Source: Octopus vulgaris
Lineage: Eukaryota
Assembly (NCBI GenBank): GCA_951406725.2
Contig: OX597819.1
Location: 40,300,001 to 40,364,000, forward strand
Length of the DNA stretch: 64,000 nt
Direction: 5' to 3'
The position numbers and the translations under genes are program-made. Shown here piece by piece: positions 1 to 64,000 of the stretch. How positions within the stretch are numbered: the stretch's first letter is position 1; each line of letters opens with the position of its first letter. The notes beneath the pieces are model-generated. The model saw only the letters and a program-made list of their open reading frames with translations. It did not search any database and was not told where the DNA came from.

Positions 1-89
1 TTAAGCAATAACGTGTATATATTTTTAAGGTAAGAAAGATCTCCAATATGCATGTTATACATCCATGTGTGTGTATACATATATATATT

Positions 90-285
90 GGTTTCAAATT
101 TTGGTGCATGGCCAGCAATTCGGGGGTAGAGTAAGTCGATTACATAGACCCTAGTGCTCACCTGGTATTTATTTAATCAACATTGAAAGGATGAAGAGAA
201 AAGTCGACCTTAGTGGAATTTGAACTCAGAATGTAAAGACGTAAAGCATGCCCATCATGCTAACAATTCTGCCAGCTCACCACCT
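90..285 (-). mobile_element. tRNA-derived SINE, family B (GCCTTTCATCCTTTCGGGGTCGA core)
   Basis: Reverse complement has the head ggtgagctggcagaattgttagc, B-box-like gagttcaaattcc and the core shared with about 15 other copies in the window. Confidence 0.75.
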
Positions 286-418
286 CGTATACATATATAT
301 TTATATGTATGTCTGTGTAGGTTGGACATACAATATATTCCAAATCTGTGATTAAAGTGTAAGTCAAAATAATTAAACTGAAAATAAAAGTATGACAGCA
401 AAATTAATGTAGTAAAGG

Positions 419-791
419 TTGTTGTTGTTGTTGGCATCCTTTTTGTCTCGGGGAAACAATGGAGTTGCTCATAAAATAATCTAGTCAGGCTTTTACATTT
501 CATGTCCTAATACATTTCCTGCTGTGGCTGTGTAGTCCTATCCTGGACAAATACTCCCTCTAGCAGGTGCTGCAAATGTAGCGAAAACTTTTCCTGGCTG
601 GTTGTAATGTCATACTTTCTTGTTGATGTCTTTTCTTGTCTTTCCATTTCTCCTCTCTCTCTCTGTCACTCCTTTGTGTTCCTTCTTTTACAGTGCATCA
701 CCAATCTCCACGGTTGCTGGCAACTGCTTCCCAGTTGCTAATATAGATGTTGCAGACCTTCATGTCCCTTTTGCAAACGTCCTTGTGTTGA
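419..791 (-). mobile_element. RTE (BovB-like) LINE 3' end, decayed
   Basis: Minus strand reads KDVCKRDMKVCNI..NWEAVASNRGDW..ICSTC*REYLSRIGLHSHSRKC (C-terminal C2H2-like motif), then a short UTR and a (CAA)n tail. Confidence 0.7.
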
Positions 792-1299
792 ATACCTTGT
801 AGTAAAGGTATTCAACACAAAATGTTATTTTCTTTCACAATATGCAAATATTAAAATTTGTAACAACCATATACCTTAGCAGTAATGGAGTAAGTGTATG
901 TAAAATCCATAATTCTCTTACACATACATGCCACATGCTTGTACTCATTTAAACTTGCACATACGCATGCATTTTTTTCCTTCTTGATTGTGCATCAAAT
1001 CCAATTATGATTCTAAGAATGATGGACAGTACACCTTCTCCTCAACTTACAACTCAAGTTCTGTTCCAACTGACTGGTTGTAAGTCAATCTGGTCATATG
1101 GTGGATTCATATTTTTCAACATTATTTTCATTCTTGCAGTTGATGCTTGAAATCAACTGAGTGAAAGACTGGTAGGCAGTGGATGCTTAGGCCTGAGTGA
1201 GGCCTGCATTGCCAGATGCTGCCATAGTTATCATTCATGCAACTGCCCAACGTCCAAAATTTTATTTATTTATTTATTTTTTGTGGTCATAAGTCACAT

Positions 1300-1683
1300 A
1301 CTCTTTACTCTCTTTTACTTGTTTCAGTCATTTGACTGTGACCATGCTGGAGCACTGCCATTGGTTGAGCAAATCGACCCCAGGACTTATTCTTTGTAAG
1401 CCTAGTACTTATTCTATCGGTCTCTTTTGCCAAACCACTAAGTTACAGGGGACGTAAACACACCACCATCAGTTGTCAAGCGATGTTGGGGGAACAAACA
1501 CATACACACATACATATAAACGACGGGCTTCTTTCAGTTTCCGTTTACCAAATCCACTCACAAGGCTTTGGTCAGCCCGAGGCTATAGTAGAAGACACTT
1601 GCTCAAGGTGCCACGCAGTGGGAATGAACCTGGAACCATGTGGTTGGTAAGCAAGCTACTTACCACACAGCCACTCCTGGCGC
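1300..1683 (-). mobile_element. tRNA-derived CORE-type SINE, family A (OR-like), full length
   Basis: Head gcaggagtggctgtgtggtaag..gggttcagtccc, CORE-like accttg(a/g)gcaagtgtctt, internal TA/TG microsatellite, tail tgactgaaacaagtaaaagag. Confidence 0.85.
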
Positions 1684-2047
1684 ATAGGTCATAAGTCAAG
1701 GAGAAAGTGTATTTGGTATCCAGTGCAGGAATGACAGATTTTGCAGCATATATAGATAATAGATAATGTTTGTTTTGGCAGAAAGCAGTCATGGTTTTGT
1801 GCTCTTGAAATCTTCTATCTTGTTTCAGTCATTTGACTGCGGGCCTGCTGGGGCACTGTCTTGAAGGGTTCTAGTTGAACAAATCAACCCTAGGACATTT
1901 TTTTTTTAAGTCCTGTACTTATTTTATCAGTCTCTTTTGCTGAACTGCTAAGTTACAGGGACATAAACACGCCAACACCAGTTGTCAAGTGGGGGTGAGG
2001 GGTCAAACACAAAAACATGCACAAGTAAATATATATACATATATATA

Positions 2048-2912
2048 TTGGATAATCCCATAAATAATGCTTTTTTTTTTCAATTGCATGAACTAAAAGT
2101 TGGAGTGGTATTGGATAAGCTACCTGTATCAACTTGCTATAAAAGCAAGTAGTAATTTTACCTTGTCCTTATTCTTAGTGCAAGCTTTGAAGAGTGCAGT
2201 TCAATTTTAACAGTTATTTTTTCAAAGCTATAATGGAAGCGACAAAGGAGCATATTCGGCTTATTTTGCTTTATGAGTTCAACAAAGGCAACAACACAAC
2301 AGAAAGTGGGAGGAATATTAATGCAGTATATGGGAATCAGACAATAAATGTAAGCCAGTGTCAACAGTGGTTCCAGAAGTTCTGAGTCGGAAACTATAGC
2401 TTAGAAGACGAGCCTCATCCTGAAAGATCTGTAGAGCTTGACAAGGACGTCCTGCAAATCTTGGTGGAACAAAATTCCATTGTAACTATTGAGGAACTAG
2501 CAGAGAAGCTTGGATTTGGTCATTCAATCATTCATCAACCTGTGCATGCCATCGGAAAAGTCAGCAAATTGGGTCAATAGGTTCCTCAAACTTTCCAAGT
2601 CTAATCACGCACAGACAGCGAATGTGTGCTCTTCTTTGCTGTCAAATCTCATGAATGAACCTTTTTTGAACCAAATAGTAACTGGTGATGAGAAATGGGT
2701 TCTCTATAAAAATGTCAAGCACCAAAGACAGGAGAAACACTGGCACCCCAGGCAAAAGTAAGGTGTTGTTATCTGTTTGATGGGATATGAAAGGTTTAGT
2801 CCACTTTCAACTTTTAATCCCAAACTAAATGATAACAAAGGAGATCTACTGCGAGCAGCTTGAGCCGTTTAAGTTAGCGCTAAAAGAAAAACGACTATCT
2901 TTAGTTTCAAGA
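2048..2912 (+). pseudogene. mariner transposase relic with 5' end
   Basis: TA then ttggataatccc..; MEATKEHIRLILLYEF..QCQQWFQKF (HTH), FLNQIVTGDEKWVLY (first catalytic D), IYCEQL block; stops and frameshifts, 3' truncated. Confidence 0.9.
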
Positions 2913-4206
2913 TGATGGTTTTGTCCATGTCCTTCATTTTAATATTGCATCTGTTCATCTTAGAAGAACTCTTGCTGGATTCTACCATATAGAATTAAAC
3001 AGCAGTCACCCTTAGAACATGCACAATTAGTGCTAGGCAATCAATGAGTTTAATAATTTAGCTGTGAAAGGCAGTGAGCTAACAGAATCGTTACCCAACC
3101 AAACAAAATACTTAGCTGCATTTCTTCTATTGTTACATTCTGAGTTCAAATGCCACCAAGACTGGCTTTGCCTTTCGTCCCTTTGGGGTCAATAAAATAA
3201 ATGCCAGTTGATCACCAGGGTCGATGTAATTGACTTACCCCCTCCTCAAAATTGTGGGTCTTATGCCAAAATATTGTAGCCAGTAATTTTACTGCCAGAA
3301 TCTTGTGCCAAGGAGTATTTTTAATATTAGTATTAGTATTAGCCAGACTAACACACCTGGTGATTCTTTCAAAGATTTTGGGAAGAATTTCTTTTATTTT
3401 TCCTTTTTGTTTTAGTCTGGCTGTGACCATACTGGGGCACCCACCTTGAAGTATAGTCAAACAAGTCACACACTCACACTCCCTGCTCCCCAGTACTTAT
3501 CTTTTTTTAAGCGTGGTACTTATTCTATCAGGCTCATTTTGCTGAATTGCTAAGTTACAAGAACATAAACAAACCAATACCAGCTGTCAAGTAGTGGTGG
3601 AGGGAACAAATGCAGAGACACACAAGTACATATATGCACACACACACACACAACAGGTTTTCTCTGAGTTTCTGTCTACCAAATTCATTTCTCAAAGTAT
3701 TCATCAGCCTTGGGCTGTAGTAGAAGACACTTTCTAAGTTGGCTATTTCACTGTGATAAAGCAGTGTCAGCATCATCATCATCATCATTCTGTCTTCCAT
3801 GCTGGCATGGGTTGGGCAGTTCAACATGAACTGACGAATCAGTGACTTGTGCCCAGTTCCAGTGTCTATTTCAGCACGGCTTTTACAGCTAGAGGCTCTT
3901 CCTAACATCAACCACTTCACAGAGTGTACTGGATGCTTTACTCATGGCACCAGCACTGGTGAGGTCACCAAGTTCTCACAAGGCAAGATCCTTGAGTGAG
4001 ATACAGTATTGAGGGATATAAAAAGTATAATGGAAGGACAACAGTAGGTGTTCCGATGAAGAGGTGAATACGTAGTGTCCCTATTTGGAAAGAGAGAGAT
4101 GAGATCATGGTACAATGTGAATGTAAAAGAGAACAGAGGTACAGAAAAGTGTTTTTATTAAGATTAACTGATTTTGAGATATTTATTAACTGAAGATAAT
4201 TTTGTA

Positions 4207-4483
4207 ATATTCTGTTGTGTCTGAGGAGAGTCATTTTTTTGTTTTGTGCCTTATAATTTAACACACTCACTAGTAAAATTTCCACTTATTTCTTTTTTAT
4301 TTTCCTAAATTTTCATTATATCTTGCAATCTTTTCAATAGAGTCAAGACTATTGAAAAGGTTGCAAGACGCAATGAAAATTTTAGGAAAATAGAAATAAG
4401 AAGTAAGTGAAAATTATACCGGTGAGTGTGTTACATTATAAGGCACAAAAAGAAAATGACTCTCCTTAAACACAATAGAATAT
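4207..4483. repeat. Long near-perfect palindrome (about 134-bp arms, about 8-bp spacer)
   Basis: atattctgttgtg..ttttcaatag / agtcaaga / ctattgaaaa..cacaatagaatat. Confidence 0.95.
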
Positions 4484-5101
4484 GCTTCAACACACGAACC
4501 CATATAAAGAATCTTGCAAACCAAATCCAAAGACGAAATTTTGTAACAGCTTTTCCTTTTTGTTTTGTATTTTCAAACTCAAATTAATATCTGCTCATTT
4601 GTATAAGGAAAGACAGGCATGGCTGTGTAATAAGAAGCTTGATTCCCAACCACATGGTTCAGGGTTCAGTCCCACTGCATGGTACCTTGTCCAAGTGTCT
4701 TCTACTACAGCTTTGGACTGACTAAAGCCTTGTGAGTTAGATGGAAACTGTAAGAAACCCATCGTGTGTGTGTGTGTGTACATGCAATGCAAACTCTGCA
4801 CATGGATACGTTACAGAAAGCTCAACAACAAAACAAGTTTATTTACAAGATATTTGATGACTTATATGAATAAACACTCACTTTATATTGCTTTCTCAAT
4901 GTATACACATGTACAAACACACACACGCATGGCCAAGAGAAAAGCTCATTTGGATTGTATTAGGAGACATGTATTAGCTTAGGACTTTTCTTAATGTATT
5001 ATTTGTTTGATGTTTTATAAACAGTGAGCATTATTATTAAGTTCTCTCACTGCAGGTTTTTAAGTGAAGTTTGTTTATAAAATATTTGATTATTTATATA
5101 T

Positions 5102-5288
5102 CAGTGCTTCGCAACCTTTTTTAACTTGTGGTACACTTATATTCTTTTCAAAATTTGGCGGCCCACCTGAACTAAAAATATAAGTAAAAATGTAGGGGAA
5201 AAAAATTATATTTAGGTTACACTGCGGCACACCTAGTGCCATCTCATGGCACACCAGTGTGTCACAGTGTACCGGTTGTGGAGCACTA
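5102..5288. mobile_element. hAT/Charlie-like MITE
   Basis: Imperfect TIRs cagtgcttcgcaacc / ggttgtggagcacta; subterminal ggcacacc motifs; no clean 8-bp TSD. Confidence 0.6.
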
Positions 5289-5298
5289 ACTATGAATA

Positions 5299-5531
5299 AG
5301 GCGGTGAGCTGGCAGAATTGTTAGCACACCGGGTGAAATGCTTTGCGGTATTTCGTCTGCTGTTATGTTCTGAGTTCAAATTCCCCCGAGGTCGACTTTG
5401 CCTTTCATCCTTTCGGGGTCGATTAAATAAGTACCAGTTACTCACTGGTGTCAATATAATCGACTAAATCTGTTTGTCTGTCCTTGTTTGTCCCCTCTGT
5501 GTTTAGGCCCTTGTGGGTAGTAAAGAAATAA
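5299..5531 (+). mobile_element. SINE family B, full length
   Basis: aggcggtgagctggcag..gagttcaaattcc..gcctttcatcctttcggggtcga..gtaaagaaata; flanked by tatgaataag direct repeats. Confidence 0.85.
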
Positions 5532-5588
5532 CTTATATGAATAAGTACTCACTTTGTTTTGTTTTCTCAATATATACACTCACATTTA

Positions 5589-5805
5589 AGGTGGCGAGCT
5601 GGCACAAGCATTAGCACACTGGGTGAAATATTTAGCAGTATTTCATGTGTCTTTATGTACTGAGTTCAAATTCCACCGAGGTCGACTTTGCCTTTCATCC
5701 TCTCAGGGTCGATAAATTAAGTACCAGTTACATACTGGGGTTTATCTAATCAACTGACCCCGTCCCCAAAAATTTTGGGCCCTGTGCCTAGAGTAGAAAA
5801 GAATA
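5589..5805 (+). mobile_element. SINE family B, alternative tail
   Basis: Same head and core, tail gtgcctagagtagaaaagaat. Confidence 0.8.
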
Positions 5806-6990
5806 TATATACACACACACATACACATGTCATTGCTGTTGATTAACTCCAGTGACCTCCTGCATGAGCAGATATATGGCACAGAGCTGGCCCAATGCTA
5901 AAGGTTTTGGTTGGTTGGTCAGTTGGTTGATTTACATTATTGTTAAGTTGTCTCACTGCAGGTTTTAAGTGAAAAAAATCCATGTGAAATTGCATAAAAT
6001 ACCTGAGGCATAATGTGAATGTAGTTTATGAAGACGAGCTGATATTGAGCAACTTAAATGAGAAGTGTTCAGTTCAGTGTAATAATTATTGTTAGTCTAC
6101 TTGAAATAACTTGATGTAGTAGTTGTGTATGTAAGGTGCATTCTGTATCATGCGTGTTATTTAGGGACTTCATTTTTCTTTTCCATCTTGTCATTCACAT
6201 TTCCTGTTAATCTCATTTTGTTAACCAAGTTTCAAGACTCATGGTGAAGCAAAGATCTCACCACAGAAGTTAGATTATGTTCAGACTGGTAACTGGTAAT
6301 TTCATTATTTTAATTGGAACTCTAAAGATGGACTACTGGTTACTGTTACAGCTATCAGACTTTCTATGAAATTGGTAATAAACACTTTTTGTTTTGTTTT
6401 TTAACAATGACATACTTTCAGAACTGAATGATTAAAGTCTATTTCCAAAAGTTACCAGTGTAAGAATGACTAATAATGACTAATAATGACTGTCTCATTG
6501 TTGAATCTGAAATGTTGCCTAAATCTGATGAAGACATAATAAATTGGAAATGGTAACTGTTAATTCCCTTCTGTGATAGAGATACCAACTTTGTGGATAG
6601 AGACTGATAACTAACATCGTGTGTCAAAGGTTACTCAATTACCCAGAACATATTGAAAGGATGAAAGAGATGGAGAAAGAAATACAACAATATTTTTAAT
6701 AATTTTATTTTTAGTAAAACATTCTTATATCATTGTTGTTACATTGTTTTTTTTAATTTTTTAGTGTTTCTTCACTGGGTCCAAACCAATATTATCTATC
6801 AAAATTTGTATTTTAATTTTTTATTGTTTTTACTTTTTTTTTTTACTTTCAAGCAGTTGCTTTATTTTGTATTTCTACATTTCTTCTTCAACTAGTTTCA
6901 AATCCAAATCTGTTTATTTTCACTTCTTACAAAAAAAAAAAAAATGTTCACTTCATCCTATGTACAGAAAATTCTATTTAATATTCTATG

Positions 6991-7147
6991 TAACCCTTTT
7001 AATACAAACCCACCAGAGACTTCCCTTGGTTCTATTGTACAAAAATAAACAGTCACATCAATAAAACCTCAAAGCATGATTAATTAAAAATAATGGGAAT
7101 AGATAAGCATTATATTTGACAGAGTAATCTGAATGCTAAAGAGTTAA
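6991..7147. mobile_element. piggyBac-like MITE (TTAA ends), internally deleted
   Basis: taaccctttt..ctgaatgctaaagagttaa; homologous to 31566-32272, 57760-57869 and 62357-62900. Confidence 0.55.
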
Positions 7148-7261
7148 AATTATCTAAATTTATATTCCCATGAAAATTTCATGTTAAATCATGTTCCAAA
7201 CATCAGCTAAATAATGAAAAAGTTATTTTACTATATTCTTCATTATTCTCAAAATTAATTG

Positions 7262-7318
<57 letters not shown>

Positions 7319-7319
<1 letters not shown>

Positions 7320-7541
7320 GTTTTATTTATTTTGCACATTACTTAATCATCGGTATATTATTGTTATTTTATATTTCTATTATATGTAATTTTCTAGATG
7401 GTGTAATTTAATTGTTCATTTTGAATTGATAAAAGGTGGTTTTTTCTTATTTTTATATATATATTATATTTTGTGAAATTTGATTTAGTATTTCTAAATT
7501 GAATTTTTCCCTGTAAGTTAGGAATAATATTCCCTCAAATT

Positions 7542-7545
<4 letters not shown>
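7319..7545 (+). repeat. AT-rich dispersed repeat next to (TA)n; inverted copy at 41878-42045
   Basis: ttttctagatggtgtaatttaattgttcattttgaattgataaaaggtggttttt is the reverse complement of the 41.9-kb segment. Confidence 0.85.
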
Positions 7546-7571
<26 letters not shown>

Positions 7572-7572
<1 letters not shown>

Positions 7573-7972
7573 TCTTTCTTTTATTCTTTTACTTGTTTCA
7601 GTCATTTGACTGGCCATGCTGGAGCGCTGCCTTTAGTCGAGCAAATCGACCCCAGGACTTATTCTTTGTAAGCCTAGTACTTATTCTATCAGTCTCTTTT
7701 TGCCGAACTGCTATGTCACAGGGACGTAAACACACCGGCATCGTTTGTCAAGCAATGTTGGAGGGACAAGCACAGACACACAAACATATACACACACATA
7801 CATATATGTGACAGGCTTCTTTCAGTTTCCGTCTATCAAATCCACTCACAAGGCTTTGGTCGGCCCGAGGCTATAGTAGAAGACACTTGCCCAAGGTGTC
7901 ACGCAGTGGGACTGAACCCGGAACCATGTGGCTGGTAAGCAAGTTACTAACCAAACAGCCACTCCTGCGCCT
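7572..7972 (-). mobile_element. SINE family A, full length, in (TA)n
   Basis: Complete head-to-tail match to the family A consensus. Confidence 0.9.
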
Positions 7973-8879
7973 GTATATATATATAATATGCATGAAGCCT
8001 GAGCAGCCCTTCAGCTAGTCAGCTTCTGGTAAATAATCCAGCCCATGCCAGCATGGAAAACACACATTAAATGATGATAATGATGAGACAATATGCATAT
8101 ATATATATATATTCATAACAAAAGAGTCTGGATGTTTCCACACAGGAAAAAAATATAGGGAAATGTGTTGTTGAAAATGCAGCTAAATTTCAAAAACTTG
8201 TAAATGTTTAAAATACATTTATTTACAAATATATCAATGGTAAAAGTTTGAAGTTATGAATTAGAAAAACGTCTTTAAAAGTTTCAATGTTGACAAATTA
8301 ACATGTTCAAAACAGATGAATTTAGCATTATGAGTTAGGAGGACAGGTGCAAGTTTGAATGTTCATAGCAGTCAATAATATTAAAACTGTAAATCAATTT
8401 GTTTGAATGTACAAAGTTCATTAATGTTAGTCATGATCAACAAGTCTACTGAGTTAAGAGTGGGGTAAAAACAAGGGAGAAATGAAAATAGGAAAAAAGG
8501 GGAATTTGGTTTACAGTTTCTCTGATCCTTTTTCTGTAAATGCTTTCACTTGTAGTGGTATGTTTTGGGATCAGATGTATTTATAATTTTTTCCACAAGC
8601 AGATCTGATGTTTGATTCGTTAAGCTTGTTGTTCTGCTTATATATACCCTACTAGCACGGGGCTCAAGTGCCAGTAGTGCGACGCTGGTAATGATCACGC
8701 TCGAATGGTGCCTTTTAAGTGCCACTGGCACGGAAGCCGGTTAGCCACTCTGTCAATGATCACACTCGTATGGTGCTCTTTGCACCCCGCTAGCATGGAT
8801 GCCAGTCATCGAAACTCATCAGTAAATAGCTGGCTGTTAATACTAGATCTTATCCCAGTGAAGTATGTACCTTTCAACA

Positions 8880-10790
8880 TAGACTAGTGATTTGTAACAT
8901 CAGAGTAAGGGCTAAATGGACTCAAACAGCAAAACAATCCAGAAAAGGAAGGCTTGGAAAATTGAAAGATGTGACTATACAGAAAGCTATGCAATCCCAA
9001 CAGCAAAAAGGAGGAGATAAAGACTTAAGCATGAAGTTAAGTGAGAATCTCTACAAGTCAATCTGGCTGAGAGCTACAGACCAGTTCTATGGGTACAACA
9101 AGGTGGAAAGTGAAACTGGTGGGATAATACAGTAGATAGAGAATTAAAGACTCAGAGACAGGCCCAGAAAGAACAGAAGAAAGGCAGAGGACAAAGTACA
9201 CAACCAGGAAGCTAATTGAGAAGCTGAGAGTTGGTGAGATCAGAGCTATGAGGTACTTATAATTGTATTAGGCTGAATCAGAATATCATTGGTGAAAATG
9301 TGCAAGGAATGATAAGTGACACACTCAGTTTCCCTGAAGAAAGAGACATGGAAATGTTACAAGAGCTTGTAGAAGCAGGGAGAGAGAGGAACTGCTTCAA
9401 ATAGACTCATCAGAGGGACTATCTATTGACGTTAACAGCTTTATGTATGTAAGGTCCATTACAAATATGAAGGCAGAGGAAGTGGCCAGACTATCAGAGA
9501 TAATTACTAAAGTGCAGAAAATATCCTGCTATGTAGGATATGTGCTAATTACTTGCATAGTTAATTAGGTTGTTCAGGGAGTTATCATTCTCAGTACTTG
9601 GTGTAGCAGTATTATCAACAACCACTACAAAGGCAAATGAGATGCTCTAGAAAGAAGCAACTATTAAGGTATCAAAATGATGGACCAAGTTAGGAAAGAA
9701 GCAAAGGGAGGCATAGTTTAGCTGATTTGTAAGAAAATTAACTTAGATGAGAAGCAGTTCGGATTTGTGTCAGGGCAGTACACAATCAGTGCCCTCTTCT
9801 CAGGAGAAATTCTTAATCAAAAAACAAATCACTGAACCTTACATTCGCTGAGCTGAAGAAGACTTTTGACAGGGGTCCATGACCTGTAGTCTAGTGGTCA
9901 TTGAGAAGTTAGCAATGAGTTCAATAAAGAACTGAGTGTACATATAGGTTCTCAACCTGTTTCTATTCTCCAAGCCATACAGATGAGTTTAAGAATGGTG
10001 ATTCATAGGAACTTCTGCTTGTTGCTGACCAAGTTCTCATAGTTGATTCAGTCAAAGAATGGACAGAAAAGTTCTGAAGAAAGAAGCAAAATTGAAAATC
10101 AAGAAGTCTGAAAGTAAAACAAGCAAAGGCCACTGAACTTGGTTTTGGTAAGTGGCTATGACTCATACAGAAAAGATGTAGGGATGAAATGTATATTGTG
10201 TACCCAATGTACACCAAGGGTGCACAAGAGATGTAATGATATCACAGGCAGACCAACTGGAAAAGAAGGACATTATAAGAAAAAAAATGTTCAGGATTAG
10301 TTAGCAAAAAGAGCACCTTTGAAATGCTTTCCTAAATATGGACAGTTTTTGCTATGTAAGTGACCCAGTCAGCAGTGAAGACTAATGTTTTCAAAAGCAT
10401 AGTAGAGAAGTCATTATGAGATGGAAAAGTTAAAGAGTTTATTATTCCTGGTAGCAAGAAGGATTCTCTCTCCAAGTAAAGGATGGATTGAGTGATGCTT
10501 AAGAACAACTCATAGCATTGCATGTGATGACTTGAAAGAAATGAGGCTAGCAAGCTCCACTAGTGTAATGTTAGTGTGCATGAATGATGGAGCTGAGAGA
10601 AAGAGAAACCTGTAATGAGAAAGAGGGAAGACAGTGCAAATAAAGTGAGTGATGGTTGTATTGGGCATGAGAGAAACTGGTATTGTTACAGACATCTGAG
10701 GCATATGGAGAATTACAATTGGGTAAAGAAGTGCCAAGTGATCTAAGCAGAAGAGAAAGAGGTGGTGAATGCTGAAACACATGAAGGAGA
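8880..10790 (+). pseudogene. Heavily decayed RTE-clade ORF2 (reverse transcriptase)
   Basis: Remnant motifs GIKMMDQV, LDEKQFGFVSG (QFGF), FAELKKTFDR (DLEKAFD) in collinear order, many stops. Confidence 0.75.
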
Positions 10791-10848
10791 TTTATGAACC
10801 ATGTGGATGGGAAGCAAGCTTCTTACCACACAGCCACGACCGCACCTA

Positions 10849-11370
10849 TATGTATGTATGTATGTGTGTGTGTGTTTGTGTGTATGTATGTGTGTATGTA
10901 TGTATGTATGTGTGTGTGTGTGTGTATGTATATGTGTATATATGAATGTATGTACGTACATATGTATGTATATATGTATGATGTATCCATGCATACATGC
11001 ATGCATGTATGTATGTATGTATGTGTGTATGTATGTACGTATGTATAAATGTGTATGTGCATATATGAATGTACATACATATGTACGTATGTATGTATGT
11101 GTGTATGTATAGATCTATGTAAGTATGCATGCATGCATGTATGTATGTATATATGTATGCATGCATGTATGAATGAATGTATGTATGTGTGTGTGTATGC
11201 ATGTATGTATGTTTGTATGTATGTATGTATGTATGAATGTATGTATGCATGTGTGTATGTATGTATGTATGTACGTATGTATGTGTGTATGTATGTATGT
11301 ATGTATGTATGTATGTATGTATGTATGTATGTATGTATGTATGTATGTGTGTGTGTATGTATATATGTTA
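10849..11370. repeat. Compound (TATG)n/(TG)n microsatellite, about 520 bp
   Basis: Directly visible; source of the YVCM/HTYI ORFs. Confidence 0.98.
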
Positions 11371-11473
11371 CTATGCATTACTCATGTTCAGAATTTTAGA
11401 AGCTTTGAGCATGGCCTGCAGTCAAATGACTGAAACAAGTAGTAGAATAAAAGAACACACACATATATATATA

Positions 11474-11858
11474 CTAGCAGTATCGCCCGGCGTTGCTCAG
11501 GTTTGTAAGGGAAATAACTATAAAGCATTTTTAGAGAGTTATAGCCAAAGAATAGCAAAAAAATGGAAAAAAATGATGGTAAATTTTTTTTCGATAGTTA
11601 AAAAAGGTGGAGTTGCGTCCCCTACACAGTTTGTGGTTTGTGTTCCTGATTCTCGACCCCATGTCGAATTTATCGATTTTTTTCAGAACTGGGAGAACTT
11701 TTCAAAATTTTCACTGCGTTAGTTTTGAATTATGACATTGGGCTATGTGTGTGTCAAGTTTCATCAGAATCGGTTGAAAGCCGTGGTCAGGGTGAGGGTA
11801 CAAGCAAACAGACACACAGAAACACGCACAGACAAACTGCCGTTTATATAGAGAGAGA
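11474..11858 (-). mobile_element. Non-autonomous Helitron
   Basis: Minus strand begins TC(TCTCTCTATATAAACGG) after A, ends with a GC-rich imperfect hairpin (cctgagcaacgccggg) and CTAG before T; no TSD. Confidence 0.85.
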
Positions 11859-12156
11859 TATAAGTCAATGAAAGCTGACAGACAAGTGAGAGGGTCAACA
11901 AGGTGAAAGAATGTTGCTCCTAAATCATTGACAATACAATGATATCCATTGTCCTACTTTTAAGGCCAAGCAAAAATATAACTAATAGAGATTCCGTGTA
12001 CTCAATTCATATTTGCAGTCTGTTCCGAGCTTTGTGGTGTCCTGATCTGCTAGAAATAGCAACCAATTCTCTCAGATCACAGTCTCCCCTCTTGAAAAAA
12101 GAAGGACACATGAGATAATTTAGTTCAAGCTATTCAAAGATAATATAGATAATATA

Positions 12157-12552
12157 GGCGCAGGAGTGGCTATGTGGTAAGTAGTTTGTTTACCAACCAC
12201 ATGGTTCCGGGTTCAGTCCCACTGCATGGCATCTTGGGCAAGTGTCTTCTACTATAGCCTCGGGCCGACCAAGGCCTTGTGAGTGGATTTGGTAGACGGA
12301 AACTGAAAGAAGCCCGTCGTATATATGTATATATATATATATATGCATGTGTGTGTTTGTCCCCCTAGCATTGCTTGACAACCGATGCTGGTGTGTTTAT
12401 GTTCCCGTTACTTAGCGGTTCGGCAAAAGATACTGATAGAATAAGTACTGGGCTTACAAAAGAATAAGTCCCGGGGTTGAGTTGCTTGATTAAAGGCAGT
12501 GCTCCAGCATGGCCGCAGTCAAATGACTGAAACAAGTAAAAGAGTAAAGAGT
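12157..12552 (+). mobile_element. SINE family A, full length
   Basis: ggcgcaggagtggc..gtaaaagagtaaagag. Confidence 0.9.
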
Positions 12553-13179
12553 ATAGTTCAAGTTATCAAAGAAGACCAGCCGGTCATTGCTGGAACACCT
12601 TTAATAGATCTTTAAGATCAGGATTGATTAAGTAGTAAACTGCAATAGCACAGCCCATATCTATTTCTTATTATTATTAAGAGAAGTAAGGCAGCAAGCT
12701 GGCACATCCATTAGAACACTGGACCAAGTGCTTAGCCGCATTTCATCCATCTTTATGTTCTGAACTCATGTTCCACAGAGGTCAGTTTTGTTTTTTATCC
12801 TTTTGGGGTTGATAAAATAAATACCAGTCTGGGGTGGATGTAATCAACTTACCCTTCCTTCCAAAAGACTACTGTTCTTGATCCAAAATTTGAAACCATT
12901 ATTATTTAGAGAAATAATCTTTCATTTTGAGATAACTGCATATGATGAGGTTTTTTGTCTCTGTCTGCCCTAACATCAATTTACGTCTTGATAAAAACAA
13001 AAGCAATACGTAATTTCAAAATGCCCATCAGCTACTGCACTGAATGGATATTGGCTAATTTGTTAAACTAGGCTTTTAATTGTCAGAATGTCAGACAAAA
13101 TGCTTAGAGGCATTTCTTCTAGTTCAGAGGTATTTGAATTCTTCTGAGTTCAAATATTTTCAGAGGAAATCGAATAAGT

Positions 13180-14430
13180 ACCAATCAAGTGCACCAATTA
13201 CCACAACAATAATTGTTGCCTTAGTCGTTCAGTCTCCTCAGCTCTCTGGATAAATCCAAATATTTCTCCATGTTTTCAATTTCTTCGGTATCATCTCTGC
13301 AATCATAGGGAATTGCAAAATCTATTACCTTAACACTGTTTATTTTGTCCTTCCCTTGCTTCAGTAGTATTGTCAGTCTTTATGGGGAAGTCCTACAAGA
13401 TCCTGTGATTCTCAGTTTCTGTCCTTTGGTTCATATTCATACCACTTTTCTTTTATTTCGAAGTCACACACTCATCTAACATCCTGATGCACTCTTTTGT
13501 TGTCATAGTCATGCCTGCACTTATACTCCTTTTGTGCTACTATACTGCACTCACTCAAAATATAATTGATAATTTCAGCTCCTTTACTGCAGATTCTACA
13601 TTTGCTGTTTGAGTGAGTTTTGTTGAGTTTTGCCTTTATCAGATTTGTTCTAAGGGTTTGTTCCAGAATGGCTTTAATTAGCAATTCTGTCACTCATTTC
13701 AAGTTCCTGTCAGCATTCTTTACTTTCAACTTTCTTGGTTAGTTCCATGAATTGACCATGTAATTACCTTTCTTTCCATTTGTTTGTTCTATTGTTCTTC
13801 CTTTTCTCTTTGATTTCTCCTTCTGCTCCAGTAACTTTGGGGTTGATAAAATAAATACCAGTCTGGGGTGGATGTAATCAACTTATACCTCCTTCCAAAA
13901 GACTACTGTTCTTGATCCAAAATTTGAAACCTTTATTATTTAGAGAAATAATCTTCCATTTTGAGATAACTGCATATGATGAGGTTTTTTGTCTCTGTCT
14001 GCCCTAACATCAATTTATGTCTTGATAAAAACAAAAGCAATAAGTAATTTCAAAATGCCCATCAGCTACTGTACAAAAAAACTAACAAACCATGTTATTA
14101 TTTTAAATATCATACTAGTGGGGAGTGAGGCAGGTATCTTTGGCTGCAGATAGTATACTTACTTTACTCTGCACAACATAATTTTTCAGACCCAGTATCA
14201 CAGTATGAACAGTGTTTTTAGCATTTAGTAATCCATCAGCACCTTTCTTTCTTGGTAGGTGGAGTCTGTCGGTATTTCTCTAGAGTGGTGTGCATCATGC
14301 ATTATGAGCAGCTTTCAATTTCTCCTATCCAAGTTCTGTAGCTTGATCTTTGTCCATTTCAAAAAGGGAGCAAAGTATCTCAGTACTGGCATAACCCATG
14401 TATTTATGGCTTTGACGACCCTGTGCCAAA
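13180..14430 (-). pseudogene. R4/Dong-like (RLE-type) non-LTR retrotransposon fragment, interrupted at 13835-14120
   Basis: KAINTWVMPVLRY, RLHLPRKKG, CRICSKGAEIINYILSEC..AQKEYKCRHD (CCHC plus RHD), IDFAIP..E..EKY (RLE). Confidence 0.85.
13836..14116 (+). repeat. Local duplication: copy of 12802-13037 joined to copy of 14816-14849
   Basis: About 235 bp near-identical direct repeat plus 34 bp identical direct repeat. Confidence 0.95.
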
Positions 14431-14979
14431 ACTTGAAACCATTATTTATTTCACCATTATTTTACTGATGACAACGACAACAACAATGATGATGACGTTT
14501 ACTATGAATATTTTCTGACTAAAATTAATTCTGGAACAAACAATGGAAACCTAAGAATAACTGAAGTAGACTTAAGTAGATTAATTCTATTAATTCTTTT
14601 GTATCTACAAACAGTTGGCACAATTTCAGTCATATATAAATGTTGATCATGCTGTTGTTGTTGTTGTTGATTTAATACACTGTGATATGTTATTTTGCTG
14701 TCCAATTTGTTATTCTTAACATTTCTGGCATAATTTCCATTGCGTGCTGATCATAGGACAAGACATAGCATTAAAAACAAAAAACAAAAAAAACAACAGC
14801 AAAAAAAAAACAAAGTAACAAACCATGTTATTATTTTAAATATCATACTGTTACCATCATGTCTCACCATCATGGTGCCAATAAAGATATACTATGTTTG
14901 GTTATAATACTTACGATTTAATCTCTGATTGGCAGTATAATTGGAAGAGATTTCAAAGGAAAGTGTTTGTGAAATATAG

Positions 14980-16200
14980 CAGGCATGGCTGTATTGCTGA
15001 GTGGCTAAGAAGCTTGCTGTGCAGCTGTGTGATTCCAGGTTCAGTCCCATTGTGCAGCACCTTGGGCAAGTGTCTTCTTTTATAGTCCCTCAGTTAACCG
15101 ATACTTTATGAGTGAACTTGGTAGACGGAAAGTGTATGGAAAACCTGTTGTATATTTATATATGTACTTGTATGTGTTTGTCCCCCACCTCACTGTTTGA
15201 TAACTGGTGTTAGTTTGATTACATCTTTGTAACTTAACAGTTCAACAAAAGGGACCAATAGAATAAAAATCAGACTTAAAAAATAAGTACCAGGATTGAT
15301 TTGTTTGAGTAAAACCCTTCAAGGTGGTGCTACAGCATGGCTGTAATCCAATGAATGACACAAGTAAAAGATTAAAGACAAAAGATTGGTTTACCTGTCA
15401 CATCAGTCCAGGTGAGAAAGATGCTTCTAAGTTTTGTATTTTGTTTCTTTAATGTAGTCCTAGATCAGATTTAAATAAGCAGTCCTATGGTCAAAGGCAT
15501 TCCAGCTATGACCTTCCCATCTTTTATCAAGTAACCTTTTTTCTTTTTGCTGTTGCTGTTGTTTAAATCTTGGTTAGCTATGATCAAGTAGGTTAGCCAT
15601 ATTCTAGCCATGACCATCCTAACTTTTTTGTTAATACACTTCCTTACTTGTCATTATTGTTGTTGTTTGTTTAGCCCAAGGTCAGCCCTGAACATGCAGA
15701 TTTATGATCAAAAACATTCCCTCTATGACCATTATATCTTTTTCCCAAGTGTGGCTTATAAGCATAGGCATAGTCATGTGGTTAATAAGCTTGCTTCCCA
15801 ACCATGTGGTCTTGGGTTCAATCCCACTCTGTGGCACTTTTGGCAAGTGTCTTTTGCCAAAGCCCTGTGAGTGGATTTGATAGATGGAAACTGAAAGAAG
15901 TCTGGTGTGTGTGTGTGTGTGAGTGTGTATGTCTGTGTGTTTGTCTGTTTGTCTGTCTGTGTATGCATGTGTGTTTATATATTTATGTTTGTGCATATGT
16001 TTATGTATTTGTCCCACACCACTGTTTGACAACCAGTGTTGGTTTGTTTACATCCCCATAACTTAGTGGTTCAGCAAAAGAGACTAATAGAATAAGTAAC
16101 ACGTTTAAAAGAAATAAGTACTTGGGTTGATTTGCTTGACTAAACCTGTCAAGATAGTGTTCCAGCATGGCCATAGTCCAATGACTGAGACAAGTAAAAA
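14980..16200 (+). mobile_element. Two older family A SINEs (14980-15380, 15765-16200)
   Basis: Diverged head, CORE and tail blocks. Confidence 0.75.
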
Positions 16201-16474
16201 AATAAAAATATCTTTTCCTGCTGCTGGGTGATTAGGTGATGGTCTAGGGCTTAGGGGCGGGAGACCCCAGACCTTGGGAAAAAAAAAACTTTCGTCATCT
16301 TGTTGTAGTTGAGGGCTCTTCGTTGACATCACTGGGAGGTGGCCCTCGAAGTTGCTGGAAATGGAGATCTCCAGGTCCAAATTCTTGAACAGCTGCTGTT
16401 GCTGCTGTTATTGTTGCTGTTGTCGTCGTCGTCATTATTGTTGTTGCTGCTGCTGATGATGATGTTGATGTTGA

Positions 16475-16838
16475 GCGAACGGTCTTCATCTCAGAGCTCA
16501 CAAGATGGGAGAAGTCCGAAACGTGGTCCTTTGCTATTCATAAGACCCGCAGAAGAGAAAGCAGGTCAGCCCCCGACACCAAGAGCATCGACGGATGGAT
16601 AAATGCGCATCCAGGCTCAGCGGTTGCATAGGAAGTCAGGGAAAGAAACAGGAAGAAAGAGTGAGAGAAAGTTGGAGCAAAAGAGTACAACAGGGGTCGC
16701 CATCACCCCCTGCCAGAGCCTTGTGGAGCTTTAGGTGTTTTCGCTCAATAAACACACACAATGCCCAGTCTGGGAATCGAAACCACGATCCTCTGACCGC
16801 AAGTCCGCTGCCCTAACCATTGGGCCATTGTGCCTTCC
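16475..16838 (-). mobile_element. tRNA-derived SINE family C, tail variant 1
   Basis: Head ggaaggcacaatggcccaatggttagggcagcggacttgcggtcagaggatcgtggtttcgattccc (A and B boxes); 5' half shared with 60803-61192. Confidence 0.85.
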
Positions 16839-17002
16839 CTTGCTGCTGCTGCTGTTGTTATTGTTGTTGCTCTTGAGCCCTTGGATAGCCCTTTTCAAGC
16901 AGACCAAACATTCAAAAGCATTCAAACTCTGATCATACCATCATTTTCCAGGCATTTTTCTCTTTTTTATAGAACAGCTGGAATATGATTTCAAGGAGAT
17001 TT

Positions 17003-17307
17003 AATAATAATAAAAATGAAATTATTGTATACAGTGCTCAGGTGCACCACAACTTGTCAAAAGTGCATATAAAGCATATGCGGTAATGTACAAATGTCTG
17101 GAAAGTGAACAGTGTATGAGTCAGATACATACTTGCGTGTGTATGGAGGGGAGAAAATCAGGTGTAGTGCTGGTGAATCTCAGGAAGCATGGAAGTTTTG
17201 AAGCATGCAGTGCTCCGACAACTAACCACTGATGCCGGCAGTTTGTTCCATACTTCAGCAACTCTTAGCGTAAAAAAATGTTTCTGGAAGTCATGGGAGC
17301 TGTGCTG
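17003..17307 (-). mobile_element. CR1-like LINE 3' end
   Basis: HDFQKHFFTLRVAEVWNKLPASVV motif, UTR and (ATT)n tail. Confidence 0.85.
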
Positions 17308-17871
17308 GTTATTATTTCTTGCAAACTACATAGACTCCTTCTTTGATTTGCTTAGCTGTATGCTGACTTATATAGATATTGATTCATATGTTTTGCATCA
17401 GTCATATTTCACATAAATTGTGGCTTCATCAGGGGTTTCCCTATTGTATGTAAGGTACCAGACCCCCATGGTATTACGGTATTTTTGAATGTGATAAAAT
17501 AAACAGTACAAAGTTGTTGTAATTGCCCAGCTTTCATTTATTTTTTCCATTTTTTTTTATATCTAAGACTATTGTTCTGTATATCTTTACATTATTAAGA
17601 GGGTAAGGTGAGATTTGAGAGAGATTTTACTACTATGTCTAGCACCCTGAGCAACTATCTAGAAACATCTTCATTGGTCCAATGTTCAGGCTGTTGTTGT
17701 AGATATTGCTTTTTCCCAGGTCAGCCATGATCAAGCAATCCTATGATCAAAGGCATTCCATCTGTGACCATCCCATCTTTTTCTTATGCACAGAGAATAA
17801 TATGAGGGAGATTTGGCTTCTGTTTCTAGTAGACCAAACAGCCATGTATAGACTTCTTTGGTGGCTCAATT

Positions 17872-18185
17872 CTGAGACCCCCTTCGGTCACGACACAGAC
17901 CATGGGATTGCACCTAGAAAGCTACCCTCCCAGGCACAAGTCTGGGCAAGATTGTTTATGGAAGACCAGCAGTCGCCCATGCATACCGGCCTCCTCTCTC
18001 TAGGGAAAGGCAGCAGCCGATACAGCTTGGCACCCGTGACGTCGCAACTCATTTCTACAGCTGAGTGAACTGGAGCAACGTGAAATAAAGTGTCTTGCTC
18101 AAGAACACAACACGCAGCCCGGTCCGAGATTCGAGCTCACAACCTCACGATCGTAAGCTCGACGCTCTAACCACTGAGCCATGGC
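17872..18185 (-). mobile_element. tRNA-derived CORE-type SINE family D
   Basis: tggctcagtggttagagcgtc..gagctcgaatctc (A/B boxes), tcttgagcaagacacttt core. Confidence 0.8.
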
Positions 18186-18459
18186 TCGATACACAGCAAA
18201 ATAATAAGTAAGGGTAGTTATTTATTTTTAACAATTTAGTAGGAGGAAGAAAAGACAATGGCTGTGATTATTAGAAGTTAAACTCCCAAACTGTTGAAAT
18301 TGATGTGGATGATATCCAGCCTGAAATAGTCAACCACTTCTGGTTGTTGTTCTTCTTGTTCTTGTTCTTGTTGTGCCGGCAGATCTATCATCAAAAAAAA
18401 TATGGTGAACAAGTAACACACTTCAATGTAATCTTCACAAATATGGGTGGATAATAAAT

Positions 18460-18675
18460 CACTGCTGCTGCTGTTGCTGTTGCTGTTGCTTTTGTTGTTG
18501 TTGTTGTTGTTGTTGTGTTGTTGTTGTTGTTGTTGTTGTTGTTGATGTTGCTGCAGGAGCAACTGTTGTTGTTGTTGTTGTTGTTGCTGCTGCTGCTGCT
18601 ACTGCTGCTGTTGTTGCTGATGTTGCCATCATTGTCATCATTGTTATTGTTATCATCATCGTTGTTGTTGTTGTG
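18460..18675. repeat. (TGT)/(TGC) trinucleotide array
   Basis: Directly visible. Confidence 0.95.
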
Positions 18676-18679
18676 GTAA

Positions 18680-19537
18680 GAAGCTGGGAGAGTCATTAGG
18701 ATGTCAGAAAATATGCCTTGCAGCATTTATTCTGACACCTTACATTCTGAGTTCAAATCCCACTGAAGTCAACTTTGCTTTTCAGCCTTTCAGGATTAAC
18801 TTTGTCATTCAGCCTTTCAGGGTCAATAAAATAATGTACCAGTCAAATAATAGAGTAAATGGTATCAACTTACCCTTTTTTCCCTCAAAATTACTGGCTA
18901 CATTGTGTCTTAAGCAAGAAAACCATTAAAAGACTAGCAAAATCATTAGTGCACTGGAAAAATGTTTGGCAATATTTGTCTTAGCTGTTTATGTTCTGAG
19001 TTCAAATCTTACTTGGGTCAACTTTGCCTTTCATGTTTCTGGGCTCAATAAAATTAAGTACCAGTCATGTACTGGGGTCGACATCATTGACTTAACTCCT
19101 CATCTCAAAATTGCTAGCCTTATGCCAAAATTAGAAAGATGCAGGAGTGGCTGTGAGGTAAAAAGCTTGCTTCCCAGCCACATGATTCTGAGTTCAGTCC
19201 CACTGCATGGCACCTTGGGCAAGTGTCTTCTGCTATAGCTTTGGGTCAACCAAAGCCTTGTGAGTGGGTTTGGTAGATGGAAACTAAAAGAAACTCATTG
19301 TATATATATATATATATATATGTATATATTCGTGTGTGTGTTTGTGTCTCCCCCCCATCATTTGACAACCGATGCTGGTGTGTTTACGTCCCTTTAACAA
19401 CTTAGTGGTTCATCAAAAGAGACCGATCGAATAAGTACTAGGCTTGCAAGGAATAAGTCCTGGGGGCAGTTTGTTCGAATAAAGGTGGTGCTCCAGCATG
19501 GCCACAGTCAAATGACTGAAACAAGTAAAAGAATAAA
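18680..19537 (+). mobile_element. SINE cluster: two family B copies then a family A copy (19140-19537)
   Basis: Consensus blocks as above. Confidence 0.8.
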
Positions 19538-20029
19538 AACAATTATTATTGTTGTTACCATTGTTAAGTTGTCAGAATCTTTTGCACATCAGATGACAAG
19601 CTTAGTAGCATTTCTTCCAGTTTCTTACATTCTGAGTTCAAATGAGCTTCTTAACCACATAGCCATGCATCCATTGGCATCGTGCTATACCCAAGAAGTG
19701 TTAAGGCTGGTCCCTAGTGAAGAGGATTGGCTTACAAGAGTCCTGTGCCAGTGTCACTTAAAGAGCACTTGTGCCAGTGCTACATAAATGCACTCATGTG
19801 ATACCATGTAAAAGGACCCAACATACTCTGTAGAGTGGTTGGCATCAGGAAAGAATTCTAGCCATAGAAACCATGCCAAATCAGATTGTATCCTGGTGCA
19901 GCTCTGGTCAAACCATCCAACCCATGCCAATGGACAATGAATGTTAAATGATGATGATGATAATGATAGAATTATCATTATTTCTAATTCTCTGTAAAGG
20001 AGACTATGGCAGCAGTACTGGATAATAGC

Positions 20030-20205
20030 TAATAGTTATCGCCAAGCTAATATGGCAGTCCAGAAAAATAGGATGAATGCTGCCGTTGATTAGCTCCAAG
20101 AGGCCATCACATAGCTAGCTAGAGGCAATGGCCTCTTGGAGCTAATCAACAGCAGCATTCGTCCTATTTTTCTGGACTGCCATGTTAGCTTGGCGATAAC
20201 TATTA
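20030..20205. repeat. Palindrome, 78-bp arms, 20-bp spacer
   Basis: taatagttatcgccaagctaa..gaggccat / cacatagctagctagaggca / atggcctc..ttagcttggcgataactatta. Confidence 0.97.
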
Positions 20206-20727
20206 ATATGATGATAATGATGATATAAATATAATCATTTTATAAATATAATCATGTTTGGAGCACCAGGCAGTTGTGTCAAGTATCAACTTGCTGCCTT
20301 AACAATGACAGCGGCAACAACAATAATACTGGTTTCAAATTTTGGCACAAGGTCAGCAATTTTGGGGGAGTGGGTAAGTCGATTAAATCAAACCCAGTGA
20401 TCAACTGGTACTTATTTTATCAACCCTAAAATGATGAAAAGCAAAGCCAACCTCAGCAAAATTTGAACTCACAACATAAAGGTAGATGAAATACCACTTA
20501 AGCATTTTACCTGGCATGCTAATGATTCAGTCAGTTTTCCTACCCTTCGATACATATAACATTAATCTGTGTGAGAGGCTGAGCACGAATGAGGTGAGAG
20601 AGTGGTTGGTCATTAAACATATCAGTTAAAGTGTCTTTGCTGAACAATAGATATAACTTTTTATGAGGAAATAAAATTCACTGATTAAATAATTAAAATA
20701 ATGACAATGGAAAATTTTCCAACTATA

Positions 20728-20945
20728 CAGGCTGGCCCAAAAGTAGGTTTATAGTTATTACCTAGGTACTTTAAATTTCATTTAAAACATTTTATTACAT
20801 TTAAATTTCTATCTTACAATTAACTAAATTAGCATAGAATAATGGTTTCATATTTTTTTTTTTTTATAATTAAGATCTAAACTGTTAATATATGAATGCG
20901 AAAGAGATAGTTGAATAACTTTAAGTCTACTTTTGGGCCACCCTG
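20728..20945. mobile_element. Tc1/mariner MITE
   Basis: About 31-bp TIRs cagg(c/g)tggcccaaaagtag..agttatt, TA on both sides. Confidence 0.9.
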
Positions 20946-21874
20946 TATGTTCATCTGCATGATGAACATATAATAGTTAAGTGAAGGGAACTGTACATAA
21001 GATGATCAGCTGAAAATAAATTTTAACTGAAATTTAATTTGCTGTAGCAGATGTTACTGCAATTTGAACCAGGAATCCCCAACTTTATTTTAAAGGATAT
21101 GTATAGGAAATTGGTCTTGCGGAGGAGGATTGGAATGAATATAATTAACAAAGTTAGTGATAAAAGTAAAGAGAAGAAAGTAAAAAAAGAATGAGGAGAG
21201 GAGGGGAAGAGGAGAGGAAGAACAAGAACAATGATGATGATGGTGATGAGAAGAAGAAGAAGAAGATGCTTTTGTATTTAGCTATCAGTTTTTCTTTGTG
21301 AATATATGGAGTTTGTAGTGTGTGTGTGTGAGAGAGTATTTTGCGGTTCTGTTTATATTTAACGTCTTCAGACAAAAAAATGAAAGAAAACTGTGTCCAT
21401 TGGTTGAACGGTAGTAGTAACTGAAATACTGATAAACCACCAATTCTTCAGAAACTTGTTCACTTCATTTTCACAGTAAATAAACGACACTGTAATAGCA
21501 CACACATACACACAAATGATGCCATCTTTCACGCTTTCTTAAGATCCTGCATACAGGCATCATTCACATGCCAGACATGCGCCACCACCATGAGCAGTCA
21601 GAGACAGACCGCAATACAAAACAAAACATCCTTTAACTAGGACATGACAACCCGGTCTTTCTCAACTGCACAAACATACAATCATTGTACACATCAAAGA
21701 ATCACCTCACACACATACATATAAATACATACTCTTCTATGCATAGGTTCACAGTTGAATTCTTTAATGTTAATATAAATTTTAGGCATTCTTGACAATC
21801 CCTCTCAGTGACATCATATATCTATCTGCTTGTCTATCTATCTTTCTCTCTCTCTTTTCATATACATATAAATG

Positions 21875-21918
<44 letters not shown>

Positions 21919-22143
21919 TACAATTGGCTTCTTTCAGTTTCCATCTATCAAATCCACTCACAAGGCTTTAGTCGGCCTGAGGCTATAGTAGAAGACACTT
22001 GCCCAAGGTGCCACACAGTGGGACTGAACCCGGAATAATGTGGTTGGTAAGCAAGCTAATTACCACACAGCCACTCCTATGCCTGTATATATCTATATCT
22101 ATATCTATATCTATAAATATATATATATATAAATACACATATG

Positions 22144-23250
22144 TACAAAAGAAGCCTTGGAACTCCCTGAATTTCAAAGAGGCTGTATTGTGGGTCAATT
22201 ACAAGGTGGACTTAGTGTAAAATTGCTGAAAACCTTGGGATCCCACTTTCTACAGTTAATAGAGTGATTGTGCAATTCACCAGAGAGGGGAAGGAGTCCA
22301 CATCCCCTCACCCAAGTCGACCAGGGCCCTCTGACAGGACCCTTCACTTTGTTCAGAGAAGTGTAGAGGATGATACTTGTTGCAAGGCCTCTGACATAGC
22401 AGAACATGTTGATGTCAGTCCCAGAATAGCTGTCAGGTATCTCCACAAATTTGGCTACTAGATAGAACAGCAAGAAGGAAGCCACTTCTTCAAATAGCCA
22501 ATATCAAGAAGAGAAAAAATTGGGCCAGTGAGATGGTGGAGAGGTCACTAGCATTTTGGGACCCTGTCATATTCTCTGATGAGTCCGGATTTACTGTATT
22601 TATTTTCTGACAGAGGTTGAGTGTGGATCTGGAGACACCATGATTAAGAATTTGATGTGAAAATATTGCAGCCAATAATGAAACATGGTAGCTATTCTGT
22701 GATGGTCTGGGGAGTAATTTGGAGCAATAGTTGACAAGAGCTAGTGGAATGTGAGGGAAACATAAACTCAGATACATATGTGTCCATATTGCAGAAAGGA
22801 CTTCTTCCAATCTTCTCCAGTGGTAAAATGATTAAAGAAGATTCTTTACTTATGGAAGATGGGGCTCCTTGTCCTATGACTAAAAAGAACCAAGATTGGT
22901 TGGATGCTTAAAAAGCATCCATGGTGAAGCTAGTCACCATATATGAACCTTATTGAACACCTCTGGGGCATAATGGACAGGATACTTCATAAAAAGAAGA
23001 AAGCATCCTCAAAGCCAAGTCTTTTGAGATCACTGCATGAAACTAAGAAAGAAATTCCCCAAGAGAATATTCATCATCTGATCAGGAGCATGCCTAATAG
23101 GGTCCTTGCATACAAAAATGCAAAGGGCATGACTACCAAATATTAGATATTCACATTATAATGATTAATAAATAATTTGAATGTATAATTTCAGATTTAA
23201 ATAAATTTTAACAATAATAAGTATAAGTGCGTTGATTTACTTCTGTCATG
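22144..23250 (+). pseudogene. Tc1-like (DD34E) transposase relic
   Basis: ARRKPLL, VIFSDES, MVWG, MEDGAPC, SPYMNLIEHLW (SPDLNPIENLW), SMPNRVLAYKNAKGMTTKY; disrupted. Confidence 0.9.
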
Positions 23251-23252
23251 TC

Positions 23253-23338
<86 letters not shown>

Positions 23339-23430
23339 ATATATGCCAGTCTGGAAAACAGATTTTAAATGGGGGTGATGATGATGATATATATGTATAT
23401 ACATACATACATACATATATACATACATAC

Positions 23431-23481
<51 letters not shown>

Positions 23482-23540
23482 TACATACATACATACATAC
23501 ATACATACATACATACATACATACATACATACATACATAC

Positions 23541-23770
23541 AGGAGATTCTGGATAAACAAGGATTTTCAGGAAGAGAAATTGACCAGCTAATTCGTACAT
23601 TAGAAGTGCAATCTGTAAGTGGAACAGTGAAAATATGCAAGACTTTTTTCAAGTTCCAAATGGGAATTTGTCTGTGTTAACTACGTCCCAAAGATGGAGT
23701 CTTGTATATTTGTTGGAAACTGGCTCCCTCCTCAGTGGAAGATTTCTAATAATTGAAAAATAGAAGAGAC
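23541..23770 (+). mobile_element. RLE-type non-LTR element 3' end embedded in (CATA)n
   Basis: LIRTLEVQSVSGTVKICKTFFKF C-terminus plus UTR, tetranucleotide repeats on both sides. Confidence 0.55.
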
Positions 23771-24209
23771 ATCTATCCATCCATCCATCCATACATACAC
23801 ACACATACATACATACATACATACATACATACATACATACATACATACATACATACATACATACTTAACAGTTTGGCAAAGGAGACCAACAGAATAAGTA
23901 CCAGGCTTTAGGGAAACATTAGAGTTAATTCGTTCAACTAACGACCCATCAAGGTGGTGCCCTAGTATAGCCACCATCCCATGACTGAAACTAATAAAAG
24001 TTAGAAAAGGTAGATCCAGGATTGTGGGTTAACAAGACTGTCAGATGGTTGGGCAAGAGTAGCTTGCAGTATCTGTTCTAGATCTTTGTGTTCTGAAAGT
24101 AATTCTGTATTGTCACTGATGCCAAACAGTATTGCCTCAAATTGGAAGCCTTTTCTTTTGATAATGTCAGTGGTATCAAAAGAGGAGATTTTCATTCCTG
24201 AAATAATCT

Positions 24210-24453
24210 CGCCAATGACCTGCTGTCTTGAGGAGACCTATTGAGTCAAGTACATGAACATAGAAATAAATATCAAATGGAAATAGTAGTTGTGATACCT
24301 GTGCCGGCGGCACGTAAAAAGCACCATCCGAACGTGGCCAATGCCAGCGCTGCCTTGACTGGCTTCTGTGCCGGTGGCGCATAAAAAGCACCAACCGATC
24401 GTGACCGCTGCCGGACTCCCCTTGCACCTGTGCCGGTGCCACGTAAAAAGCAC
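24210..24453 (+). mobile_element. RTE 3' UTR fragment with 3 minisatellite units
   Basis: gtgccggtggcacgtaaaaagcacc-type units; matches UTR of 46528-47571. Confidence 0.8.
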
Positions 24454-24462
24454 ATATACATA

Positions 24463-24679
24463 TGGTGAGGTACTGAAAATTTCCTGGTTTTAAGGGTATC
24501 TTGAAAGGCCTTATTAATGATCCAACCTTCCAAGTTCTTTTACAGGGCTTAGAAAAACTGAGGGACTGTTACAATAAGTGTGTGAATCTGAGAGGGGAAT
24601 TTGTTGGATAAAATCATAATTAATTGATCCTCTTGTATTTTCTTTTACCCAAAGCCAGGAGCTTTTCAGCGCCCCATCA
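24463..24679 (+). mobile_element. mariner-derived MITE (copies at 30681-30896 + and 63690-63897 -)
   Basis: TIRs gaggtactgaaaatttcctgg / ccaggagcttttcagcgcccc, TA flanks, residual KCVNLRGEFVG* transposase C-terminus. Confidence 0.8.
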
Positions 24680-25169
24680 TATACAGGTACCTGATCAACA
24701 TTGATTGAGAGAGGGCCAGCTGCCAATGACTGAAGTGAAAAGAAGTGAAAGAGGAGATACCAAGCACTATACTGTTATATTCAATTCCCTTTGATTTTAT
24801 TATGTATTTAAATTATGATGGAGCTGATAAAATAAGTACCAGAAAAATATTGAAGTCATTTTAATTGGCTATACTCTAACTAATCTACAGATTTATCGCT
24901 GCCTTGTGCCAACTAAAGAGATCAATATTCGCTTGGTATCAGCATAAAAGAAGAAAAGAAAATGAAGATAACAATTCTGTAGTGTTCTATCTTTTCCATT
25001 AGAAATCCACAGAGATATGTCTCTTTGACTTACATTTGCAGCAACTAAAAATAACTGTCCAATTTGAAACTTGGCATATTCTTTTATTGTTAGACAATAT
25101 AACTATATTCTAGTTTCTGGCTTTTCTAGGATAAACCTGTCTAGTTACTATTGAAAATTTTATTTTTAG

Positions 25170-25655
<486 letters not shown>

Positions 25656-25658
<3 letters not shown>

Positions 25659-26890
25659 CAATCTTACTTAGAAATGGATGCATGCGTTCCGTCATATAAT
25701 AAATTAATAAATAAAACATATGCATATATACATGCATATATGGGTACGGGACACCAAAAAAACGTCAAACACAATGAGAAATGAAAACATAAACACAAAA
25801 CCAAGGAACTGGACATTTTTCTTAAACAACGAAAAAATAGAGTACAGGACATACAAAACAAGGAAAATTCCCCTTCTTCAGTCGCCATGGTTTCATCTAC
25901 TCTGTGTTTTGAAGGTGAAGGCGATACGCATCTTCGATAGAAACCTTCCTTCCCGTGAAAAGCGTCCAGGTCCTTGGTTTTGTGTTTATGTTTTCGTTTC
26001 TCATTGTGTTCGACGTTTTTTGGTGTCCTGTACCCATATATGTATGTATATATATATGTAGAGGTAGGTACGTACATATATGTATGTATACATGCATATG
26101 TTTTATTTATTAATTTATTATATGACGGAACGCACGCATCCATTTCTATGTAAGATTGTTCTTGATATTAATAATGATATTAATAATGATGCGCACTCTT
26201 GACCTTTCTGTCCCCTCCCATTCTTTCTGGTTTCCTTTTCTTCTACCTTACTGTCTCTCTCTGTCTCTCTCTCTCTCTCTCTCTCATTCTTCATTCTTTC
26301 TGGTTTCCTCACAACCATTCCCTTTTTTCTCTCCCTTCCTCCTCCCTCCTCCCGTCATTGACCTGCGACGAGAGCTCTGCTACTGTCTTTCTGACCTGGT
26401 TTCCTTGAAGTGTAGACAGCATTTTCTGTTGCTCCTTCGCCGTTCCCAAAAATAGCGTTTGTATACTTTATCTCATTCGGCTTAACAGCCCTTCTTGTCC
26501 TCTCTTTTACTGTTTATATTTTGTACTGTCATTACTGTCCTGTTTCTGTTACCATTTTTACCCCTCCGCAAAAAGATCTCAAATTTTATTTAATTTGCTT
26601 TTCGCGGGAAGGAAAGTTTCTATCGAAGATGCGTATCACCTTCACCTTCGAAACACAAAGTAGATGAAACTATGGCGACTGAAGAAGGGGAATTTTCCTT
26701 GTGTTATTTGTCCTGTACTCTATTTTTTCGTTGTTTAAGAAAAATGTCCAGTTCCTTGGTTTTGTGTTTATGTTTTCGTTTCTCATTGTGTTTGACGTTT
26801 TTTGGTGTCCTGTACCCATATATGTATGTATATATACATGTAGAGGTAGGTACGTACATATATGTATGTATATATGCATATGTTTTATTT
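25656..26890. mobile_element. Non-coding Penelope-like element: about 780-bp unit with direct terminal redundancy plus inverted 5' copy
   Basis: 25964-26110 repeats at 26746-26890; 25656-25962 is the reverse complement of 26598-26890 plus 26110-26162; flanked by (TA)n; degenerate hammerhead-like boxes ttcgaaac and ctgaagaagggg. Confidence 0.7.
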
Positions 26891-27009
26891 TATATATATA
26901 TGCCCCCACATGGAGTTTGATATTCGATATTCAAATAATATTGTTGGTGTGTGCATATTTTACCGAACTAGCAAGGTGTCTCAATTTGAGTACCTAATTT
27001 AACTGAATC

Positions 27010-27054
<45 letters not shown>

Positions 27055-27183
27055 GATATACGTTAGAGGTTATGCAACCATCCAAGGGATAGATGTATCC
27101 GTAGGTACTTCTGGTATATTACCTCAGTATGTATGGTCCTCGTTATAAGGTACACAGTAGTAGGTAATTTAAAGGTAAAACCG

Positions 27184-27253
27184 TGTTTTAATATAATATA
27201 TATAATGAAATTATTGTATGCAATAATTTCATTATATATATTATATTAAAACA
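27184..27253. repeat. Perfect AT-rich palindrome, 33-bp arms
   Basis: tgttttaatataatatatataatgaaattattg / tatg / caataatttcattatatatattatattaaaaca. Confidence 0.95.
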
Positions 27254-27334
27254 TTTGCAGCCTTTGAAACATATGTAGAAAATAATAAAAAGGAATTTTG
27301 TTAAATTTTCGTTCAGCTCCATTTCTTCCTACAC

Positions 27335-27369
<35 letters not shown>

Positions 27370-27371
<2 letters not shown>

Positions 27372-27599
27372 GAGAGTTGCTTAAGCGTGGAACAAACTGC
27401 CGGCATCGGTTGTTAGTTGTCGGAGCACTGCATCCTTCAAAACTTCCATGCTTCCTGAGATTCGCCAACACTACACTTGATACACACACAAGCATGTTCA
27501 CTTTCCAGACATTTCTACATTACTGCATGTACTTTATATGCACTTTCTGACAAGTTGTGGTGCACCTGAGCACTGTATACAATAATTTCATTGTTATTA

Positions 27600-27605
<6 letters not shown>
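27370..27605 (+). mobile_element. CR1-like LINE 3' end
   Basis: RVA*AWNKLPASVVS; same UTR as 17003 and 62381. Confidence 0.85.
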
Positions 27606-27640
<35 letters not shown>

Positions 27641-27642
<2 letters not shown>

Positions 27643-27824
27643 CGCAGGAGTGGCTGTGTGGTAAGTAGCTTGCTAACCAACCACATGGTTCTGGGTTCAG
27701 TCCCACTGTGTGGCATCTTGGGCAAGTGTCTTCTGCTATAGCCCCGGGCCGACCAAAGCCTTGTGAGTGGATTTGGTAGACGGAAACTGAAAGAAGCCTG
27801 TCGTATATATGTATATATATATAT

Positions 27825-27863
<39 letters not shown>

Positions 27864-28076
27864 TGTATTTGTGTGTCTGTGTATGTCCCCCTAGCATTGC
27901 TTGACAACTGATGCTGGTGTGTTTACGTCCCCGTCACTTAGCGGTTCAGCAAAAGAGACCGATAGAATAAGTACTGAGCTTACAAACAATAAGTCCCGGG
28001 CTGATTTGCTCGACTAAAGGCGATGCTCCAGCATGGCCGCAGTCAAATGACTGAAACAAGTAAAAGAGTAAAGAGT
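27641..28076 (+). mobile_element. SINE family A, full length, after (TA)n
   Basis: Consensus match. Confidence 0.9.
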
Positions 28077-28304
28077 ATACAAACACACACATACACACAC
28101 ATATATTTATATTATATATTGTATGTATCATCAACATCATTTAACGTCCATCTTCCATGCTGACACATGTCAGCTGTATGTGTGTGTGTGTCGAACCCAT
28201 GCCAGCATGGAAAACAGATGTTAAAGAATTATGATATATCTATACCTGGCTATGTGGTAAGGAGTTTGTTTTCCAACCACATCATTCCAGGATCAGTCCC
28301 ACTG

Positions 28305-29220
28305 GTGGTGCTCTTATGGCCAAGTCACCACCAGTAAAATTCTAACTGGAGTCTAAAACTGACAATCATAGACCAAGCTTCATATAGATTTTTCTGGACC
28401 AGTAAATGGCGCATATTACCTGATTGTAGTAAATAGTTATACTAAGTGGCCGGAAATATGTACATCTAGGAGACCAACCTGTACCAATAGAATTTCTTCA
28501 TGAACTCTTTGCAAGATATGGTGTGTCAGACACTATAGTATCTGATAACAGTACACGGTTTACGGCATATGAGTTTAAAATTTTTTGCAAAATATACGCA
28601 GTTGAACACATCCCTACTCCACCACACCACCCAAGATCAAATGGAAAAGTGGAACAGTTTGTGGATGCATTTAAAAGAGCATTAAAGAAATCAAGAAACA
28701 AGCTAATCGATGATGCAACATTGACACAATTCTTGAGGGTTCATTGGATAACATGAAACCCAAACACTTATTCAGGCAAGTCGCCTGTGGAACTAATGTT
28801 TGCTCGAAAAATAAAGTCAATTTTTAACAAGCTGTTACCAATAAGAAAAACAAACAGGGAAAACATTAAAAATACAACAAAGTATTTTAATATTGGTGAC
28901 AAGGTGTTTTTCAAAATATATAAAAATGGAAGAGAAGGTTGGGAAGACAGAAAAGTAACAAAACAAATGGGCAAAATGACGTATATAAGAGGCAAAAAAA
29001 TAGGAACACAAAAGACATTTAAACCAGTTAAAAAATAGACATATGAAAAAAAAAGAGATACCCATGGAAGTCCTCTGTGACATCTTTGATGTTCCAACAC
29101 CACAAGTCAAAGCTGGGCATAGCAGCACAAGAAAGAGGGAACAAATGGAATGGTTGGAAATAGTGCCTAAACAGAAGAAATACTAAACTTCCCTAGGAAG
29201 TTAACTCTCAAAGGGGGAGA
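28305..29220 (+). pseudogene. Ty3/Gypsy integrase relic with polypurine tract
   Basis: LHIDFSGP, YLIVVNSYTKWPE, IVSDNSTRFTAYEF, PPHHPRSNGKVEQFV, SPVELMFARK; PPT aaagggggaga at the end; no intact LTR. Confidence 0.9.
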
Positions 29221-29235
29221 TTTTTTGGTGACAGT

Positions 29236-29500
29236 CATTCACATACCTTCGAAACGCGGAGTAGATGAAACAGAGGCGGCTGAAGAAGGGGAATTTTCCT
29301 TGTGTTGTATGTCTTGTACTCTATTTTTTTGTTGTTTAAGAAAAATGTCCATTTAGTTGGTTTTGTGTTTATGTTTTCGTTTCTCATTGTGTTCGACGTT
29401 TTTTTGGTGTCCTGTACACATATATGCATGTATATATACATATAGATGTAGGTACGTTCATATATGTATGTATATATACATATGTTTTATTTATTAATTT
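29236..29500 (+). mobile_element. Second copy of the 25656-26890 family terminus
   Basis: ccttcgaaacgcggagtagatgaaac..ctgaagaaggggaattttccttgtg.., ends in (TA)n. Confidence 0.85.
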
Positions 29501-29501
29501 G

Positions 29502-29571
<70 letters not shown>

Positions 29572-29574
<3 letters not shown>

Positions 29575-30148
29575 TGTAGGAGTGGATGTGTGGTAAGTAG
29601 CTTGCTTACCAACCACATGGTTCTGGGTTCAGTCCCACTGTGCAGCACCTTGGGCAAGAGTCGTCTATTATAGCTTTGGGTCGACCAAAGACTTGTGAGT
29701 AGATTTAGTAGACAGAAACTGAAAGAAGCCTGTCATATATATATATATATATATATAACGGGAAGCTTTATGAAAATAAACAAAAGACGAAGGCAGGTGG
29801 AAAACAAACGAACAATTGTATTAGTATGGCGCTCAGGAAACATAAATAAAACAAGTCTTTAACGTTTCGAGCCTACGCTCTTCAACAGAAAGATACACAG
29901 AGAGAGAAAAACACAGAAAGAAGGAGAGAAAAAAAATGCGTGCAGTAGCTTATATATATATGTATATGTTTGTGTGTTTGTGTTTGTTCCCCCAACATTG
30001 CTTGACAACCGATGCTGGTGCGTTTTTGTCCCCATAACTTAGCGCTTTGGGAAAAGAGACCAATAGAATAAGTCCTGGGGTCAATTTGCTTGACTAAAGG
30101 TGATGCTCCAGCATGGCCACACTCAAACGACTGAAACAAATAAAAGAA
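29572..30148 (+). mobile_element. SINE family A interrupted in its internal (TA)n by a 195-bp insert (29757-29951)
   Basis: 5' and 3' SINE halves are collinear around the insert. Confidence 0.85.
29855..29896 (-). ncRNA. Minimal type I hammerhead ribozyme motif (Penelope type, variant core)
   Basis: tcttt-CTGTTGA-a-gagc(gtag)gctc-GAAA-cgtt-aaaga: stem I tcttt/aaaga, stem II gagc/gctc, palindromic AACGTT in place of stem III. Confidence 0.65.
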
Positions 30149-31066
30149 TATATATATAAGATGACAACTAAATAATCTACTCATACAACATGGCTGAGTA
30201 TTGTAATTCTCTAGCAGGATCAGTGTGACAATAGCGTGCCAAAGCTGGACATTTTGAACTACAAGTACAGATCATCCAATGGTGTTACGATTTAATATGA
30301 CCAATGAAACTCTTGAAAAATGTTGAAGGATAATCCTTGAAGAAATAGCTTATCCAAATATTATTATTTTAGGCATAAGTGTGGCTTTTGAGCAAGAAGT
30401 TTGCTTCCCAAGCACATAGTTCTGGGTTCAGTCTCACACCATGGCACTTTAAGCAAATGTCTTCAACTATAGACCTGGGCCAACCAAAGACTTGTAATTT
30501 GGTTGATAGAAACCGAAAGAAGTCTGTTGTGAATATATATGTATATATCTATGCATGTGTGTTTTTGTGTCTGTGTTTGTTCCATTCTTTGATAATGAGT
30601 GTTGGTTTGTTTATGTCGCTGTAACTTAGCAGCTTGGGAAAAAGAGATTGATAGAATAAGTATGAGACTTCTTAAAAATACCAGGAGGAACTGGAAATTT
30701 CCAGGCTTTCAGGGTATTGCAAGGGATCTGGTTGGAGGCCCAACATTCCAAGTTCTTTTATAGGGCTTAGAAAACTGAAAGACCACTGCAACAAGTGTGT
30801 GTATCTGAGAAGGGAATATGTTGAATAAAATCATAATTAACTGATCCTCCTGTATTTTCTTTTACCCAAAGCCAAGAACTTTTTAGCACTCACTTGTAAG
30901 TACTGGTGTCAATTTGTTTGACTAAGCCCTTTAAGTTGGCACCCCAGTATGGCTGCATCCCGACAGCTGAAGCAAATACAAGATTAAAGAAAAGATGGAA
31001 AGCTTATGTCTAAAATGAGTAATGTGTTCTCCTTGATAATCAATTAGCTACCATTTTGTATAAACA

Positions 31067-31313
31067 TGGAATTTACTATGTTACGCCAGACTTCACGGTC
31101 CATCATAGCATCACAGAGGTCCTGTTGCTGGATGCCTGTATCCCTGGAGATTACATGAGGGTAGGAGAGTGTGCACCCTCTTACCCTGATGTAAATTCCA
31201 GGGATACAGGCATCCAGCAACAGGACCTCCGTAATGCTATGATGGACCGTGAAGTCTGGCGTAGCATGGTAAATTCCATTGTCTCGACCACGGTCGAACA
31301 ATGATGATGATGA
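31067..31313 (+). mobile_element. RTE-type LINE 3' end with inverted self-duplication and 10-bp TSD
   Basis: About 107-bp arms centred on gtgcac; DLRNAMMDREVWRSMV motif; (ATG)n tail; TSD tgtataaaca at 31057-31066 and 31314-31323. Confidence 0.9.
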
Positions 31314-31565
31314 TGTATAAACACGCTAACAAGGAACAAGTCAATTAAATTCCAGATAAATTCAGCATAAAGCAAAGTAAAAAGAAAAAAAAAATTGATA
31401 GACAATAGATATGTAGACTGCATCATTCAGCCCAAGGTTAAAAGAGGAATTATTTTTCCTTTATCTCAAATGGAGTAACATATCTGAAATGTCAGTGTCC
31501 TCTTACTATGACATTTAAACTTATCAAACTCATGAACTTGAAAACAAAAAGTTTAGCTAATTTAA

Positions 31566-31931
31566 CTCTTTAATATTTAAACCAACCGTATCTTGTCCAA
31601 ATTGTCTACCTCTTTTAATGTGTGAGTTCAAACTGGCCAGATCTGGCCTCTCACACCTACCCTAAAATGTCATTCTAAAAATATAACACATGAGATAATC
31701 TTTTAACCTTTTACTTGTTTCAGTAGTTAAACCATGGCCATGCTGGGGCACTGCCTTGAAGAACTTTAAGTCAAATGAACTGACCTTCAGTGCTTGTTTG
31801 TTTTTAAAGTCTGGTACTTATTCTATCGGTCTCTTTTGCCAAACCACTAAGTTACAGGGATGTAAACATACCAATACCAGTTGTCAAGTTGTGGTGGGGG
31901 ACAAATACATACATAAACACACACACACACA

Positions 31932-31966
<35 letters not shown>

Positions 31967-31977
31967 TCACACACACA

Positions 31978-32015
<38 letters not shown>

Positions 32016-32272
32016 TATACAACAGGCTTCTTTCAGTTTCTGTTTACCAAATCCACTCACAAGGCTTTGGTCACAAGGCTTTGGTTAGCCTGAGACTACA
32101 GTAGAAGACACTTGCCCAAGGTGCCATACAGTGGAGTTGAACTTGGAACAATGTGGTTGAAAAGCAAGCTTCTTACCATGCAGTCACACCTATGCCTATA
32201 ATGCATGATTAATTCAAGACAGTGTAAGTAAATACGCATTACATTTGACAGATCTAAATGAATACAAAAGGC
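31566..32272. mobile_element. piggyBac-like MITE containing a minus-strand family A SINE (31705-32197)
   Basis: TTAA at both ends; halves match the reverse complement of 62357-62900. Confidence 0.65.
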
Positions 32273-32279
32273 TTAAAAA

Positions 32280-32705
32280 GACATTTTCTCAAAATATATC
32301 ACGTGTATAAATAGAACTCTTAAAAGACAAAATATGCAAACAATAAGCAAAACAAAAAAAATTTAAAATGTAAAAGCCAATAAGACTAAGAATTTGTGTG
32401 GAAGATAGACATGCAAAACTAAAACAAACAAATAAACATACACAGTATAATCTAATTTTACTCTAACCTACAAAATCCTGATCAACAAAGGCTAAACCAG
32501 AACAACACAAATGAAAATATGTAAGAATAGAAAATTCTTGAAACAAAGTATCGAATAAACCAAAAATAAAATAGTAGAAATAGAAATAGAATTATAGCTC
32601 TTCCTGTGAAACAATGAAAGACCTCTGCCAACAACAACAAATCATGCAAACCTTACCATTGTAAAACCTAATGGGAAAAATGGGAATATCAATGTAGACT
32701 TTGGA
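32280..32705 (+). pseudogene. Possible decayed Penelope-like ORF fragment
   Basis: Strong A bias; ends in NLTIVKPNGK..NINVD, reminiscent of the IxxxDKG motif preceding PLE reverse transcriptase. Confidence 0.3.
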
Positions 32706-32946
32706 AAAAAAACAAAACTGATATAGTTTTTGTGGTAGTCACAGTTAGAAAGGAAAGTGGGAGATTTATGAAAACTATTCATATGGGCTAGGCTTTTGGT
32801 TTGGCTGTGTGATTAAGAAGCTTGCTTTGCAGCCATGTGGTTTCAGGTTCAATTCTACTATGCAGCATTGGGAAAATGTCTTCTTTTATAACCCCAGGCT
32901 AACCAATGCCACATGAGTGAATTTGGTAAGCAGAAACTGTGTGGAA

Positions 32947-33175
32947 GTGGCGAGCTGGCAGAAACATTAGCACGCTGGATGAAATGCTTAGCGGCATTTC
33001 GTCTGCCGTTATGTTCTGAGTTCAAATTCCGCCGAGGTTGACTTTGCCTTTCATCCTTTCGGGGTCGATAAAGTACCAGTTATGCACTGGGATCAATGTA
33101 ATCAATTTAATCCCTTTGTCTGTCCTTGTTTGTCCTCTCTGTGTTTAGCCCCTTATGGGTAGTAAAGAAATAGGT
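32947..33175 (+). mobile_element. SINE family B
   Basis: Consensus match. Confidence 0.85.
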
Positions 33176-33504
33176 ATGCATGGGCAACTGTTGACCTAAC
33201 ACAAAAACAACCTTGCCCAGACTTGAGCTTCAGACAGGACTTTTCTAGATGCAGTCCCATGGTCAGTCATCACTGAAGGGGGTCTTTACTCATTACCATA
33301 TAAACATGCATAAAAGTAGTAAACAAGTGTCACTGTCATACAAGCAGTGTCCATCATTTCAATCATCTGTAAAAACATGTCTAGCCTTAGGGGAAATATA
33401 ATCTTACTTGGAAATAGGCAAGGGTTCACGACAGGAAGGTCGGCCAGCTGTAGAAAAATCTGCTAAAACAAATTACATTTGACCCATGCAAACATGTTAA
33501 ATTC

Positions 33505-34020
33505 ATCACCATCATCATCGTTTAACGTCTGCTTTTCATGCTAGCATGGGTTAGATGATTTGGCTGAGGTCTGGTGAACCAGTTGGCTGCACCAGACTCC
33601 AATCTGATCTGGCAGAGTTTCTACAGCTGGATGCCCTTCCTAATGCTAACCACTCCAAGAGTGTAGTGGGTGCTTTTACTTGCCACCGGCACAAGGGCCA
33701 GTCTGGCAGTACTGGCAACAGCCATGCTCGAATGGTGTCTTTTACATAGCACCTGCACAGGAGTCAGTCCAGCGGCACTGGCAATGACCTCGCTCGAATG
33801 TTTTATTCACATGTCACTGGCACAAGTGCCAGTAAGGCGACGCTGGTAATGATCATGCTCAAATAGTGCTTTTTACATACCACTGGCACGGATGCCAGAC
33901 AGCTGCTCTGGCAGTGATCCCGCTCAGATGGAGCTGTAAGTGCTCCACTGGCACAAGTGCCAGTCATCAAATTTGGTTCAATTTCGATTTCACTTGCCCC
34001 AACAGGTTTTCACAAGCAGA
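33505..34020 (-). mobile_element. RTE 3' UTR/tail with about 5 diverged minisatellite units
   Basis: catcatcgtttaacgtc tail, ggatgcccttcctaa block, about 60-bp units. Confidence 0.8.
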
Positions 34021-34194
34021 GTAAACTGGATGTTGAAATTCTGTTGCTACTGCTGCTGCTGCAGATGACAACAACGACGACGGCAATGATGATGAGGATG
34101 ATGATGATGACGATGACTACAACAATGATGACAACAATAATGACAATGATGATGATGATGATGATTATGATAATAATGAATATGATGATGATGA

Positions 34195-34560
34195 GTCTGA
34201 AACCAATAACCACAGATGAAGAACACCTGAAAACACTGTTATAGATAGGACACAGATTTACAAGAAGAACTGATATGAAATTTGGTGCAGGGAACTGTGT
34301 CAAGGCTCACCACTAATATCAAGTAAGATAAAAGAAGAGAGAGAGAGAGAAGTGAATTAGACCAGACACTGACTTGAAATATTTGGGAATTAATGAACTA
34401 GTTAGAGTGCATCACACACAAATGAAAGAATAGATTAGAAAGAAATATTACAGATATATTAGTTAAATTCTTAAATCAGAGATAAAGTTAAAAAAATAAG
34501 GTTAGTGATATCAATACTTTAGCTGTTGTGGAATAAATTTGCAGTTATATATTGCTGTTG
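34195..34560 (+). pseudogene. R4/Dong-like RT fragment, decayed
   Basis: MKFG..NC, KYLGINE, MKE*IRKKYYR, ILKSE, INTLA blocks. Confidence 0.65.
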
Positions 34561-34949
34561 ACAAGAAGATAAGTGGATTAATAAGTCAAGGTAAGGAATC
34601 AAGATAAATAATTCTTTCAGTTATAGGCACAAGGTTTGAAATTTGGTTGGTGGGGGACTAGCTGACTACATTGATCTCAGAGTTTGTTGGGTACTTGTTT
34701 TATTGACTCCAAAAGGATGAAAGGCAAAGTCAACCTGGGCAGAATTTGAGCTCAGAACATAAAACCCGAAGAAATGTTGCAAAGCATTTTGTCCAGTGAG
34801 CTAACAATTCTGCCAGTCAGCTACCTTAATAATGGTTTCAAATTCTAGCTCAAGACCAGCATGTTAGGTGGGAGAGAGTAAGCTGATTATTATTGACCCC
34901 AGTATTCAACTGGTGCTTATTTTATTGACACCAAAAGGATGAAAGGCAA

Positions 34950-35014
<65 letters not shown>

Positions 35015-35048
35015 GGCATAAAACCCAGTTTAGTACAGAGGTTTGGGC

Positions 35049-35088
<40 letters not shown>

Positions 35089-35560
35089 GAGTGAGAGAGT
35101 AGTGCATGCCATCAAAGGGTGAAATATACAAAGCCCAGTATATCCATCATGACTACCCATCTGATAAGGGTACACCAGACACATACATCACAACCATATG
35201 TGTGCAACATGGTAATCTAATATCAAGATAAACAGCACATGACCTTGCAGATGGGGCCCAGCTAGAATTTTCTTCAGGTTGAGTAGCCCATCTGGCGCAA
35301 AAGGTCCCTGAATAAGAGTTGTTTAAAGATGTTGAACAAAACACCCATGTTTCCAAATTTTTATAATTTCCTTCTAAATGTTTCAATACACACTTTACTT
35401 GTGTTAGGAAATATAAACAATGCATCATCTTGGTACACACCACCCAAGGGATCAGAGAAACTATCCTGCAATATGTATATTCCAGCAAGATCCATGACTT
35501 GATCAGAGTTATTTGATCCCAACATAGCATTGAAATTATTACTTGTCTTTCCTGGTCCTT
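35049..35560 (-). mobile_element. Non-LTR (probably Dong-like) 3' end with (TAA)n tail
   Basis: UTR-like block abutting (ATT)n; Dong elements are known to sit in TAA repeats. Confidence 0.45.
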
Positions 35561-35717
35561 AATTTCCTATCAAATTTAATAACTGGATGTCTTGTGAAGG
35601 GGGTGGGGTTTGGTTAATCAGTAAAACTCCAAATTAAAACCTAGACTGCCAAAACTACCATGGCAAAGTGACCACACCTAAATTCAACCACAATCTACAG
35701 GCACAACCTACATAATC

Positions 35718-35940
35718 CTATTTTTTGACCCAGGAAATGCTTGCCATTAACACCCATCTTTCACTAAATTTATTGATGAACAGGATGTCCGTCTCTGACT
35801 TCAGCTTCCTCTTCAAGTGATAACAGAAAAGTCTGAGGAGGGCTTGGCTGGAGTGGAAAAGACTGGCTCTTTTAGTTGTGTCCACCCCACTGTTATCTAT
35901 CAGACAGAGAAAAGCTTGCCCCATTCCTTCCCTGTCACAG
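35718..35940 (-). pseudogene. L1/Tx1-like ORF2 C-terminal fragment
   Basis: LFCYHLKRKLKSE..FSERW motif. Confidence 0.45.
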
Positions 35941-36712
35941 GTAGTTCAACATAGCTCTACAAGTCAGCAATATTCAAACACTGAACAAAGGCATGGAAGA
36001 CAACTTTGACACCCTTGGTGGTGGTGGGGGTGGTGGTAGCAGTTGTGATGGTGGAGAGTAAATGGGGTCGTGATACTGGTGATAGTGATGATGACAATGA
36101 TGATAATGATGGTGATGATGATGATGACAATTTTTATCAGCAACTTTTCCTCCTCCTCTTAATCATCCTAAATAGAGGACTGGGAAGTGTAATTTGAGTC
36201 TAGATTCCCCGTTCATATGTACAGACATTGTTTGACCTTCTAGCCTCTGCATATATTTCTTGTCTCTTGTAGGATTGCCTACATTTGGTGTATATTTTTT
36301 AATAGATAACTTCAAATAGTTGTTGTTGCTGTCATCTTATTTGTATAGTTGTTATTTAGCTCTGAAACAGCAGATCTATCATCAAAGATTCTTCTGTTGC
36401 TCTTTGAGAGGTGCAGACATAGATGTGTGATTAGGGAACTTGACTTGCAATCACTTGATTTGGGGTTCAAGCCTACTGTGCAGCACTTTGGGCAAGTGTC
36501 TTCTACTTTAACCATGGGCTGAGTAGTGCCTTGTGAGTAGATTTGGTAGGCATAAACTCTGTGGAAGCCCATTATGTGTGTGCGGTGGAGTGGCTGTGTG
36601 GTAAGTAGCTTGCTTACCAACCACATGGTCCTGGGTTCAGTCCCACTGCATGGCACCTTGGGCAAGTGTCTTCTACTATAGCTCGGGCTGACCAAAGCCT
36701 TGTGTGTGTGTG

Positions 36713-37005
36713 TATGGATACAGGACATCACCAACTGTGTAAACAATATGAAATACAAAAACAAACAAGTTAAATGCACAACCAGTGAGAGAAACATATT
36801 GAAAACAGGACAAGTAAACACAGAGAACGACCCTTTGTCAGTTGTTTGCTGCCTATATTCTCCTCATTTTGAGCATTCGATGACAATATGAGCCTTCAAA
36901 GACAGTTGCTCCCATAAATTCTAAAATAAAATTTAGAATTTATGGCGGGTCAAAGTTGGGAACAAAAGCAGGACAGTGAAGGCATACAAGGAAACCAAAG
37001 AAAAA
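36713..37005 (-). mobile_element. Penelope-like terminal-repeat fragment distantly related to the 25.7-kb family
   Basis: tatggatacaggac start, degenerate ctgacaaaggg box on the minus strand, hairpin ccataaattctaaa/tttagaatttatgg. Confidence 0.45.
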
Positions 37006-37695
37006 TTTTTGTTACCTAAGCTCTTCAAGGTGGTATCACAGCATAGCTGCAATTCAATGAATAATACAAGTAAAAGATAAAAAAATTGCACGTCAAAGAC
37101 AGCAATATCTAATGCTTTGATCTTTCAATCAGTAAAGTAGAGTTTGAGGGATATATTGTTATTTCAAGCAGGTAGGTAACCATGTAGGTGTTCCCACTTT
37201 GACTTGTTTAATTATTGTTTTTGTGTGTGTTTTTCTCTGAGAATTTATGTGCATGAATGTGTTTATGCATGCTTATGAATATATTCTTTTCTATACTAGG
37301 CACAAGGTGAAGTATGCAACTGGTACTTAATTTATCAACCCCGAAAGGATAAAAAGCAAGGTCGACCTCGGTGGAATTTGAACTCAGAATCTAAAGACAG
37401 ACGAAATACCACTAAGCATTTCGCCCAGCATGCTAATGTTTCTGCCAGCTCGCTACCTTATGCTTATGAATATATATTGATGCTCAAATTGTATGCGTGC
37501 ATGTGTATGTGTACGTGTGTACATATGTATGTGTATATGTATGTTTTAGTATTTCGTTTGTCCTTCACCACTGCATGACAACCAGTGTTGGTTTGTTTAC
37601 ACCTCTGTGATATAGTGGTTTGGCAAAAGAGACTGACAGAACAAGTACCAAGCTATCCCAGAGGGTAGTTTGGACAGGATTACATTTTGTAAAAA

Positions 37696-37925
37696 GGCGG
37701 CGAGCTGGCAGAAACGTTAGCACGCCGGGCGAAATGCTTAGCAGTATTTCGTCTGCCGCTACGTTCTGAGTTCAAATTCCGCCAAGGTCAACTTTGCCTT
37801 TCATCCTTTCGGGGTCGATTAAATAAGTACCAGTTACGCACTGGGGTCGATATAAAAGACTTAATCCGTTTGTCTGTCCTTGTTTGTCCTCTCTGAGTTT
37901 AACCCCTTGTGGGTAGTAAAGATAA
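37696..37925 (+). mobile_element. SINE family B with TSD
   Basis: aggattacattt repeated on both sides. Confidence 0.88.
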
Positions 37926-39209
37926 AGGATTACATTTCGTGGTAAGGAGGCATCATGAGCTATGAGTTTGCACCTCATAGCTCATGATGGAGAGTGAAGA
38001 AGGCCCCAGAGAGAACCATCTTGCATACACCACCATAAATAAGGATTTTCAGACTGTGTTAGATGGTCAGCAGTGGACAGTTGAAGTACATTGATATATA
38101 GGGTAAGTTGTTATCAGCATACCCTGAAAGGAGATGCCAGAACAAGTTCAAGGGAGAGGGGGAGAGATGGATTTAGGAAAGTATTTTAATCTCTTGGAGG
38201 GAGGAAGTAAAGAGTGGAGTGCTGCTGCTAATGGCAGTGGTGTAGCTAACAAAAGGCAAGGTCAGGTCAGTACAGGATTTTCAAAAGCTGAATGATTAAG
38301 TGCTTCAAATGTTAAGTACTGAGGTTGGTTTCTTCAACTAAACCCTTCAAGGCAATACCCAACCATGGCCACAGTCCAATGACTGAAATAAATAAAGTAC
38401 TAAAGACACAAAATATATGTGATTATATAAGCAAATGTGAGATGGGGTATTTGAATACATATGTCTGAGTTTGATTGTAGAAATTGTATGTGATTATATT
38501 TCAGGATAGGATAATTGGTGAGCTGACAGAATCATTAGCTTAATGGTATTTCATCTGCTGCTACATTCTGAGTTCAAATTCCACTGAGGTCAACTTTGCC
38601 TTTCATCCTTTCAGGGTTGATGAAATAAGTACCAGTTATACACAGGGGTCGATGTAATTGACTATTTCCTTCCCCAAATTTTCAGGCCTAGTGCCTACAG
38701 TAGAAAAGAAAGAATCTTTCAGGGTAGGTTCGTTTTCTTAATTTAGCCCTTGATCCGCCATGATCAACTGCATCCAAACCATGACTGTCTCATTTTTTTG
38801 TATACCAAGATCTACTTTGCTTGTTGTGTCCTTCTTTATTGAAGGCAACAGAGGTTGATTTGAAGGAGATTTGGCAGCTATTTCTAATAGGTAAAGTGAC
38901 TGTATAGCAGCCACCTCATATTCTCATGTAGTTTCATGTGAATACATTGTGCATTTATGTGTGTGTGTGTGTGTGTGTTTGAGGGTGTGTGCGTGCACAC
39001 ATGTGTATATGTGTGTGTGCAAGTGTGAATGTATATGTGTGTATATGTATGTACATCAATGTGTGTGCATGTGAATGTGTGTACGTATGTATGTGAGCAT
39101 GTGTTTGAAATAAGAGGATTTTGAATATTAGTAGATTAGTGCAATAGTCCTTAATTACAGTAATATAAAGATACAGAGCTTTGAATATAAATTCATACAT
39201 TAACACACA

Positions 39210-39262
<53 letters not shown>

Positions 39263-39687
39263 TTTACATATCTAAACAAGGCAAAAAAACGTAGATGTAT
39301 GTATACCTATATAATTGCCACAATGTTCTCCATCACTTAATTCAAACTGTTACATAACTTCACATCTGTAAGCTCAACTCTAGCCATGTACTTTCCAGTT
39401 TTCATGACGTTATCAGTTCTAATTAATTTACACTGAATGATGCCATTATCTGAAAAACAACGCACTTTACCATCTGCTGCTGGTTATAGTGGCAAGATTC
39501 TTTCACATCTGGGTATAATGCCATCATATATAAATCTGATATGTGTGTTTGTGTGTTTCCATCATCATCTCTTTTCCTTTTAATACACATTTTCTATGCA
39601 AGCATAAGTTGAAGGGGTTCTTATGGTCTAAATTAGCTTTCATTCAGTATTATTACCTTCCTAGATGAGTTAAAGGATCAATCATGC

Positions 39688-40297
39688 CACATCATCATCA
39701 TCATCATCGTTTAACGTCCGCTTTCCATGATAGCATGGGTTGGGCGATTTTGACTGAGGGCTGGCGAGCCAGATGGCTGCACCAGGCTCCAATCTTGATC
39801 TGGCAGAGTTTCTACAGCTGGATGCCCTTCCTAACGCCAACCACTCCGAGAGTGTAGTGGGTGCTTTTTATGTGCCACAGGCACAGGGGCCAGTCAGGTG
39901 GTACTGGCAATGACCTTGCTCGAATCTTTTTATGCGTGCCACCAGCACAGGTGCCAGTGAAGCGATGTTGGTAATGATCACGCTCGAATGGTGCCCTTTT
40001 ACGTGCCACGGGTACGGAAGCCCGTTGGCTGCTCTGGCAACGATCATGCTCGGATGGTGGGGTACGGAAGCCAGTTGGCTGCTCTAGCAACGATCACGCT
40101 CGGATGGTGTTCTTGGCATCCTACTAGCACAGGCATGAGTGCCTGTAAGGCGACGCTGGTAACGATCATACTTGAATAGCCGCTCTGTCAATAATCACAC
40201 TCGTATGGTGCTCTTTGCACCCTGCTAGCACAGATGCCAGTCATCGAATTGATTTTGATTTCGATTTCACTTGCCTCAACAGGTCTTCGCAAGCAGA
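39688..40297 (-). mobile_element. RTE 3' UTR/tail with several minisatellite units
   Basis: (CAT)n tail; cacgctcgaatggtg repeats. Confidence 0.85.
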
Positions 40298-41099
40298 ACC
40301 ATATATTTTATTTCTGATTTTGTTTCAATAGCTGGATGTCCTTCTTATCACCAACCACTTGTACAAGGTGTTCTTTATTATGGCACCAGCACTAAAATGG
40401 TTATCATGTCCTCCTCCTTCTCCTCTTCCTCCTTACAATCATCATCATTAATTAATGTCTGTTTTCAATGTTGGTGTGGGTTGGACAATTCAACAGGAGC
40501 TGGCAAACCAGAGGACTGCATCAGGGTCTGATATCTGCTTTGACATGGTTTTTTAAAACTGGATGCCCTTCCTAGCACTAACTATTTTACAGAGTGCATA
40601 GGGTGCTTTTTTATGTTGCACTGGCAATAGTAAGGACATCAAGTCACTCACAATACATGACCCCCTCAAATAAGTTTAGGAGGGAGTAGTATTGATGGAG
40701 ATGGCTTTATGCTAGGTGATATGAAATTAAAGTATGATTGGAGACAGGAACAGATGTTTTGCTGTAGGGAAAATATGTGGTAATCTCAGTTAGAAGAGAA
40801 AGAGGATGGCAGTGAAGATGTATCAAGGAGTACCTTCAAGTTACAAGACTAAAATGTCCTCTCAAGCCCATATTGTCTTCATTTATTCATTGGGTCTGTT
40901 TTTTTGGGGTCTGTTTCTAACAGTAGAGACGGTGACATGTTTTCACCAAGACTAAAAAGTCTTCTTCACCCCATGTTGTTTCTTCTTGTTCACCAGCCAT
41001 GTTTCAGAGTGTACTAGGTGCATCTTATCATGGCATCAGTGAGGTTACCTGGTAAGAATGAAGACTTCTCATTACTCAAAATAATGTAATATCATCATC

Positions 41100-41480
41100 A
41101 GGAGTGGTTCTGTGGTAAGTAGCTTGCTTACCAACCACTTAGTTCCGGGTTCAGTCCCACTGCATGGCACCTTGGGCAAATATCGGGCCAAGCAAAGCCT
41201 TGTGAGTGGATTTGGTAGACAGAAACTGAAAGAAGCTCATCGTATATATGTATATATATGTAAGTATGTGTGTGTGTGTATGTTTGTGTGTCTGTGTTTG
41301 TCCCCCCCAACATCACTTGACAACGGATGCTGGTGTGTTTACATCCCCATAACTTGGCGGTTTGGCAAAAGAGACCGATAGAATAAGTACTAGGCTTCCA
41401 AAGAATAAGTCCTGGGGTCAATTTGCTTGACTAAAAGCAGTGCTCCAGCATGGCCACAGTCAAATGACTGAAACAAGTAA
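41100..41480 (+). mobile_element. SINE family A
   Basis: Consensus match with small internal deletion. Confidence 0.88.
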
Positions 41481-42102
41481 AACAGTACTTAACATCTGCT
41501 TTCCATGCTGGCATTGGTGGGATGGCTTGACCGGAGTTGGAAAGGCCAAGGTCCACACCAGGCTCCATTGTCTGTTCTGGCATGGTTTCTATGGTTGGAA
41601 GCCCTTCCTAATGCCACCCACTCCACAGAGTATACAGAGTGACTTTTAGCATGACACCAACACAAGTGCTTTTTATGTGGCACCAGCAACACTGCTTTTT
41701 ATGTGGCACCAGCACTGCTATCAATTCTGCTGTAGTGGACAGGTCTTCTTGAGTACAAGGCACCAGATATCTTGGTCTTTTGCCATTTCCTTTGTAAGGC
41801 TTAGTGTCTTGAGATTGGCCTTCAAGTTGTGGTGCACCTGAGCACTGTATACAATAATTTCATTATTATTATTATATAAATTTCACAAAATATAATATAT
41901 ATATAAAAATTAGGAAAAACCACCTTTTATCAATTCAAAATGAACAATTAAATTACACCATCTAGAAAATTACATATAATAGAAATACTAAAAATAAAAT
42001 AACAATACTATACCAATGATTAAGTGAATTGCAAAATAATAATAATGTATATATTTGGTATATATTTGGTAGAATAACATATATTTGGTATATAATTGAT
42101 AG

Positions 42103-42174
<72 letters not shown>

Positions 42175-42177
<3 letters not shown>

Positions 42178-42450
42178 AGTGGTTGGCATTAGGAAGGGCA
42201 TTGAGCTGTAGAAAAATAATACCAAGTCTTTGAGCCATGTCTTCCTTAGTCTTCCTCTTCCATACATTCCATCCACTTTAAGTGATTGGTGCTTCTGTAT
42301 GTAACTGTCTACATCCATATGCACCACATGACTAAACCAGTGCAGTCTTCTCTCTTGCACACTGCATCTAATTCCAGTTATGCCCAACTTTTCTATCAAT
42401 GCACTAGCACTCTGTCACACATGTACACTGACATTGCACATCCAGCAGAG
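42175..42450 (-). pseudogene. RTE ORF2 C-terminal fragment
   Basis: VQERRLHWFSHVVHM..GRGRLRKTW. Confidence 0.8.
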
Positions 42451-42732
42451 ATAAACAGACAAGGAAATGATGACAAAAGAACAAGGCTAGGTAGGTGAAG
42501 AGAGCAAGAGTATGATGATTAAAACAGAGTTATCAGGGTGACACGGTGGTTTAGTGAGGGAAAGAGAGTAATGAGTAGTAATAAAGGTTGACAATGGTGA
42601 GAATGAGTGATGGATGTCAATAACAAGTTGCTTAAGGTGGAGAGAAGGAGTAAGGACTGGTATATAGGATGCTGCATAAGATAGATGAGCATAATTGCTA
42701 CAGCATTCTCAATAGTTCAGTATGTATTTCTC

Positions 42733-42784
<52 letters not shown>

Positions 42785-44947
42785 CATGCATGTGCGTGTG
42801 TGTATGTATCATATGTGTGTGCATGTGTTCACATGTGTTGTGTGTGTGTGTGCTGCAGTTTTTCTCCCAAGTATTAGTTAGTGTAGAAATCTTCCGTGTC
42901 TTCTATGAAGCCACTAAGTTAAATATTGCAGACTTGAAGTCGTAATTCTAGCTGTTATTGAGTGTTCTTTGGCTTCATGTGTCTTCCTTATGATTTGTGG
43001 TACAAATTCAATCTAATTGCTAGAGCATAAGGCAAAATGCTTCAATATTTTTTCTAGATATATGCATTCTGAGTTCAAATCCTGCCAAAGTCAACTTTAT
43101 TTTCCATTCTTTCAGGGTTACTAAAAACCTCCATAGTGGTGCTGATTTGGTGAAATTGTCAGAGTGCTGGACAAGATGTCTAACAGTAAATGTACAATAG
43201 TGACTCTCCAGATACTAACGATCCAGAACCTCTTATAATCAGCACTAATTTACAAGCAAGAACTTCAAATTCTCATGACTGCCAGACTAGTTTACTGGGC
43301 AGCCCAGTTTCACAATACCTTTCACAGTACAGTATTAATAACATTGTATCATTTATATTTATGTACAGGTTCCTGTATTTCAAGTAATTATTCAAGTCTT
43401 TAACCTTTTAGTCTTTTACATGTTTCAGTCATTTTGATTGCAGCCATGCTGGAGCACTGCATTAAAGGGTTTTAGTCAAAGAAATTGATTTTATGACTTA
43501 TTCTTTGTAAACGTAGTATTTATTCTATCGGTCTCTCTTGCTAAACCACTAAATTACCGGGACATAAACACACCAACATCAAGTGATGGTGGGGGGGACA
43601 AACACAGACACAAAGACACATACACATAAATATATATATACATATATATGTATATGCTCTTAGCACCCTACTAGCATGGGGCACAAGTGCCAGTAAGGCG
43701 AAGCTGGCAACAGTCACACTCGAATGGTGCCTTTTATGTGCCACTGGTACGGAAGTTGGTTAGCTGCTCTGTCAACGTTCACACTCGTATGGTTTTCAGA
43801 TTAGGGTCAAGCTTGGATTTAGTGGACTGGCCAAAATACTATGATTACTGTGTCATGGCCACACAAATATCTGAAGGATGATAATTTTAAGATTACAATC
43901 TATTACATTTGCCAATTATTATTCATTAGGTTCACTTTGACTCACGCATATTTACTAATGCTAATGAGACTAAATATGTAATGTAGGTTATAGAGAACAT
44001 TTGTGAAGATGCTTGTGAGTGTATCTTTTAATGTGTGTGTGCGTGTGTGTGTGTGCATACATTACTGATTGTGCTTGTGTGCATGTGTGAGCATGTTTAT
44101 AAGTGAGTATGTGTTTGTATGTTTACTAGTGATTGTGCTTGTGTGTATGTGTCAGAAAGTGTATGAGTGAGTGAGTTTACTCAGTACATGGTACAGAATA
44201 TGGCACAATTTTGTACAGCATTCCCAGATTTCTAGAAGTGGATAAGAGGGCTGTACTCTTTGAGTCTTGAAAGCAATCAAGAATAAAAGTCATATTTGGT
44301 GGCACTTTCTTCTTTCTCAGCTATTTCTTCTTGTGGTAGAAACTGAATTCCAAGATTAGTTCGTGATAAAAGAAATTTCCTGAAGTAACGATCCCAGGTA
44401 AGACATTAAACTATATCCAGTGGGAAACCTTCAGCTTAAGAGTTTGGAAGTTTTGGGAAGCAAGGAATTGCTCTCAGGTCTACTCTGGTCCAGAATGGCA
44501 GTACATGGTTAAAGAGCCTAGTTTTGGGTCAAATAGCAGATGGTCATGTGGCTAAGACATAAAGCACTTGTAAGTGGGATGGGCTCTAGATATGTGTCAC
44601 AAGTCCACCATTGTGGGGACATGTCCTAATGCTATGTGAAAAATTCCAATGTCTAGGTTAAAAAGACCTTGTGTCTTAAGGGAACTTGGGAGAGCAGGAG
44701 ACTAGCAGAGTAAACTGTAAATAAACATGCAGAAGGAAACAGGAAACCACTACTGTATAGAGGCGTATATCCCAGGAGTGCTGCATGTGCAGTGACACCC
44801 ATTGAAAATGGCATTTTCATTATAAATATTAACCTTACTCAATTAATTTAATCACAAATCTTAATGGAAAACTTTTGCTATACCCCTGCTTGAAATTTGG
44901 TGACATTGGGTGTAGCAGCACACCCAAAATAACAACAACCATATACC

Positions 44948-45366
44948 TATTTCTTTACTACCCGCAAGGGGCTAAACACAGGGAGGAGAAACAAGGACAG
45001 ACACATGGATTAAGTCAATCATATCGACCCCAGTGCGTAACTGGTACTTATTTAATCGACCCTGAAAGGATGAAAGGCAAAGTCGACCTCGGCAGAATTT
45101 GAACTCAGAACGTAGCGGCAGACGAAATACCTATTTCTTTACTACCCACAAGGGGCTAAACACAGAGAGGACAAACAAGGACAGACACACGGATTAAGTC
45201 AATTATATTGACCCCAGTGCGTAACTGGTACTTATTTAATTGACCCTGAATGGATGAAAGGCAAAGTCGACCTCGTCAGAATTTGAACTCAGAACGTAAC
45301 AGCAGACGAAATACCGCTAAGCATTTTGCCTGTTGTGCTAATGATTATGCCAGCACGCTGCCTTTT
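44948..45366 (-). mobile_element. Tandem dimer of SINE family B within one 16-bp TSD
   Basis: TSD acaacaaccatatacc at 44932-44947 and 45367-45382; one full and one 5'-truncated unit. Confidence 0.92.
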
Positions 45367-45944
45367 ACAACAACCATATACCACTGCTACTGTACCTCTC
45401 CCATGAAAATCATGAATCTTCAGACTTTGGCATAGAAATACATGATCACTGATGCCTGTTGGCATGGTACATGAAGAAAGGCAGAACAGACCCAATAGCA
45501 TGAGAAATGTCATTATAATCTATAAATTGCTTAAGAATTTCTACATTCATTCAATCAACTGATTCCAATGTAGTCAAAGAATTGCTTCTTCATTAGTCAC
45601 TTGTCCTGCTATTTCCATTAAAATTACTAGACATGTATATTTACTTCAGTCTCTGCAGTGACACTGGTATCACCTTCACTCGGCCCTAATTGACAGCCTT
45701 TCCCTTTGATAACCATTGATATCATGGAAAGGGAAAACTTGCATGCATAGCCCCCAACCCAAATCTTACTCAGTTCTGTATATTTATACACAGATGCATG
45801 GTCACTCTTGATCTACAAAACTCACATAATGCTACCCTCCAATGTTGACTTTGCTATTTTGTATTGAATTTCTTATTACTGCTATTACCACAATATGGTA
45901 AGTAATAAGTAATATATATATATACATATATATATATACATAAG

Positions 45945-45985
<41 letters not shown>

Positions 45986-46089
45986 TTTAAAAATAGGGTA
46001 AAATCTTCATAAGAATTTATCAAGTAGTTAATGTGAAAAACCTCATAAGAGAAAAAAACCATCAATTTTTTCTTTTAAATTAATTTATT

Positions 46090-46498
<409 letters not shown>

Positions 46499-46527
46499 CG
46501 TAATTTATATATAGATATATATATATG

Positions 46528-47571
46528 TCATCATCATCATTGTTTAACGTCCGTTTTTCATGCTAGCATAGGTTGGACGGTCCAACTGGGGTCTGGGAAG
46601 CCAGGAGGCTGCACCAGGTTCCAGTCTGATCTGGCAGTGTTTCAACATCTAGGTGCCCTTCTTAACGCCAACCACTCCGTGTGAGTAGTGGGTGCTTTTT
46701 ATGTGCCAACAGCACAGGGGCCAGGGGAGGCTGGCAACGGCCATGATCGGTTGGTGCTTTTTATGTGCCACTGGCACAGAAGCCAATCAAGGTGGTGCTG
46801 GCATTGGCCACGTTTGGATGGTGCTTTTTACGTGCCACCGGCATGGGTATGACAACTACAATTTCCATTTGATTTATATTTTGATGTTGATGTACATGAC
46901 TCAATAGGTCTCAAGCACAGCAGGTCACCCTACAATCCAAGGTAAGCACAGCAAGTTGCCCTACGATCCAAGGTACTTTGAATGGGGTGGGGCTGGTTAT
47001 GTGAAACTGGTGTAGGTTACACCATGGACTCATTTTATTTGTCGGGTCTTTGCAGTCACAGCATATCTCCAGAGGTCTTGGTCTTTCGGCATTGCCTCTG
47101 TGAGGCCCAACGTTCGAAGGTCATGCTTGACCACCTCATCCCATGTCTTCCTGAGTCTACCTTTACCCTGGATTCCTTCAACTGTTTGGAAGTAGCACTT
47201 TATCACACATCTCTCCTCATCCATCCATAGTTCCATAGTACATGACCATACTAGCACAAACGTCTCTTTGGCACGCCACATCCGATGCTTCTTATGTCCA
47301 GCATTTCTCTCAGGGCGCTTACACTCTGTCATGTATGTACACTGACATTACACATCCAGCAGATCTTGCTAGCTTCATTTCTGTTGAGCCTACACATGTC
47401 CTCTGCAGTTACGACCCATGTTTCACTGCTGTGTAGCATGGCAGTTTGTACACATGCATCGTACAATCTACCTTTCACTTTGAGCAAGAGAGCCTTTGTC
47501 ACCAGTAGGTTTAGAAGCTTTCTAAACTTTGCCCAGGCTATTCTTATTCTAGTGGTAACACTCTGAGCATC
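46528..47571 (-). mobile_element. 5'-truncated RTE LINE
   Basis: RIRIAWAKFR..VKGRLYDACV..SETW..GRLRKTWDEVVKHDL, 3' UTR with about 3 units, (ATG)n tail. Confidence 0.92.
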
Positions 47572-47575
47572 CACA

Positions 47576-47656
<81 letters not shown>

Positions 47657-47686
47657 AATATATTAACATGGGGGATGCCAGTTTAA

Positions 47687-47746
47687 GGGATACTCTGGGT
47701 TTCTCAACCATAAGGGGTTTGGCTTTACAGTGCATCATCAGACCCC
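47687..47746 (-). ncRNA. Type I hammerhead ribozyme motif, antisense copy
   Basis: ggggt-CTGATGA-..-GAAA-cccaga-GTA-tccc on the minus strand; stem II decayed. Confidence 0.55.
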
Positions 47747-47762
47747 AAAGGCCAACAGGTTT

Positions 47763-47823
47763 GGGGTCTGATGATCTGCCATAAGTCCAAACCCTTTATG
47801 GACAAGAAACCCAGGTTAATCCC
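47763..47823 (+). ncRNA. Type I hammerhead ribozyme motif (Penelope type)
   Basis: ggggt-CTGATGA-(ccataa..ttatgg stem II)-GAAA-cccagg-TT-aatccc; quasi-palindromic AACCCAGGTT at stem III. Confidence 0.7.
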
Positions 47824-49289
47824 ATAAACCAGCCTCCCCCATTATAATATTAACTGCTCTTGGAGTGTGCTTTTTCTCTGGATTTATGTTTTACGACAAA
47901 CAATTCTATGTATATATATATACGTATATATATAATCATCACCATCATCATCATTTAATGTCCATTTTCCATGTTGGCATGGGTTGGATGGTTTGACTGA
48001 AAACTGGTAAGCTGGGAAGCTGCACCAGGTTCCAATCTGATTTAGCATGGTTTCCTACAGCTGGATGCCCTTCCTAATGCCAACCATTCCAAGAGTGTAG
48101 TGGGTGCTTTTTACGTGCCACTGGCATGGGTGCCATATACCATCTTTTGTTTCTTGAGAGTTTTGCTCCACCATCTCATCAACCATCTTATTTTTCCCCA
48201 GATACTCCCAACCAACCTTATATTACTGTAGGGTAGCCAAGAATACATAAAATCACCTCTTCTCCCTCTCAAATATTCTGTGCATCCTACTTAGCCAAGT
48301 ATGCTTTCTTTTTTCTCTTTTATCCTTATTCTTGCTCTGTCTTGTTCTGCAGGTTACTTTATAACCCTACTGGTGCTAGTGGCATAAAGAAAACTAACAT
48401 CCAGTACATACTGTAGAGTGGTTGGTGTTAGGAATGGCATCCAGCAATAGAAACCATGTCAACGTTGACATGGGACATGATGCAGTTCTGTGGCTCACCA
48501 AATTCAGTCAAACTGTCCAACCCATGCCAGCATGGAAAACAGACATTAAATGGTGATGATGATGATGACAACAACGATGATAATAGTGATACTGATGATG
48601 GTGATGCTGCTGCTGATGATGATGATGATGAAACCATATAATGTAGACAATGATAATTTGTAGTGTATAATTTTTTTTTTTTTCATGAAAGCTAAATAAT
48701 AGTCTTAAACAGTAATTTTATGGAAGATAAATGCTAATATGCAAATTGAGTATAAATATTTTTCAACAAAATTACCGCTATATACAAAAGAAACAGTTTA
48801 AAAAAGCTTTTAGGTTAGAGATAGTAGTGATATATTGAAGCAACCATCATCATCATCAAATCAATTTCACTACTTTATATATATATATATTTGTATATGT
48901 GATACCTTCTGAAGTCCTACAGATATTATGCATTATATATATATATAGGGAGAGAGAGAGAGAACTGATAATGTGTGTGTGTGTGTATTGTGACAGAAAC
49001 AGTATCAGTACCAAAAAGCAATCTTTATATCCAACTTAACATGGATGTTTTGTCAGAACACTTAATAGTGCATCATTTAATCTAGAGACGACCTCTCATA
49101 TGGACTTGTGGTGCATAAAAGCAATCATATTTATATAACTGACAAGTGAGAATTGTCTCCTACAGCTGCTGGAACTGCCAGATTACATGATTTCACCCTG
49201 TTTTGGGTCCCTCAGTGGCAGATGTCTACAAGCAATATAACAGCCAAATCTCCCTGGCATCAGTATATAGCACTTCAGTGTCTTTTCAG

Positions 49290-49328
49290 GCACTCGTGTT
49301 GCAATTGGCCAGCAGGCTTATTGAAAAG
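49290..49328 (+). other. Candidate 39-nt exon (ALVLQLASRLIEK)
   Basis: tgtcttttcag acceptor, AAG/gtaata donor, length a multiple of 3, in non-repetitive DNA; no homology evidence. Confidence 0.2.
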
Positions 49329-49683
49329 GTAATAGCAATAGAAACAGTATTTAATGCCAAAAAGTGGTCTTTATTTTCAATTTAACGTATTCTAACAAAA
49401 TATCCACACACACACACACACCACACAATAACCCATGTGCACACAACAACAACAACAGGTTTTCAACCCAACTCATCAGGGTAATTGCCCTACATTTTTT
49501 TTTATATTAGTCATGTTATATATTTTGATTAACTTGTATTTACATGAATAAGTCCATTCTTTAAGGTATGACCATAATTTTCATTGGTCAGTTTTCTAAA
49601 GGTTATTTTATCATTTGCGGATGTTGTAACTTCATTTGCTATGGTCAGCTTTGTTGTTATATCCGGGATCCGGATTGTCATTT

Positions 49684-49730
<47 letters not shown>

Positions 49731-49897
49731 ATGTATATATACACACACATACATAAAAAAACACACACACACATACATACAAATATATTCATATATGTAT
49801 ATGTATGTATATATATATATATATATATATTTATATCTATCTATATCTATATCTATCTATCTTCTTCTCTATATTTATATCTATCTATCTATCTATC

Positions 49898-49958
<61 letters not shown>

Positions 49959-50279
49959 TATACTAAAGGCAGAGACAAGGTGTCTACTACTCACATATCC
50001 CCACCATCTGGTAATGGGTCTCTGTGCTGTCATATTCCAAATTCCTGTTGATGACAATGGTGACGATGATGATGATTAAGATGATGATGATGATGACGAC
50101 GATGTCGATGACGATGACGATGACAACAACAGGGATTATGATGACATAGCTGCAGTTGTTGATAACAGTAAGGGTGACGCCAGTTAATGACGACACTGAC
50201 AAAGACGAAGATTCTGATGATGATGATGATGATGATGATAATGACTTCTGCAATGACAATGATGACAACGACGATAATT

Positions 50280-50313
<34 letters not shown>

Positions 50314-50569
50314 CAACCACTATGACGACAAAGCTGATAACGATGTTACCAAGTGCACTGCACATTACTGACAATCTAATCCTAAACATTCTTTCATGAA
50401 ATATTTCAGAGTCAGATTACTTCAGTTTGGTAACAAATTGACTCTGTCCTATGTTACACTATAATCTTTTATCTTTTACTTTTTTTTTTTTACATTCAAT
50501 GGACTGCGGCCATGCTACAGCATTGTCTCAAGCAAATAAGCTCCAGTATCTATTTCTTTTAAAAAGTTT

Positions 50570-50965
50570 GGCTGTGTGGTAAGTAGCTTGCTCACCAACC
50601 ACATGGTTCCGGGTTCAGTCCCACTGCGTGGCACCTTGGACAAGTGTCTTCTACTATAGCCTCAGGCTGACCAAAGCCTTGTGAGTGGATTTGGTAGACG
50701 GAAACTGAAAGAAGCCCGTTGTATATATGTATATATGTGTGTGTGTGTGTGTTTGTATGTCTGTGTTTGTCCTCTCAACATCACTTGACAACTGATGCTG
50801 GTGTGTTTATGGCCCCCGTAACTTAGCGGTTCAGCAAAAGAGACCGATAGAATAAGTACTAGGCTTACAAAAAATAAGTCCTAGGATCGATTTGCTCGAC
50901 TAAAGGCGGTGCTCCAGCAAGACCACAGTCAAATGACTGAAACATGTAAAAGAGTAAAAGAGTAA
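50570..50965 (+). mobile_element. SINE family A
   Basis: Consensus match. Confidence 0.9.
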
Positions 50966-51199
50966 ACCCAAGGCCATACTGACTTTTATTCATACATTTA
51001 TGACCTAGCTGCACCATTTATATGCAATTATATTATAATACTAAACATAACTTATACATAATTATATATGAAAATGTAAAATAATTCTGGCTAATTCCAA
51101 ATACTGTGTTTATGATCAATTCATGAATATCAACAAATTGCTAGTTTATTGCTTCATCAGAAAGCCACATTGCAGGTGATTTACAATTTCTTCTCGCCT

Positions 51200-51213
51200 G
51201 TCTCCATAGCAAC
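51200..51213 (+). promoter_or_regulatory. RFX X-box-like motif GTCTCCATAGCAAC
   Basis: Fits GTHNYY-AT-RRNAAC; in a unique island with GCAGGTG E-box and TGATTTAC nearby. Confidence 0.3.
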
Positions 51214-51525
51214 AGGGAAAATTTATGATCTCCCTGATGGCAGTAATGTCTGCTAGCATTAAAGTGAAGAACGCATTTGAATTTGCTAATTGTGATGTGT
51301 AGAGGAATCAATTACCAGTAAAAAAAAAAAGAGTTGACGATAATTTTAGTAAAAGATGAACACATGCACACACATTAAAAAATATGAAATCATACATGCA
51401 TTTGCACACAAATATTATTATACATTCATACACACATGAGAACATATACATACAATAGAAAACAAATGTATTTCACATTCAATCATATGCCTGGCCATAT
51501 GCTTTTATGTGTGTGCGTGTATATA

Positions 51526-51556
<31 letters not shown>

Positions 51557-51557
51557 G

Positions 51558-51618
<61 letters not shown>

Positions 51619-51675
51619 GGATATGTGTGTGTGTGTATGCTTGTATGTATATAAGTATATATGAATATAATTATG

Positions 51676-53286
51676 TCATCATCATCATCATCATCATCAT
51701 TTAGCGTCCGTTCTCCATGCTAGCATGGGTTGGACGGTTCAACTGGGGTCTGTGAAGCTGGAAGGCTTCATCAGGCCCAGTCAGATCTGGCAGTCTTTCT
51801 ACGGCTGGATGCCCTTCCTAACGCCAACCACTCCGTGAGTGTAGTGGGTGCTTTTTACGTGCCACCTGCACAGGTGCCAGACAGAGCTGGCAAACGGCCA
51901 CGAATGGATGGTGCTTTTACGTGTCACCGGCACGGGGCCAGGCGAGGCTGGCAACGGACACGAACGGATGGTGCTTTTACGTGCCACCAACACGGGGGCC
52001 ACACAGAGCTGGCAAACGGCCACGAAACGGATGGTGCTTTTACGTGTCACCGGCACGGGGGCCAGGTGAGGCTGGCAACGGGCACGAACGGATGGTGCTT
52101 TTACATGCCACCGACACGGGGGCCAGACAGGGCTGGCAAACGGCCACGAAAGGATGGTGCTTTTACGTGTCACCGGCACGGGGGCCAGGCGAGGCTGGCA
52201 ACGGACACGAACGGATGGTGCTTTTACATGTCACCGACATGGGGGCCAGACAGGGCTGGCAAACGGCCACGAACAGATGGTGCTTTTACGTGTCACCGGC
52301 ACGGGGGCCAGACAGAGCTGGCAAACGGCCACGAACGGATGATGCTTTTACGTGTCACCGGCACGGGGGCCAGACAGAGCTGACAAACGGCCACGAACGG
52401 ATGGTGCTTTTACGTGTCACCGGCACGGGGGCCAGACAGAGCTGGCAAACGGCCACAAACAGATGGTACTTTTACGTGTCACCGGCACGGGGGCCAGGCC
52501 AGGCTGGCAACGAACACGAACGGATGGTGCTTTACGTGCCACCTACACGGGGGCCAGACAGGGCTGGCGAACGGCTACGAACGGATGGTACTTTTACGTG
52601 TCACCTGCACGGGGGCCCTGATGTTGATCGACCTCAATTTGGTTTGATCTTGATTTTGACTGTTCTCACTGGTCTTGCCGGGTTTTCTCACGCACAGCAT
52701 ACCTCCAAAGGTCTCGGTCACTGGTCATTTCCTTGGTGAGACCTAAAGTTCGAAGGTCGTGCTTCACCGCCTCGACCCAGGTTTTCCTGGGTCTACCTCT
52801 TCCACAGGTCCCCTCAACTGCCAGGGTGTGGCACTTTCACACACAACTATCTTCAGCCATTCTCATCACATGACCATACCAGCGCATACGTCTCTCTTGC
52901 ACACAACAACTGATACTTCTTAGGTTCAACTTTTCTCTCAAGGTACTTACACTCTGTCGATTATGAACACTGACGTTACACATCCATCGGAGCATACTAG
53001 CTTCATTTCTTGCGAGCTTACGCAAATCCTCAGCAGTCACAGCCCAAGTTTCACTACCATGTAGCATGGCTGTACGTACACATGCATCATACAGTCTGCC
53101 TTTTACTTTGAGCGAGAGGCCTTTTGTCACCAGCAGAGGTAAGAGCTCTCTAAACTTTGCCCAGGCTATTCTTACTCTAGCAGTTATACTCTCAGCGCAC
53201 CTGCCCCCGCTACTGACTTGGTCACCTAGGTAACGGAAACTATCAACTACTTCTAGCTTTTCTCCCTGGAAAGTGACGGAAGTTGG
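51676..53286 (-). mobile_element. 5'-truncated RTE LINE with expanded 3' UTR minisatellite
   Basis: FQGEKLEVVDSFRYLG..HGSETW..RWYGHVMRM; (ATG)n tail. Confidence 0.93.
51847..52618. repeat. Minisatellite: 12 full units of 60-63 bp plus a partial unit
   Basis: Anchor ggtgcttttacgtg recurs near 51847, 51910, 51970, 52033, 52094, 52156, 52217, 52279, 52341, 52403, 52465, 52526, 52587. Confidence 0.97.
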
Positions 53287-53333
53287 TATAATGTTTTTTA
53301 TAAAATTATTTTAGCATTTTCTATCTTGACTTT

Positions 53334-53374
<41 letters not shown>

Positions 53375-53556
53375 ATTTTCAAATTTGCCTGCACACCACC
53401 AATGTTACGACAGTTGATGTATCAATTTTCAGTTTTATCCACAGATGATATTAACAGTAGTGGTATCTTATTTCAAATCTTTGTGTTTGAATGCTTTGTT
53501 TATATATATATGTATGAATGTATGTATATGTGTGTGTGTGTATATATATATATGTA

Positions 53557-53606
<50 letters not shown>

Positions 53607-53676
53607 TACATATATATATATATACATACACACACACATATACATACATACATACATACATACATACATACATACA

Positions 53677-53725
<49 letters not shown>

Positions 53726-53727
<2 letters not shown>

Positions 53728-54956
53728 CATCATCATCATCATCATCGTCGTTTAACGTCCGCTTTCCATGCTAGCATGGGTTGGACGGTTCAACTGGGGT
53801 CTGGGGAGCCCGAAGGCTGCACCAGGCCAGTCAGATCTGGCAGTGTTTCTACAGCTGGATGCCCTTCCTAACGCCAACCACTCCGAGAGTGTAGTGGGTG
53901 ATTTTATGTGCCACCGACACAGGTGCCAGACGAGGCTGGCGAACGGCCATGCTCGGATGGTGTTTTTATGTGCCACCGACACAGGTGCCAGACGAGGCTG
54001 GCAGACGGCCACGCTCGGATGGTGTTTTTATGTGCCACCGACACAGGTGCCAGACGAGGCTGGCAGACGGCCACGCTCGGACGGTGTTTGCGGGTGCCAG
54101 ACTGGCTACGGTCCCGTCCCGTCAGATGGTTTTCTTATGTGCCACCGGCACTGGTACCACAAGGATACAAATTCCATTGATGTTCATCTATTTTGATTTG
54201 GTTTGACTTGATTCGATTTGACTTTGATTTGATTTGCCTCAACAGGTCTTCACAAGTGTCACAAGCAGGAAGGTATGCACAGGCGGACTGACTACGTCCC
54301 AGGTAGGGGCCACGGGTTATGGCTTCACTAGTCTTGCCGGGTCTTCTCACGCACAGCATACTTCCATAGGTCTCGGTCTCTGGTCATTTCCATAGTGAGA
54401 CCTAACGTTCGAAAGTCGTGCTTCACCACCTCGTCCCAGGTTTTCCTGGGTCTACCTCTTGCACGGGTTCCCTCAACTGCTAGGGATTGGCACTTTCTCA
54501 CACACCTATCTTCATCCATTCTCGCCACATGACCATACCATCGCAATCATCTCTCTTGCACGCAACAACTGATGCTTCTTAGGTACAACATTTCTCTTAG
54601 GGAACTAACACCCTGTCGAGTAAGTACACTGACATTATACATCCATCGGAGCATACTGGCTTCATTCCTCATGAGCTTACGCATGTCCTCAGCAGTCACG
54701 GCCCATGTTTCACTGCCATGTAAGCATGGCAGTTCGAATACATTCATCATACAGTCTGCCCTTTACTCTGAGCGAGAGGCCTTTAGTCACCAGCAGAGGT
54801 AAGAGCTCCCTAAACTTTGCCCAGGCTATTCTTATTCTAGCAGTTACACTCTCAGCGCACCCACCCCCACTACTGACTTGGTCACCTAGATAACGGAAGC
54901 TATCAACTACTTCTAATTTTTCCCCCTGGAAAGTGACGGAAGTTGTTTTCTGCAGA
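53726..54956 (-). mobile_element. 5'-truncated RTE LINE
   Basis: KTTSVTFQGEKLEVVDSFRYLGDQVSSGGGC..RGRPRKTWDEVVKHD; about 4 UTR units. Confidence 0.93.
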
Positions 54957-54971
54957 TATATATATATACAT

Positions 54972-56208
54972 ATGTGGCAGATGCTCAGGAGCAATAAGCA
55001 CTGAAATTGCGCAGAGAGCAACTTCTGCCACATTCCAGGGAGAAAAACTAGAAATAGTTGATAGCTTCCATTACCTAGGTGACCAAGTCAGTAGCGGGGG
55101 CGGGTGTGTTGAAAGTGTAACTGCTAGAGTAAGAATAGCTTGGGCAAAGTTCAGAGAGCTCTTACCTCTGCTAGGGACAAAAGGCCTCTCGCTCAGAGTA
55201 AAAGGCAGACTGTATGATGCATGTGTATGAACAGCCATGCTACATGGCAGTGAAACATGGGCCGTGACTGCTGAGGATATGCGTAAGCTCGCAAGAAATG
55301 AAGCCAGTATGCTCCGATGGATGTGTAATGTCAGTGTTCATACTCGACAAAGTGTAAGTACCTTGAGAGAGAAGTTGGACCTAAGAAGCATCAGTTGCGG
55401 TGTGCAAGAGAGATGTTTGCGCTGGTATGGCCATATGGCGAGAATGGATGAAGATAGTTGTGTGAAAAAGTGCCACATCCTAGCTGTTGAGGGAACCTGT
55501 GGAAGAGGCAGACCCAGGAAAACCTGGGATGAGGTGGTGAAGCACGACCTTTGAACTTTAGGTCTCACTAGAGACCAAGACCTTTGAAAGTATGCTGTGT
55601 GTGAGAAGACCCGGCAGGACAAGTGAGACCATAACCCATGGCCTCAGTCCACTTATGCATACCTTTCCTTCTTGGGACACAAAACTCTACTTGTGAAGAA
55701 CTGTTGAAGCAAGTGAAAATCAAAATCAAAATCAAAAATCAAAATCGATCAACATGATTGGAAATTGTAGCTGTGATACCAGTGCCGGTGGAACATAAGA
55801 GAACCATCCGAATGTGGCCATTGCCAGCGCTGCCCTGACTGGCTTCCGTGCCGGTGGCACGTAAAAAGCACCATCCAATCGTGGCCGTTGCCAGCCTCGC
55901 CTGACCCCCGTGCCAGTGACACGTAAAAAGCACCATCCGATCGTGGCCGTTTGCCAGCCTTGCCTGGCCTCCGTGCCGGTGGCATGTAAAAAGCACCATC
56001 CAATTGTGGCCGTTTGCCAGCCTCGTCTGGCACCTGTGCCGGTGGCACGTAAAAAGCACCCACTACACTCATGGAGTGGTTGGCGGTAGGAAACATTGCC
56101 AGATCAGACTGGGCCTGGTGCAGCCTTCTGGCTTCCCAGACCCCAGTTGCACCGTCCAACCCATGCCAGCATGGAAAACGAATGCCAAACGATGATGATG
56201 ATGATGAT
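54972..56208 (+). mobile_element. 5'-truncated RTE LINE, head-to-head with the previous copy
   Basis: CGRCSGAI..FQGEKLEIVDSFHYLG..GRGRPRKTW; about 5 UTR units; (GAT)n tail. Confidence 0.93.
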
Positions 56209-56305
56209 ATATATGTATATATATATATATGTATATGTATGTGTGCATGTAGGTATTTATATATATGTACATACACACACACACACATATGTATATATGT
56301 ATTTA

Positions 56306-56366
<61 letters not shown>

Positions 56367-56534
56367 CAAGAGAGTTAGAGGTTGTGAATCCAACCAACTA
56401 AGGGATAATATCTATCCAATGTACCGCTGGTAGAATACCCAGTTACTAATACACAAGTGTTTTTTAATTGCAAGGCAATTACATTACCGAGTGTAATAAA
56501 TGGGTGAGGGTAAAAAGTTATTTTACTCTTAATT

Positions 56535-57376
56535 TATATAGCAATAAGAAAATGGAGGGGATCAAGGAGTTGGTATTCATCAACTTATAGACATTATATT
56601 AAGTCTATTTTTTTTAAAAAAGACAATTATAGCAATATACATACATACTCTTTACTCTCTTTTACTCTTTTACATGTTTCAGTCATTTGACTGTGGCCAT
56701 GCTGGAGCACCGCCTTTAGTCGTGCAAATCGACCCCGGGACTTATTCTTTGTAAGCCCAGTGCTTATTCTATCGGTCTCTTTTGCCGAACCGCTAAGTGA
56801 CGGGGACGTAAACACACAAACATCGGTTGTCAAGCAATGCTAGGGGGACAAACACAGACACACAACACATACACACACATACATATATATATATACATAT
56901 ATATGACAGGCATCTTTCAGTTTCCGTCTACCAAATCCACTCACAAGGCATTGGTCGGCCCGGGGCTATAGTAGAAGACACTTGCCCAAGATGCCACGCA
57001 GTGGGACTGAACCCGGAACCATGTGGTTGGTTAGCAAGCTACTTACCACACAGCCACTCCTGCACCTATGTATAACATATTAATGCTTTACATATGTAAT
57101 ATATATTGTATAATATATAAAATATAAAATATAAAAATACCAGTAATTATTAAAATATATAACGTAGAACAGAAAATTTTAATAATTACTGGCATTTTAT
57201 ATTTTATATTTTATATATTATATAATATATATTATATATGTAAAGCATAATATGTTATACATGTATGTATATGTATATTGCTATAATTGTCTTTTTTTAA
57301 AATATATAAATAGACATAGTATAATGTCTATAAGTTGATGAATACCAACTCTTGAACCCCTCCATTTTCTTATTGC

Positions 57377-57382
<6 letters not shown>
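56535..57382. repeat. Palindrome (about 205-bp arms, about 19-bp spacer) with a SINE inserted in the left arm
   Basis: tatagcaataagaaaatggagggg..taattattaaaat versus attttaataatta..cccctccattttcttattgctata. Confidence 0.95.
56647..57066 (-). mobile_element. SINE family A, full length
   Basis: Consensus match. Confidence 0.92.
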
Positions 57383-57440
<58 letters not shown>

Positions 57441-58019
57441 ATTCATGTTATGCTTAAAAGTGATGCATATTACCAGACTTTTCGACTCAGATCAGAAATT
57501 CTGTTAAAATTCTCGCACCTATACTCCCACCCCCTTTTTTTCCCTTTTATCGCCCTCTCTCTCTCTCTCTCCTTCTCAACCTGTATCCATAACATACTAT
57601 TGTTCCATGACACATAAATCAAGAACCACTGGATTAGGTAATAAAACAGTTGACATGTTGCTACTTGTTTCAGTTGTTCAGATGTTTTATTTCTTTAAAT
57701 ACGATCAACAATATCTGGTGGGGTTAGAGCAGAGATATGAGAAAAGTTCAATGCTACAGTACTAATCCCACAAAATCTCCAAGCTATGAGATAACAGATA
57801 TTTAATTCAAGAGAATATGAATACATAAGCATTACATTTGACAGAATAATCTGAATGCTAAAGAGTTAAAGGATTTAGTCTAGACATGGGTTAATGTTTT
57901 TTGAGAAGCAGGCCACACGAGACATGGTTAATCATTAAGTGAACTACACTGCTAAAAAATTCAAGGTGGTTTCTTTTGTATGCAGAAATTCCCACATGCA
58001 ACATGTTGTTCATGAGTGG

Positions 58020-59346
58020 TTTACTCTTTCACTTGTTTCAGTCATTTGACTGTGGCCATGCTGGAGCACCACCTTTTAGTCGTGCAAATCGACCCCAGGA
58101 CTTATTCTTATGTAAGCCTAGTACTTTTTCTATCGGTCTCTTTTGCCGAACTGCTAAGTTACGGGAACGTAAACACACCAGCATCGGTTGTCAAGTGATG
58201 TTGGGGGGGACAAACACAGACACACAAACATATACACATACACATACATATATGCTTGGGGGACAAACACACAGACGCATATATATACATATATACGACG
58301 GACTTCTTTTCAGTTTCCGTCTACAAAATCCACCCACAAGGCTTTGGTCGGCCCAAGGCAATAGTAGAAGACACTTGCCCAAGGTGCCACGCAGTGGGAC
58401 TGAACCCGGAACCATGTGGTTGGTAAGCAAGCTACTTACCACACCAGTTAAAAAATTCTATCAGAACTTATATTTTAAGTATGGTATTTATTTAATCAGC
58501 CTCTAGTGCCAAACTACTAAATTACAGGGATGAAGACAAACCAACACTGGTTATCAAATAATGAAGGAACAACCACAAACACACATATATATCTTCTCTT
58601 TTTCTTTTTCTTTTTTTTTTTTGTTTCACTCATTAGACTGCAGCAATGATGGGGCGCCACCTGGAAGTATTTTAGTCAAACGAGTCGACCCCAGTCCTTA
58701 TTTTTGTTTTAAGCTAGTTATTTATTCTATCAGTCTGTTTTGCCAAACTGCCAAGATATGGGGACATAAATATACTAACACCAGTTGTTCAGCAATGGTG
58801 GGGACAAACACAGACATAAAGACAATAGCATGCACATATATACACACATTTATACAGTCTACCAAATTTAGTCACAAGGCTATGGTCAGCCTGAGGCTAT
58901 AGAGGAAGACCCTTGCCCAAGATTCCACACAGTGGGACTGAACCCAACACCATGTGGTTTGGAAGCAAACTTCTTACCACACAGCCACACCTGAACCTGT
59001 ACACACACACACATGCACATACACACGATGGGCTTTCACACAGTTTCCTTCTACAAATTCCCTGAAATTACCCCACAAACAAAGCATTAGTTGACTCGGA
59101 GCTATACTCTTTACTCTCTTTTTACTCTTTTACAGGTTTCAGTCATTTGACTGTGGTCATGCTGGAGCACCGCCTTTAGTCGAGTAAATCGACTGCAGGA
59201 CTTATTCTTTGGAAGCCTAGAACTTATTCTATCTGTCTCTTTTGCCGAACCGCTAAGTTACAGGGACATAAACACACCAGCATCGGTTGTCAAGTGATGT
59301 TGGGGGACAAACAAAGACACACAAACATATACATACACATACGTAC

Positions 59347-59383
<37 letters not shown>

Positions 59384-59640
59384 ATGGGCTTCTTTCAGTT
59401 TCTGTCTACCAAATCCACTCACAAGGCTTTGGTTGGCCCGAGGCTATAGTTGAAGATACTTGCCCAAGGTGCCACGCAGTGGGAATGAACCCGGAACCAT
59501 GTGGTTGATAAGCAAGCTACTTACCACACAGCCACTCCTCCACCTATAGTGGAAGACACTTGCCCAAGGTGCTGTACAGTGGGACTGAAACCCAAAATCA
59601 CACAGTTGCAAAGAAAGATTCTGAAATACACATTTCTGTC
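58020..59640 (-). mobile_element. Nested cluster of at least 4 co-oriented family A SINEs
   Basis: Young copies 58020-58445 and 59105-59543 inside or next to older copies. Confidence 0.85.
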
Positions 59641-59859
59641 TGCACTCAAAAAGTTTTCTGTGCTACCCAAACCAAATGAGATGATCTTGCTTTGAAAAAA
59701 ATCTTTGATTGTAGATCGTCTGTTCCCTCAAGGTTGACCTTGGGCCAAAACAGCTGAAATAACGACTACTTCCATAACATGCTTGTAATGGAAATAAGGT
59801 GCTTCTGGATAGAAGCTGCGGATTTGTGTTGCATTTACAAATGCTAGTTCTATTTACAG

Positions 59860-59880
59860 ATAATAGCTGGTTACTAAGAG
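59860..59880 (+). other. Candidate 21-nt microexon (phase 1, xNSWLLR)
   Basis: ttctatttacag acceptor, GAG/gtgagt donor, upstream TGC motifs; only one frame is open. Confidence 0.25.
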
Positions 59881-60158
59881 GTGAGTGCTGAAATGTATAA
59901 ATGTGAGTGTGTGTGTGCGCACGTGCGCGTGCATATGTAAATGATTGCACACCCATATTGTATATATCTAGTTCTCTGATCACAAATTTGATTTCATGAC
60001 ATGTATTGACGTGTTAAGTATAACTAACACATAAATCAATATACACATTAAACAAAGATCAAAGAGTAGTACTCCCACAGCACCTGCAACACATTCATGT
60101 GTGTGTGTGTGTGAATGTGCATGCCTATGTACATGTGTGTATGTGCATACATATGTAC

Positions 60159-60213
<55 letters not shown>

Positions 60214-60297
60214 TAAATATATGTGTATGTACAACCCGTGCTAGCGCGGAAAACAGACGTTAAACGATGATGATGATGATGATGATATATATATATA

Positions 60298-60658
60298 TCA
60301 TCATCATCATCATCATCATCGTTTAACGTCTGTCCTCCATGTTAGCATGGTTTGGATGGTTCGACCGGGATCTGGGAAGGCAGAAGGCTGCACCAGGTTC
60401 CAGCCTGATCTGGCAGTGTTTCTACAGCTGGATGCCCTTCCTAACGCCAACCACTTTGTGAGTGTAGTGGGTGCTTTTTACATGCCACCGGCCCTGGTGC
60501 CAGACGAGGCTGGCAAATGGCCATGATCAGATTGGTGCTTTTTACGTGCCACCGGCCACAGAAGCCAGTCGAGGCGGCGCTGGCATAGGCCATGTTCGGA
60601 TGGTGCTTTTTACATGCCACCGGCACAGGGGTCACAACTACAGTTTCCATAATCAAAT
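60298..60658 (-). mobile_element. RTE 3' UTR/tail, tail-to-tail with a short plus-strand tail at 60233-60286
   Basis: gacgttaaac(gat)n (AT)n (atc)n gtttaacgtc. Confidence 0.88.
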
Positions 60659-60662
60659 CAAC

Positions 60663-60715
<53 letters not shown>

Positions 60716-60802
60716 TAGAGAGGGAGAGAGTAAGGTGGGGTGGAGAGACGGATATATATATAGATATAGATGTAGATATACACAGACATGATAGAAGTAA
60801 AT

Positions 60803-61192
60803 GGATGGGTGGAAGCACTCCGTCGGTTACGACGATGAGGGTTCCGGTTGATCCGAATCAACGGAACAGCCTGCTTGTGAAATTAACGTGTAAGTGGCTG
60901 AGCACTCCACAGACACGTGTACCCTTAATGTAGTTCTCAGGGATATTCAGCGTGACGCAGAGAGTGACAAGGCCGGCCCTTTGAAATACAGGTACAACAG
61001 AAACAGGAAGTAAGAGTGAGAGAAAGTTGTGGTGAAAGAGTACAGCAGGGATTGCCACCATCCCCTGCTGGAGCCTCGTGGAGCTTTAGGTGTTTTCGCT
61101 CAATAAACACTCACAACGCCCGGTCTGGGAATCGAAACCGCGATCCTATGACCGCGAGTCCGCTGCCCTAACCACTGGGCCATTGCGCCTCC
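60803..61192 (-). mobile_element. tRNA-derived SINE family C, tail variant 2, with 10-bp TSD
   Basis: Head ggaggcgcaatggcccagtggttagggcagcggactcgcgg..; TSD agaagtaaat at 60793-60802 and 61193-61202. Confidence 0.92.
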
Positions 61193-61573
61193 AGAAGTAA
61201 ATAGACACCATTATAATCATTAAAATTTATTCAAATCTGAACTTATTCATTCAAATTATTTATTAATTGTTATAATGTGAATATAAAAATATTTTGTAGA
61301 CATGCCCTTTGCATTTTTCAATGCAAGCATCCTATTTGGCATGTTATTGATCAGATGATGAATATTCTCTTGTGGAATTTCTTGTCGAGTTTCATGCAGT
61401 AATCTCAAAAGATCTGGCTCTTTGAAGATGCTTTCTTGTTCTTTTTATGAAGTGTCCTGTCCATTATGTGTCAGAGTTGTTCAACAGTGGTGACTGGCTT
61501 GACCATGGAAGCTTTTTAATGCCATTCTCATCCAACAAATCTTGGGTCATTTTAGCTGTTTGACAAGGAGCAT
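61193..61573 (-). pseudogene. 3' part of the same Tc1-like family as 22144-23250
   Basis: Reverse complement matches 22861-23240 (EIPQENIHHLI..MPNR..KNAKGM). Confidence 0.88.
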
Positions 61574-61726
61574 AGTCTGTCACAAACTGTGCACACAAAA
61601 AGGTCATTGTGATTCACCTTCTTGATTATAACATTTTTCTTCAAATCTCTTTTGAGTCTTGCATGCATTATCCTGGCCTCTTCAAATGTGTGTGTATGTG
61701 TGTGTGTGTAATGGGTTGTTATGTGG

Positions 61727-61796
<70 letters not shown>

Positions 61797-62356
61797 ATGC
61801 ATGTATGTGTGTAATGGGTTACTATGTGGATGATGTTGACTCCTTGAAATAAAGACAGTGTTTGAAGTTATAAACAAATATCTTATTTTAACCATTACAT
61901 GTGATCAATATTTAAACCATGACAGGTAGATGATAATATCGACAATTGAGAGCAGATCTGTATAAAGAGGAGTGTTGTATTTCAGTGTCTGATACTGTAT
62001 GGCCTGTGTTGGTCTTAACAACTCTCAGTACATATTGCAGTCTTTTACTTATTGTTCATGACAGAAGGTTATGGTGGAAGACACTTGTTTAAGATGCTGC
62101 ACAGAGGGATTAAACCTGCTTAAGAAATTGACTAATGCCTATGAATTAAATCTGGTAAACAAAATCTGCATGGGAGGTTACCTTATGTATGTGTGTGTGA
62201 AGGTGCATAGCCTAGACATCTCTCTAGGTGAAGAAAATTCCAAAATAATACCAACTTCATTGCAAAGCCAAGGGTCTTGTGCTTGCGTGTTTCTGAACTA
62301 TTCCACTTTGTTGGTGAGAGTCTTAGCAATGTAATGCAAGCTCTTATTAACTTTAA

Positions 62357-62900
62357 CCCTCTAGCATTCATATTACTCTGAGCACCTTTTCAAACTCCAC
62401 CTGTCTAACACCCGTGGACATATTTACAAAGTCAGAAAACAGCACAGCTCCCATGACTTTCAGAAACATTTTTTCACGTTGAGAGTTGCTTAAGCATGGA
62501 ACAATCTGCCAGCATCAGTTGTTAGTTATCGGAGCACTGCATCCTTCAAAACTTCCATGCTTTCTGAGATTCGCCAACACTACACCTGATTTTCTCCCCT
62601 CCATACACACACAAGCATGTATCTGACTCATACATTGTTCGCTTTCCGGACTTTATACGCACTTTCTGACAAGTTGTGGTGCACCTGAGCACTGTATACA
62701 ATAATTTCATTATTATTATTTAAATGTAATGCTTATTTATTCACATAGCTTTAAATTAATCATGCATTATCTTGTAGCTTTGAGGTTTTCATGATGTGAT
62801 TGTTTATTTTTAGGAGGACATTATAGGGAGGTAGGTGTGAGGGTAGGTGTGAAACAGGTAAAATATTTAGGCCGGATTTGGCAATTTGAATGCTCAAGTG
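62357..62900. mobile_element. piggyBac-like MITE interrupted by a CR1 3' end (62381-62720, +)
   Basis: TTAA-ccctctagcattca .. tgaatgctcaagtg-TTAA; insert encodes TRGHIYKVRKQHSSHDFQKHFFTLRV..WNNLP. Confidence 0.75.
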
Positions 62901-64000
62901 TTAAAATTCAGCTTGGGCATTTCTGACAGCCATTGTCCTTAATATCTAGAATAAGATAATTTGTTTGCAATGGTCATACTTGTCTACAAGTTGACCGTGT
63001 ATGCATGGATGTATGCATGCACAAATGTATGTATGACCTTGTTGGTGGGGATTACATGTATGTATATATGGCTTTGTTGGTAGGGTGTTGGGATCGCAAT
63101 AATTAGGTATTGGGTTTAATGCTTGGAATAAGCCATATGTTGTGCTCTTGAGTAGAGCACTTCATTTCATGTTGCTCAGTCTACTCAGATCAAAATGTGT
63201 AGCAGCAGGAGTTGGTTGGGGTTTAACCTCATGATGTCCTGCTTAAGGGGTATCTTATCTTTCATTCCCCTAAACACCTTGAAAATCTGGATATGTTCTG
63301 TAGTAGGTGTGAGGCAGACTTTATACTATATCAGTGTTTAATTACATTATTCAATGTGCTTTACCCTGGCTGTGTAATTTCAGGGATATTTGGTTATAGT
63401 TTCTAGCAAGTCAACTGCCCATGTATAACAGTGTTTTTCCAACATTTTTCCACAAATACCTCCCTAAAACACTTGGATGCTTACTACCATCCCTCCTTCA
63501 AATTCTACCCTTATGGCAGAATTTGGGGAAGTGGAGAATAAATGTAGTGGTTGTAATTGAATTTAAAATATAAACAAGCTTATTTTGGTAATTATAGAGG
63601 CATTCTTTTATTAATATTAATAAAAAAGACTAATTATGATTGCTTACATTATTTAATATGATTAAAATAAATATAACTAAAATATCATATGATGGGGTGC
63701 TAAAAAGTTCCTGGCTTTGAGTAATAAAATACAGGAGGATCAGTTAATAATGATTTGATTCAACATATCCTGTTCTCAGATTCATACACTTATTGCACAA
63801 ATTCTATAGTTTTCCTAAACCCTGTAAAAGAACCCGGAAGTTTGGACCTCCTGCTAGGCCTTTCATGACACACTTAAAACCAGGAAACTTTCTCTCATCT
63901 GATGCTTATTAATGTAATCCTTGCGGCTGACGACTAGCAACATACTTTGCAATATTTAGTTCTAAATTTAACAAAAAGTCATAAATCCTCACATTGCACT

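Follow-up and report, generated by a model that had tools for sequence, protein, structure and literature searches.

A near-perfect hairpin at an RTE-type LINE insertion in Octopus vulgaris and its probable origin by twin priming

Analysis of a 64,000-nucleotide stretch of Octopus vulgaris DNA (the window) identified, at 31057-31323, a near-perfect hairpin composed of opposed copies of one LINE 3′ end. It was probably produced by a single RTE-type LINE insertion through twin priming, in which two copies of the ORF end, one antisense and one sense, were joined at a repeat belonging to the family. The insertion seems to be a rare event of an already familiar kind, and not a member of a hairpin element family. 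It would represent twin priming with an extreme duplication outside the L1 clade, perhaps with two RNAs as templates, documented as a one-locus case.

Structure and identity of the insertion

The insertion is flanked by an exact 10-bp direct repeat, TGTATAAACA (Table 1). These are its only two copies in the window, both strands having been scanned, and with positional slack allowed a flanking match of this kind has a chance probability of ~1.5 × 10−4. Target-site duplications (TSDs) of the RTE clade are described as beginning with T some 10 nt below a T stretch; the repeat begins with T, and a T run is adjacent at 31054-56, with no clear one at -10. The repeat is read as the TSD of the insertion; no joint in the contigs of the four sequencing runs analysed (4/4) skips the element, and so no orthologous empty site was seen in them. 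All 247 nt between the TSDs were accounted for as RTE sequence. Folding of the hairpin RNA gave an MFE of -196.4 kcal/mol (z -25.6), and 0 of 200 shuffles were equally stable. The original prediction had described a near-perfect hairpin, delivered by one insertion event with both arms under a single 10-bp TSD, and in these respects it was borne out.

Table 1. Features of the insertion, in window coordinates
Feature	Position	Strand	Basis or remark
Left TSD	31057..31066	+	Exact repeat; junction in run X1, record 1, 31001-31094
Inverted arm, RTE ORF end in antisense	31066..31163	-	Lacks the tail and the final ~21 coding nt
18-nt centre, continuing the inverted arm (family sequence)	31164..31181	-	Contigs ending behind 31181; in X9, a loose end before 31174; tblastn; register comparison
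Sense arm, duplicated ORF C-terminus	31182..31279	+	Translation, arm alignment, family contigs
Last ORF codons and stop, unduplicated	31280..31303 (stop 31302-31304)	+	Translation
(ATG)5 microsatellite tail	31301..31315	+	Sequence; family contigs leave at 31311-31315
Right TSD	31314..31323	+	Exact repeat; junction in 4/4 runs, records 8, 16, 24, 32

Translation of the sense part gives a LINE ORF C-terminus, after which come a stop codon and (ATG)5. A 40-residue query from this part matched 3 proteins among 3 candidates, with 80–90% identity along the whole query. With the relative P0002 as query, 190 matches were obtained among 397 candidates, many of them 1020-1060 aa long and carrying APE and RT domains; the P0002 cluster includes a protein of Octopus sinensis. 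A further relative, P0005, was 83% identical to the sense arm over 41 aa. Pfam analysis of four relatives found RVT_1 in 4/4, an endonuclease in three and RNase H in 0/4. Exo_endo_phos and RVT_1 were present together in P0005, P0022 and P0038, that is, in relatives and not in the fragment itself, for whose 40 aa Pfam returned no domain. No C-terminal zinc finger was matched by Pfam in the four relatives, and no CCHC was seen in the last 52 residues of the proteins compared (60 of 139). Elements of the RTE clade have neither RNase H nor a C-terminal zinc finger, and the single ORF of about 1000-1100 aa with APE and RT found in the relatives is the architecture of that clade.

The (ATG)5 begins at the stop codon, leaving a very short 3′ UTR, as in the RTE clade. 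A microsatellite 3′ tail of this type is described in the accessible text of PMC6007223, where RTE-clade TSDs are cited as 7-15 bp, mostly 10-12; the 10 bp found here fall within that range. Judged from architecture, tail, TSD and general features of the clade, the element fits the 3′ extremity of an RTE-type LINE ORF. The ORF C-terminus, the APE and RT domains of the relatives, the tail and the TSD likewise back the RTE label that the element had been given at the outset. RTE families of Octopus are also covered in PMC13282606. RTE-2_OV of Octopus shares the RTE-type architecture of the relatives, but is set apart by its description in the available part of PMC9115989, with a ~600-nt 3′ UTR where the window family has none, and is therefore probably another family.

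Within the window, no second copy of the RTE segment was found, only matches to the tail repeat, and tblastn gave only weak matches (24–27% identity) to another LINE, at 52690-53274 and 55030-55590. Pieces of another LINE ORF, with the motif LHGSETW, lie at 52690-53310, 54710-55590 and 47030-47682; two such pieces are inverted relative to each other (52736-55568, 91% identity).

The boundaries of the arms differ from those first drawn. The same ~107 bp had been described as inverted without a spacer about the centre gtgcac, and a first alignment, made before the boundaries were re-drawn, gave 92% complementarity between 31066-31171 and 31174-31279. However, family contigs lying on the left arm (31, 37, 17 and 12 in the four runs) cross gtgcac, continue to 31181 and pass on into element sequence further upstream, while in tblastn with P0022 the frame of the left arm is kept from 31181. 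Hence the duplicated arms are those of Table 1 (98 bp, 7 mismatches, no indel), and the 18-nt centre is part of the inverted arm. A zero-spacer centre, GTG/CAC, was rejected; it would need 8 substitutions and a 2-nt indel, and the contigs and tblastn run past it. Read as antisense, the centre has 1 mismatch to the family, against 7 when read as sense, and its sole departure from the family letters is a CpG-type change at 31175.

The centre itself forms an inverted repeat, though an imperfect one, that was in the family beforehand. Positions 31164-71 oppose 31174-81 with 6 Watson-Crick pairs, 1 G-T pair and 1 mismatch, or with 5 Watson-Crick pairs of 8 if the family letter stands at 31175. The chance of 5 or 6 such pairs in 8 is 0.027 or 0.004, respectively, calculated post hoc. 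At the join the terminal pair is a G-T, and by themselves the 18 nt fold only weakly (-0.9 kcal/mol). We infer that this centre was the site at which the two products were joined. Separately, a private 2-nt change at 31195-96 renders 31191-31200 identical to the outer arm end, 31269-31278, and may be a templated (quasi-palindrome) mutation.

Family contigs and differences between the arms

Contigs of 4 out of 24 runs, carrying four organism labels, were aligned to 30930-31560 at 80% likeness. RNA-labelled runs (shares 0.06-0.17) were left out and were not counted as expression evidence. Matching contigs numbered 6,295, 10,005, 3,547 and 2,746 per run (22,593 in total), and the RTE family is very abundant in the four runs. 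Contig depth climbs toward the tail, as in 5′-truncated LINEs. A metagenome scan with a 19-nt motif returned 3 loci matching 20 nt only, which were treated as chance.

The right junction was found in 4/4 runs, differing by 0-1 letters across 256-275 nt, and the left junction in 1/4 (X1). Runs X2, X4 and X9 have holes at 30996-31039, and these were not counted as absence of the left junction. The depth of the X1 left-junction contig, 191.8, was dropped as a sign of multiple copies because contig means can include family words. The central junction occurs in 0 of the 32 contig pieces listed from the four runs and is seen in the window only, which would be in keeping with an assembly or library artefact such as a fold-back chimera. 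Against this stand the 7 differences between the arms in 98 sites, the exact TSD and the recovery of both outer junctions from the runs, and an artefact is scarcely credible.

The contigs bear equally on an earlier suggestion that a hairpin master RNA, a palindromic SINE-like element, was mobilised by RTE and gave rise to this copy among many. Such an RNA would fold strongly, and the RTE 3′ end and tail are intact, so it would be mobilisable. At the tail, 23-51 contigs per place leave into unlike flanks; before 31066, by contrast, the ends listed include one loose end, a single contig continuing family sequence, and contigs starting at 31066-67 do not pile up among those ends. For the 22,593 records, 9 joints are listed; all are skips inside 31229-31379, and none of them, in any of the four runs, is a strand-change or left-to-right-arm joint. 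The window offers no second copy either, nor a non-LINE, promoter-bearing head, all 247 nt being RTE. A multi-copy hairpin element, or frequent fold-backs in the RTE segment, is not supported by the contigs of the four runs, and we regard a hairpin master RNA as highly improbable.

Some variation within the family was also recorded. Loose ends before 31269 were seen in 7 contigs of X2 and 3 of X9; that of X2 resembles an RTE 3′ end with an internal deletion, and may mark a non-autonomous subfamily. The main subfamily marker is at 31238, where T>C occurs in 40-49% of summed depth in the four runs and both arms have T.

One of the 7 arm differences (31230) is at a CpG, and those at 31188, 31195-96 and 31233 look private. 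The differences at 31264 and 31268 are non-CpG and fall where the family itself varies. The sense arm has G,G at these positions, and the inverted arm, in sense letters, has A,A at the sites matching 31268 and 31264, reading ...WRNIVNS. On the right arm, G>A accounts for 6-16% of summed contig depth at 31264 and 8-33% at 31268; these shares are not copy numbers, and variant detection was poor over 31182-31215. Contigs on the outer end of the left arm make up, roughly, 8-18% of the depth there, and no other letter is listed at 31077 or 31081, so that the A,A pair is a common haplotype. N-I residues also occur in P0002, P0005 and P0020 (3 of 60 C-termini compared, of 139 proteins).

The chance that at least 2 non-CpG arm differences hit family-variant sites was 0.0007-0.04 over 18 assumption sets (post hoc). 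Weighing against two templates, each of the two changes is a C>T when the top strand is read. Since they correspond to common family variants, the differences at 31264 and 31268 argue against simple self-copying. They point to two templates or to later conversion, and gene conversion would give the same pattern.

Twin priming and competing explanations

Twin priming had been set aside in the original prediction on the ground that it inverts sequence without duplicating the same segment. However, 283 of 1,703 twin-priming (5′-inverted) L1 insertions (17%) carry an internal duplication, with a median of 22 bp, according to the accessible part of 10.1101/2024.08.27.596794, and PMC12350158 describes a DUP conformation of such insertions. 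With internal duplication documented in L1, twin priming (standard model, PMC2912911) is admissible for the RTE hairpin, and it fits best. The L1 class with 5′ deletion, 5′ inversion and a segment duplicated internally (5′-del + 5′-inv + i-dup) resembles the RTE insertion in having one TSD and a tail on the sense part. As in the RTE case, the inverted part of L1 5′ inversions with duplication lies on the 5′ TSD and reaches further 5′, the parts overlap, and microcomplementarity is present at the inversion junction. The window insertion differs in being RTE-type and in the length of the duplication, 98 bp against the L1 median. Unlike in the L1 class, the duplication covers 98 of the 116 nt of the inverted part, yielding a near-perfect hairpin, and the arms may stem from two RNAs.

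Several observations favour twin priming. One TSD surrounds both arms, the tail is on the sense arm only, and the inverted arm abuts the TSD directly. Toward the 5′ side of the element, the inverted arm outreaches the sense arm by 18 nt, which the model predicts. The junction lies on the family repeat with its 5-6 of 8 Watson-Crick pairs, a post hoc observation. The centre belongs to the antisense arm, which itself joins the left TSD, and a cDNA with its primer at the top-strand end would be arranged in this way. Against the model, a 98-bp duplication with an 18-nt unique part is far beyond the L1 median. The G-T pair at the join, the weak folding of the centre, the near-restriction of 5′ inversions to L1 in PMC4245944 and the origin of RTE chimeras by template switching only in PMC4476161 also speak against it.

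Under twin priming, the bottom-strand end would prime on the (UGA)n tail via a 2-nt TG microhomology; the final TG of the (ATG)5 tail overlaps the right TSD, and this overlap is the presumed first primer site. The 3′ end of the left TSD would be the second, top-strand primer, which would prime internally ~21 nt above the tail and copy 116 nt (31066-31181). Microhomology at this second primer is weak, with either 1 nt in register (the last A of the left TSD, common to the inverted arm) or 4/5 with a 1-nt slip. The 3′ end of the second cDNA would then pair by the family repeat, 31174-81 with 31164-71 or with the equivalent in the first cDNA, and would prime a sense strand finished on the first cDNA.

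Within the twin-priming model, we give two RNAs of different subfamilies slightly better than an even chance, and one RNA slightly less than an even chance. With one RNA, the first polymerase would displace the second cDNA almost to its end, so that both ends would stop within 18 nt of each other; the two diagnostic differences would then arise later, by mutation or gene conversion. Two RNAs alone would leave this coincidence of ends unexplained. In that case the second cDNA would most simply snap back on itself, and the new sense strand would anneal to the first cDNA, which would account for ends within 18 nt and provide long homology for joining. A snap-back of the second, top-strand cDNA is thus possible inside the twin-priming model, and foldback of the reciprocal end at L1 sites (PMC10191854, 10.1101/2024.12.14.628481) is a precedent. 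The complete course, with templates of different subfamilies and a second cDNA that snapped back at the family repeat and was self-copied, is offered tentatively and is, as a whole, rather unlikely.

There are precedents for two templates at L1 sites. Two templates at one site with a TSD are reported in the accessible text of 10.1101/2025.09.17.676864 (n=2), and antisense chimeras are ascribed to twin priming in PMC4476161 and PMC13174262. In these cases (U5/5S/tRNA-L1 chimeras; two L1 cDNAs) the second end is primed on another RNA and is antisense within a single TSD. In the RTE case, by comparison, both templates would be of the same family and segment, told apart by two diagnostic letters only.

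Snap-back of the cDNA with self-copying was the mechanism originally proposed. Only the tail-primed cDNA would have been made; its 3′ end would have snapped back and been copied on itself, and the copy joined to the top-strand end. This would account for both arms ending at nearly one element position, with the family repeat supplying the fold site. Foldback synthesis is, moreover, known at L1 sites, where it concerns the reciprocal end (PMC10191854, process C; 10.1101/2024.12.14.628481, Fig. 4D/E): in the accessible descriptions, short microhomology lets the top-strand 3′ end anneal to itself and prime synthesis, the TSD is kept, and sizes are 52-220 bp. That process duplicates flanking genomic DNA, however, whereas the RTE hairpin duplicates element cDNA. 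Primary snap-back also predicts an unduplicated loop on the sense arm, but the loop at 31164-81 belongs to the antisense arm by its 1 versus 7 mismatches. It further predicts arms identical at birth, but 2 of the 7 differences (31264 and 31268) are common non-CpG family alleles. A later loop flip together with recurrent mutation or conversion would be needed, and primary snap-back is improbable.

Different subfamily alleles could also have been obtained from one primer, if the reverse transcriptase left the tail cDNA for another RTE copy, using its antisense transcript or its DNA as template, and copied 116 nt before joining the target site. Antisense templates are plausible in so abundant a family (2,746-10,005 contigs per run), and RTE template switching is reported in PMC4476161, the available text of which attributes RTE chimeras to template switching only. 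Yet the 8-nt overlap zone has the letters of the inverted arm and not those of the first cDNA, and arrival at the same 18-nt spot in a ~3.4-kb element would need repeat-guided pairing. The antisense transcript is hypothetical, and we consider such a jump unlikely.

Two independent insertions into the site, or an ordinary sense copy that acquired its inverted arm afterwards through rearrangement or gene conversion, would likewise bring together arms with different family alleles. Recovery of the right junction from 4/4 runs and the left from 1/4 would also suit such a history, although the holes prove nothing. The inverted arm, however, has no tail or TSD of its own and lies exactly against the shared TSD, and the join is in register on the family repeat, making such a history very unlikely.

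No case of RTE twin priming or of a LINE-derived snap-back hairpin was found in the literature searched, a body of texts that mostly excludes subscription papers and bioRxiv supplements (e.g. the duplication-size tails of 10.1101/2024.08.27.596794).

Other palindromes of the window and implications

The hairpin had been regarded as the clearest clue to an excess of palindromes. This was not upheld: besides the lack of another copy of the RTE segment, the palindromes at 4207-4483, 20030-20205, 46086-46368, 57134-57198, 47734-47775, 25742-26035 and 60253-60333 are unrelated to RTE. Since they do not derive from it, the hairpin insertion leaves the palindrome excess unexplained. The first five of these are long, with short spacers, and several have TA-rich ends. 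The element at 25742-26035, 26597-26817 and 29245-29417 is multi-copy, with 80-bp terminal inverted repeats and TA flanks, and is MITE-like. Several palindromes of the window are candidate MITEs. MITE and TIR families of O. vulgaris are treated in PMC13282606, the accessible text of which does not mention 'palindrom' or 'hairpin'. The palindrome at 60253-60333 has perfect 34-bp arms, formed where an (ATG)n-tailed element other than this RTE has two of its 3′ ends lying tail to tail across a TA run, and is a different palindrome route from that of the RTE hairpin; related ends lie at 33503, 39690, 46511 and 53714.

Other repeats were noted in passing. Broken ORFs at 28433-29038 read like what we take to be the integrase core of an LTR retrotransposon. 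A tandem array at 51724-52739 has a G+C-richer unit of ~70 nt and long open frames. A block at 30685-30896, which resembles a Tc1/mariner end, appears to split a SINE-like repeat, whose halves (30589-30684 and 30897-30925) match 30002-30097.

The RTE hairpin is one old insertion, a single-locus anecdote, and the hairpin is a by-product of integration without implied function. Twin priming with internal duplication is known in L1; what would be new is the extreme overlap, and its occurrence outside L1. To date, 5′ inversion by twin priming has been documented mainly for mammalian L1 (PMC4245944, PMC4476161), and the accessible text of PMC4245944 describes 5′ inversions as nearly confined to L1 in human cells. 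A mollusc RTE-type case suggests that priming from the second end may be a wider property of LINEs. The near-total duplication, together with the subfamily letters, makes the order of integration steps readable at one locus.

Cephalopods show heavy A-to-I editing of RNA, and the 98-bp stem, were it transcribed, would offer a substrate of dsRNA in such animals. Were the two-RNA reading true, twin priming in trans would extend beyond L1, and the family repeat would be a recurrent fold point, able to give rise to long dsRNA-capable hairpins in a cephalopod genome.

Follow-up and report, generated by a model that had tools for sequence, protein, structure and literature searches.

A tandemly expanded, probably folded 62-nt unit beside a 5'-UTR-type motif in the 3' UTR of an RTE-type LINE of Octopus vulgaris

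Introduction

Within the window, the 64,000-nt stretch of Octopus vulgaris DNA analysed here, a truncated LINE copy carries a long tandem array between the end of its ORF and its 3' end. The locus raises the question of whether the repeated unit is an RNA element that serves the transposon, or a repeat that grew there and was tolerated. The answer favoured here, with moderate confidence, combines the two: the array is a tandem 62-nt expansion in the 3' UTR of an RTE-type LINE, the fold of the unit was likely selected in the source elements, and its growth to twelve copies was likely tolerated slippage.

Results

Architecture of the array and its host element

The array extends from 51847 to 52617 with a period of 62, 12.5 copies and 85% matches (TRF). 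Split on the minus strand, it resolves into 12 full units of 60-63 nt and a lone core at 52587-52617, so that the twelve-unit array placed here by the first-pass annotation is confirmed by both procedures and gains a thirteenth core. On the minus strand, each unit proceeds from a linker through a GCCAG/CTGGC hairpin to a core of the form CGTG-NN-GGTG-N-CACG-TAAAAG-CACC. The seven tail-nearest units (51847-52278) alternate between two types, A and B, with a mean distance of 11.0 at lag 1 and 4.8 at lag 2. This alternation, already described for units 1-7, is upheld by permutation (p=0.004 for the seven units over all 5040 orders; p=0.007 for all 12). The monomer run said to follow unit 7 is found in part: three near-identical A units (52279-52464) are present, but a B unit and then an A unit lie beyond them on the ORF side. 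In sense order, the focal copy passes from the array through a terminal region of 146 nt into (GAT)n, and comprises the following features:

52666..53283, minus strand: 3' remnant of the ORF, the LINE region after the RT and a PHD-like finger; 5'-truncated, frame broken near 52840
52666-52668, minus strand: stop codon of the ORF remnant
52618..52665, minus strand: post-stop spacer; its counterparts in sister copies at 54.2 and 55.7 kb are longer
52587..52617, minus strand: lone first core, predicted to form an H-type pseudoknot only
51910..52586, minus strand: 11 internal units, reading A B A A A A B A B A B in the sense direction
51847..51909, minus strand: last unit, of the type ending sister arrays; separated by 6 differences from its counterpart at 56.0 kb and by 12-13 from the internal types
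51789..51829, minus strand: 5'-UTR-type motif GGTTGG...GGAAGGGCATCC...TGCC, predicted stem and pseudoknot
51770..51810, minus strand: ATCC...TGCCAG-N6-CTGG... stretch, colinear with the first 40 nt of the unit, whose linker and hairpin may stem from it
51701..51739, minus strand: 3' terminal stem-loop common to related elements, likely the RT recognition signal
51676..51700, minus strand: (GAT)n tail

The focal spacer appears to have undergone internal deletions, which would include the first core and the 67-nt unit type.

The host of the array is a 5'-truncated RTE-type LINE, and the array sits in its 3' UTR, as had been proposed; homologs, ORF remnants and terminal features all support this context. 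The ORF remnant has 69 homologs, mostly RT proteins, of which the full-length ones contain an endonuclease, an RT and often a PHD finger, and the nearest named ones are Octopus proteins, 86-89% identical. Close relatives possess a single ORF with AP endonuclease and RT, of which the window copy retains the C-terminal remnant only; Pfam returns one match to this remnant, with an E of 0.77. Membership in the RTE clade is likely, on the basis of architecture and of the accessible portion of PMC9115989 rather than of an RT tree. In that portion, RTE-2_OV is said to have an ORF of 1109 aa, with UTRs each of some 600 nt (PMC9115989). The focal family is possibly that of RTE-2_OV, by comparison with this description rather than with the RTE-2_OV sequence, and the two RTE-2_OV primers tested have no match in the 64-kb window. 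According to the accessible part of another study, RTE families of O. vulgaris are abundant and partly active (PMC13282606).

A metagenome scan yields 79 related loci, 15 of which are listed in detail. In nine of these 15, a 3' stem-loop lies at or within about 60 nt of the stop and is followed by a microsatellite, while L007, L011 and L012 have other 3' ends and three more are broken or cut off. The focal 3' UTR thus measures ~970 nt versus 0-60 nt in those nine. Over 12 sequences, 88% of the stem-loop cells are paired, and covariation is modest (2/7 pairs; 10-25 of 500 shuffles). Because relatives end in this same stem-loop and a microsatellite without the array, the array is unlikely to be the RT recognition signal; the recognition role once suggested for the units finds no support, given the nine listed relatives with the stem-loop near the stop and the lack of a match to the unit among the fetched loci. 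Viral contigs contain neither a related ORF nor the 5'-UTR-type motif, and Rfam returns nothing informative on six related loci.

A 5'-UTR-type motif beside the array

The 41-nt motif at 51789-51829 matches the 5' UTR of the relatives L001, L006, L008 and L013. That the motif adjoining the array is a 5'-UTR motif in related elements is a point absent from the first-pass annotation. The four loci are half of the eight with a long ORF and 5' sequence, and are the four closest, with a C-terminal protein 45-50% identical to the focal one; in all four, the distance from the motif to the next ATG is 21-33 nt. These RTE-clade LINEs share with the focal family the 3' stem-loop, the microsatellite tail and the GGAAGGGCATCC-type motif. 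They differ from it in a near-absent 3' UTR and in the position of the motif, which precedes the ORF in the relatives and lies behind the ORF, with the array, in the focal family.

A pattern scan of genome contigs locates the motif in eight stretches, all in metagenome-assembled bins: one is a 5' UTR (G001:C269) and the others are short elements. The contig G001:C269 holds the motif twice, each copy before an ORF start; its locus L096 consists of a near-complete related LINE and, ~200 nt on, the 5' end of a second LINE. The short motif-bearing elements L087:1338-1600 and L081-L086 lie in contigs of prokaryotic bins, and one of the two tested (L087) has a tRNA-like head with the motif behind it. 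The metagenome-bin contigs bearing the motif are likely animal DNA.

A hand-drawn stem and pseudoknot of the motif shows both-side changes in 5/12 pairs across 14 sequences, against 0/500 shuffles, only about three of these changes being independent events in intact elements. The pseudoknot helix, 82% paired, has no both-side changes, and RNAalifold on the terminal motif does not prefer the hand-drawn register and returns another. Upstream of the motif, compact H-type pseudoknots of 9-12 bp are drawable at L013:292-320, at L008:151-180 and in the second 5' UTR of L096. The motif is not found in the supplement of Kojima 2018 (PMC5786205), and four motif strings retrieve no papers from the full-text literature.

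The occurrence of the motif in the 5' UTRs of relatives and in the body of a tRNA-headed SINE suggests that the tail is a cassette of a 5'-UTR piece and a 3' end set behind the ORF, the 5' role in the family being judged from the 5' UTRs of its relatives. The motif is likely useful to the element, and the extra unit copies are likely a by-product of copying slips.

Folding and constraint of the unit

Two interleaved stems, short loops 1 and 2 and an A-rich loop 3, the marks of an H-type pseudoknot, are present in silico in 13/13 cores, and all 13 pass an H-type pseudoknot scanner, one of them in a shifted register. The earlier proposal that the unit can form such a pseudoknot therefore stands, though among 1000 dinucleotide shuffles of one unit 20% also contain some pseudoknot and 1% a pseudoknot with a 5-bp hairpin. 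The GCCAG/CTGGC hairpin with a variable loop, proposed along with it, is likewise found: each pair is formed in 29-31 of 31-32 units, and the loop ranges from 6 to 11 nt. In five single units, the folding energy is no better than that of shuffles (z -0.96 to +0.30). Stem 1 also faces competition from a nested fold. RNAalifold on the units does not recover the predicted fold and returns a different, weak structure of -3.0 kcal/mol.

Across an alignment of 32 units from 8 loci, covariation is weak (4/13 pairs, 10 cells; 27/500 and 17/500 shuffles are as high). The warning that apparent covariation could be CpG decay proves justified, with eight of the ten both-side cells CpG on both sides and one CpG on one side; the remaining cell lies in a pair that is broken in 11/32 units. 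Covariation with CpG sites excluded, suggested as a check on the fold, is thereby reduced in the window units to this one fully non-CpG cell of ten.

Such results fit an ordinary neutral minisatellite in a LINE 3' UTR, whose pairings would be fortuitous and whose conserved columns would be explained by common descent together with CpG-driven variation elsewhere. The frequency of pseudoknots in shuffles, the lack of excess folding energy, the almost entirely CpG-borne covariation, the structure missed by RNAalifold and the absence of the array from relatives all agree with it, and tandem repeats derived from TE 3' UTRs are known (PMC9659126, in the part available). The distribution of variants argues against it. 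Non-CpG variants shared by at least two loci avoid the predicted stems and private ones do not, with shared/private counts of 6/21 in stems and 21/18 elsewhere (p=0.012), or of 2/21 and 23/15 with the 4-bp stem 1 drawn in the first-pass annotation (p=5e-5), and, for this stem 1 with the focal array left out, of 3/17 and 21/11 (p=5e-4; column permutation 0.0014), where the shared variants are not independent of one another and the stems were picked by eye on the same sequences. Stems mutating as freely as loops had been named as the outcome that would speak against the fold; the shared variants show the opposite (p=0.012 to 5e-5). Private changes are mostly post-insertion decay and shared variants mostly source-element history, and the avoidance of stems by shared non-CpG variants therefore indicates that the unit was constrained in the source elements. 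Loop 3 has no shared variant either. Since it is as constrained as the stems, and since the stems were themselves defined from the sequences tested, the constraint may be one on primary sequence and not on pairing.

The variable core positions coincide with the predicted loop 1 and the junction, and the core is the part that persists across periods of 26, 34, 62 and 67 bp, both of which also weigh against a neutral minisatellite. All four letters occur at the loop-1 base 51867 in public contigs (36/37/16/11% in X8, 37/39/11/13% in X14), and among the other positions listed, 51864 and 51857 vary by <=0.3%. The query for this comparison was one unit plus the terminal region, and the raw-read runs X23 and X24 gave 28 and 31 reads. 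Taken together, a neutral minisatellite is unlikely, if still a serious alternative, and the unit likely folds, as modelled, into a hairpin and a small pseudoknot.

Beyond the family, Rfam finds nothing on the array, and profile models of the unit find no match elsewhere, with a best E of 3.8 over 87 loci for the HMM and of 2.4 over 15 for the covariance model. In one of seven 5' UTRs tested, that of L013, a unit-like segment occupies the same position (mean score, p=0.002; best score, p=0.03). If the segment is homologous, GAGA/TCTC replaces GTGC/GCAC there, which gives two changed but complementary stem-1 pairs, and stem 2 would have 2 G-U in 4 pairs. The segment fails the pseudoknot scanner and is missed by the HMM and covariance-model searches. 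The 67-nt unit looks similar to the L001 and L096 5' UTRs, but this resemblance is not significant (p 0.06-0.78) and was dropped; L006 was too short and was left out of the comparison.

A self-cleaving ribozyme, or the remnant of one, would also be a compact fold in such a place: the unit lies upstream of a 5'-UTR motif, as ribozymes do in RTE 5' UTRs, and ribozymes are reported in RTE elements (PMC6765202 and PMC8501958, in their accessible parts). Rfam gives no ribozyme match at E<=5 in 51650-56250, and three copies contain no HDV-like, hammerhead or twister pattern in a scan run with no positive control. Cleavage would moreover part the ORF from its 3' priming signal, and a ribozyme is hardly probable at all. 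In the same interval, 51650-56250, Rfam gives no match to exoribonuclease-resistant RNA.

Sister copies and growth of the array

All seven sister loci named earlier (24.3, 33.7, 39.9, 46.7, 53.9, 55.8 and 60.5 kb) are present with 3-6 cores each, while their variants, previously held to be copy-specific, are largely position- and subfamily-specific. Further loci lie at 8.7, 43.7 and 48.1 kb, and older-type loci at 3.9, 19.8, 40.4, 40.6, 41.7 and 48.4 kb. Three sister copies and one older copy are laid out as follows:

55015..56210, plus strand: sister copy; ORF remnant, core, 67-nt unit, B-like unit, A/B-like unit and last unit, terminal region
53720..54979, minus strand: sister copy; ORF remnant, core, partial unit and three 62-nt units, terminal region
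46535..47568, minus strand: sister copy; ORF remnant, core, 67-nt unit and 62-nt unit, terminal region
41489..41830, minus strand: older subfamily; ORF end followed at once by three 25-27-bp repeats of the core alone, terminal region

ORF remnants precede the tail at 52.7, 54.3, 55.0, 47.0 and 41.8 kb. Core-only triplets of 25-27 bp stand before the terminal region at 41639-41717 and 19742-19818 in the older subfamily. The 24.3-kb array stops after its third core, and from 24455 onward unrelated sequence follows, the terminal region and 3' end being lost. Two copies of one subfamily (33980-34020 and 40250-40297) have almost identical starts, ~70 nt upstream of their first core. Diverged single-core tails without an ORF remnant lie at 3796-3961, 40323-40392, 40457-40627 and 48400-48544; the sequences upstream of them match neither one another nor the proteins. 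At 53720-56210, two 5'-truncated LINE copies stand back to back around (AT)n near 54955-54975, forming a long inverted repeat, from which a below-gathering Rfam match to MIR2646 arises; this match was rejected. Elsewhere in the window, 9386-10379 (+) is a decayed RT-coding remnant of another LINE, and 44943-45315 is a tandem dimer of a 184-bp repeat with 94% identity, which we take to be SINE-like.

The sister copies share unit types in a fixed order of core, 67-nt unit and 62-nt units. The 55.8-kb copy contains a B-like unit (55b; 8.2 differences from B, 14.1 from A), an intermediate unit (11.0 from A, 10.0 from B) and a last-type unit. Since ordered unit types are shared among sister copies and a B-like unit is already present at 55.8 kb, the small arrays are judged to be inherited from source elements. 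The A/B rhythm is likely an amplified neighbour pair, and variants common among the A units imply several rounds of duplication. Repeat periods vary (25-27 bp for core-only repeats, 34, 62 and 67 bp), and reads and contigs show periods of 34 and 56 bp. The first 40 nt of the unit are colinear with the terminal-region hairpin, with p=0.001 in 1/7 own-locus comparisons and p<=0.02 in 4/7 pooled ones; from this likeness, the linker and hairpin of the unit may possibly derive from the terminal region.

Over 600 columns, 28 changes are private to the focal ORF. In its in-frame part, 9 are silent and 10 replacing where 26% silent are expected (p=0.04), and from this excess of silent changes the focal copy is taken to descend from a source lineage of its own. 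The non-CpG change rate of the focal array equals that of the ORF (21/538 vs 25/503, p=0.45), and because the two do not differ, the expansion is not datable against the insertion. Distinct non-CpG changes in the focal array number 4 in 26 stem columns, three of which keep G-U, and 11 elsewhere, all small counts.

These observations bear on two further explanations of the repetition. In a dose-dependent array, tandem pseudoknots would enhance translation or stability from the 3' side or would block nucleases, and the number of units would itself be selected. The core was multiplied independently in the older subfamily, whose triplets stand at 19.8 and 41.7 kb, as well as in younger subfamilies, and pairing is kept in every one of the 13 cores. 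An analogous domain of TMV stimulates translation and is replaceable by poly(A) (PMC5382211, in the part available). Selection on dose is nevertheless distinctly improbable: the core number ranges from 1 to 13 among neighbouring copies, relatives spread although they have hardly any 3' UTR, truncated copies in the window have their 5' ends at scattered points instead of at the array edge, and the array changes at the same rate as the ORF.

The other explanation regards the units as an RT recognition element multiplied by RT slippage at insertion, and seeding satellites. RT template jumping is established for non-LTR elements. It would agree with this explanation, as would short repeats at a LINE 3' end and the internal deletions in the focal spacer. 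Conversely, the 3' stem-loop is conserved at the ORF end of relatives without any array, unit types are inherited in fixed order across loci, and the variants shared by A units imply several rounds of duplication. The seeding of satellites, part of the original proposal, is not seen in the 64-kb window, where no array is longer than the focal one or clearly independent of an element. Taken as a whole, this explanation is very improbable.

Discussion

The preferred reading, selection on the fold in source elements followed by tolerated growth, can be set out as a route of three steps. Behind the ORF stop, the order is core or cores, 5'-UTR-type motif, family 3' stem-loop and (GAT)n. In the first step, a piece of the 5' UTR would have been duplicated into the region behind the ORF of an ancestor, whose tail would thereby have come to resemble a bipartite non-autonomous RTE element. 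In the second, repeated duplication would have multiplied the core, leaving spacers of between 0 and about 40 nt; that of the 62- and 67-nt units may copy the terminal-region hairpin. In the third, source elements would have carried a few position-specific units, whose types are observed, and the focal lineage would then have amplified, over several rounds, an existing B-A pair as well as single A units. The most likely role of the core and its neighbouring motif would be that of a cis RNA element that aids the contact of the transcript with the ribosome or with an element protein, while priming would be the task of the 3' stem-loop. On a bolder reading, a 5'-UTR pseudoknot cassette moved behind the ORF, where one pseudoknot was multiplied as a working 3' translation or stability enhancer, and 5'-truncated copies would be ready-made bipartite SINEs; this reading, drawn by analogy, is quite unlikely, and if true would help to explain why the tail is common in the genome.

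Several known systems resemble parts of this anatomy. According to the available portion of Kojima 2018, some RTEs carry a conserved 5'-UTR domain twice, and bipartite RTE-derived elements and SINE bodies join a 5'-UTR-derived segment to a 3' end, as the focal tail does; those elements lack an ORF, whereas the focal bipartite piece follows an ORF in cis and is accompanied by a tandem array (PMC5786205). Ogre/PisTR-A, Gmr9 and HeT-A similarly have hypervariable tandem repeats in a retroelement 3' UTR, but these, as far as the accessible text of PMC9659126 describes them, were the origin of satellites or belong to other classes of element. For the focal array no satellite is seen in the window, and the unit bears signs of constraint. 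The upstream pseudoknot domain of Tobamovirus, with tandem small pseudoknots upstream of a structured 3' end, serves as a working analogy only: it is a viral RNA of fixed number whose function was tested (PMC5382211, in the part accessible), whereas the fold of the focal array is predicted from sequence and no homology is claimed. The tRNA-derived SINEs of the Meta, Deu and Ceph superfamilies have a tRNA-derived head, in place of which the focal tail has an ORF remnant upstream, and no tRNA-like gene is found in the 64-kb window. No description of this array was found in the full-text literature, a search whose coverage does not extend to Repbase, Dfam and subscription journals, and a prior annotation of the array in repeat databases is possible.

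In conclusion, the tail of this LINE is abundant and has an unusual anatomy, with a 5'-UTR-type motif behind its ORF and a multiplied, constrained and probably folded unit. Were the fold incidental, the array would be a common kind of 3'-UTR minisatellite and of minor interest. Why RTEs so often yield SINEs that keep a 5'-UTR piece is an open question (PMC5786205). An autonomous element with a 5'-UTR piece in its 3' UTR and a duplicated, apparently constrained fold offers a natural test case for it, with short RNAs, many natural variants and clear mutants.
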